From NCBI RefSeq assembly GCF_964213995.1, contig NC_135817.1:53196001-53260000 (forward strand): a stretch of 64,000 nucleotides of DNA. Direction: 5' to 3'. This DNA is from Mustelus asterias. Lineage: Eukaryota. This document shows, in pieces, positions 1-64,000 of this stretch. The notes beneath the pieces were generated by a model. The model was not told the DNA's origin. It worked only from the letters and a program-made list of their open reading frames with translations, and did no database searches. Both the position numbers and the translations under genes were made by a program. Position 1 is the first letter of the stretch, and the number at the start of each line of letters is the position of its first letter.

Positions 1-12679: not shown

Positions 12680-13370
12680 CCTCGTGCGTCTCCCAAGCTA
12701 CTCTTTTTAGCATCATCAGCAACAGAGATCTCCGTAAGAGGACAAAGGCTCCAACACTGTCGTCACCATCCTTCTATATGACAGGGAGACTTTGGTCAGA
12801 TTCCAAGGCTCTGGAGAATTTCCATCAGCGGTGTCTCTACAGGAGACTCCTACGTGAACAAACTCCGGCATTCTCACCAAGACCAATTCGTCCAGCATTG
12901 CAACCATGATCGTGTGAAATCAGCTCTGTTGATCCAGACTCTGGCTCCATGCCAATTAATTGGCTTCCAAAACAAATCCCCCTTTCACAACTTATGACAC
13001 CCAATCTCAAAGAGGACACAGAAAACATTTTAAGGACAGTCGGAAGGCCTTATTAAAAAGGAGACAAATTGACATGGGTGTGTGGGTTGAGCTTGTCGTT
13101 AATCAGGCCATGTGGCGGTGCCTCATCCAACTAACTGCAACACGGCCGGAAACTGACTGCACAAACTCTACTGTGGAGGAGCGATGGAAGAGGAAAGACG
13201 GACAGCAGAGCCCTGGCTCAAGGAAACCGCCTTATTCAGAGCAACTCTTGTCCCCTCTGCACAAAGAGCTGAAGTTCCGGTGTTAACCTGCTGAATCACC
13301 TGAAGATACACAAATCCTGAAGCCCAGCAAACGTCATCCCAATTTCGAGTGACTAAGGACAACAGCAATG
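12680..13370 (+). mobile_element. Degenerate RTE-clade LINE 3' fragment
   Basis: KALENFHQRCL and RGHRKHFKDSRKALLKRRQID motifs typical of RTE ORF C-termini; multiple frameshifts. Confidence 0.65.
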
Positions 13371-14229
13371 GTAATTTGCATGGAGTCATTTGACTGTTGC
13401 TATGGAGCTGACTCACAATGTGCATCAAATGGCACCCACATTACACACAAGTTCCTGCACTAAGAGAAGCCAATTTTGAACTCTAAGGAGGTCATCAATG
13501 TTTCATAATAAGTGGCCTCTTGGAAATTACCTTTCCTAACAACCAATTAAGAAATTTGAGGCTGTATTTGTCTGGCACTGCTGAACCTGAGGCCTATTGA
13601 ACAATGTCTAGTAGAGGAGCTCACGTTGATTTCTGTGGTTGCTTTCCCAAGGAGCAAAGTGTTATCATTATTTGAGTAGTTCATTGAAGAAGGTAGACAC
13701 TCAGGGGTTGTATATATTCTCATGGTGGAGAATGTGTAGTTTACATTCCTTTTGCAAAATAAGTTTTTTTTTGAGAAACTCCCCTAAATTGTGCAAGAAT
13801 ACAATGAGAAATTGACCCCTCCACACACAAACATCCTTTTCTTTGTGCATTAACTGTTGTTGGGACTGGTGATCAGTGCACTCGGTACAGTTAGATTGTA
13901 TCAGCATCTAATATTACTGTTCATTATCCTGCCATGTTCTTTGCTTGCCTCCTGCAACTTTTCCAGACAGTAATCTGAATAATAAACTCCATAATAAACT
14001 GAATTGATTCCAGTAATCTGAATAATAAGCTCCATATGGTACTTTCAAACCATAGTGAACCTCAGTAATTCGCTTAAGTTATTTTATTTGAGACCATCTA
14101 ATTTCTTGTCCTCATTGTTCATTTTTGACAAACGTCAGTCACATGCTAAAGAATGCTGTTTGAAATAATTTCTCACTTTGACTGATCAGTATGTATTCAA
14201 CTTAGGTAGTCTTCCATAGACAGATAAAC

Positions 14230-15055
14230 AGTAAAAAGGTGGTAAAAAGATGAGCAGCATTGATCAGGGACCAAAAATTAGATTTATACATGGAGGCACA
14301 GGCATGACTGAGATACTAAATGACTACTTTGTATCCATCTTTACCAGGGAAGAAATGAAAGAAGAAGTAGTTAAAATTGATACAGAGGAGGTTTTAGAGA
14401 GGTTGACTGTACTTAAAGTTGGCACTCAAGGAGAGATGGTGACGAGGGTCAAAACTCTAGTAATGCTCTGGGAGAAACTTGTTGATTTTCTCACCGGAAA
14501 CAACACTGCCATTGTTTTGGTAAGATTTTGCCCATTGTGTCTAACTTTGGGCAAGAACGTGAAGGCAATGAAAAGGGTGCAGAAAATATTTTGGAGAATG
14601 GACAACCGTAACGTGGATAGATTGGAGAAGCTGGGGATGTTTGCATTAAAGAAGAGAAGGTTAAGAGAAGATTTGATAGAAGTGTTCAAAGTCTTGAGGG
14701 GCCTGGATGCAGTAGATAGGCAGAAACTGTCCCTGTTGGTGGAAGGGTGAGAACCAGACAACACTGATTTAAGATCACTTGCAAAAGAAACAGAGGCAAC
14801 ATGAGGAAAAACCTTTATGTAGCAAATGGTTTGGATCTAGAATGCACTGCCTGAGAGTGTGATAGAGGCAGATTCAGCCACGGATTTTAAAAGGAAGTTA
14901 CATCTTGTAATCATTTAAAGAGGAAAAACATTGCAGGGTTATGGGGAAAAGGCCGGAGAGCGGAATTAGTTGAGTAATTCTCATATAGAGAGCTAACAGA
15001 AACATAGTGGGCCAAATGGCCTCCTTTTGTGCTCTAACCATTTTGTAATTCTTTG
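14230..15055 (+). mobile_element. Degenerate, internally deleted CR1 LINE
   Basis: EILNDYFVSIFT...RLEKLGMFALKKRRLREDLIEVFKVLRGLD and a GGGCCAAATGGCCTCCT tail. Confidence 0.85.
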
Positions 15056-15249
15056 ATTTCCAAAAGCTCAAAGTATTTTCCAATGTGTTTACATGAACCG
15101 CTTTTTTTTAACGCGTCAAGTTGATCCATTTGAATAGAATATTTGATAATATATCGGCTGGGGAGTTATGAAACTAGTCTTCCATGAGATGTAAATTCTT
15201 TGGCTTTCAACTTCCCTTTTAATGAAGTGAGAATCTTTTGTACCCACAG

Positions 15250-15660
15250 AAAGCAATTTGCAAACTGTCAAAACTGAGAAGAGTATTACAGTGCTCGAGG
15301 ACAAACCGATTCAGCTGGAATGCAAGATCAGCAATCGGACCAAGCTGGATTCCCAACTGTCGGTGGTTTGGTATGCCCAGGGAACTCTGGAGCAAGTCAG
15401 ACATCCCATTCTCAGCCTGAATCGCAATTCTGTTTTTGAGTATGGCAGCTCAGAGAATAACAGTGCAAGCTTGAGGGATAGGCTGCAGTTTGAAAAAATG
15501 ACCAACGAACTCTACAGTCTGATACTGCAGCAAGCAACTCCAGCTGACACTGGCACTTACTTCTGTTATGTGGAAGAATGGCTCCTTGACCCAAATGACG
15601 TATGGTATAAACTGGGAGAGGATCAGTCTGGACTGACTACTGTCACTGTGCAACAACCAG
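15250..15660 (+). CDS. IGSF3: IGSF3 internal exon, Ig V-type domain (phase 1-1)
   Basis: Acceptor tttgtacccacag|AA and donor CCAG|gtgcag; 411 nt ESNLQTVKTEKSITVLEDKPIQLECKIS...VVWY...DTGTYFCYVEEWLLDPNDVWYKLGEDQSGLTTVTVQQP. Confidence 0.93.
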
Positions 15661-15825
15661 GTGCAGTATAGCTATTAATTTCAGTTTAGGAGAAATGCTT
15701 TATTGAAGGGTGATTTACAAAAGCTATTCCTGTAATTGGCATCATGAGATCATCTTGTTGGGAATTTTAAGACGTAGCTTAAAGGAATGAGGAATGAAGT
15801 TATACAGAAAATCAGCTGAAATCTG

Positions 15826-16996
15826 GACTGCGATTCTCCCAAAAGTGCTGAAATGGCGGGAAAACTGTTCTAAATCCCGACTGTTTTTGTCACTTCAGCT
15901 TCTCACCCGAATCTCCGCACTCTGTGCACTGGAGAGGTCCCAGTTGTGAATCTCATTAAAAACCCAGGAGGGCGGGGCCATTTGCACCAGAGTCTTGACA
16001 GCTCTGGAACTCTGCACATGCGCAGAGTTGTGATCTGTCCTGATCAGTCAGACTCCCCGTTTGCAGGCCAGCTCGATCACTGGCCAGCCCGGGATTCCCG
16101 CAGTGCTGCCCCTCCAGCCCCTCTCGACGGCCCAATCGTGGCCCCCACAACAATTCCCAGGCCAGCCCTGACCCCTCCCCCGTGCCCCCCCCCCCCCCCC
16201 CCCCCCCGCCATTCTGGAATGCCCCGATGCACAGCCCACCACCCTCCCCCCCCCCCCCCCCCCCCCCGCCCAGCAGGGATGATCCCCCACACCCTGGCAG
16301 ACGCCCCCCCACTGACCCCTCCCCGGGTCAGACCCCCCCGGAGGCAGGTACCCCCGCCCCCCGGCCAGCCCTCCCCAATCGCTGGCCTCCCTCCATCCCA
16401 GACCGATCCTGTCTGCAAAGTGGCAGCGGGACCCCCCCACCCCCACCGATCGCCCCTAGGCCCTGTCCACAATAGGCCATGCCCGTTTGGCACTGCCCAA
16501 TGCCTGGTGGGCAGTGCCAAGGCGCCCCCTGGGCATGGGCACTTTGCCCCTTGGGCAGTGCCAGGAGGCACAGGCTGGCACTGCCAGGGCGCCAATGCTC
16601 AGGAAGCACCACCTCCCTGCCGCCCAACCCCCTGGGGGGTCCCGATTGCCACCCCCTTCATTCCAGCAGGGTCTCCCACTAGTTCCCCAAATGTGGGGAG
16701 CTAGTCTGAACCCCGCCAGAATGAAGTACTCCTGGCGGGGTGGGAGATTCGATCGGGACCTGAAAGGTCCCGATAATGAACTAATAAACGTATTTAATAC
16801 ATTAAAAAAAGATTCAAATGACTTACCTGCCGTCCTGCCGGTTTCCAGCGTGGTCTGACTGCTGACTATTCGCTGGCTCTGGGAGATGCGCATGCATTCC
16901 CGGCGCACGTGCAAATCCCTGTTCAAGGTCGGCAACGTGCATCTCCCACCACAACCTGACAGAAAAATTGCAGTCGCGATGGGAGAATCGTGGCCC
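15826..16996. mobile_element. GC-rich non-autonomous TIR DNA transposon (probably Harbinger-type)
   Basis: Imperfect terminal inverted repeats GGACTGCGATTCTCCC / GGGAGAATCGTGGCCC; internal C-runs and TGGCACTGCC palindromes generate the spurious Pro/Gly-rich ORFs. Confidence 0.65.
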
Positions 16997-17721
16997 TTGT
17001 TTCTGAAATGCAATATCTTCCAGCTGTCTGATGTGTGCTGAGTTAGCATCAGTTTTAAATTACAATGTTGTTTGCATTGCAAATATAGCACAAATGCGTT
17101 GCCTGTTTTGGCACCAAATCCACAGCATAACAATGCAAATATTATCATTGCCATGCTTAAACCGCACATACAACTCCCAAATGAGCTATGTTGTCTAGCC
17201 TCCAAAACTATTGCCAAAATACAGTGCTCATCCTAGTGCCACAGTACGCATCGTACAAAGACCTTCCTCGCTGTGTGAGTTACCCCCACTCCCACATACA
17301 GGTAATGTGGGACTGGTAAGATTTAAGTGTGTGCTCTGGTTTCCTGAAAGCTTGTGAGTGCCACCATTCTGTGCACTTCTGTGTCTCAAAGGAGTTGTTT
17401 CAGTGTCATGGGATTAACACAATCCTGTCAGTTGGAAGATGCGATATTATTAATGTTAAGGTTGAATTTAGCAAGGGCACCAGATTGCCCAGTGAAATTC
17501 AGCACACTCCATTTTACTCACCTGTGACAAAATTCACCTTATTCTGCCTGTTATATTTACAGGAATCTCTCTTTTTGGTATTCCATGTTAAACAAAAGTT
17601 GCTTTTAAAATTCATGTACAACATGCATTGTAAAGTTTAACAGATTCTGTGAGCTCTTCCCGGCCAGTAACTGAACAGTGTTAATCCTGTGAGCAGCGTT
17701 GCCCTGATCAACAATATACGA

Positions 17722-18060
17722 CTTCTCGGCCTTTTGGCTAAGATCAAGTGTAGTATGGATTGGATGCTGCACTTGGTTGAGGTCATTAGGTTACATTGAA
17801 GCTTCATATGTTTCATATGAAGCAATTTTTAAAAGCGGTATCTCGGCCTTTTGGCTAAGATGCAAATGAGATCAAGTCTTGGAGGAGGAATTGCTTTCCC
17901 TCCTCCAATCAGCTTGGCCCATGTAGATCAGGCCCAGGACAGGGTAAATGGTCGCTTGCCCTGTCTTGCCAGCCTGGATCAGAAATGTCTCAACTTGTTG
18001 AGACTCTGAATTGGACTTGATTTGATTGAATTGGAAAAGTATTTAAAAAAGATTTTTTTT
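17722..18060 (+). mobile_element. U2 snRNA-headed SINE-like element with duplicated head
   Basis: 17722-17756 CTTCTCGGCCTTTTGGCTAAGATCAAGTGTAGTAT is identical to vertebrate U2 nt 5-39; second head 17841-17861 (U2 nt 7-27); candidate TSD ATACGAC at 17716-17722 and 18062-18068. Confidence 0.75.
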
Positions 18061-18204
18061 AATACGACACTTTCACAGACCAAAAGCAACGGTGTGTATT
18101 CCTCATGTTTATGCAATGGGGCAGGGGAGGAAAGCATATTTGGTGGTCACAGGGCTGTCCTTAAAGGGCCAGGAATGAGAGCTGATCTCCCATTTAAGAT
18201 ATTT

Positions 18205-19602
18205 AAGGCATCTCCCATTTCAGATAGAAATGAGGAGGATTATTTTCTCTAAGGATTGTTAATCTTTGGAAATCTCTACTCCAGAGATCAATGGAGGTTG
18301 GATCATTTATAGCAGCAAAGTGATGGAAGAGGTCATCAACTGTGCTTTCAAGCATCACTTACTCAGCAATAACCTGACCCCAAATGTTCAGTTTGGGTTC
18401 CGTCAGGGCCACTCAGCTCCTGATCTCATACAGCATTGGTCAAACAGGGACTAAAAAGCTGAATGCCAAAGGTGAGGTGAGGGTGACAGCCCTTGACATC
18501 AAGGCAGCATTTGATCGTGTGTGCATCAAGGAGCCCTAGCAAAACTGGAGTCAATGGGAAGGCGGGGGGGATTCTCTTCAGTGGTTGGAGTCATACTTGG
18601 CCTAAAGGAAAATGGTTGTGGTGATTGGAGGTCAAACATCTCAGCTGCAGGTTTCCTCAGAGTAATGCCCCAGGCCCAACCACTTTCAGCTACTTCATCA
18701 CTGGCCTTCCTTCCATCATAAGGTCAGAAATGGGAATGTTTGCAGATGACTGCACAATGTTCAGCACCATTCGCAACTCCTCAGATACTGAAGCAGTTCA
18801 TGTACAAATTCATAAACTGAATGGGACTAGCCATATAAATAGGAATATTGCAGAGAGTACTCACCTCCTGATCCCCAAAAGCCTGTCCACCATTTACAAG
18901 GCACAAGTCAGGAGTGTGATGGAATACTCTCCACTTGCCTGGATGAGTGCAACTCCAACGACACTCAAGAAGCTCAACATCATCCAGCCTGCTTGATTGC
19001 TACTCCTTCTACAAACATTCACTCCCTCCACCACAGATGAACAGTGGCAGCAATGTGTACCATCTACAAGATGCACTGCAGAAATGCATCAAGATTCCTT
19101 AGATAGCACCTTCCAAACCCATGACCATTCCCATCTAGAAGGACAAGAACAGCAGATACCTGGGAATGCCACCACCTGGAGGTTCCCTTCCAAGTCACCC
19201 ACCATCCTGACTTGGAAAAATATCGCCAGTGTTTCAATGTCACTGGGTCAAAATACTGAAATTACCTCCGTAACAGTACTGTGGTTGTGTACCTATACCT
19301 CAGGGACTGCAGTGGTTCAAGAAGGCAGCTCACCACTATCTTCTGAAGGGTAACTAGGGATGGACTATAAGTGCTGGCCTAGCCAGTGACGCCCACATCC
19401 CATAATGTGAATTTTAAAAATTAAGGCTGAGTCAGAGAGATTTTAATCTACAAGGGAGTCCAGGTTTATAGGGACAGACAGGAATGTGGAGTTAAGGCCA
19501 TGATTAGATTAGCCATGATCAGATCAGCCATGATCTTATTAAATGTCAAAGCAGGCTTGAGAGGCCAAATGGCCAACTCCTGATTCTTGTGTTCTTCTGT
19601 TC
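18205..19602 (+). mobile_element. CR1 3' end (18205-18310 and 19420-19602) interrupted by a second LINE (about 18311-19415, CR1/L2 group, RT remnants)
   Basis: Inner element encodes QFGFRQGHSAPDLI, LDIKAAFDRV, FADDCT and YKAQVRSVMEYSPLAW; the outer CR1 tail resumes at 19420 and ends GGCCAAATGGCC...TTCTTGTGTTC. Confidence 0.8.
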
Positions 19603-21429
19603 GGAAGTGTAATGAGGCATTTATACTCAAATTTCTCCAGATTATAATTGCGACATTGGTTACATGTGAACCTTTAGCAAGGCACAGATGTTATTAAATG
19701 AAAAAAAATGAAACATAGCCAAGCACAATCTAGCAATATAGTTATAGCTTGCCTGAGGCAATCTCTTTAAATCTCATTAGCGCTGCTGGTGTTAATATTG
19801 ACTTAAACACAGTCTGACTTACTTGCAAAAAAAATCTTTTGAATTGAAATAGCACCTAGACATTCATCTTTGCCTCATTTACTCACTAAATTGGTGTCCA
19901 GCTTTGGTGGCAGAAAAGGTGTGAGACATGATCAGATGTGATGGCGTGACAAATGATGCTGTCGAGATAAGAATTTATTCGAGTATGCTGAGGAGCTTGG
20001 TCCTCCTGGAATAACCTAGCAAAAATTTAAATTTCTGAGAGCTGTGATACAAAGTCCATTATAGCTGCACTGAAGCTAATAAACAGCCCACTATGGATTG
20101 GGACTTTTTGGAATGAGCTCCATATGACAGCCCACATTGTACTGGGATTAAATGTGAGCCTCCAGCACTGGCTCTGTCGGTGCAGTTTTGTTACAGGGTT
20201 ATCTTACTCCTAGTGTTAAACTGAAAGTTTCTGCAATCTATAATTGATGTCTCTAGGCACAGGCGATGTTTGGGTTATTTCCGAGTCCTGAAGTCATGCA
20301 TTTCACATGCATCTGATGGCCTCATTTTGCAGGATGCGGCCAATTAACAGGCTGCCTCCGCATTTGTTGTTCAATTAGTTGTGGTGGGCATTTCCCCAGG
20401 CTGGGCAACCGGACCTCCACAGTGCTGGCTGGCAGCTTCCAACTCTTTTGAGTTAAACTAATTAAACGAAATGAAACAAACTTAGGGACGAAATATAAGA
20501 ATTAGCTTCTTAAAGGGGAACCGCCCAAAACAAAGGCAAACCACAAATGAAATGTAAAACGTTAAACCAAAAGGTGATTAAGAGGGTCGATAAGACACCC
20601 CAGACCCTACGGTGCCCAATGGGCATGGAAGGCAGCTGGCAGCTTCCACCATGAGAGGCAGACTCTGGAGCAACAGGGAGGGGCACTGCATCTGTCATTT
20701 GTGCCCATGGAGTGATTTGAAAGTAATATGCATCTGGCTATCAGAGACACCCATATCCATCCATTCAGAACTCAGGCCTACACTGCGATATGGGCTCTCA
20801 GCAGCCTTGCCATTGCTGCCACATCACCAACCTTAGCAGTTCCGATGTTCTGACATCCCGCTGTGAAACCATCTCCTTTCACCTGCCAGGGAGCGGACAC
20901 AGTGGGGGGCTCGTGCCCTGCTCGCTGAATTTATACTCTGTCGACTAATGGAGCTTAATTGCCCTTTTAATTGCATTTTAATTGGCGACCAGCCACTGCC
21001 ATGCAGGGAGCTTCAGCCACTAGGGGCGGGTCTGGAGATAAAGTGCTTGGAGGTGGGAAGATACCATGGAACAAACATATTGTGTGTCACAATTGCAGAA
21101 AGATAACTATTGGAGGACATACTTCATTCTAGTGCTGTTGTAGAAAAGTATGATATGAAGGTGCAATAGTGTTCAGAATGTATCAACTTCTTTGCTTTGA
21201 TTTGATCTGCATCTTTTTTCTGCTTCTAATTCTTTTCCTTTTGCCTTTGCTAAAGTGGCTCTCTCATGTAGCCCTTCAGCAACACAGAGGATTGTTATTT
21301 ATTCTAACCTGTGGTCCTGGACAGCTAGGAGTCGGCAAGATGTTCAACTGTGAGAAACTATCACAGCTGAGCCCAACTCTGGCATCATCTTGAGGTCACA
21401 TCTACTGCATGAATTAAAAGTCCCATCTG

Positions 21430-21978
21430 ACTTTCTCAAGTAGTCCTCTCTGGCAATCACTCGCTAATGAGTATGATTGTCCACTGAGGAAACTCATGTT
21501 ACTGGTCATGGGTTCTGTGGATCCTTGTGTGGCTGATCCTAGATCTGCATCTCCAATCATACACTTGGCAGATGTTTCCAGTCAGTGGGATTGGCCATTG
21601 GACTTCAGATTGCTGGCAAACCTTTATCAGGCTCCTTTTCCATCAGGCTCCTTTTGCCATTAAGTGTCCTCTAAGAATTGTCCCTACAATCATAAGGTTC
21701 CTCCAGGTATGTTTCTTCTGAGCAAGGGTCTCCCAGGCATTGATGTCTATGTTGCATTTCTTGATGTAAGCCTTCAAGGTGTCTTTAAAGTGTTTCCTTT
21801 GTCCTCCTCTTGTTCGGGAGCCTTTAGCTGGGCGAAGAAGATTTGCTTTGGCAGCCAGGACTCTGACATCTTAAGCACGTGGCCAGTCCTGCCAAGTTGA
21901 TTTTGGATGATCATGGCCTTGATGTTTGTGCTCTTGGCTCCTTCAACGATGCTGATATTAGTACGCCTGTCCTTCCAG
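21430..21978 (-). mobile_element. RTE (BovB-like) LINE 3' fragment
   Basis: Revcomp translates TGHVLKMSESWLPKQIFFAQL...RGGQRKHFKDTLKAYIKKCNIDINAWETLAQK. Confidence 0.8.
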
Positions 21979-22430
21979 CTGTATATAAATTAGATTATAG
22001 ATATATAAATGAAAAGACCCATCTGAGTTTCTCAAGTACAATAAATTACACACAGGAGGGTCTGCAGGAACGGTCTGCTTAGAATTAGTCCCTTTCTGCA
22101 TCATTCAATTTTTCCCCCTGTTGGGTTGACCTAGGCAGAGATGTCTGAAAGTGGGCTTGTTCTAGCCCTTGGCTGAGGGAAATAGTGTGAATATAAGAGT
22201 AAATTCATTGATCCTGGCCTCCCAGTAGGATGCAATGCTCAGACGAGTTGTGGACTGGAGATAGGACTGCAACACTCTAACTGTGATTCTCTGAGCTACA
22301 CTGCCTTCCAGTTCTGGGACCCTCAGATAAATGAGTTTCTTTGACGGAGAGACAAATGTGTGTATTCTCAGGTCTTCACAAATTAAAACATTATAACCTG
22401 TTATTTCCTTGTTTTCAATTTCACAAACAG

Positions 22431-22847
22431 AATTTAAAATGCAAGTGGATAAAACTGAACTGAACATCAGCGTACCGGAGAAGGACCTGTTTCAGCTCGG
22501 CTGCAATGTAACCCACCGGACACAAGACAACTCCCAGTTCGCCGTATCCTGGTTCGCATGGAAGGTCAAAGAAGGTGCTGACCAAAGGGAGTCAATTTTA
22601 AAAATTGATCACAATTCAGTGTTTGGGTTCGATGTCTCACTGGATGGCGCTGAGGGAATGAAGGAGAGGCTGCAGTTAGAGAGACCGTCCAATGGATTCT
22701 ACAGTTTGACGGTTCAGAACTCTGCCAGCAGTGACACGGGGTACTACTACTGTCACGTGGAGGAGTGGATTCAAAATGCCAACAATATCTGGTATAAACT
22801 TGGCGAAGATGAGTCTGGGCTGGTCATGATCACAGTACAAGATAGAG
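22431..22847 (+). CDS. IGSF3: IGSF3 internal exon, membrane-proximal Ig V-type domain (phase 1-1)
   Basis: Acceptor tttcacaaacag|AA and donor AGAG|gtaact; 417 nt EFKMQVDKTELNISVPEKDLFQLGCNVT...VSWF...DTGYYYCHVEEWIQNANNIWYKLGEDESGLVMITVQDR, containing an EWI motif. Confidence 0.93.
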
Positions 22848-22962
22848 GTAACTTATTGACAAAATGGTGATCTTTCCTAAATCACATGCCATCACTTAAA
22901 TTAAATAATTAAATAAAATAATTTAAGTGCATTCCCACAGCTTAGCACGTGATGCGTCAGGA

Positions 22963-23284
22963 ATCATAGAATCCTAGAATCCCTACACTGCAGGAGGAGG
23001 CCATTTGGCCTATCGAGTCTGCACCGATCACAATCCCACCCAGGCCCTATTCCCGTAACCCCACATATTTACCTTGCTAATCCCCCTGACACTAAGGGTC
23101 AATTTAGCATGGCCAATCAATCTAAACCGCACATCTTTTGTCTGTGGGAGGAAACCGGAGCACCCGGAGGAAACTCACGCAGACACGGAGAGAATGTGCA
23201 AACTCCACACAGACAATGACCCGAGGCCAGAATTGGACCCGGATCCCTGGCACTGTGAGGGAGCAGAGCTAACCACTGTGCCGC
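22963..23284 (-). mobile_element. HE1-type V-SINE
   Basis: Full head, V-domain and (TAGAATC)n CR1-type tail. Confidence 0.9.
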
Positions 23285-23321
23285 TTCATGAATACTTCAT
23301 GAAGGTGGCCAGATTTTGACC

Positions 23322-23549
23322 GGATAATAGCAAGTTACTGCAAATGCCGGAATCTGAAACAAAAACAGAAAATATTGGAAAATCTCAGCAGGTCTGACTG
23401 CATCTGTGGGGAGAGAACAGAGCCAATGTTTCGAGTCTAGATGACCCTTCGTCACACCAGCTCTGATGAAGGGTCGTCCAGACTCGAAATGTCAACTCTA
23501 TTCTCTCTCCACAGATGCAGTCAGATCTGCTGAGATTTTCCAGCATTTT
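23322..23549. mobile_element. Palindromic PLE-derived element with two divergent minimal hammerhead motifs
   Basis: Arms 23368-23455 and 23463-23550 are inverted; CTGATGA-AGGGTC-GTCCA-GACTC-GAAA-TGTC at 23463-23493; 12-bp direct repeat CAGATTTTGACC at 23310-23321 and 23550-23561. Confidence 0.8.
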
Positions 23550-23732
23550 CAGATTTTGACCAGCCTTGAAGGTTGATGGGAAAAATTAAAGGATTGCAGA
23601 CACTTAAAAGGCCATTGAATACCTGTTCGGTCCACGTGTGAGCAGTGCATTAGCTGAGGTGCTGGCTGCAAATGAGCTACAAACATAACATCAATCTCTC
23701 AGAGCTGCACTGAAGTGTCAGCTTATATTTGT

Positions 23733-24975
23733 GTTCTCTCTGTGGACAGCTATTAGCAGCCTTTTCCCCTGGTTTCTGTGGCTATGACTCATCTTTCATT
23801 CCCTCCCCTGCAGTATAAATATCTCCCACTTTCTATGCCTTTTAGCTTTGACAAAGGGTCATCTGGACTCAAAACGTCAACTCTTTTCTCACCTTACAGG
23901 TGCTGCCAGACCTGCTGAGATTTTCCAGCATTTTCCCTTTTGGTAACACAATGACAGCTTTGCCTCATGACAAGTATCATTTGAATCCTGCTCTGTGTAC
24001 CCCAAGGTATCTGGGGAATACTGTATTTAAAATCATTGCTGGGAATACTGGGGTGGGTCTTGAACCCAAAACCTTCTAGCTCAGAAGCAATAGCACAATC
24101 AGTGAGCCAACTCTAACATGTCTAAAGTCATATACCAGGTTTACCTTCACTGCCCTGTTCAAAGAACAAAGAACAGTACAGCACAGGAAACAGGCCCTTC
24201 GGCCTCCAAGCCTGTGCCGCTCCTTGGTCCAACTAGACCAATCGTTTGTATCCCTCCATTCCCAGGCTGCTCATGTGACTATCCAGGTACTGGATAGTCA
24301 CATGACTATCCAGTACCTGTCATGTGACTATCCAGGTACTGTGTTACACATCTCTGAGGTAAAATACATCAAACAATGCCTATGTTTTTCTTAGATTGAA
24401 AGCAATATTAAAGTATGTTAAGTTAATATTGCATCTACTGTGCTGCCTGATGCTGGATAGGTTCTCTCGCTTCCATATTCCTTGAACACTTTGAAAATCC
24501 ATGGGGATTTGATATTAAAAATCCACAATGTGTCATAAAGATTTTCCATGCAGAAGTTATATTGCAACAAGCTCAAAACATTACCAGAAAGAAAAGATGC
24601 ATAGGTGGATAACTTATCTAAACATTTCAACACAAAATATCTAGAGTATTCCCAGCAATGATTTTAAATACAGTATAGATCTACCACAGTATTTCCCAGA
24701 TATCTTGGGGTACACAGAGCAGGATTCAAATGATACTTGTCATGAGGCAATGCTGTCATTGTGTTACCAAAAGGGAAAATGCTGGAAAATCTCAGCAGGT
24801 CTGGCAGCATCTGTGAGGAGAGAAAAGAACTGACGTTTCGAGTCCAGATGACCCTTTGTCAAAGCTAAAAGGCATAGAAAGTGGGAGATATTTATACTGC
24901 AGGGGAGGGAATGAAAGATGAGTTATAGCCACAGAAACCAGGGGAAAAGGCTGCTAATGGCTGCCACAGAGAGAA
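23733..24975. repeat. About 320-bp inverted repeat (23733-24049 vs 24645-24975): PLE 3' end plus adjacent flank
   Basis: Direct reverse-complement match, e.g. CCTGCAGTATAAATATCTCCCACTTTCTATGCCTTTTAGCTTTGACAAAGGGTCATCTGGACTC; the right copy continues into a purine-rich PLE-like UTR to about 25210. Confidence 0.9.
24160..24290 (-). mobile_element. CR1 3' tail fragment
   Basis: AAAGAACAAAGAACAGTACAGCACAGGAAACAGGCCCTTCGGCC is a reverse-complement CR1 tail. Confidence 0.8.
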
Positions 24976-25618
24976 TAAAGGGCCCAATAGCAGGGAAGCT
25001 AAAATGAGAGGGTAAGCTGTGACAGTTGAAGATGTGGGGGGGAGGGGGGGGGATGGATGGGACAGGGGAAAAATTTAGAAAAGGAGAAGCAAAAGGGGAG
25101 AAAAGGTAAGGGAAGGGGGATAAAGTAGGGGGAAAGAGTGGGGGGGGGAAGAAAAATGAAGAAAGACAATAAAGAAATAAAAAGTAGAGAACTGAAAAAA
25201 ATAAAATAGAATAGGTCATTGTGTTTCTCTTTGAATCAGATTCAATATGGTAACAGTGTGTGGTTGAGAATATGTGGTGGTGGGGATAGACAGATGGTGG
25301 TTGATGTGAGGTTGAAGTTGGACTAGTTCTACTTACGGAATATTTTAATTTTCCTGAATATCTGGGATGAAAGGGAATCTTGTGACATGTGTCCATGTTG
25401 GAGGGCTGCTGTATGTAGACAACCCCAAATAGCTTGGCGAATCCCTTGAAAAGCTGCCCTAATGTCTTTCCATGCTTTTGCTACTCTCACATGTTTCTCT
25501 CTTCCTTTGTCTTCGTCAGCCTTACTGATTTTCTTTGTGCATCTCTCTGTCTCTTTCACCTTTGTATTTTAGCTCCATCTCTGCTTTCAACCGTTGTATG
25601 AAGATCTTGCTTCTCTAT

Positions 25619-25949
25619 GGGTGGCACGGTGGTACAGTGGTTAGTACAGCTGCCTCACAGTGCCAGGGATCCAGGTTCAATACCCAGCTTGGGTCACTGT
25701 CTGTGTGGAGTTTGCACATTCTCCTCATGTCTGTGTGGGTTTCCTCCGGGTGCTCCGGTTTCCTCCCACAGTCGAAAGATGTGTGGGTTAGGTGGATTGG
25801 CCATGCTCAATTGCCCCTTAGTGTCAGGGCACTAGCTAGCGTAAATGCATGGGGTTATGAGGATAGGCCCTGGGTGGGATTATGGTCGGTGCAGACTCGA
25901 TGGGCCGAAAGGCCTCCTTCTGCACTGTAGGGATTCTATCATTCTGTGA
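25619..25949 (+). mobile_element. HE1-type V-SINE
   Basis: GGGTGGCACGGTGGTACAGTGGTTAG head through GGGATTCTATCATTCTGTGA tail. Confidence 0.9.
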
Positions 25950-26950
25950 TGATGCCAAGTTTGGATTGTTTCTCCTCTTGTTGCCCAGCCAAGTCTCAGC
26001 CCCCAACTACTGGCCAGCCAGGCTTTGGTTCAGATGTCCATCGAGCTGGGCCTTGGCTCATTTCTCTCAGGAAGACCCAGGACTCTGACCTCCAGTCAGC
26101 TAGCTAATCTATAGGCTGCAGACCTCTCTAACCAATGCTGACCCCAAACATTTCTTGACCGCTGTCAAGCTTCGCACTCACACCAACCACCTTGAAAATG
26201 GAGATCTACAACCATCAGTAGACTCTAAGTTGTCTCCCTGGCTCTATCTGGACCGTCTCAACCAGTAACTGTTCGGAATCCATTTAATCAGCAGTAAAGT
26301 TTATTCTGTTTGACACGCATGATAACCTCACCCACAGACTGATGAAATTACGCCTACATCACCAAGGATGTTTATGTATCTCATAACCATCTTTCTTTTC
26401 TCCACTGCATACATATTTTGACTGTTATCAGGACCTCAACGCATTTGTTTTTCTTATTAACATATTTTTCATATCTGTTTTGATCCTCCAACATCCCTCC
26501 GGGCAATGTCTTTAGTCACCTAATCCCTCCCTCACTGTTGCATAGTGTCCACTTTACAAGCAGCTCGTGTTATTTTAGGGCAATGCTACTACAACATGTA
26601 AATTAATATTCTGCCATCTCTATTAATCTCTTCCTGTAACCCTCACTATCTCTGTTTATCTCTATTAATCTGTCATTGTATCTCCTATTCTCTGTTGATC
26701 TCTGTTAATCTATTCCTGTGTCTGTTACTTTTCCTCGATTTCTTGTTTTTTTTTCTCTTTATTATTTCTGGGAACAGTGAGAGGCTGCAGAGGAAGTGAG
26801 CAGGGAATGCCTGGAGCAGTAAGTGACAGGATGTAGAGTGGCCACAGATGAAACTAGAGTGGGATTGGGTCAAGGGCAAAGGCAGGGTTTGGGTCTACCA
26901 AGTTGGAGGTATTGAGGAAGCAGCTGACTGAATAGAAAATGCAATGGATA

Positions 26951-27299
26951 TAGAATCATATAATCCCTATAGTGCAGAAGGAGACCATTCGGCCCATTGA
27001 GTCTGCACCGACTCTCTCTCAAAGCATCCCACCCAGGCCCTATTCCCGTAACCCCATGTATTTACCCTGCTAATTACCTTAACCTACCCAACTTGCGACA
27101 CTAAGGGGAAATCTAGCATGGCCAATCCATTAACCTGTTCATCTTTGGGCTGTGGGAGGAAACTGGAGCACCTGGAGAAAACACACGCAGACGCAGGGAG
27201 AATGTGTAAACTCCACACAGTCACCCAAGGCTGGAATTGAACCTGGGTCCCTGGAACTGTGAGGCAGCAGTGGTAACCACTGTGCCACCGTGCTGCCCC
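26951..27299 (-). mobile_element. HE1-type V-SINE
   Basis: Full-length head, V-domain and CR1-type tail. Confidence 0.9.
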
Positions 27300-27981
27300 A
27301 AATATGTTTGTGATTTTCCTGGTCAATGTATTTTAATGTGTTTACTTTGTAATAAAATTTATTTTAATGGTGCATGTTTGGATGGGAGAGGAACTGACTT
27401 ACATCATTACAGCTATACATCAGAGAAGTTCTTTTTTGATAGAATATGATTGGACATTTTTGATAAGAACGATGATTAGAGCGATTATTTTGGAGTCTGT
27501 TTAGCCTCCAGTGATGCAGTCCTCGAGTTAAAGCCCTGCCCCTGGACAGACAGGGTAGGGTTATGGGCTCAGGGACTTAAAATTTCACAATCAGGCAACC
27601 TGACCCCATTCTCAGCCTTTAAATGACAAAGTTCCAGAAATTAGTTCATGGCCGAGTCCCCTGCAAAAGGCCAAGGGGCCTAATGAACTTACCGAAAGCA
27701 CAGCCTGCTGACATCAGCAGCGTCGTGACTTCAATGTAATACTATGTGAAAGAGAGACTTGAGATTCTCTGCAGTTGATCCGAGGCTGAAGCTGTCAGCT
27801 TCCTAAATGAAGTGATTCTTTCACATTTCTTGTGGACCAGGAGGAACAGGAGTGCTCAGCCTTGGCTTCTCAAGGAAGCTTTCAGCCTCCCCACAGCTTT
27901 CCAAACCATCAGCATCTCCACTCCCTCCTGATCAATAAGAAGGATAAGGTAAATTTCTTTGGATCCTGTCATTAGAAAAGT

Positions 27982-28071
27982 ACAGTAAGAAGTCTCACAA
28001 CACCAGGTTAAAGTCCAACAGGTTTATTTGGTAGCAAATACCATAAGCTTTCGGAGCGCTGCCCCTTCGTC
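27982..28071 (-). mobile_element. PLE 3'-terminal fragment with truncated hammerhead
   Basis: Revcomp GACGAAGGGGCAGCGCTCCGAAAGCTTATGGTATTTGCTACCAAATAAACCTGTTGGACTTTAACCTGGTGTTGT is nearly identical to 61214-61288. Confidence 0.85.
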
Positions 28072-28080
28072 GAAGGTCAG

Positions 28081-28254
28081 AATGGACTGGGCAAACCCAA
28101 ATCCATTCCTTGCTTGCTCCAAAAAACAAATTCAAAATCCAATTGAATCCAATTCATGGTCCCCACAAGAGACACAAACAAGATTCAGGCTGACAAGATA
28201 AGGCATTGCAGCCCATCTTGATCTTGATCTGACGCTTGATCTTAGCCAAAAAGG
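28081..28254 (-). mobile_element. U2 snRNA-headed element, copy 2
   Basis: Revcomp CCTTTTTGGCTAAGATCAAGCGT (U2 5' end), then ATGGGCTGCAATGCCTTATCTTGTCAGCCTGAATC and GAATTGGATTCAATTGG, homologous to 17960-18034. Confidence 0.7.
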
Positions 28255-28801
28255 TATAGTACTTTATGGTAGAAAAATATTGCACAGCTCTTCACAAAGG
28301 TGTGTAATTTAAGGGTTTAATTTGATGTCACAGTCCTGTTAATACTAATCCAAATAAATCTGCGTTCTAGTGAAATATGACATCAGTACTACAGGAATCA
28401 ATGGTTCCCACTGTTAACTCCCTCTCAGGCATTTTTACAGTAACACAATCAGTACACTCCCTCAACCACCCAGGAAGAGAAGATTTCAAAGTAATTTCTC
28501 TATATGTGTGATAGGTGACCCACAGCCTGGGTGGGAAAGGCCTTGAATGTTAATCAACTGTGCCTCAAGTTATGCATAAGTGTGCAAAATGTACTCAGAC
28601 TAAGCTTGTGAACATGATCTATCCACAAATTCTGGTGAAAAGATTTCTTATAAGCAGACTTACAAAGAAACCTCAGATGCTGAAATAAAACAGAAAATAC
28701 TGAAAATAAGCAGAATGTTCTGTCAGCGTCTGCAAAGAGAATTTTCTGATGTGACAAAAAAGAAAGTAAGTTTCTGATCTTTCGCTATTTCTTTCCTGCA
28801 G

Positions 28802-29052
28802 GTTCTTCTCTTCAGGAAGCCATTTGTTCGAATGATGCCCTCTTCTACTTTATATTTTTCTACCCCTTTCCAATTTTTGGAATCCTGCTGATTGCAATTT
28901 TACTGACGCGCTATAAAACCCTAAATTCGCAGAAGAAATCTGACGGCAAAAATGGCGTCCCATTGCTCTGGATTAAAGAGCCCGCAGTGACTTATTCTCC
29001 GACAAGCCTTGAGCCACCGGATTTCAGAATAGGGCCAGGAAGCCTCGGTTAA
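28802..29052 (+). CDS. IGSF3: IGSF3 terminal coding exon: transmembrane helix and cytoplasmic tail (missed by the ORF track)
   Basis: Acceptor ctttcctgcag|GT; translation GSSLQEAICSNDALFYFIFFYPFPIFGILLIAILLTRYKTLNSQKKSDGKNGVPLLWIKEPAVTYSPTSLEPPDFRIGPGSLG*, closely matching the recalled mammalian IGSF3 C-terminus (ICSNDALFYFVFFYPFPIFGIL...SDGKNGVPLLWIKEP). Confidence 0.96.
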
Positions 29053-32000
29053 GAGAGAGAAAGAAGGAAAGGGATTTTGGAAAAAAAAAAGAGATATTCA
29101 ACCTACGGGGTCAAAGTTATAATGAATTAAAGATGAATATTTACCCCCAAAATAATCAAGTTTGGAAGCAATATCCTCCACCTCTTACATTAAGAATGTA
29201 CATTCTGAGGGTCATGGCAGTGAGATATGGGGGAGAGAGGGTACATTTATTCCAAGATGTTTGCCTTAATTGGCATCCTCCCCATTACTCCCAACACAAT
29301 TAGTTGATATAGTTGGAATGTTTAATTTTACACTAATGTAGATGTATAGTCTTCTGCCAACTGTTTTTACTGCATGAGAGTTCTGCTTGTCACATTAGTC
29401 CACCATGTGTAATAGGTATGATCTCATTCAAATGCCAGATGATCTCCTGAATGTTAAGATTATTGTTGCTCCTGAGGAACACAGAACTGTAGCAAATGCA
29501 GTCCCATGGAGAGAAATATTGAGCTGTAATGATGTAAAATTGAGGGCCTTTTTTTTAAGCTTCATGACATTTACCTGCCCCCTGTGCTTAGTCAATAAGT
29601 CTAAGAAGAGTCAACTCTAAATCAGAGAAGTCATGGCTTGAGGGATGGACCCTACACCCAGACCTTCTGTTCAATTACTGCATAGAATAAGTGACCAACA
29701 AAAACGATCAAAAGGGAGTGGAAAGCTCATGGGAGCTGAGAAGAAGCTGTAGCACTGAAGACACAGAGACATTGTGTCAGGCAAATTCAATGCTTGACAA
29801 GTGTCAAATGACTATGACTTGTGCAATAGAAAAGCCAGGAAGGACACCCTGTGCGGGCAATGAACATCATCAGTGTTAAGACTGCATTCTGACAGGATTA
29901 CAATGAAGACAATGTCACCCGAATGCAGGATATGGGACAATGAAATTCCATCCCTTCACAGCGAATATAGATAAGGATCAAGTTGATTATTTCGTAAGAA
30001 CAGCCAATGCTTCTCATTTATGAAATTTTTTGATACAGAAACCCGATTAAGCTGCAACTGTGTAGAACGGATAGTTTTTTTTTATACATTGTTTTTGCAC
30101 TTTTTGAAACAACTTTTTATTCTGTGTTTGAACAAGAATCATTATAGTTGCCTGTTTTGTTTTGAAAATGTTCTTTGAAAGAGTCTAACTTGCTCAATAA
30201 GAAATCGCAGGCCTGAACAGATCCAGTGCCCAAGCAAGTTCAAAGTGCATCACTACAAGCTCAGTTAGACTTGTCTCAGCTTGAATACCTTCAGAGAATT
30301 TTCAAACATTAATTCATATTCTGTTTTAAAACAACTCCATTTGTATTTACTAAACCACTCCCGGAATTTTTAATTATCCCTGACATGTTGCTGTACACAG
30401 TGAAGTTAAGGTGTGGGTGGGGATTGAATTATCCACCCTGAAAATGTTTTGCACTGAAACAAAAATGACTATTTCATTGGATAAAACTCTCAAAGATCAT
30501 AAATTCCACTGCATGAGAAAAAAGTACAATACTTGTGTGAGGAAAGAAAAGTGGGATTGGGAAGGGGAATGCCAGAGATCCAAATAATCTTCTCAAGACA
30601 GTATCGTATCATGGGGATGGAGTTTGATACAAGATAGAGTAGGAAGATTCTATAATTGGAAATTTTTTATCCCAGCACTGACTGATTAACCAACCTGTCT
30701 GGATTGCTCTGCATAGTTATCTCAGTTATCATGTTGAATTGATATAATTTCATGCAATTCAAATTTTGAATTAGTTGGTTATTAATTGATTAATTTGATC
30801 TGACAGGAGTGTTCCCTGACTTGTTCACATAAATCCCACAACCTGAGCAGAATAGAATTAACTATTTTCTAGATAAAGTTGCTCTACTCTCTTCTGGAAT
30901 ATGTTCCTGTATTATCACCCACAATGCATGTATAATGAACCATGCACCACCTGGGAATACAGGGCTCATACATATCGGTCCATTGTGAGCCACTGCACCC
31001 TTAATCCAGTGGTTCTAATTTACATGCTATCATTACGGTTTTGCTGTAAGTGCACAACAGCTACCAGTTTGGGTACGATTCTGACAATACCTTTATCTTC
31101 CTTCAATGATGTTACTTGTCAGATGACCAATGATGGCTTCAGGATGTATTTGGTATTTGTGAGCCTGGGTGCATTGTTACATCTGCTGTCTTCTTGCAAT
31201 GAAAGCACAGATGAATTATAACAACAGCAGCTTAACAGTCTGGTCTGGGGTTCCTCTGAAATATGTAGTTGTATCTTGTTTGCCAGTTGGACTTGTTGTA
31301 TGGTGTAGCACAGTATCTCGCCCTGAATGCAATCACAGGATTTTTCATCAGACCAAGTATTTAGCCCAATGATCCTTTATTTGATCGGGTGACCAGTGTC
31401 ATACAATGTGCACACTAGGCAGAGCAGGAACAAGAACAAGCCTTTGGTAGATAACACTGATACACTCATATTTGTGTGCATCTGTGTACATCCATGAGTA
31501 GAGACTATAAGTGAGTCATGGTGTTGAAGTTAAGGTCAATTGAACACTCACTTGGACTTTTTTGCAGAGCCCCACACATCCCATGTGCTCCATCACTACC
31601 AAAGAAGCGATGGATTGAAACTCTAAACCTGCAAGACTATCAGATGCTCATAGCCCTGATTAGGTTCTTACCTCCCCCAATCTCACAACTTCACGTTGTT
31701 GTTACATAGCCTCTGCACTGTGCACAGTACTTCCATTATAAGATGAAAATTGATCAAAAGGTTTTGATTTCCTTTGCTTATAAAATTTGCCCGAACAGAA
31801 ACTGCCTCTGAATTTACTCTTTTTGATCCTGGACCAGTCGAACTGGTTTGAAATAATCACTTCCTCAAGCTTGATGTTGGAGAGTGCAGCACTTGTTTAC
31901 AAGACTCTAGTACTTGAGTTCAATAACTGTTAATCGTTCAAGAAAAAGTTATGGTATGCAATAAAAATGCATTTTAGATGGAGCTAGTAAACCAGTGCAA

Positions 32001-32616
32001 TTTAATTCAGCAAAGATTCTCAGATGTGGGAGGGAGAATCACTATGTCCTCTCAGTTGTAAAATAGGTTCTTGGAGTAAAGCTTAAGCAGTTTATTCATT
32101 ATAAAAATGCAATGGAGTATAGCAATCTCTACAAAGGCATAGAACTTAAATTAGTAATCAAATATGTTAAAGTTTGATTGTCAATACAGGTTAAAGAATG
32201 TCCCTTAGCTTCTTCTGTAATAGGAGGACTTAGTTATTATTTTTTTTGGAGTACAAAGAAAAAGGCTGAGACCCATGACAAATCTGCAAACAGGAGCAAT
32301 GTAGCTTCAATCTGTTCATTAAAAACAGTGCAAAGTTTGATCCAGAAATGGATGGATTGTTTTGGGAACAATGTTATATCAGGTAACAAGGATAGGGAAG
32401 GATATGGAAGGCACCAATTTAGCCAATGAGAAAACTTGTGCATATCAGACCCACTGAAACATTTGGCAGTAGCAAGAAAATGTGTAGTATAACTGGGTTC
32501 AAAACTATGGGATTATTGTGTGATTTTCATTCTGGAATATATCTATCATAGGTTCGGCTTTGGATAAATACTGGTTCTATATATTTCACCAGTATCTCCT
32601 GTATATCTATGAATAA

Positions 32617-32850
32617 AAGTCACCAAAGTCCCAGAGGAACAGAGGGTGCTCTCCCCCTTTTTGAGAGAGAGAGAGAGAGAGCTGACTGGCGGTGATTTAA
32701 CCTGAGGATCACCACACCTCAGGCGAGGGGCAAGATTGAGAAGGTTATCCTTCTTGGATAACCTCAGAGGGGACGAGAATTGAACCTGTGCTGTTGGCGT
32801 CACTCTGCATCACAAACCAGCCGTGCAGCCAACTGAGCTAACCAACCCCC
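32617..32850 (-). mobile_element. tRNA-derived SINE, same family as 3530-3738
   Basis: Head revcomp GGTTAGCTCAGTTGGCTGCACGGCTGGTTTGTGATGCAGAGTGACGCCAACAGC; shared CCTGAGGTGTGGTGATCCTCAGGTTAAATCACC core. Confidence 0.75.
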
Positions 32851-33911
32851 GCTCCCCCCCAGGCTATTTATGAAATGCAGCAACTGGCACCACTGAAGCC
32901 ATATAAAGTCATAATATTGGTATAAAGCACTTAAACCTTGGCTGAGTAAAAAACAACTGGTTCTGAGCTGGGCTTCACAAATTTAAAGATTATTCTGCAG
33001 CTTCAAAAAGCAAACTGCAATTGGGTTTTATTCAGAGCCTCAACAAATGCACATTCTTCTATGCAGTATGGATCAAATAATTGAACAGAAATGTAAAAGG
33101 GACAATTTTATAAAGTTGGTGCTTAGGGCTTCATTGCACACTTCAGGGAAATCCTATATTCAGCAATATTCTCGCAATACAAGTCACGCAAGCGTACTCT
33201 TTAATTAATATTTAAATGAAGGTGTGATGACATGAATGATGTACACTATTCATCACCATAACCTGCAGGGAAACTGATAATGGATCACAATTTGCAGATG
33301 CTGCAAGTTTCCAAGAGTTGGAAAAATCGGTATATTTTGTATATTTTCACTATCTGGTGCAAAGAGGGATTGTTTTTCAGTGAAAATGGAAACAGGGAGT
33401 TGTGGACTGTTGAGAAAAGGTGCTGTCAATAGAAAACAAATGGTAAAATTTTGGTTTGGATGTTGAATCTGGCAAACAAGCAGTAGGGCTAGATAAAAAG
33501 GTAATTCAAATACAGTATGTGATAGAAAAGTTGCCAACACTGTAGGAATCCAAGATTGTTTTGCTCACAATCCCAAAAAATATATATTTTTAAATCCCCA
33601 ATAAGGAAACAGCTCAAATTCTTACCATACTTCTCCCCTTAAACATGAATTTAAATTGGTGTGTCGGTTATAATCTCTGTAGAACTGAATTACAATGCCT
33701 CTGTATCAGTGAACAGACATTGATGAGCCAAAGGCATTTCACACTTGAGTCAGTCTAAAGATATATAGTTCTTCTATTTTTCTCTGCTTGTTAGTTATCT
33801 ACATTTCTCCCATCTCACCAGAAGATGCTGAATCTTGCTGGAGTACAGCTCCATGAACAGACCCCCTGTACTCCTATCCAAGTGGCCAGTCATCCCATAT
33901 AAATAGTCTTT

Positions 33912-33988
33912 GGGCAGGATTCTTCAATCCCACTGCAATGAATGGAGATTTGGCTGAGCACCAAATTCGACATTGGAGAATTCCAGCT
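33912..33988. mobile_element. Short MITE (internally deleted member of the ~135-bp family)
   Basis: GGGCAGGATTCT...AGAATTCCAGC ends; core GGAGATTTGGCTGAGCACCAAATT shared with 45485 and 48078. Confidence 0.65.
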
Positions 33989-36900
33989 TCTTAAGTCTGA
34001 CCTAAGATAATTTTCTGTAGGCTGCCTGATTATGAGTGGCGGAAGAACTGTGTCTGAATCTGTTCTCAGTGAAATTTCATGCACATTTTCTGACCTGAGT
34101 CACCCTGGCTATTTTTCCCCCCTTTGATTCAGGCTCTCTGGTTACTATTGTCATACCCAAGTGATCAACGAATTAGGTACACTCCATTAATTGAACCTGG
34201 GCCTTTTTTTTGTCTTGTTCATTTCATTTGAGGAGTAGTTCATTTGCCACCTCAGGGGAATTGTTTTCACAGAATCACGAAGGTGGCCATCATGCCTTTG
34301 ACAGTTCTTTCAGAGAGGTAACCAATTCGCCCCACTACCTTATCCTTTCCCCTATCCCTGCACATTGTTCCTTTTCTAGTATCGTTCCAATTTATTTTTT
34401 GAAATCTGCTACTGAATCTACTTCCACCACCCTTTTAGGCAATGCTTTCCATTTAATAAGAACTGTATTAAGAGCTTGCCTCATTTCCCCTTTGGTTCTT
34501 TTGCCAATTATCTCAGATCTGTGCTTTTTATGTCAGCCTTCTGTCCTTATTTTATCAACAACCTTCATGTTTAAGGTTACATACGGGTGTGTGTGAAGGG
34601 AGAATAGGCATGTGAAATGAACTGGATGGGAGACTTTAGGTATTTGCTATAGTTCCAATCAGATCTTTCAAGTTCGTGTGATTCCACAGGGTGTCCAAAT
34701 TCCTTTCAATGCAAAATCTAGTGTGCTTGCAAGACAGATTGGAAAAGAGCCATTCAAATGGTATTTGTACCTCTGAGTCCATTTTATTATAAGATATTTT
34801 CAACTAATGTCTCAGTCTCCCAGTTCTCACATCATCCATCATTCTGGGGGATTAGCCCGAGTCTTTTCGACTGGGGAAATGCAGCAAATCGCACGTCAAT
34901 CCTCTCCCTTCATCTGTTTTTTTTTTATTTTGCAAATTTCAATTTCAAAGAGGAAATGTTTCAACCCATGCTAAATAATAATCAACTGCACCGTATTAAA
35001 GATGGTCAAATTCAAATTAAACATGACAGGTATTGGGAGCAGACACCTCAAAAATTAATGCTTGTGTTAATCATGGTAGTAAATACATTATTTTATATTT
35101 AAATAAGTCTCAATCTTTTATCCATTCTAGTGCAGTTAAAGTTTAATAAAACAATATTTTGTGGTTTAGGTATTTCTGGTAAAAATTAAGTACCACATAA
35201 GTGAATATGAGTTGTTATGGCATTATAGTATAAATTATAGCAGCCTAGAGATTTCTCCCATTAGCAGTGTAATTACTAAAATTGAACACTAACTGGAAAG
35301 GGTCAGGCCTGATGTCAACCAGCCTGAGTTATCTTTATCATTTGTCATCAGACCTGGGGGTAAAGGTGGATGTTGAGACAAAAAGAAATACATAAGATTT
35401 CTTCTGAGTTTAAAATAATTTCAGTTTTCAACTTGAAAATTTCTAAATATTCATCAATTTGTTTAGTGAGCTGGCAGGAATTGACAGCAAGGTACCAATA
35501 CAGGTTCAAGTGCAATAAGCATGCTTCTAACGATTGATTTGACCATTGTATCTGGCTGATTGCTATATCTGAGACTGTCTTATTCTTCCCTGCTTGCAAA
35601 TGTTACCAAAATACTTTTGTGGGATTGTATCAGCATGTAACTACTGATGAATAGGGCCGATTGTTAAGTATAATGTCAGCTAGTTATTGCACTTTCAAAG
35701 AACTCATTCGCGTTTTGAACCTGTTCCAGTTTAAAATTGGAGTTTAAATGTTTAAAATGCTATTGAGCAGAGCCTGTGATTAACGTAATTGGTTATGGCA
35801 CATGAAGCAATGTGTTTCACTCAGCAAATAGCAAAGCAACCTTTGCAAATTTCCTCAGTGCTCAGGTAGATAATCACACAGCAGAGGGTATATTCTCAGC
35901 TTCACCACATGGGCAGTAATCTTTGGAAGGGAATGCACCCTTTTCCCCACCACCCCACCCCCTTATCCACAGCCTCATCACCGCTCTGTTATAGAACCCA
36001 TCAATGGAATAAAATTCAGGCGGGTTGAATGTTTGACGGTGACACATTCCACCAGTTTATTGCCATTGTGAACGCAATGAATGTGAAAAGTTTCCTGATA
36101 GGTTTCGGCATGGGGAAAAGTAGGAGATTCTGAATGTCCTTAGAAATACATTCATCTCATCGACACAATGCAACTACATTGACTAATTTAAATGTAGCCA
36201 CATGGATACATATGAGTTGTGGATTTGCAAAGACAAAACATGAATTACAGCTAAATTACAAGAACGATCATTTGTCGCTAAAACTGAATGCACTGTGTTT
36301 CAGTTGGTTATATTGGTCCTCTAGCTTCTCCAATGGAGTGTCTTGTAACTTCTGGCTTGTGATGTAACTGAAAACGCTTCCTTGCAATACATTATTGTGC
36401 ATCAATTCCGATTCATTCTACTTTATTCAAACTGTCTGAAAGCTTTACAGTCAATCAGAAGTGTCAACCTTGCGCACAACCATGTCGAACCATTTGATTA
36501 ATTTGGTAAATTTGTATTGTTTTCACCCAATGAGATTGTTACACTTTGTAACTATAGTACTCATATTTTCTAAATGATTTATAGAGGGTCCCTGCACTGC
36601 CTGCTGGTAGAAATGTTACACAGGATGAGATCCTTCTGATTTACAGTCTTACTTCTAACTGGGGAAAATGGTTGTGAGGTGAACGTATATAACATGCTTC
36701 ACCATATTAAAGGAATAAAAATCTCGCACAACCAGTCAGATGTATGAGCTTCCTGTGAATAGGCATCTCTTCCAGCATATCCTGCTATACAGTTGATCTG
36801 ATTTCAAATTTGATATTGAGAAGTGGGAACCTTTACTCCAAGCCATGATCAAAGTAAACAATTCTATACTGAAGTGTTGGGATATTCCCAGTTTCTCATT

Positions 36901-37345
36901 GTTTGGACGGATGTCTTGTTTTAGGTATTTTCAATGTATCAGTAATGCATGATACCGTGGAACTTCATTTGTGATGTAAGTATTTTAATGGAAAATTTCA
37001 AATGTGATGTGCTTTGATTGAAACCTTTTGTCATTTTGTTGTTAATAAAATAATGGGTCTTGAAAAGATTTTTGTCTTTTAGCTGGTGCTTGATCCCCAT
37101 TTATGCTTAAGAACCTATCAATTTTTTTTTTCTTCAGATTCACTTGGGATAGTTTATGGAAATGGGAAACGCTCTTCCCTCCCCCCGAAGGTCATTTTCC
37201 CTTGCACACAACAACTGTCCACAAATAGTATTGAGTTAAATGACAAAATCATCCATTTTCATGGTGAGGTATAAAAGTTGGCCAGGGCATTGAGAGAATC
37301 CCTGCTCTTTTCAAATTGTCCCAACAAGATCTTTTATGTCCACGT

Positions 37346-37700
37346 GATTTGATTCGATTTATTGTCACGTGTATTGGAATACAGTGGAAAGTATTGTTTC
37401 TTGTGCTATACAGACAAAACATACCGCTCATGAACTACATAGGGGAAAAGGATAGGGTGCAGAATATTGTGTTGCAGCTATAAGTAGGGTGAAGAGAAGG
37501 ATCAGCTTAATATATGGTGAGTCCATTCAAAAGTCTGATGGCAGCAGGGAAGAAGCTGTTCTTGAGTCGGTTGGTATGTGACCTCAGACTTTTGTATCTT
37601 TTTCCCCAATGGAAGAAGGTGGAACAGAGTATTTCTGGGGCGCGTGGGGTCCTTGATTATACTGGCTGCTTTTCCGAGACAGCGGGAAGTGTAGATGAGT
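37346..37700 (-). mobile_element. Rex1/Babar LINE 3' fragment inserted in a DeuSINE-like relic (37263-37345 and 37701-37790)
   Basis: GATTTGATTCGATTTATTGTCAC tail and TCTGATGGCAGCAGGGAAGAAGCTGTTCTTGAGTCGG, reverse complement of 12235-12270. Confidence 0.8.
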
Positions 37701-37790
37701 CACATGAGAGAGCAGATAAGGCCTCAGTTTAACGTCTCATCTAAAGGATGACACACCTGGGGTGCAGCAATTCTTCAGTCCTGCACTGAA

Positions 37791-37906
37791 GGCCAGAATT
37801 TTCCAGTCCCTCTTGCCGGCAGGATCATCTGGTCAGTGATCATTTGAATGGTTAACTGCATCCCCTGCGGGGGAATGCACCACAGCGTAGCCAGCCAATT
37901 CCAGCC
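37791..37906. mobile_element. MITE with GGCCAGAATT / AATTCCAGCC TIRs
   Basis: Terminal inverted repeats of the same family as 44913, 45485 and 48078. Confidence 0.55.
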
Positions 37907-38379
37907 AAACTGTTAGGTCTAGATTTCTGTCCTGAAATCTCTTAAATGAGGTATGAATCACTAACTTTTTAACATCCGCTGTGTTTCTGCTGGGTAGTAG
38001 AAGTAAATTAATAGCTTTAGGCAGAAGGCCTCGCTCACCTACCCATGCAGAATTCCCTTCCTGCATTTCTAATTATCTTGAATCCCGTTTGTTGACAAGA
38101 ACTTGCCTACTTGTTTCTTAAAAAGCCATTAAGTGGTATTTTAATTAATTGACAGCTTACAGGTACTGCTTACATTTACTGTACATCCCTAGATTCCCAT
38201 GAGATGGTGGCGGTCGGCATTCTTAAACTGCTGCAGCCATTGTGGTCAAGATATTCCTACAAAGCTCCATAGGATTTTCCAGGATTTTGATCCAGCAATG
38301 ACATTGGATTGATGATTTATGTCTGAGTCGGAATTGTGTGTGACTTGGAGGTGATGGTGTTCCTATGCACAAGGCGAGT

Positions 38380-38550
38380 GCAATTTTGTCTTTTTAAAAG
38401 CATTAAGACAGTTACTTGTGTAAAATGGGTATAGGGGGATATGGGCCAAATGCAGGCAATTGGGACTAGCTTAATGGTAAAAACTGGGCAGCATGGACAA
38501 GTTGGGCCGAAGGACCTGTTTCCATGCTGTAAACCTCTATGACTCTGTGA
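38380..38550 (+). mobile_element. CR1 3' tail nested in an older minus-strand LINE relic
   Basis: GGACAAGTTGGGCCGAAGGACCTGTTTCCATGCTGTAAACCTCTATGACTCT; reverse-complement homolog at 62533-62700. Confidence 0.8.
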
Positions 38551-40405
38551 CACCTGCTGTCCTTGTCTATCTAGGTGGTGGAAATCACGGGTTTGTCTGT
38601 TGCCGCCAGAGAGGTCTTGATGGTTTGCAGTAGTGCATCCTGTCCATATTCAGGAATGATACTCTGCTGATGCGGAATGGGATAGATGTTTAAGTTGACC
38701 ATCAGGGTGGGGTGCTGATGGAAAATTCTATAAACCACCAGGAATGGTGACTTTGGGTCTTGCTAGGACTAATGCTTATGGCATAAATTTATGCCCATTC
38801 CGAACTGACATGAATTCAGAAAATTCTGATCATCTACAAAGAGGCAGAGTTATGTTAATGAACGAAGTTGAGTTTTTATAGCGGGAGCTCAGGAGAAATG
38901 CAAATGAAGAAACTCATGTGCAGTGGGTAAATTGGTGTAAAACTGGAGTAAATCAGCCATGTGCAGATTTCCTTGGGGGAAATAAGGATGCAACTCAACT
39001 CCCATGGGTTGCAGTTATGTTGAAAACTTCAGAAAATTCCAGCACATGTACTGGGACTGCAAATGTCAGGACATATAAAAATCACTTGTAAATCTTCTGT
39101 TCAGTTTGGATCGTGGTAATAATTTTCATTGCATAAACCTGCTCATTTTGCTCTATGTTGGTCATTTGGAATGCAGACGTTCACATCAGAACAGCAGAAT
39201 AGTATCAAAAGAATTAACTCAAAGAGTGACTCTTGTTAGTGCTTAAAACCTATTTAAAGCAGCCCCGGCACCCAAGCTCCTTTCTAAGTTTTTCCAATGA
39301 TCGCATGTTTTATAATTGCATAAAAATACAGGACAGACACAGGTTTGATGAAAATTAAAGTATATCAATTGCTCCTCCTGTGCAATAACTTGTATAATTT
39401 AAATTATCAGCTCTCCTTTCCTTCAAAATTGTTATGAGAAAACCACTGTGATTTAATATATCCAGTGTTTAGTATGGAAGAAAGGGGATAACAATGCACT
39501 CTCTGCATGCGTCACTGAATGTAAGCAGTAGCTTTAAGCTGCTTTAATCCATTTTTCTGGCTGCTAGCTCAAGAAGGGCAGCAGCGGGGACCTAGGAGTG
39601 AGTTGAGTCGGAAACGTAATCGCTGCTCCAGAAATAAGGCACAGACTATTTTAACTCCCCAGTCTTGTTTAAATCCTATCGGCTGATTGGTTAGACAGAA
39701 ACCAAAGCTCATGGACACCTACAATTCTTAAAACTAAATTAATATCCATTCATAAGTATTGAAGGGATAGTCAATCTTCTACAAGGGCAAAGTTAGTTGT
39801 GATTGAATCTGATTATTTTGATAAATTAAACCTCAAAAGCAAGATCCCTCCTAAGTCTCCACAGCCAACATGTCTGTGTTCAGAGATGAAAAATGTTCTG
39901 CTCACGCTTATTAACACCCTTATCTTGTCGGGAGGAAATTGACTGTTTCCAGGCCACAGATTGAATTGCGGGGCACTGCACCAATAAAATTCCATGGGCG
40001 GCCTTCCCCAGCCATATGTGAAGTGGAGGGGCAGGGCAGGGCAGGTGAGATCAAGCCTCTCCCCTCACTCCAGTTGAGGGCTTAAGGGGATTCCCACCCT
40101 GGACTCAATTTTGAAGCTGGCAAAAGGAGGTCAAAGACAGGCGAGAAAGCCCAACAGGATTCCTTGTGTAAGCTTTAAGGGAGGGAAAGGGTAGGTGCCT
40201 CCCTCATGGGTCTCCTTTCCTTATCAGACCTCCACACCCCCCCCCCACCCCCACCCCACCCCATGGTCCTCTGCCCTCCTCCCCCATTGAGGTGCCCCCA
40301 CTCCTCTGATTTTTCCACCTGACCACCACCCCCTTTCCTAAAAAACATCCTCCAGTTATTGTCTTGAAACCTCTGTACCTAGTCCTGCAGTTCCCAGCAC
40401 ATATA

Positions 40406-40714
40406 GGGCGGCACAGTGGTTAACACTGCTTCCTCACGGTGCCAGGGACCCGGGTTCGATTCTCAGCTTGGATTACTGCCTGTGTGGAGTCTGCACGTTT
40501 TCCCCATGTCTGCGTGGATTTCCTCTCGGTGCTCCAGTTTCCTCCCACAGTCTGAAAGACGTGCTGGTTAGGTGGATTGGCCATGTTAAATTTTCCCTCA
40601 GCGTACCCAAACAGGCGCCAGCTTGTGGCAACTGGGAGATTTTCACAGTAGCTTCATTGCAGTGCTAATGTAAGCCTACTTGTGACACTCATAAATAAAC
40701 TTTAAAAACTTTAA
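40406..40714 (+). mobile_element. V-SINE, alternative tail, with 7-bp TSD
   Basis: GGGCGGCACAGTGGTTAAC head; (AAACTTT)n tail; ACATATA direct repeats at 40399-40405 and 40715-40721. Confidence 0.92.
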
Positions 40715-42332
40715 ACATATAATCCAGGGACTAGGTATAGTTCTGGCAGAGGCCACCCATCCCATTGCATCAGTGGGACTACAGACTGTTGGACAATCAG
40801 ATTGGCCGGCAGCTCTCTGAGTGAGGGGCTGAAGGACCCCTCTGGCTGATTCTCACTCCACTGACTGTTAAATGGCTGCGCTGCTGGTGACGGCATTGAG
40901 GATGCATTCACCTGCCAACTGTTTTGGTGACGGAGCAGCACCATTTGAAAAACCCTGCCCACTGTCTCTGCCAATGAGTTAGAGGCTTATGGAAGGGCCT
41001 GCAGCAAACAAAAGCAATTTACAGAGTCTATTTGATGAGTCTTTACAAACTACAGCAAACTGAGTTCAGCAACGTCTCCTCATAAAAGCAGGGCAATTTT
41101 TCTGGCAAAATACACTGAGTGGAGGATGGTTAAAATCCCGTCTAGTCACTTACAAAAGAAAGTCTCCGTGCGTGAAAGGTGCGAGTGACAATTGTCCAAT
41201 TGTTCTCATTCTGTCTGACATAATAGTGTTTAAAAGGCTGACTGGTTGGGATGTTCCGGCCACACTCGCCCCGAAACCAGAAAATCCCACCCGAGGTCAA
41301 TGGACCTTTAACCCCCCCCCCCCTCCCAACTTGCTCCTATTCCTGTGGTGGGTGGGACGGGAAAATTCCACCCTATGTGGCCGTGGATGTTGACTGTGAT
41401 ATGCTATTTTAAGCCGTAAAAAACACAAGTTAACCATTACATACAGATTAAAATGTACAATTTGTTATACTAATCCTGGCTGCTGGTTTTTATCAAATCC
41501 AGAATTTCAGTCCCACAAGACCCAAATGTGGGGCCAGCACCATTCAAACAGGCTCCATGTTTAAAACAGCTGAAGACTCTGCCAAATCCAGACTACTCCC
41601 GACCACCCCTATTGCTACATCCTCCAAAAACACTACAACAGTCTGTGTCATTGATGTATTAAATAAATTAACACCCAGATTTAAAAAATATATTTACCAG
41701 TAACTTAATCATTAATCATTTTCTGAACAACCCCAAATCTTGCATGCTATCCTTTTTTCTCCCCGTACATATCTTTCTTGGCAAATATTTCAATACAATA
41801 AAAGCCCCGAAGGGAAGTAAGATGCCCTACTCTACAACAGCGAGCGTTCATGGGTTTGCGCAGTATGCGATGATACTCATCACTAAAATTACTTTGAGTT
41901 TAAGAATAATCCTTGTAATTACTGAGCGTGGATGAAAAGGAAGTGGCAAAAGTGAGGGGATCTTGATAAGAGAAAGTGTCAAAGTGAACGGTATAAAGGG
42001 CTGTTTCACTGCAGGAATCTGTGAGAATAAGATCAAATGCAAACCTCTGCCTGTGAAACTCAAGGCAGGCTGCTGTTTCTGTAATCTCTATCTCAGCCAG
42101 AGCATTGTTAAACATTATAGTCAGGATAATGATACAGGATAAAAAAGATACAAGCTGCTTATACTAAACACAAAGGCCATGTAGTTAACCATTTCGGTCC
42201 CTACTTCAAAAAACACCCTTTGGGCTGGATTTTCTCAGTCCCCTGCAGATACAGTTGGAGGCCGGGGATAGGAAAGTAGCAGGGAGCCGTATTGCCCTGG
42301 CATTCAGGACGCCAGGGAAATTTCCCACAGGT

Positions 42333-42560
42333 GGTTTGATTTGATTTATTATTGTCACATGTATTGAGATGCAATGAAAAGCATTGTTTCTTGCGCGCTA
42401 TACAGACAAAGCATACCGTACTTAGGGAAGGAAAGGAGAGAGTGCAGAATGTGATGTTAAAGTCATAGCTAGGGTGGAGAGAAAGATCAACCTTGTGCGA
42501 GGTAGGTCCATTCAAAAGTCTGATGGCAGCAGGGAAGAAGCTGTTGTTGAGTCGGTTTGG
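42333..42560 (-). mobile_element. Rex1/Babar LINE 3' fragment nested in a TIR element starting at about 42222
   Basis: TTTGATTTGATTTATTATTGTCACATG tail; homologous to 12235-12450. Confidence 0.82.
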
Positions 42561-44282
42561 GAGGAGGATGAGCTGGTCGCATTATGACAATGGGCAGTCA
42601 GATCAGATGATTGACACTCCAGTGGGAACCAATTTTTCAGCCTCGTCGATGTATTGCTGCTGGTAAAATGCCAACCATCCACAGCCCGCCATGGAGGCAG
42701 GCTGGGCAATGGGGTGAAGGAGGGTTATTGCTGCCAGAGGCTCCAGACTCCAGTCATGGGGCCTTCTGCAATAGCAGCTGCAATTTCAACCGATCCATCT
42801 TTCAACGGTGTTTTCCCATCCATCCCTATGGACCTGCAGCCTTGAACTTGTTCTTCTTTCTGCTGTGCAGGCGAGAGAGGGCATCTCATGCTGGGTTGGA
42901 GTGCCTTCCAATGAATTCAAATTTCAACGTCTGCTTTGGTGGGATTCAAACTCAAGTTCCTAGAGTATTACCCTGGCTCTCTGCGTTACTAGTCAGTGAC
43001 AATACCATGGTGCCACCATCTCCCCATGGAGTGCCTTCATATTGCTGCACCCTTTGTGGTCTCCAACCTTCCTCAGGAAAACCCACCTCTCCAATGCTGC
43101 TGATTCTTTGATTGGGCCAACACCATTGAGGATCCATCCATCCCGTCCTTATTCAGAAGGTCAGTTCAGAGGTAGCCAGTTAGGAAGCTGCCTCCAGAAA
43201 GATTGCTGAGCTGGACTTGCTGTTGGTAAATGGGTACTTGGGCACCCCAATTAGTGTCAGGTCAGGAGCCTGAAGGCCACAGGAAGATCCAGCTCTTTGT
43301 GACTACTAGGTTAATGGTCTTAATCATAAAATATGATTTTTTTTAAATCAAACACTCCAATTGCAAAAAGTCACATAAGTATTGATGAATGGGGACCCTC
43401 CAGGTGTGATGTCTGGTCTGTACAGTGTGAGCTAATTTTAGTCAGAAAAGAAAATAGAACACTAATTCTCCTCAAGTTGAGAAGACAATCTGATGATATT
43501 CCGTCTCTGAATTGGCTGTGCAATAACTCCGGTGTGTGTATGTTGACAAATGACAAGACTGGATTTCCTGCTGATGGTTTAAGCTTAAATAGTTGGTGGA
43601 TGAGATATTGAAGGGATTGTGTTTCTCATGGAGCTAGGTACTTTCAAGAGAAACATGACAATTTCTCATTTCTCAAAACAAAAGAGTGGCAATACTGTAT
43701 AAATCTTAGTCGCCGCTCCTTGCCCCTTCTCTGGCTTTCTTCATTCCTAGATCTTCTCCAGATTCCAATCCCTCTACCTTCCTGTGTTCAAAATTCTTAA
43801 TGCTCCCTGATGCCAGAAGCACCTTATTGATGATGGAGCCTAAAGCCTCTGTATACCAGAATCACTCTCCCTGTCTTCACACAATCTCCCCTTCCAGTCT
43901 GGACCCTCGTCCTTCACAATATGTTGGACATTCTGTTCCAGTGCTTCCAGGCCCTACACTGCACCACTCTACCCCAGCCTTCTGCAGCACTCCCAGATTT
44001 ACCCAATGCTAACTTGCCAGGGTAAGTCAGGCAGTACTCGTGCAAAGAAACAGAGTTAATGTTCCAGGTCCTTAACACTTGTTTCTCCACCCTGCCTGAC
44101 CCGCAGAGTAGAATTTTCTGTTTTTATTTCAGATTTCCAGCATAACCAATGTTGTGCTTTAGTTCTAAAAAGTCTTGGATCCTGATGATACGAATTAACA
44201 AACATTCAAAATCCCTGATTTACTGTAAGCAAGTAGAAAACCACAGTAGAAAACAGTACCACTGCAGGGAAGTCCATTGTCA

Positions 44283-44329
44283 ACTTCTTACTGTGTTTAC
44301 CCCAGTCCAACGCCGGCATCTCCACATCA
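44283..44329 (+). mobile_element. Extreme terminal fragment of the PLE family at 60-61 kb
   Basis: CTTACTGTGTTTACCCCAGTCCAACGCCGGCATCTCCACATCA is the reverse complement of 60041-60083. Confidence 0.8.
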
Positions 44330-44759
44330 TTGCTGTAAGCAACACAGCGTAACATTGAATAAGAAGTGCTCATGATGCAAGATCCAATGTACCTGTTTAA
44401 AAATTGGGAAATGATGCCACCCAGTGGACAATATCTGCATTCTTTAATGCCTGATTAATACAAACTGATATTGATCTGAGCATAGTTTCCTTCGGCGTTC
44501 CTTTGCTCCAATTATGAGAAATCCGCGCTTCAGGCAATACACGTAAAAGTCTCAGTATGATCCCGTTATTGATATTGATTCTTCCCTATATTAATTTTCA
44601 GCATGCCAAGAAGAAGTAGATGTGTTAATCTTATGACCCAATCACACAGGGTTGCAGTTAAGCAGACAAATTAATTTTCATTCAGACTAGGAGGCAAATT
44701 CAAACTATACTGCACAAGATAAATAAATTGGGCAGGATTAAATGGAGATTACTACCGGT

Positions 44760-45695
44760 TATGCATGCCTGGTATGAGCTGTAGACCACTCAGCCCCTTG
44801 AGACTGCTCCGCCGTTCAGTAAGATCATGGCTGATCAGATTGTTATCTCAACTCCATACTCTTACCTACCCCGATCAAGAATCTTTCTACCTCTGCCTTA
44901 AAAATATTCAAAGGCTGGAATCTTACCACCGTTCATGCCAGTGGGATTTTCCCATCCCGCCGCCATGAATGGAGATTTGGCAAGCCGCCAAATTCTCTGA
45001 CCTCGCTGCAGCGGGAGTGCCACATGAACGGCAGGTAAGATCGTTCCCATCAACTCTGCTTCTATTGCCTTATGAGAGAGTTCCATGGCCCTCTGAAATA
45101 AAAATGTTTTCCCTCATCTTTAAGTTTAATTATTAGTGTCACAAGTAGGCTTACATTAACACCACAATGAAGTTACTGTGAAAATCCCCTAGTCACCACA
45201 CTCTGGCACCTGTTTGGGTACACTGAGGGAGAATTTAGCATGGCCAATGCACCTAACCAGCTTTCAGACTGTGGGAGGAAATCCACACGGACATGGGGAG
45301 AACGTGCAGACTCCGTACAGACAGTGATCCAGGCCGGGAATCGAACCCAGGTCCCTGGCGCTGTGAGGCAGCAGTGCTAGCCACCGTGCCACCGTGCCGC
45401 CCATCTCTGTCCCAAATGAGCAACACCTTATTTTTGAACAGTGACCCCCTTGTTTCTAGATTATCCCACAAAAAGGAAACATCAGCCGGAATTCTCCAGT
45501 TTTGCACGCCCCGCTACCGCTGCCAGCAAGAATGGAGAATTTGGTGCTCAGCCAAATCTCCCATTCACTACAACGGGACCGGAGAATCCCAGCCACGGGC
45601 GAGGTCGGAGAATTCTAACCATCCTCTCCACATCCACTCTGTCAAAACTTCTCAGGATCTTATATGTTTCAATCAAGTCGCCTCTTACTCTTCGA
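44760..45695 (-). mobile_element. CR1 3' relic fragmented by two MITEs (44913-45049, 45485-45620) and a V-SINE (45120-45402)
   Basis: CR1 pieces resume after each insert; MITE TIRs GGCTGGAATCTTACC/GGTAAGATCGTTCCC and GCCGGAATTCTCC/GGAGAATTCTAACC. Confidence 0.7.
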
Positions 45696-47559
45696 ACATT
45701 TGAGACACGTGCTTGTTAGGTCGAGGGAGTTCTCTTGGTTCCCCACCATAATTTTGTCAATTTTCAGGAATTTCTACACACCTTCCACCGAAATTACCAC
45801 TTTCAATTGGGAAAACCTCCACGGAAATTTGGCCCCCGGCTCTTGTTTTAGTGATTCTTTTAATTCTAGTTTAAGAAACCTGTAAGATGTTAAATAGAAC
45901 ATACAGGGACTGATTTATGGCTCATATTTATTTGTATACATTTCTTACCATAAGATTCTGAATTATGCTGATTGATATGTTGTGTATTTCAGTCGTTCAG
46001 TGGTCCTCTTTAATTTAATTTTTCCAGGACTTGCCAATTTTTGTTTACTTTGTGATGCCCAATTCTCCAGTATATTTGATATTTTGAGAGTTGTTAGTTA
46101 TGTTACAGCACAGGAACAGGCCATTCAGCCCATCTGGTTTATGATGGTCTTTAGTCTCCATATGAGCACCCTCCCATCCTGACTTCATCTAATCCTGTTA
46201 GCATATCCTCCTCTGTTCATGTACTTAGCTTCAATTTAAAAGCATCTGTGACGTTCACCACAACCACTCCAGACTTCTAAATTCTACCCACTCTATGGAC
46301 AAACAAGTTTCTTCTGTATTATTTGTTTGATTCATTAATGACTACCTTATACTTATGACCCCTAGTTTTAGATTACCCTGTGAGTGGAAACATCTTCTCT
46401 GCTCCATCACTCTATTAAGTTCTTCTCTTTTCTAGGTAGCAATTGTCAGAACGTCGATATGTTTTTACTTTACTGTTTCATCTGTGATAGAAATAAAATG
46501 CAGAAAGAATTGGGATGAATGGTGTTCTCAAAAAGCCTGTCCTTTCCCTTCACTGATACTGATAACATTATAGAAGGATCAATTTCAGGAGTAAGGATGT
46601 TGTAGTGTACTATAAAGGCAGCACATATAAATAAAGCAGGTGGAGAAATATAGAGTTTAAAGAAGTATCAAGATTGAAAGATGAAAGCTTTTGGAATACA
46701 GTCTTTTCATCACAGCAGGATAAGAGCATCAAAGGTTGCTTCCAACAAAGCTATAGCTTGAGGATCGGAAGTAACAGTACTGTATGGAAAGCCGCAGAGA
46801 CTCTCATCTCTGTTTAGCAATCAATTCAACAAACAGAGTGATCATAAAATATTGGTTACTTTCAGCAGGAAGAGAACCATAAAAGAAAATGGTATAAAGA
46901 AACCACACGTTTTTATTTATTTTGAAATAAAGAAGCTATAGCTGCTTTTCACACTTGGTGGTGTGGAGAAGACACTTTTACAGGTCCCCATTAAATTGAC
47001 ACAGTTTGTTTGGGGCACAGGGCTAATCTGTGGCTGTTTAAGGTTAATGTTGTATCAATAATAAATGAAGTGTTTTATTAAACATATTGCTGTCTCCAGA
47101 TTTATGAATATCTTTAATGTTTAAAGGACTTATCTAAAGACTGACAAGCCAGGCAAGAGCTAAGTTTAGTAGTAGCATGAACATTGAATTGGGGACTCCC
47201 CAGCACAGAGGAGACAAGACCCATATGGTGGTACAAATGATCCAAGATGTTCCTCTCAGATGTTTGAACAATGAAAAAATGAGAGGTGCATGTAGCCCGG
47301 TACCAAATGGGGCATTATGGTGGACATCATCTTGGTAACAGACTTAATTGGAGAAAATACTGAAGAAGAGTTTTTTGAGTGACCCCAAACAGAGACAGCC
47401 TTAAATCTGAGAGTGAAAGGAATCACTGTGAATATGGGATTTGCAGGAGTGAGACCTGCAGTTCTAATGATTCAGCAGTTGAGAACTTACTGCGACTTTC
47501 AATGAATTTCTCAGTGTCTGCTTCCTTCTCTATTCAATGCAATTACATTTTTTAAAATA

Positions 47560-47940
47560 TTATTTGTTCAGGGGATGTGGGCATCACTGGCTGGGCCAGC
47601 ATTTGTTGCCAATCTCTAATTGCCCTTGAACTGAGTGGCTTATTAGGCCACTTCAGAGTCATTCAATGTCAACCGCATTGCTGTGGCTCTGGAGTCACAC
47701 GTAGGCCAGACCTGGGAAGGACAGCAGATTTCCTTCCCTAAAGGACAATAGTGAACCAGATGGGTTTTTATGACAATCCACAATGGTTTCATGGTCATCA
47801 GAAGTTTCTTAATTCCAGATTTTTATTGAATTCAAATTTCACCATCTGCCGTGGTGGGATTCAAACCCAGGTCCCCAGAGCATTACCCTGGGTCTCTGGA
47901 TTACTAAAACCAGTGGCAATACCATTGTGTCACTGCCTCC
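47560..47940 (-). mobile_element. tRNA-derived SINE (third family), near full length; a head-only copy lies at 42910-43025
   Basis: Head with B-box GGGTTTGAATCCC; 3' tail AAGGGCAATTAG...GCTGGCCCAGCCAGTGATGCCCACATCCC matches the LINE 3' end at 19325-19410. Confidence 0.85.
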
Positions 47941-48077
47941 CTGGAACATACCTACCTTTGTTCAACAAAGAGGAAAGTAAAACATGCAGGAGGTTGAGGA
48001 GTTTGTATTTGCCCTTTCACAATGTTGTTAAGCAGCCAAGTAAAAATTAATTGCTGGATGTACAAAGAGTAAGCATA

Positions 48078-48213
48078 GGTCAGAATTCTCCGGCCATTCA
48101 GACCCTGCCATTGCTGCCAGAGAGGCAGGAGAATTTGGCGCTCAGCCAAATCCCCGTTCACTGCAGCGGGACCTGAGAATCCCACTGGCGTGAACAGCCG
48201 GAGAATCCAGCCC
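48078..48213. mobile_element. ~135-bp MITE
   Basis: TIRs GGTCAGAATTCTCC / GGAGAATCCAGCCC; internal hairpin GGAGAATTTGGCGCTCAGCCAAATCCCC; collinear with 45485-45620. Confidence 0.75.
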
Positions 48214-49042
48214 ACGGAAGATAAATAAATTGAAAACTGCAGCACATATCAGAGATTAATTTTGTTGTGTGAAAATAGGATTGAAGTAAAAGAATAATAG
48301 ATTTTCTTTGGTGTTTCATGCACTGTCTCTTTAAATATGTGTGCTTTCTGTTGCTTCATGGTACAGTGCCTCACAGAATGAAGAGCAGTTTAAGCTTCTG
48401 TAATTTCTGTCAGTGTCATTCGGAGCAACATAAGCATTTTGCTCATTGCCTCTTCTATGAGTCTGTGCTGTTTTGCATTTGTTAATTATTTTATTTACAT
48501 CTATACTGGCATGTGTTATTTTTATGATATTGAGTTCCTCTGGGGAGATTTTGGGTTTGAAATTTACCGACCGTGTATCTGACCAAAAGATCAAATTATG
48601 GATACCGCATTGTTACTCACAAATGCTTCAGAAAACTGCTTCTGTAAATTGTATGAACGAACTCACCTTGGAATTAATATATAGAATTTGGCACATTTGA
48701 GTGAATCAATATATAAGAAACTATATTTTAAGGTGAATGCAGGAAAATCAGGCTTGAATGATTGAGGCTAATTAAGATATCGGAGGCTATGAATTCAATT
48801 AAGCTGGCGCTTGATCAAGTTGAGGAATGTAAGCAGTGTGCTGCCTGTTCATTTCAATGACTGTGGCGTGTAGCTCAGTGCAAAACGTGCTACTGAGAGA
48901 GGTTGCAAGAGGAGTCCCAGAATTAAACATGACTACCCCAACACACAGCTAGCCTGAAGGCATAGCCAGGTCACAGCAGCTATGACGCCGGATCAGAAAG
49001 TGTTTGATGGAAGGAAGGAGATTACAAATGGAGAAATAGGTC

Positions 49043-49247
49043 AGAGAGAGAGAGAATTTCCAGGTTCCCTGATGCAGCACTGGAGGACTTAATCCAGGAA
49101 GTCAAAGAAGTAGAGAGGTGATGTTTCCACACGGCACCAAGAAGCCCTCAAGGCATACAGAATGAAAGGAATGGGAGACAGTCAATTCCCAGAGTTTAGC
49201 CTCCAGGATCTGGTTACAGTGCTGGAAAAGTTCAAAGATCTCACATG
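49043..49247 (+). pseudogene. Relic Myb/SANT-like ORF of a Harbinger transposon
   Basis: Frameshifted translation RERISRFPDAALEDLIQEVKE...VMFPHGTKKPSRHTE*KEWETV...SRIWLQCWK(K)FKDLT fits the Harbinger/NAIF1/MSANTD Myb-like pattern (RF...L...V...W..V...R.W.QC.KKF.DL). Confidence 0.65.
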
Positions 49248-49605
49248 GCTCATCAGTGAATGCATCATTCACCAAACTCTCACACTGTCCAATCCATCGC
49301 TCATCCATCCGCAATTAAAACTCATGTTGAGTGTTTAGATGCCCCTCACCCTTCCACAGTTACCAATGCTGCCAGCCACACATCCACCTCTCCCAGCTTC
49401 CTCATATCTCCAGTTATTCGGCAATGCAGGCAAATCACCCACGCTGCAAGGCACTCACTGACAAGGTCACTCATTACTACAGAGAACCGGTGGTGGGGCA
49501 CAGGCATGCCTGTATCACCTGAGTCCTTTGGAGGTAGTGGTGCTCTTTCTTCTAAGGCCAGCAGTGACTGAAGTCACTGCATCCAGCATTGCTGAGAACA
49601 TTCAG

Positions 49606-50260
49606 GATGAGGTTATCCATTTTGGCTGAAGGAATAAAAAGGCAAACTTATTATCTAAATGGTGATAAACTTCAAAATGTTTTGGTGCAGAGGGATCTGG
49701 GTGTTCTTGTGCACGAATCGCAGAAAGTTATTGTGCAGGTACAGCAGGTAATGAGGAAGGCAAATGGAATTTTGGCATTCATTGCTAATGGAATAGAGTA
49801 GAAAAACAGGCAAGTGCTGTTGCAACTGTAGAGGGCATTGGTGAGACCGCATCTGGTGTACTGAGCACAGTTTTGGTCCACTTACTTGAAGGAGGACATA
49901 AATGCATTCGAGGTGGTTCAGAGAAGTTTCACTAGATTGATTCCATAGATGAAGGACTTGTCTTAAGATGAGAGATTGAGCAATTTAGGCTTATACGCAC
50001 TGAAATTTAGAAGAATGAGAAGACATCTAATTGAGGTTTATAAGATGCTACAGGAGATTGACAGAGTGAGTGGATGTTTCCCTTGTTGGACATTCTAAAA
50101 TGAGAGGCCATAGTTTAAGGCTAAGGGGTGGCAGATTTAAAACAGAAATGAGGAGGAATTCACTCAGTGTTACAAACCTGTGGAATTCTCTACCCCAGAG
50201 TGCAGTGAACACCGGAGCACTAAACAAGTTTCAAGAGAAGATAGATAAGTTTTTAATTAG
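49606..50260 (+). mobile_element. Degenerate CR1 LINE 3' portion
   Basis: VQRDLGVLVHESQKV...KANGILAFIANGIE; RGHSLRLRGGRFKTEMRRN; several stop codons. Confidence 0.9.
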
Positions 50261-50265
50261 TATTT

Positions 50266-51540
50266 GTTTTATATATATAATTGATATAGATGATAAAGTA
50301 GGGAGAATGATAAGCAAGTTTGCACATAACACCAAGATTGGTAGGGTGGTTAATAGTGAAGAAGGTCATAGGTTACAAAGAGACATAGATGGGTTGGTCA
50401 GATGGGCAGAGCAGTGCCATGTGGTATTTAATCCTGATAAGTGTAAAATGATGCACTTTGGAAGAGTTTAAGTTTAAAGTTTATTAAGTTTATTTAATAG
50501 TGTCACAAGTATGCTTACATTAACACTGCAGTGAAGTTACTGTGAAAATCCCCTAGTCGCCACACCTCGGCGCCTGTTTGGATACACAGTGAGGGAGAAT
50601 TAAACATGGCCAATGCACCTAACCAGCACGTCTTTCGGACTGCGGAGTGAAACCAGAGCACTCAGAGGAAACCCACGCAGACACGGGGAGAACGTGCAGA
50701 CTCCGCACAGACAGTGACCCAAGACCAGAATCGAACCTGGGTTCCTGGCTCTCTAAGGCAGCAGTGCTAACCACTGTGCAACCAACGAGACAAAGGAGTA
50801 TTTAAGGAATGGCAGGGCACTAGGAAGCTCAGAGGAACAGATGGACATTGGGGTATTTATTCACAGACCCTGAAGGCGGCAGAGCAGGTGAATAGGATAA
50901 GTAAAAAGGCATATGGGACACTTGCTTTTATCAGTTGTAGCATAAATTATAAGAGCAAGGAGGAAATGTTGGAGTTGTACAGAGCCTTGGTTAGAACACA
51001 GCTGGAGTACTGTATGCAGTTCTGGTCACCTCACTATAGGAAGGATGTGATTGTACTAGAGGGGCTGCAGAGATTCATCAGGATGTTGCACGGGATGGAG
51101 CATTTGAGCTCTTAAGAGAGAGCTGATAGGCTTGGATTGTTTTCTCTAGAGCAGAGAAGGCTGTGGGGGACATGATTGAGGCTTATAAGATTATGAAGGA
51201 TATGGACAAGGTGAATAGAAAGCAGCTGTTCCCCTTGGTTGAGGGATCAATCATGAGGGGGCATAGTTTTAGGATAAGGGACAGGAGATTCAGAGGGGAT
51301 TTGCAAGAAAAAATAATCACTCAAAGGGTGGTGGGAACCTGGAATGCGCTGCCTGGTAAGGTAGTGGATGCCGGAAACCTTACAATCTTTAAAAGGTATT
51401 TGGATGAGCACTTGACACATCATAACATTCAAGGATATGGGACAAGTGCTGGAAAATGAGATGAGCGTGACTTTAGTGGTGTTATTGTTGGTGCAGACTC
51501 GATGGGCAAAAGGGCCTTTTCTGCGCCGTATGACTCTGTG
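50266..51540 (+). mobile_element. Second degenerate CR1 LINE, interrupted by a V-SINE (50465-50781, minus strand, alternative tail)
   Basis: ISKFAHNTKIGRVV...FNPDKCKMMHFGR | resumes ...KKAYGTLAFI...QFWSPHYRKD; tail GACTCGATGGGC. Confidence 0.9.
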
Positions 51541-52548
51541 GCTCCAAGTGGTGCTATGGAGTCTAAATTTGCAGAACTGGAGTTGAAAGTGGTTGTTAAA
51601 AGTCTGTTAATTTAATATTACAATTGTGTCCTCAAAAATGTGAGATTTGAGAAAAACCTTTGTACTTTTATGCAAGGTGTTTTGACTTTATACCTTTTGC
51701 AAAGATAGGTGGTGTGGATTAATTTTGACTGTAATATACATTATAGCACCCTAAAGTGCACAAGAGATTTTTCTTGCAAAAGGTAAAGATATCTTTGAAG
51801 AATTACAAAGTCACAGTTTGACCTTTTTCAAAGTACTGCCTTAATTCACTTAGCAGCTCATCTGGAAGTGCTATTGTGCTGGCTGACTGCTCCCCAAACC
51901 CCAAAGGATTTCTCAAAGTGAGCAAGTCATTAATCTCTTATTCTATTTGCTCTATTAGTTTCTTTTAAGTAGCAGTTTGAAGCGATGCCATCATACTGCC
52001 TACTGCAACCGTTCTTGTGGAATAGATGCCTTCAAAGTGAAGGGTTCAAGGTAATGGATAGTGATAGTGGAGGCTGATTTGTGCACCAAGGAAAGGAAAG
52101 AAATGTACATTGTTAGGAATAGAACAGAAATAAATTTCCATAGCATCTGCAAGTGTCAGACTTGATGGAATGAACAAATAGAATGGTTAAAATTTAAAAT
52201 GGTTAAAGGAAGTACTCAGTGAGACTGTGATATTAAACTACCCTTGATTATGATGGTAATGGGGGAATTGTCTTTAAAACAACTGAACTAATATTTTTGA
52301 AGCCGTGACCAATAATGAAAATGCATCTTCAAAACATTTCCATGTTCCCCCAAAAACTGATATATTCAAGCAAATTGTTGACATTAAATCCTTTCGGGGC
52401 CACTGATCATTAAAAAGCGTTTCCCCTTTCAGTTCATAATTTGTTTACTTGCTGATAATTTCTAACTTCCATTTGAAATGAAAAGGATTCCTTACTGCTC
52501 AGAGAAAAGAAATACTTTTCTTACTCACGACCAAGCAGCTTGTCCGCA

Positions 52549-52890
52549 GGAGGCGCCACGTTGGCACAGTGGTTAGTGGGGCGGTACAGTGCTAAGCAGT
52601 GGTTAGCACTGCTGCCTCAGAGCGCCAGGGACCTGGGTTCAATTCCCGGCTTGGGACACTGTCTGTACAGAGTCTGCACATTCTCCCTGTGTCTGCGTGG
52701 GTTTCCTCCGGGTGCTCCGGTTTCCTCCCACAGTCCGAGAGACATGCTGGTTAGGTGCACTGGCCATGCTAAATCCTCCCCCAGTTTACCCGAACAGCAC
52801 CGGAGTGTGGCGACTAGTGGATTTTCACAGTAACTTCATTGCAGTGTGAATGTAAGCCTACTTGTGACACTAATAAATAAACTTTAAACT
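52549..52890 (+). mobile_element. V-SINE, alternative tail, with duplicated A-box region
   Basis: CAGTGGTTAG occurs twice in the head; tail ends AATAAATAAACTTTAAACT. Confidence 0.88.
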
Positions 52891-52899
52891 GATACAAAC

Positions 52900-55800
52900 T
52901 TTAAACAATATGTGGATAGGCCGACAAGAGGTGAGGCCACATTGGATTTGGTACTGGGAAATGAACCGGGCCAAGTGTTAGATTTGGTTGTGGGAGAGCA
53001 CTTTGGAGATAGTGACCACAATTCGGTGTCTTTTGTTATTGCAATGGAGAGGGATAGGGCCGTACGGCAGGGCAAGGTTTACAAGTGGGGGAGAGGTAAT
53101 TATGATGCGATTAGGCAAGAATTAGGGGGCATAAGATGGGAACAGAAACTGTCAGGGAAAGGCACTAATGAAAAGTGGAACTTTTTCAAGGAACAAATAC
53201 TGGGTGTCCTTGATAGGTATGTCCCTGTCAGGCAGGGAGGAAATGGCCGAGTGAGGGAAACATGGTTCACGAAAGAGGTGGAATGTCTTGTGAAAAGGAA
53301 GAGGGAAGCTTATGTAGGGATGAGGAAATAAGGTTCAGATGGCTCGATTGAGGGTTACAAGTTAGCAAGGAATGAGCTGAAAAAGGGCCTTAGGAGAGCT
53401 AGTAGGGGACATGAGAAGTCCTTGGCGGGTCGGATCAAGGAAAACCCCAAGGCTTTTTACTCTTATCTGAGGAATAAAAGAATGACCAGGGTGAGGTTAG
53501 GGCCAGTCAAGGACAGTAGTGGGAACTTGTGTATGGAGTCAGTAGAGATAGGTGAGGTGATGAATGAATACTTTTCTTCAGTGTTCACCAAGGAGAGGGG
53601 CCATGTTTTTGAGGAAGAGAAGGTGTTACAGGCTAATAGGCTGGAGGAAATAGATGTTCGGAGGGAGGATGTACTGGCAGTTTTGAATAAACTGAAGGTC
53701 GATAAGTCCCCTGGGCCTGATGAAATATATCCTAGGATTCTTTGGGAGGCAAGGGATGAGATTGCGGAGCCTTTGGCTTTGATCTTTGGGTCCTCACTGT
53801 CCACGGGGATGGTGCCAGAGGACTGGAGAGTGGCGAATGTTGTTCCTCTGTTTAAGAAAGGGAATAGAAATGACCCTGGTAATTATAGACCGGGGGTTAG
53901 TCTTACTTCGGTGGTTGGTAAATTGATGGAAAAGGTCCTTAGGGATGGGATTTACGACCATTTAGAAAGATGCGGATTAATCCGGTAAAGTCAGCACGGA
54001 TTCGTGAAGGGTAAGTCGTGCCTCACAAATTTGATTGAAGTTTTTGAGGAGGTAACTAAGTGTGTTGATGAAGGTAGGGCAGTTGACGTCATATACATGG
54101 ATTTTAGTAAGGCGTTTGATAAGGTCCCCCATGGTCGGCTTATGATGAAAGTAAGGAGGTGTGGGATAGAGGAAAAGTTGGCCGATTGGATAGGTAACTG
54201 GCTATCTGATCGAAGACAGAGGGTGGTGGTGGATGGAAAATTTTCGGACTGGAGGCAGGTTGCTAGCGGAGTGCCACAGGGATCAGTGCTTGGTCCTCTG
54301 CTCTTTGTGATTTTTATTAATGACTTAGAGGAGGGGGCTGAAGGGTGAATCAGTAAATTTGCTGATGACACCAAGATTGGTGGAGTAGTGGATGAGGTGG
54401 AGGGCTGTTGTAGGCTGCAAAGAGACATAGATAGGATGCAAAGCTGGGCTGAAAAATGGCAAATGGAGTTTAACCCTTATAAATGTGAGGTGATTCATTT
54501 TGGTAGGACTAATTTAAATGTGGATTACAGGGTCAAAGGTAGGGTTCTGAAGACTGTGGAGGAACAGAGAGATCTTGGGGTCCATATCCACAGATCTCTA
54601 AAGGTTGCCACTCAAGTGGATAGAGCTGTGAAGAAGGCCTATAGTGTGTTAGCTTTTATTAACAGGGGGTTGGAGTTTAAGAGCCGTGGGGTTATGCAAT
54701 TGTGTGCAGTTCTGGTCACCTCACTATAAGAAGGATGTGGAAGCGCTGGAAAGAGTGCAGAGGAGATTTACCAGGATGCTGCCTGGTTTGGAGGGTAGGT
54801 CTTATGAGGAAAGGTTGCGGGAGCTAGGGCTGTTCTCTCTGGAGCGGAGGAGGCTGAGGGGAGACTTAATAGAGGTTTATAAAATGATGAAGGGGATAGA
54901 TAGAGTGAACGTTCAAAGACTATTTCCTCGGGTGGATGGAGCTATTACAAGGGGGCATAACTATAGGGTTCATGGTGGGAGATATAGAACATAGAACATA
55001 GAACATAGAAAGCCACAGCACAAACAGGCCCTTCGGCCCACAAGTTGCGCCGATCACATCCCCACCTCTAGGCCTATCTATAGCCCTCAATCCCATTAAA
55101 TCCCATGTACTCATCCAGAAGTCTCTTAAAAGACCCCAACGAGTTTGCCTCCACCACCACCGACGTCAGCCGATTCCACTCACCCACCACCCTCTGAGTG
55201 AAAAACTTACCCCTGACATCTCCTTTGTACCTACCCCCCAGCACCTTAAACCTGTGTCCTCTCGTAGCAACCATTTCAGCCCTTGGAAATAGCCTCTGAG
55301 AGTCTACCCTATCCAGACCTCTCAACATCTTGTAAACCTCTATCAGGTCACCTCTCATCCTTCGTCTCTCCAGGGAGAAGAGACCAAGCTCCCTCAACCT
55401 ATCCTCATAAGGCATGCCCCCCAATCCAGGCAACATCCTTGTAAATCTCCTCTGCACCCTTTCAATGGCTTCAACATCTTTCCTGTAATGAGGTGACCAG
55501 AACTGTGCGCAGTACTCCAAGTGGGGTCTAACCAGGGTCCTATAAAGCTGCAGCATTATCTCCCGACTCCTAAACTCAATCCCTCGATTAATGAAGGCTA
55601 GTACGCCGTACGCCTTCTTGACCGCATCCTCCACCTGCGAGGCAGATTTAAGAGTCCTATGGACCCGGACCCCAAGGTCCTTCTGATCCTCTACACTGCT
55701 AAGAATGGTACCCTTCATATTATACTGCTGCTTCATCCCATTGGATCTGCCAAAATGGATCACTACACACTTATCCGGGTTGAAGTCCATCTGCCACTTC

Positions 55801-57473
55801 TCCGCCCAGTCTTGCATTCTATCTATGTCTCGCTGCAACTTCTGACATCCCTCCAAACTATCCACAACACCACCTACCTTGGTGTCGTCAGCAAACTTAC
55901 CAACCCATCCCTCCACTTCCTCATCCAGGTCATTTATGAAAATGACAAACAGCAAGGGTCCCAGAACAGATCCCTGGGGCACTCCACTGGTCACTGACCT
56001 CCATGCAGAGAAAGACCCCTCCACAGCCACTCTCTGCCTTCTGCAGGCAAGCCAGTTCTGGATCCACAAGGCAACAGCCCCTTGGATCCCATGCCCTCTC
56101 ACTTTCTCAAGAAGTCTTGCATGGGGGACCTTATCGAACGCCTTGCTGAAGTCCATATAGACCACATCCACCGCTCTTCCTTCGTCAATGTGTTTGGTCA
56201 CATTTTCAAAGAACTCAACCAGGCTCGTAAGGCACGACCTGCCCTTGACAAAGCCGTGCTGACTACTTTTGATCATACTAAACTTCTCTAGATGATCATA
56301 AATCCTGTCTCTCAGGATCCTCTCCATCAACTTACCAACCACTGAGGTTAGACTCACCGGTCGGTAATTTCCCGGGCTGTCCCTGTTCCCTTTCTTGAAT
56401 ATAAGGACCACATCTGCAATCCTCCAATCCTCCGGAACCTCTCCCGTCTCCATCGACGATGCAAAGATCATCGCCAAAGGCTCCGCAATCTCCTCCCTCG
56501 CCTCCCACAGTAACCTGGGGTACATCCCATCCGGTCCCGGCGACTTACCAACCTTGATGCCATTCAATAGTTCCAACACATCCTCTTTCTTTATGTCCAC
56601 ATGCTCGATCCTTTCTGTCCACCGCAAACCAGCAGTACAACCACCCAGATCCCTTTCCACCGTGAATACCGAGGTAAAGTATTCATTAAGCAGCTCCGCC
56701 ATTTCTAACGGTTCCGCACAAACTTTTCCCCCTTCACCTTTTAAGGGTCCTATGCCTTCACATCTCATCCTTTTACTCTTGACATATTTGTAGAAAGCCT
56801 TGGGATTCTCCTTAATCTTACCCGCCAAGGCCTTCTCATGACCCCTTCTCGCTCTCCTAATTTCCTTCTTAAGCTCCTTCCTACATCCCGTATACTCCTC
56901 TAAATCCTTAACACCTCCTAGCTCTCTGAACCTTCTGTACGCCTCTCTTTTCTTATTCACCAGGTTCATCACAACCTTCGTGCACCACGGTTCCCGTACC
57001 CTACCAACACCCCCCTGTCTCATCGGAACGTTGTCATGCAGAGCTCCAGACAAACATTCCTTGAAAATCCTCCACTTTCCTTCGGTACTTTTCCCCAAGA
57101 ATGCCTCCTTCCAATTTACCCGTCTAATTTCCTCCCTGATGACACTGTATTTCCCTTTACTCCAGAGAAACACTTTCCTAGCCTGCCTGATCCTATCTCT
57201 TTCCAATGCTATCGTGGGTATAGCATTGGAAAATATAGGAAGGATATCAGAGGTAGGTTCTTTACGCAGAGAGTGGTTGGGGTGTGGAATGGACTGCCTG
57301 CAGTGATAGTGGAGTCAGACACTTTAGGAACATTTAAGCGGTTATTGGATAGGCACATGGAGCACACCAGGATGATAGGGAGTGGGATCGCTTGATCTTG
57401 GTTTCAGATAAAGCTCGGCACAACATTGTGGGCCGAAGGGCCTGTTCTGTGCTGTACTGTTCTATGTTCTATG
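52900..57473 (+). mobile_element. 5'-truncated CR1 LINE (host), split by a nested CR1
   Basis: APE C-terminal SDH motif, RT ([26 protein letters not shown]) with stops and a frameshift; sequence resumes at 57233 (YRKDIRGRFFTQRVV) and ends (TTCTATG)n. Confidence 0.93.
54988..57212 (-). mobile_element. Young nested CR1 LINE with an uninterrupted 710-codon RT frame (55074-57206), 5'-truncated, endonuclease absent
   Basis: Intact RT motifs [37 protein letters not shown]; (GAACATA)n tail; TSD ATATAG at 54982-54987 and 57233-57238. Confidence 0.95.
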
Positions 57474-58276
57474 ATATTTCTCTGACGTTATGATGCGCCC
57501 AGAACTTTAAACTTTAACATTTCTGGGAAAAAAATGAAAGCGAATAATTTAGGATTCAACAATTGTTGTAATTAGCTGGACTGCAGACTCATGTTAAAGA
57601 ATAAAGGAACATATCCCTTGTTAACAAAACAAAAAATAGATAAAGTTGAATCAGTGTAGTGCCTGAGACAAAGAAAAGGACAAAATAATGGATGGATAAT
57701 GATTTGCAATTTGGACATTTTCCTCTTTAAGTCTTCCTTTTGCAACTTTGCCTTTGTTTTATGTGATAGTGAGTTACAATTTTACCCTGTGCTGCTGAAA
57801 AAAATGGCATGGTTTCACTAAATGCAATTTGGCACTAAATCAGGTGAAGTGACATAAAGAAATTTTGGGAGCATGGTAAGACAATGAACATATTATAAAG
57901 GGATGGTTTACAGGAACGATTAGACGGATGGAATTTTAGGCCAGAACAGTAAAAGCTAAGAACAACTGATCTCCATTAATTACATTACATTAGCATGTAT
58001 GGAACATGTTCCTACTTAAATCAAACCCAAAAAGGGGTTCAACAAAATAGAAAATAATTGGATACCAAATTTTATATTGGTCAAACAAATGAAAAACTGA
58101 AATCCAAGGGGAGTATAGTTTGGTATAAAGTGTGAGAATTCAGATTGATGTGATATCGCAAGAAGCCTGCAAATGAAGTGACTTTATTTCAGATTGCTTC
58201 TTGTGGTGACACCAATATGGTTACCATCTGTCAATGTAAGACCAATGAAAGTATTCACATTTCAATACATTTGTTC

Positions 58277-58602
58277 TGTCAGCCATGGCTCAGTTGGTAA
58301 AACTCTTATCTTTCAGTCAGAAAGTTGTGGATCCATCCAGGATGAACACAAAAACCACAGCTGACATTAATTCAGCAGGGGGGGGGGGGGGGGGGGGAGT
58401 GCGGCAATGTTGGAGGAGCTGCCATTCAGGTGAGATGTAATCTAGTCAATATTTATCTGCTGTTTATCACATTGTTGTTTGTGGGAGATTTGTGTGCAAA
58501 TTGGCTGTTGCATTTAGTACATTACAACAGTGACTACTTTGTTAATTGTAAAACACCTTGGGATGTTTGGAGGTCACAACAGATACTATATAAATTCTTT
58601 CT
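58277..58602 (+). mobile_element. SacSINE1/DeuSINE-like relic with L2-type tail
   Basis: TGTCAGCCATGGCTCAGTTGGTA head; ATCACATTGTTGTTTGTGGGAGATTTGTGTGCAAATTGGCTG...ACATTACAACAGTGACTAC tail. Confidence 0.65.
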
Positions 58603-58790
58603 TGTTGGAGATGATGTACACAAGAAATTTGTAAAGTAGAGGTAAAGAGGGAGCTACAATAGCCCAAGATGCTTATTGATAATCCAGGAAAATTGGTTCC
58701 TGTCTCATGGCTATGATATACTATAGAGCTCATTCTCAGAGTCATTTAACTTGAGAATACAGTTAATAAATACAACTCAATCAATCAATG

Positions 58791-59960
58791 ACTGTGTCCT
58801 CAGCCCCTTACTATACTCCTTATACAATTATAACTGTGTGGCCAAATTCCCCTCCATTTTCAAGTTTGCTGATGACACCACCGTGGGTCAGAACTCAAAC
58901 AACGGCAAGATGGAGTATAGGAAAGAGATAGAGAATCTGGTGAAATGTGATGACAATAATCTCTCCCTCAATATCAGTAAAACAAAGGAGATTGTCATTA
59001 ACTTCAGGAAGCATAGTGGAGGATATCCCCCTGTTTACATCAATGGGGATGAAGTGGAAATAGTCGAGAGCTTCAAGTTTCCAGGTGTCCAGATCACAAC
59101 AACCTGGCCTGGTCCCTCCACGCTGATGCTATATTTAATAAAATCCACCAACACCTTCTCAAGGGGCTAAGGAAATTCAACATGTCTGCTACGACACTCA
59201 CCAGTTTTTACAGAAGCACCATAGAAAGCATTCTTTCTGGTTGTATCACAGCTTGGTATGGCTCCTGCTCTGACCAAGACTACAAGAAACTACAAAGGGT
59301 CGTGAACAAAGCCCAATCAATCACACAAACCAGCCTCACATCCATTGACACTGTCTACTCTTCCCACTGCCTCAGAAAAGTAGCCAGCATAATTAAGAAC
59401 CCCATTCCATCAGGAAAAAGATACAAAGGTCTGAGGACACGTACCAACCGACTCAAGAACAGCTTCTTCCCTGCTGCTGTCAGACTTTTGAATGCATCGT
59501 TCAGTTGATCTTTCTCTACACCCTAGCTTTGACTATAACACGACATTCTGAACCCTCTCTTTTCCTTCTCTATGCATGGTATGCTTTGTCTATATAGCGC
59601 ATGAAACAATACTTTTCCCTGTATACTAGAATCATAGAAACCCTACAGTGCAGAAGGAGCCATTCAGCCAATCGAGACTGCACCAACCACAATTCCACCC
59701 ACGCACTATCCCCGTAGCCCCACACATTTACCCTAGCTAGGGTCAATTTAGTGTGGCCAATCAACCTAACCCGCACACCCTTGGACTGTGGGAGGAAACT
59801 GGAGTACCCGGAGGAAACCCATGCAGACACGGGGAGAGCGTACAAACTCCACACAGACAGTGACCCAAGCCAGGAATTGAACCCGGGTCTTGGGTGCAGT
59901 GAGGCAGCAGTGCTAAACACCGTGCCAACCTACTAACTCATGTGGCAATAATAAATCAAA
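58791..59960 (+). mobile_element. Rex1/Babar LINE (RT C-terminal half) interrupted by an HE1 V-SINE (59627-59927, minus strand)
   Basis: CVLSPLLYSLY...KFADDTTVG...LSLNISKTKEIVINFRK...FYRSTIESILSGCITAWYG; tail resumes at 59928 TGTGGCAATAATAAATCAAA. Confidence 0.88.
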
Positions 59961-60028
59961 TGCAAAGATCCAAGCTGGACAAGAACAGGCATTACACCTG
60001 AGCCCATGCTTGTTCTTAGCCAGAAGGC
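59961..60028 (-). mobile_element. U2 snRNA-headed element, copy 3 (probable tail at 58763-58790, separated by the Rex insertion)
   Basis: Revcomp GCCTTCTGGCTAAGAACAAG (18/20 to U2) ATGGGCTC...AATGCCTGTTCTTGTCCAGCTTGGATC; beyond the Rex element TTGATTGATTGAGTTGTATTTA resembles the tail of copy 1. Confidence 0.6.
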
Positions 60029-60045
60029 TATTTCTAGTTCTGATG

Positions 60046-61300
60046 TGGAGATGCCGGCGTTGGACTGGGGTGAACACAGTAAGAGTTTTAACAACACCAG
60101 GTTAAAGTCCAATAGGTTTATTTGGTAGCGAATACCATTAGCTTTCGGAGCGCTGCTCCTTCGTCAGAGGGAGTGGAAATGTGCTCTCAAACAGTGCACA
60201 GAGACACAAAATCAAGTTACAGAATACTGATTAGAATGCGAATCCCTACAACCAGCCAGATCTCAAAGATACAGATAATGTGGGTGGAGGAAGCATTAAG
60301 CACAGGTTAAAGAGATGTGTATTGTCTCCAGACAGGACAGCCTGCAAGTCCAGGAGGCAAGCTGTGGGGGTTACTGGTAATGTGACATAAATCCAACATC
60401 CCGGTTTAGGCCATCCTCATGTGTGCGGAACTTGGCTATCAGTTTCTGCTCAGCGACTCTGCGCCGTCGTGTGTCGTGAAGGCCGCCTTGGAGAACGCTC
60501 ACATGAGGACGGCCTAAACCGGGATGTTGGATTTATGTCACATTATCAGTAACCCCCACAGAACAGTGACCACGACACCACACAACCCTGCCACAGCAAC
60601 CTCTGCAAGACGTGCCGGATCATCGACACGGATGCCATCATCTCACGTGAGAACACCATCTACCAGGTACACGGTACCTACTCTTGCAACTCGGCCAACG
60701 TTGTCTACCTGATACGCTGCAGGAAAGGATGTCCCGAGGCATGGTACATTGGGGAAACCATGCAGACGCTACGACAACAGATGAATAATCACCGCTCGAC
60801 AATCACCAGGCAAGACTGTTCTCTTCCTGTGGGGGAGCACTTCAGCGGTCACGGGCATTCAGCCTCTGATCTTCGGGTAAGCATTCTCCAAGGCGGCCTT
60901 TACGACACACGACAGCGCAGAGTCGCTGAGCAGAAACTGATAGCCAAGTTCCGCACACATGAGGATGGCCTAAACCGGGATGTTGGATTTATGTCACGTT
61001 ATCAGTAACACCCACAGCTTGCCTCCTGGACTTGCAGGCTGTCCTGTCTGGAGACAATACACATCTCTTTAACCTGTGCTTAATGCTCCCTCCACCCACA
61101 TTGTCTGTATCTTTAAGATCTGGCTGGTTGTAGGGATTCGCATTCTAATCAGTATTCTGTAACTTGATTTTGTGTCTCTGTGCACTGTTTGAGAGCAGAT
61201 TTCCACTCCATCTGACGAAGGAGCAGCGCTCCGAAAGCTAATGGTATTTGCTACCAAATAAACCTGTTGGACTTTAACCTGGTGTTGTTAAAACTCTTAC
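60046..61300. mobile_element. Penelope-like element insertion with inverted terminal arms and a GIY-YIG endonuclease C-terminus (60562-61008, + strand)
   Basis: Frame 60562-61008: QPCHSNLCKTC...NVVYLIRCRKGCPEAWYIGETMQTLRQQMNNHR...VGEHF...EQKLIAKFRTHEDGLN; arms 60079-60500 and 60880-61300 are inverted; 13-bp TSD TCTAGTTCTGATG at 60033-60045 and 61301-61313. Confidence 0.9.
61208..61244 (+). ncRNA. Minimal PLE-type hammerhead ribozyme (inverted twin at 60135-60171, minus strand)
   Basis: CCAT-CTGACGA-A-GGAGC-AGC-GCTCC-GAAA-GCTA-ATGG: intact CUGANGA and GAAA cores, stem II GGAGC/GCTCC, stem I CCAT/ATGG, palindromic AGCT in place of stem III. Confidence 0.75.
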
Positions 61301-61424
61301 TCTAGTTCTGATGACCAGAGTCCAATTTCTCTCTCTCCGAGTGATCATTGAGTCCAGTCTGTCTATTTCTGTGCTTGTGTCTGACTCTCTAGCTCTCACT
61401 TTGGGCTCTGAGTTGACGACCCCA

Positions 61425-61960
61425 AAGAGAGGGGGGAGGGGCTTTAAACCCCGCCCACTGACCGTCCCGCATTCTGATTGGCTCCTGCCCTGTGGCCGTT
61501 CGCCGCCAGAGACTTGAAATTGTGATGCCCGGATGCAGCCTGATTGGCTGAGGGGACCGCGCGTGATTGGCGGCTGGAATCACGTGGTGGTGGTAGACGG
61601 GGCTTCTGCTGGGGCGGGGCTAAGGTCCCGGGGGTGGTTCGGTGAGCGGAGGGGAATGGAGAGGGTGGTGTGTGAGGAACACGGTATGTTTAAACATCCA
61701 CCACAGCCGGAGTGTGTGTGTATATACATATATATGTGTGAGAGTGTGTGTGTATATATATATATATATATGTGTGTGTGAGTGAGTGAGTGAACGGAGC
61801 GATAGCGGAGTCTCCCGCCGGAAGTTGGAACCGGATTGCCGGCCGTGAATGATTCAATTGGTGGATGGAGTGTCCAATCAGCAGCAGCTGGGGGTTTAGT
61901 CCAATCAGAGTGCGGAATGACCGGCTCTGGCCCACGTGGGGTAGTGATGGCCAGAGGCGC
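61425..61960. promoter_or_regulatory. CpG-rich CCAAT/GC-box promoter, possibly bidirectional
   Basis: ATTGG at 61477, 61543 and 61566; CCAAT at 61874 and 61901; GC boxes at about 61449 and 61611; CACGTG at 61581 and 61933; ETS-type CCGGAAGT at 61818; high CpG density outside recognisable TEs. Confidence 0.65.
61712..61792. repeat. (TG)n/(TA)n/(TGAG)n compound microsatellite within the promoter
   Basis: Seen directly in the sequence. Confidence 0.9.
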
Positions 61961-62099
61961 GAGCCCAGGGAGAGAGAGACCAGAGGCCGGACAGGGCATT
62001 GTTTCCCTTGATGCGGGAGGGGGACTGAGGCCACTGCCCCCCCCCCCCCCCAGGGGGAGGGATCGACTGAGACACATTAGAAACACCTGAACTCACACC

Positions 62100-62292
62100 T
62101 CATCATAGAATTCCTACAGTGCCGAACGAGGCTTTTCAGCCCATGCAGCCTGCACCGACAACAATCCAGGCCCTATTCCCCCTAATCCCACACATATTTA
62201 TCCTGCTAATCCCCATGACAGTAAGGGTCAATTTAACACAGCCAGTCAAGATAACCCACGTATCTTTGAACTGAGAGGGGAAACTGGAGCTA
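62100..62292 (-). mobile_element. HE1-type V-SINE, 5'-truncated
   Basis: CATCATAGAATTCCTACAGTGC tail and partial V-domain. Confidence 0.8.
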
Positions 62293-62532
62293 CCAGAGGT
62301 CGGAGTTTAGGTGTTTCTAATGTTTTGGTGCGGATCCAATGGGCCAAAGGGCCTCTTCTGCGCTGTATGATTCTGAGACCACTCTCCCTTTGTAAATTCA
62401 AAACCACAGGGGAGAGATTATATTCACATAGACCCATTTCACTGTTACAAAATGTGCCAAACTGCAAATCATCACTTCTGATCTTATTAAATGTTGAAGA
62501 TCACTTATCCTGCTGGTTTCCCACTCCAGACA

Positions 62533-63335
62533 TAGTCAGAGGTTTACAGCATGGAAACAGGCCCTTCGGCCCAACTTGTCCAGGCTGGCCTTTTTTTTAA
62601 ACTCCTAAAATAATCCCAATTGCCTCGTTTGGCCCATATCCCGCTATACCCATTTTACCCATGTAACTGTAAATGTTTTTTAAAAGACAAAATTGTACCT
62701 GCCTCTACGACTACCTCTGGCAGCTTGTTCCAGACACTCACCACCCCCTGTGAAAAAATTGCCCCTCTGGACACTTTTGAATCTCTCCCCTCTCACCTTA
62801 AACCTATGCCCTCTAGTTTTAGATTCCCCTACCTTTGGGAAAAGCTATTGACTATCTAGCTGATCTGTGCCCCTCATTATTTTATAGACCTCTAGAAGAT
62901 CACCCCTCAGCCTTCTACGCTCCAGAGAAAAAAGTCCCAGTCTATCCAACCTCTCCTTATAACTCGAACCATCAAGCCCTAGTAGCATCCTAGTAAATCT
63001 TTTCTGCACTCTTTCTAGTTTAATAATATCATTAATAATTAATGACCAAAAGACAGAGTTCTCCCAGAAACCTGATGGCATCACGGACTGGTTGCAGCAC
63101 AAGAAGTCTTTTAGCCTGCTACATTCCTGCCAGTTCTTTGCACCAGCATCTCAGTTAACCCCCACACACTCCTGCCTTTATTCTCCCCCCCCCCACCTCC
63201 CCCCCCCCCCCCCCCCCCCCAAATCCAGCATTTCTCTTTACCCTTCAGATGCTTAAGCAATCCAGTTTTGAACGCCCTGATTGAATCTGCCTCCACCACA
63301 TTCTCTGGTAGTGCATTCCACATCCTAACACTGCC
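62533..63335 (-). mobile_element. Two CR1 3' fragments (62533-63030 and 63110-63335)
   Basis: LERVQKRFTRMLLGLDGSSYKERLDRLGLFSLERRRLRGDL; WNALPENVVEADSIRAFK. Confidence 0.85.
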
Positions 63336-63429
63336 TGCATAAAGATATTTTTCACCATGTTACTCTTGATTCTTTTGCCAGTCTTCTTAAATAACATCCT
63401 CTGGCGTTCTGACAATGATTCTTCTGGTC

Positions 63430-63960
63430 TTCACCATTCTGCCCACTAGCCTCTGTATTTATCGAATCATCCTCCAGAGTGATGTCACCACAAAACACAT
63501 CTTCCCCTCTGCTTTCAGCATTCTGTAGAGACCATTCCCGCTGCAACACTCGGGTCCGCTCGTCCATCATCACCACATCTTCTTACAGCAACTTGCCTCC
63601 TTTCTCTCCATCCGTGACCCGAAATACTCCTTTCAGGTGAAATGATTTATTTATATTGACAATTTGCTCACAACTGGAGGAGGGACTGAATACAGATTGA
63701 CTGACTGCTTTGTGGAAAACTTTTTCTCAGTTCACAAGTATCACCTGAACTTTTCAGTCACCGTGTCATTTGAATTATCCAACTTGCTCCCACTCTAACC
63801 TTTCTGTCCTCTGTCTCGTCCAGTGTTTCAGTGACGTTGATTGTAAATTTGGAGATCAACACTTCATTGTTCAACTGGGTACTATACAGCCTTCTGGACT
63901 CAACATGGAGTTCCACAATTTGTAGATTGCAACATCTGTTTCTGGTTTCTTTGCTGGTTT
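63430..63960 (+). mobile_element. Degenerate Penelope-like element 3' region
   Basis: Remnants resembling a GIY-YIG C-terminus (EDQHFIVQLGTIQPSGLNMEFHN) with many indels. Confidence 0.55.
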
Positions 63961-64000
63961 TGGTTTTTCCCTTGTCTTATCATTCTGCCACTCACATCTG

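What the first reader, a model, noticed from the sequence alone, without database searches (positions are those of the whole stretch)
17716..18068. A U2-snRNA-headed SINE-like family in an elasmobranch (best copy; dimeric head, chain of hairpins)
Seen: an exact 35-nt match to U2 nt 5-39 including the branch-point recognition sequence GTAGTA, then non-U2 sequence, a second U2 head (17841-17861), and a body folding into successive stems (GCTTCATATG-ttt-CATATGAAGC; TTGGAGGAGG...CCTCCTCCAA; GACAGGGTAA...TTGCCCTGTC; GTCTCAAC-tt-GTTGAGAC). It ends in a TTGA-rich then A/T tail, with a candidate 7-bp TSD (ATACGAC). Two more U2-headed pieces in the window (28081-28254; 59961-60028 plus 58763-58790) share the body motif TGCC..T.CTTG.CAGC.TG.ATC and a TTGA-rich tail, which points to a repeat family rather than isolated U2 pseudogenes. 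Established: snRNA-headed SINEs (SINEU) are described from crocodilians, and U2-targeting LINEs (Keno in the Tx1 clade; Utopia) insert near this part of U2. Inference: a possibly undescribed, independently evolved U2-derived SINE, perhaps born from a U2 gene interrupted at about nt 39.
Basis: partly seen in the sequence, partly recalled or inferred. Interest (0 to 1): 0.88.

Follow-up and report, generated by a model that had tools for sequence, protein, structure and literature searches.

The report
U2-headed short retroposon in a shark
This is a young, well-preserved copy of a short mobile element whose front end was copied from the U2 spliceosomal RNA, a rare kind of element so far described in print only from crocodilians, here apparently present in a shark-like genome.

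Summary
Window 17716-18068 contains a 339-nt non-coding element flanked by a 7-bp direct repeat.

**Structure of the copy**
- It starts with 35 of 35 positions identical to Rfam U2 consensus positions 5-39.
- An 83-nt linker follows, then a second split U2 piece (positions 7-27 and 25-32).
- Next come three more perfect hairpins and an A/T-rich end.
- The RNA fold is far stronger than shuffled controls (z -6.5).

**Other copies**
- An older copy at 28257-28127 (minus strand) shares the non-U2 body (E 5e-5 and 3e-6) behind its own U2-like piece.
- A third copy at 60028-59945 is probable but weak.
- The scan's unchecked notes list 34-35 similar elements elsewhere in this genome, so the scan found this before on other DNA.

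**Reading**
- The best reading is a SINEU-like, LINE-mobilised retroposon family.
- The first U2 piece stops at the nt 38/39 site where Keno and Utopia LINEs enter U2 genes. This hints that master copies sit inside U2 genes, but that is inferred only.

**Limits**
- Genome-wide copy number, partner LINE, expression, and Repbase/Dfam status could not be tested.
- Nine literature searches found no report outside crocodilians.

The parts
17716..17722 (+). 5' copy of the 7-bp direct repeat (candidate target-site duplication). Its last letters can also be read as a degenerate U2 5' end (microhomology).
   Evidence: Read. Chance 0.4% (fixed boundary) to 2.3% (7 allowed boundaries).
17722..17756 (+). 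U2 head 1: 35 of 35 positions identical to Rfam U2 consensus positions 5-39 (stem-loop I and the branch-point recognition hexamer). It ends at the nt 38/39 boundary.
   Evidence: alignment (RF00004, 55.3 bits, E 3.2e-8).
17757..17840 (+). Non-U2 linker with hairpin 1 (17801-17810 / 17814-17823, 10 bp, loop TTT), followed by a T5 run (17826-17830) and an A4 run (17831-17834).
   Evidence: (inverted self-hit). No similar stretch elsewhere in the window. Similarity to the element's own 3' part is only marginal (38 of 1000 shuffles reach the score).
17841..17877 (+). U2 head 2, split in two. 17841-17861 equals model positions 7-27 (21 of 21 against head 1). An 8-nt insert at 17862-17869 creates the octamer ATGCAAAT at 17860-17867. 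Then 17870-17877 repeats model positions 25-32.
   Evidence: (exact 21-nt repeat). The octamer occurs 6 times on both strands in the 64 kb.
17879..17908 (+). Hairpin 2 (10-bp perfect stem, 10-nt loop). It lies in a 44-48-nt stretch that copies 2 and 3 lack.
   Evidence: and the three-way alignment. Rfam's full hit aligns it to U2 stem-loop IV, but the body alone gives no U2 match at E<=10.
17938..17980 (+). Hairpin 3 (17938-17947 / 17956-17965), overlapping the conserved family core (17956-17980) that all three in-window copies share.
   Evidence: alignment; fold.
17987..18004 (+). Hairpin 4 (8-bp perfect stem, loop TT). A shorter 5-bp version is present in copy 2.
   Evidence: The copy 2 pairing is read by eye.
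18007..18035 (+). TTGA-rich stretch, shared with copy 2. In the predicted fold it pairs back to 17868-17880 and closes a multi-branch structure.
18036..18061 (+). A/T-rich 3' end (A4, A6, then T8). It is not a clean poly(A) tail.
18062..18068 (+). 3' copy of the 7-bp direct repeat.
28127..28257 (-). Copy 2: an older family member with a single degenerate U2-like head (about 28257-28232) followed by the body and TTGA-rich part. The 3' end is undefined (somewhere in 28072-28127) and no TSD was found.
   Evidence: head 19 of 20, E 0.006; body 72% over 78 nt, E 4.6e-4; E 5.4e-5 and 2.6e-6. Rfam U2 gives only 18.8 bits, E 0.19. Fold z -2.39. No TSD.
59945..60028 (-). Copy 3: a probable, short, degenerate family member (U2-like 20-mer plus the conserved core), cut off by later insertions.
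   Evidence: 18 of 20, E 0.069; E 0.36 and 0.56, each the best non-family hit of its search; 65-66% identity over 71-76 aligned columns. No abutting TSD.

Best explanation
Window 17723-18061 is one young, essentially intact copy of a dispersed, non-coding, non-autonomous retroposon family whose RNA begins with the 5' end of U2 snRNA. It is a SINEU-like element in a shark-like genome.

**Shown**
- The copy has the architecture U2(5-39) - 83-nt linker - U2(7-27, 8-nt insert, 25-32) - three hairpins around a conserved core - TTGA-rich stretch - A/T-rich end.
- The whole unit lies between 7-bp direct repeats.
- Older, simpler relatives with one U2 piece and the same core lie elsewhere in the window.

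**Inferred**
- It spread through an RNA copy that a LINE's reverse transcriptase inserted by target-primed reverse transcription, which made the short duplication.
- The younger subfamily arose when a second U2 5' fragment plus linker was added in front of an older element. Its stems were also lengthened to perfect hairpins.
- It is not a polymerase III SINE. U2 has no internal promoter, and T4-T5 runs lie inside the element.

**Most likely source of transcripts (about 0.3 on its own)**
One or a few master copies sit inside U2 genes at the nt 38/39 site used by Keno and Utopia LINEs. The U2 gene's external promoter starts the RNA at U2 +1 and reads into the element. This would explain why head 1 is exactly the U2 fragment left upstream of such an insertion. 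It also points to a Keno-like Tx1 LINE as the partner.
For: - **U2 head.** 35 of 35 positions match Rfam U2 positions 5-39, in a hit above the gathering score.
- **Second head.** It repeats 21 nt of the first exactly.
- **Flanking repeat.** The 7-bp repeat abuts both ends and is expected by chance in 0.4-2.3% of places.
- **No coding capacity.** The longest ORF lying within the element is 52 aa.
- **Family.** Copy 1's body without U2 letters finds copy 2 at E 5.4e-5, and the reverse search gives 2.6e-6. Both sit behind a U2-like piece in the same order. All 4 of 4 U2-like pieces in the window are followed by family body.
- **Youth.** There are 0 differences in 64 U2-derived positions (35 against the Rfam consensus; 21 + 8 against head 1). 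There are also 38 stem pairs without a mismatch. By my arithmetic this bounds divergence at about 4.6% or less.
- **Structure.** z -6.54 (0 of 100 shuffles) for 17760-18061, and z -4.99 (0 of 200) for 17866-18061.
- **Not Pol III.** A T5 run at 17826-17830 and a T4 run at 17849-17852. No tRNA, 7SL or 5S match in the element.
- **Print.** SINEU families show the same short U2 heads, recurrent 5' addition of U2 pieces, internal oligo-T and an unknown promoter (PMC4494074, Results and Discussion read). Utopia and Keno leave U2 nt 1-38 upstream of their insertion (PMC4640811, section 6 read).
- **Leads only, unchecked.** 35 and 34 first-reader notes describe U2-headed retroposons of 322-369 nt in the same genome. 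Some are described as poly(A)-tailed, TSD-flanked, or carrying a second U2 stem-loop fused to an octamer.
Against: - Family status therefore rests on 2 firm copies and 1 weak copy in 64 kb, plus unchecked notes.
- No copy in the window has a clean poly(A) tail. Copy 1 ends in A6-G-A-T8-A.
- Copies 2 and 3 show no TSD.
- No partner LINE was found. The only LINE end read in the window, a CR1, has a different tail, and nothing else in the window resembles the linker or body.
- No RNA evidence: 0 of the 22 listed runs is on record as RNA.
- The insertion site of copy 1 is not U2-like, and its 3' flank is not U2. This copy is therefore not itself in a U2 gene.
- The heads of the older copies appear to stop near U2 position 31-34 by Rfam's alignment, not at 38. 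The Keno-site argument therefore holds firmly only for head 1.
- External scans for the body found nothing. Those collections are not expected to hold shark genomes.
Confidence: 0.65

Rival explanations
1. Non-autonomous LINE rather than SINE. The element is an internally deleted derivative of a U2-gene-targeting LINE (Keno of the Tx1 clade, or Utopia). It carries the upstream U2 nt 1-38 fragment because it was co-transcribed with its target. The linker would be the LINE's 5' end and the 3' part its 3' UTR. This overlaps with the transcription part of the best explanation but differs in classification and origin.
For: - Head 1 ends at model position 38/39, the site given for Utopia and Keno (PMC4640811, section 6).
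- Some Tx1 families carry U1 or U2 heads at their 5' ends (PMC4494074, Results part 2).
- Unchecked notes mention tandem stacking at one site.
Against: - The flanks of copy 1 are not U2-like.
- No Tx1, Keno or Utopia coding sequence was seen in the window. Of 27 ORFs of 120 aa or more, 2 hit RVT_1: a CR1 and a short fragment.
- The linker and body match nothing else in the window.
- Older copies lack the linker altogether.
Confidence: 0.25
2. Independent chimeric retrocopies. Each locus arose separately when a LINE reverse transcriptase switched template from a LINE or other RNA onto U2 snRNA, so there is no self-propagating master element.
For: - Template switching onto snRNAs is documented for L1. 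Kojima also invokes it for the 5' additions in SINEU (PMC4494074, Discussion read).
- Only three in-window copies were examined.
Against: - A switch onto the 3' end of U2 should add the 3' part or all of U2, not the first 39 nt only.
- Copies 1 and 2 share the order head-core-TTGA stretch.
- No headless copy of the body is in the window.
- The same dimeric form is described in unchecked notes at other loci.
Confidence: 0.1
3. A functional structured RNA gene family, either a U2-variant or a U2-mimicking non-coding RNA, kept by selection rather than a selfish retroposon.
For: - The fold is very strong (z -6.5 and -5.0), with perfect stems.
- The U2 branch-point recognition and U6-pairing region is intact.
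- There is an octamer motif inside the element.
- The Rfam score is above the U2 gathering threshold.
Against: - The Rfam alignment leaves out the middle of U2, including where the Sm site lies. The body alone matches no Rfam family at E<=0.3.
- The flanking 7-bp repeat and A/T end indicate insertion.
- Older copies are decayed to 63-66% identity with a much weaker fold (z -2.4).
- No expression data are available.
Confidence: 0.05

Closest known systems
SINEU-1 of crocodilians (Kojima 2015, PMC4494074)
   Same: - A short U2-derived 5' head on a non-U2 body of unknown origin.
- Younger subfamilies made by adding a further U2 (or U1) piece at the 5' end.
- Oligo-T runs inside and no recognisable promoter.
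- Length under 500 bp, with occasional TSDs of about 10 bp.
   Different: - The host is shark-like, not crocodilian.
- Sequence relatedness of the bodies is untested.
- SINEU has a poly(A) tail, whereas this copy ends in a mixed A/T stretch.
- A chain of perfect hairpins is not described for SINEU in the text I read.
- A Tx1-Mar partner and a Mariner-N4 target preference are shown for SINEU but unknown here.
SINEU-3 of crocodilians (same paper)
   Same: It is built from U2 pieces with an internal deletion, and its first piece is the 5' 32 bp of U2. Head 2 here also ends at U2 position 32.
   Different: SINEU-3 keeps 83 bp of the middle of U2. Here the body alone shows no significant U2 similarity.
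Keno (Tx1 clade) and Utopia, the U2-gene-targeting LINEs (PMC4640811)
   Same: Their insertion point leaves U2 nt 1-38 upstream, exactly where head 1 stops. Tandem insertions occur in both.
   Different: They are autonomous and protein-coding, and they sit in U2 genes. This element is 339 nt, non-coding, and at a non-U2 site.
snRNA retropseudogenes and snRNA-LINE chimeras of mammals (as summarised in PMC4494074, Discussion)
   Same: An snRNA-derived sequence is joined to other sequence, moved by LINE machinery, and flanked by TSDs.
   Different: Those are one-off copies with varied junctions. They usually hold the full or 3'-truncated snRNA joined at its 3' end. Here the same non-U2 body recurs behind the head.

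Membership tests
SINEU (SINEs with snRNA-derived heads) | 5' region derived from U1 or U2 snRNA | tested here: met
   35 of 35 positions match Rfam U2 positions 5-39, and a second piece matches 21 of 21.
SINEU (SINEs with snRNA-derived heads) | Short (under 500 bp), non-coding, non-autonomous | tested here: met
   339 nt between the direct repeats. The longest ORF lying within the element is 52 aa.
SINEU (SINEs with snRNA-derived heads) | Many dispersed copies with the same structure (a transposition unit, not separate chimeras) | tested here: inconclusive
   There are 2 firm copies and 1 weak copy in the 64 kb. A genome-wide test was not possible. The 34-35 notes are unchecked.
SINEU (SINEs with snRNA-derived heads) | 3' poly(A) tail | tested here: inconclusive
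   The end is A4...A6-G-A-T8-A. Copies 2 and 3 have no A tail. Notes on other loci describe A tails, but these are unchecked.
SINEU (SINEs with snRNA-derived heads) | Target-site duplication from LINE-type insertion | tested here: met
   A 7-bp repeat abuts both ends of copy 1, with chance 0.4-2.3%. None was found for the old copies 2 and 3.
SINEU (SINEs with snRNA-derived heads) | Mobilised by Tx1-clade LINEs with a shared target preference | not testable with these tools
   No Tx1 sequence was available, and only one dated insertion site could be examined.
SINEU (SINEs with snRNA-derived heads) | Sequence homology of the body to crocodilian SINEU-1, -2 or -3 | not tested
Polymerase III SINEs (tRNA, 7SL or 5S heads) | Head with an internal pol III promoter derived from tRNA, 7SL or 5S RNA | tested here: not met
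   There is no such Rfam or ARAGORN match in the element. T5 and T4 runs lie inside it.
Genuine U2 snRNA gene | Full-length U2 with its middle part and 3' stem-loops | tested here: not met
   The Rfam alignment skips the model's middle blocks. The body alone gives no U2 match at E<=10.
Keno/Utopia-type insertion in a U2 gene | U2 nt 1-38 upstream and U2 nt 39 onward downstream of the element | tested here: not met
   The upstream part fits, since head 1 ends at 38/39. The 3' flank from 18069 is not U2, and the window has only one U2 hit. This copy is therefore at most a descendant of such an insertion.

The most novel reading that the evidence does not exclude
Sharks hold an independently born family of snRNA-headed retroposons. 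Its newest subfamily carries exactly the U2 nt 1-38/39 fragment that lies upstream of a Keno/Utopia insertion. The master copies therefore live inside U2 genes, borrow the external U2 promoter (RNA polymerase II, snRNA type), and are moved by a U2-targeting Tx1 LINE that has lost strict targeting. If so, this family would give the first concrete answer to how promoter-less snRNA-headed SINEs are transcribed, a question left open for SINEU.
Probability: 0.28. Interest if true: 0.75.

Novelty: new member of a known kind. Interest (0 to 1): 0.6.

Why it matters
**Second origin.** SINEs with snRNA heads are the rarest head class and are reported in print only from crocodilians. PMC4494074 says so in 2015, and a 2025 paper (PMC12054243, passage seen) still says so. 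A second, apparently young family in a cartilaginous fish would show that this design arises repeatedly.

**Transcription.** An intact, recently active family could be used to test how such elements are transcribed without an internal promoter, and which LINE moves them.

**Annotation.** Rfam and Infernal pipelines score this element above the U2 gathering threshold. Copies will therefore be mis-annotated as U2 genes or pseudogenes in shark genomes.

**Possible effect on splicing.** The copies carry an intact branch-point recognition sequence, so abundant transcripts could in principle interact with the splicing machinery. This is untested.

Tried and rejected
**Led nowhere**
As a result there is no depth-based copy number, no empty-site test in the related organisms, and no RNA evidence.
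3. Spurious-ORF trick. The 47-aa reading frame of the body gave no candidate in the search for homologous proteins. It gave 0 hits among 1.84 billion representatives.
4. Pattern scans for the body core found 0 in metagenome contigs, 0 in genome contigs and 0 in viral contigs. These collections are not expected to hold shark genomes, so the blanks say little.
5. The search of earlier findings by sequence was blank.
7. The sigma-70 promoter and terminator scan upstream is a bacterial model and is irrelevant here. I disregard it.

**Considered and rejected or left open**
- A U2 3'-domain origin for hairpin 2. Rfam's full alignment suggests it, but the body alone gives no U2 hit.
- The linker as a decayed copy of the element's own 3' part. 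This is marginal: 38 of 1000 shuffles reach the score.
- A CR1 partner. The CR1 tail in the window is a different 7-nt repeat.
- A Penelope hammerhead tail for copy 2 (note s1-890427). There was no hammerhead at E<=1 in 27800-28500 or 60030-61400, and copy 1 has no similarity to that repeat.
- A pol III SINE (see the membership test).
- A PSE-type promoter upstream of copy 1. This was not tested, because I hold no tool-given consensus and did not type one from memory.

**Papers and supplements**
- The supplements of PMC4494074 and PMC4640811 (junction alignments) were closed. They may bear on the exact Keno/Utopia 5' junctions and on SINEU sequences.
- PMC4494074: outline, both parts of Results, Discussion and found passages.
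- PMC4640811: found passages and section 6.
- PMC5381603, PMC5753468, PMC5786205, PMC7245038 and PMC12054243: found passages only.
- All other papers: search listings only.
Full report
**What is there**

Reading 17500-18300 and scanning the window with Rfam at gathering thresholds confirm the core observation. There is one U2 hit: RF00004, 17718-17921 +, 55.3 bits against a gathering score of 46, E 3.2e-8. In its alignment, window 17722-17756 matches model positions 5-39 at 35 of 35 positions. After that the alignment breaks down.

A local blastn of 17700-18080 against the window shows an exact 21-nt internal repeat, 17724-17744 = 17841-17861. By offset this is U2 positions 7-27. Read, the second piece is followed by an 8-nt insert (17862-17869) and then by 17870-17877, which repeats U2 positions 25-32.

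The insert creates the octamer ATGCAAAT at 17860-17867. That motif occurs 6 times on both strands in the 64 kb, so its presence is a weak signal. It was noticed after an unchecked note on another locus mentioned an octamer.

**Structure**

- Folding 17760-18061 as RNA gives -109.4 kcal/mol against -79.9 +/- 4.5 for 100 shuffles, z -6.54, with none as good.
- The part after the second head (17866-18061) gives z -4.99, with 0 of 200 shuffles as good.
- In that fold the U2-derived letters at about 17868-17880 pair with the TTGA-rich stretch near 18013-18028. This closes a multi-branch structure around hairpins 2-4.
- The TTGA-rich stretch may therefore be a structural partner of the head rather than a LINE-type microsatellite tail.

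**Ends**

The 7-bp motif ATACGAC abuts both ends, at 17716-17722 and 18062-18068.
- At random places in the window, an equal repeat is found in 784 of 194,935 trials (0.4%) with a fixed 5' boundary.
- With seven allowed boundaries, it is found in 4,535 of 195,007 trials (2.3%).
- The 5' copy can also be read as a degenerate U2 5' end, as expected if a full-length U2 +1 end joined the target by microhomology. This is an inference.
- The 3' end is A/T-rich (A4, A6, then T8) and is not a clean poly(A) tail.
- The longest ORF lying within the element is 52 aa.

**Family**

- Copy 1 to copy 2. Copy 1's body without any U2 letters (17866-18061) was searched with nhmmer against both strands of the window. 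It finds 28231-28136 (minus) at E 5.4e-5. The other three non-self rows are its own hairpins and one hit at E 2.9.
- Copy 2 to the others. The reverse search from copy 2 finds copy 1 at E 2.6e-6 and 60017-59965 at only E 0.36.
- Copy 3. Searched alone, it finds copy 2 at E 0.56.
- Heads. Both other loci begin with a U2-like 20-mer in the right orientation, matching 19 of 20 (E 0.006) and 18 of 20 (E 0.069).
- Verdict on copies. Copy 2 is therefore a firm relative and copy 3 a probable one. The proposed continuation of copy 3 at 58763-58790 is not supported.
- Heads and bodies. All 4 of 4 U2-like pieces that one search found in the window are followed by family sequence.
- Alignment. A three-way alignment gives 63-66% pairwise identity. 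It shows that copies 2 and 3 lack the linker, the first head, and a 44-48-nt stretch holding hairpin 2. In copy 2, hairpins 3 and 4 are partial or shorter.
- Older copies. Copy 2 folds much less strongly: z -2.39, with 7 of 200 shuffles as good. No TSD was found for copies 2 and 3.
- Overall. The picture is an old, simple subfamily and a young, elaborated one.

**Age of copy 1**

There are 0 differences in 64 U2-derived positions. Of these, 35 are compared with the Rfam consensus, and 21 + 8 with head 1. There are also 38 stem pairs without a mismatch. By my arithmetic ((1-d)^64 >= 0.05), divergence is bounded at about 4.6% or less.

**Beyond the window**

The scan's own notes are all first-reader notes and none has been followed up.
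- 35 notes match 'U2 snRNA SINE' and 34 match 'U2 retroposon', in the same genome, among 816 windows with notes.
- Listed lengths of 322-369 nt fit the 339-353 nt seen here.
- Some notes describe poly(A) tails, TSDs, tandem stacking, tRNA genes nearby, and a second U2 stem-loop fused to an octamer.
- These are leads, not evidence. Several notes may describe the same locus.

I could not test them:
- Pattern scans of the metagenome, prokaryote-genome and viral collections found nothing.
- Two protein-space searches with the body's reading frame found nothing.

One search lists 22 runs from 10 studies that hold part of 16500-19500. Two hold half of the words or more, and none is on record as RNA. 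Several different organisms hold an equal small share (0.15-0.19). That share might be a shared repeat, but it was not tested.

**What it is and how it most likely works**

The element has the defining anatomy of SINEU (Kojima 2015, PMC4494074; Results and Discussion read). That anatomy is:
- a short U2-derived head on a non-U2 body
- younger forms made by adding further U2 pieces at the 5' end
- oligo-T inside and no known promoter
- short length and occasional TSDs

I therefore read copy 1 as a LINE-mobilised retrocopy of such a family (confidence 0.65). Pol III transcription is unlikely. U2 has no internal promoter (PMC4494074, Introduction passage), T5 and T4 runs lie inside the element, and there is no tRNA, 7SL or 5S similarity.

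One observation bears on origin. Head 1 stops at U2 position 38/39. Section 6 of PMC4640811 states that U2 downstream of Utopia insertions starts at nt 39, so that nt 1-38 is the expected upstream fragment. It also states that Keno has the identical 3' flank.

A master copy sitting at that site of a U2 gene would be transcribed from U2 +1 by the gene's external promoter and would carry exactly this head. This is inferred (about 0.3). Against it:
- Copy 1's own flanks are not U2.
- No Tx1, Keno or Utopia sequence is in the window. Only 2 of 27 ORFs of 120 aa or more hit RVT_1, a CR1 and a fragment.
- The older heads seem to stop near position 31-34.
- 5' junctions of such LINEs vary between families (PMC4640811, section 6).

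**Rivals**

- A non-autonomous Keno/Utopia derivative (0.25, overlapping the best explanation).
- Independent template-switch chimeras (0.1). These are disfavoured because only the first 39 nt of U2 are present, and because the body recurs in the same order with no headless copies in the window.
- A selected structured RNA gene (0.05). This is disfavoured by the insertion signature and the decay of the older copies.

**Known or new**

Nine literature searches found no report of snRNA-headed SINEs outside crocodilians.
- PMC4494074 states that none were detected elsewhere.
- A 2025 paper still cites them as crocodilian (PMC12054243, passage).

Repbase, Dfam and the papers' supplements could not be consulted, so an uncurated library entry cannot be excluded. 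I rate the element as a new member of a known kind.

**Host**

The window's CR1 reverse transcriptase (55074-57206, minus strand; RVT_1 E 5e-34) has named relatives as follows:
- Scyliorhinus torazame at 62% identity, and a cluster with Leucoraja erinacea proteins at 61%.
- Birds and turtles at 41-55%.
- An unnamed hit at 88%.

This fits a chondrichthyan host but does not name the species.

Noticed in passing
window 7027-7521, 15258-15671, 22409-22870 (+): Three ORFs with immunoglobulin V-set domains (PF07686; E 3e-9, 1e-11 and 8.5e-9). This looks like a cluster of V-set exons or genes on the plus strand, and the U2-headed copy 1 lies between two of them. A homologue search with one of them found nothing within the length limits.
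   Followed up: partly
window 55000-57206 (-): A CR1-type LINE with a 710-aa RT ORF (RVT_1, E 5e-34). Its 3' end near 55000 carries a short 7-nt tandem repeat. The closest named relatives are in catshark and skate.
   Followed up: partly
window 60099-60523 and 60877-61301; also 27982-28071: A 425-bp inverted duplication at 96.7% identity. One end shares a repeat of about 90 nt with 27982-28071, right behind copy 2. Another copy lies right in front of copy 3. First-reader notes call this a Penelope hammerhead repeat, but Rfam found no hammerhead at E<=1 in 27800-28500 or 60030-61400.
   Followed up: partly
window 1427-1501 (-): A tRNA-Val(CAC) gene (Rfam 46.6 bits; ARAGORN). Unchecked notes on other windows report U2-headed elements next to tRNA genes. 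Here the nearest family copy is 16 kb away.
   Followed up: no
window 11853-12221 (+): An ORF with a short ALKBH8_N-like match (PF09004, E 5e-7) inside a stretch repeated in the window. It is probably part of a transposable element.
   Followed up: no
window 58751-59500 (+) and 59600-59935 (-): A 5'-truncated LINE fragment (RVT_1, E 8e-5, below Pfam's cut-off) lies inside or next to copy 3. Next to it is a repeat with about 11 further hits in the window, which by eye looks like a tRNA-derived SINE. This explains why copy 3 is cut short.
   Followed up: no
window 16500-19500: Runs from several different coded organisms each hold an equal small share (0.15-0.19) of this stretch's sampled words. 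That would fit a shared repeat rather than graded orthology.
   Followed up: no
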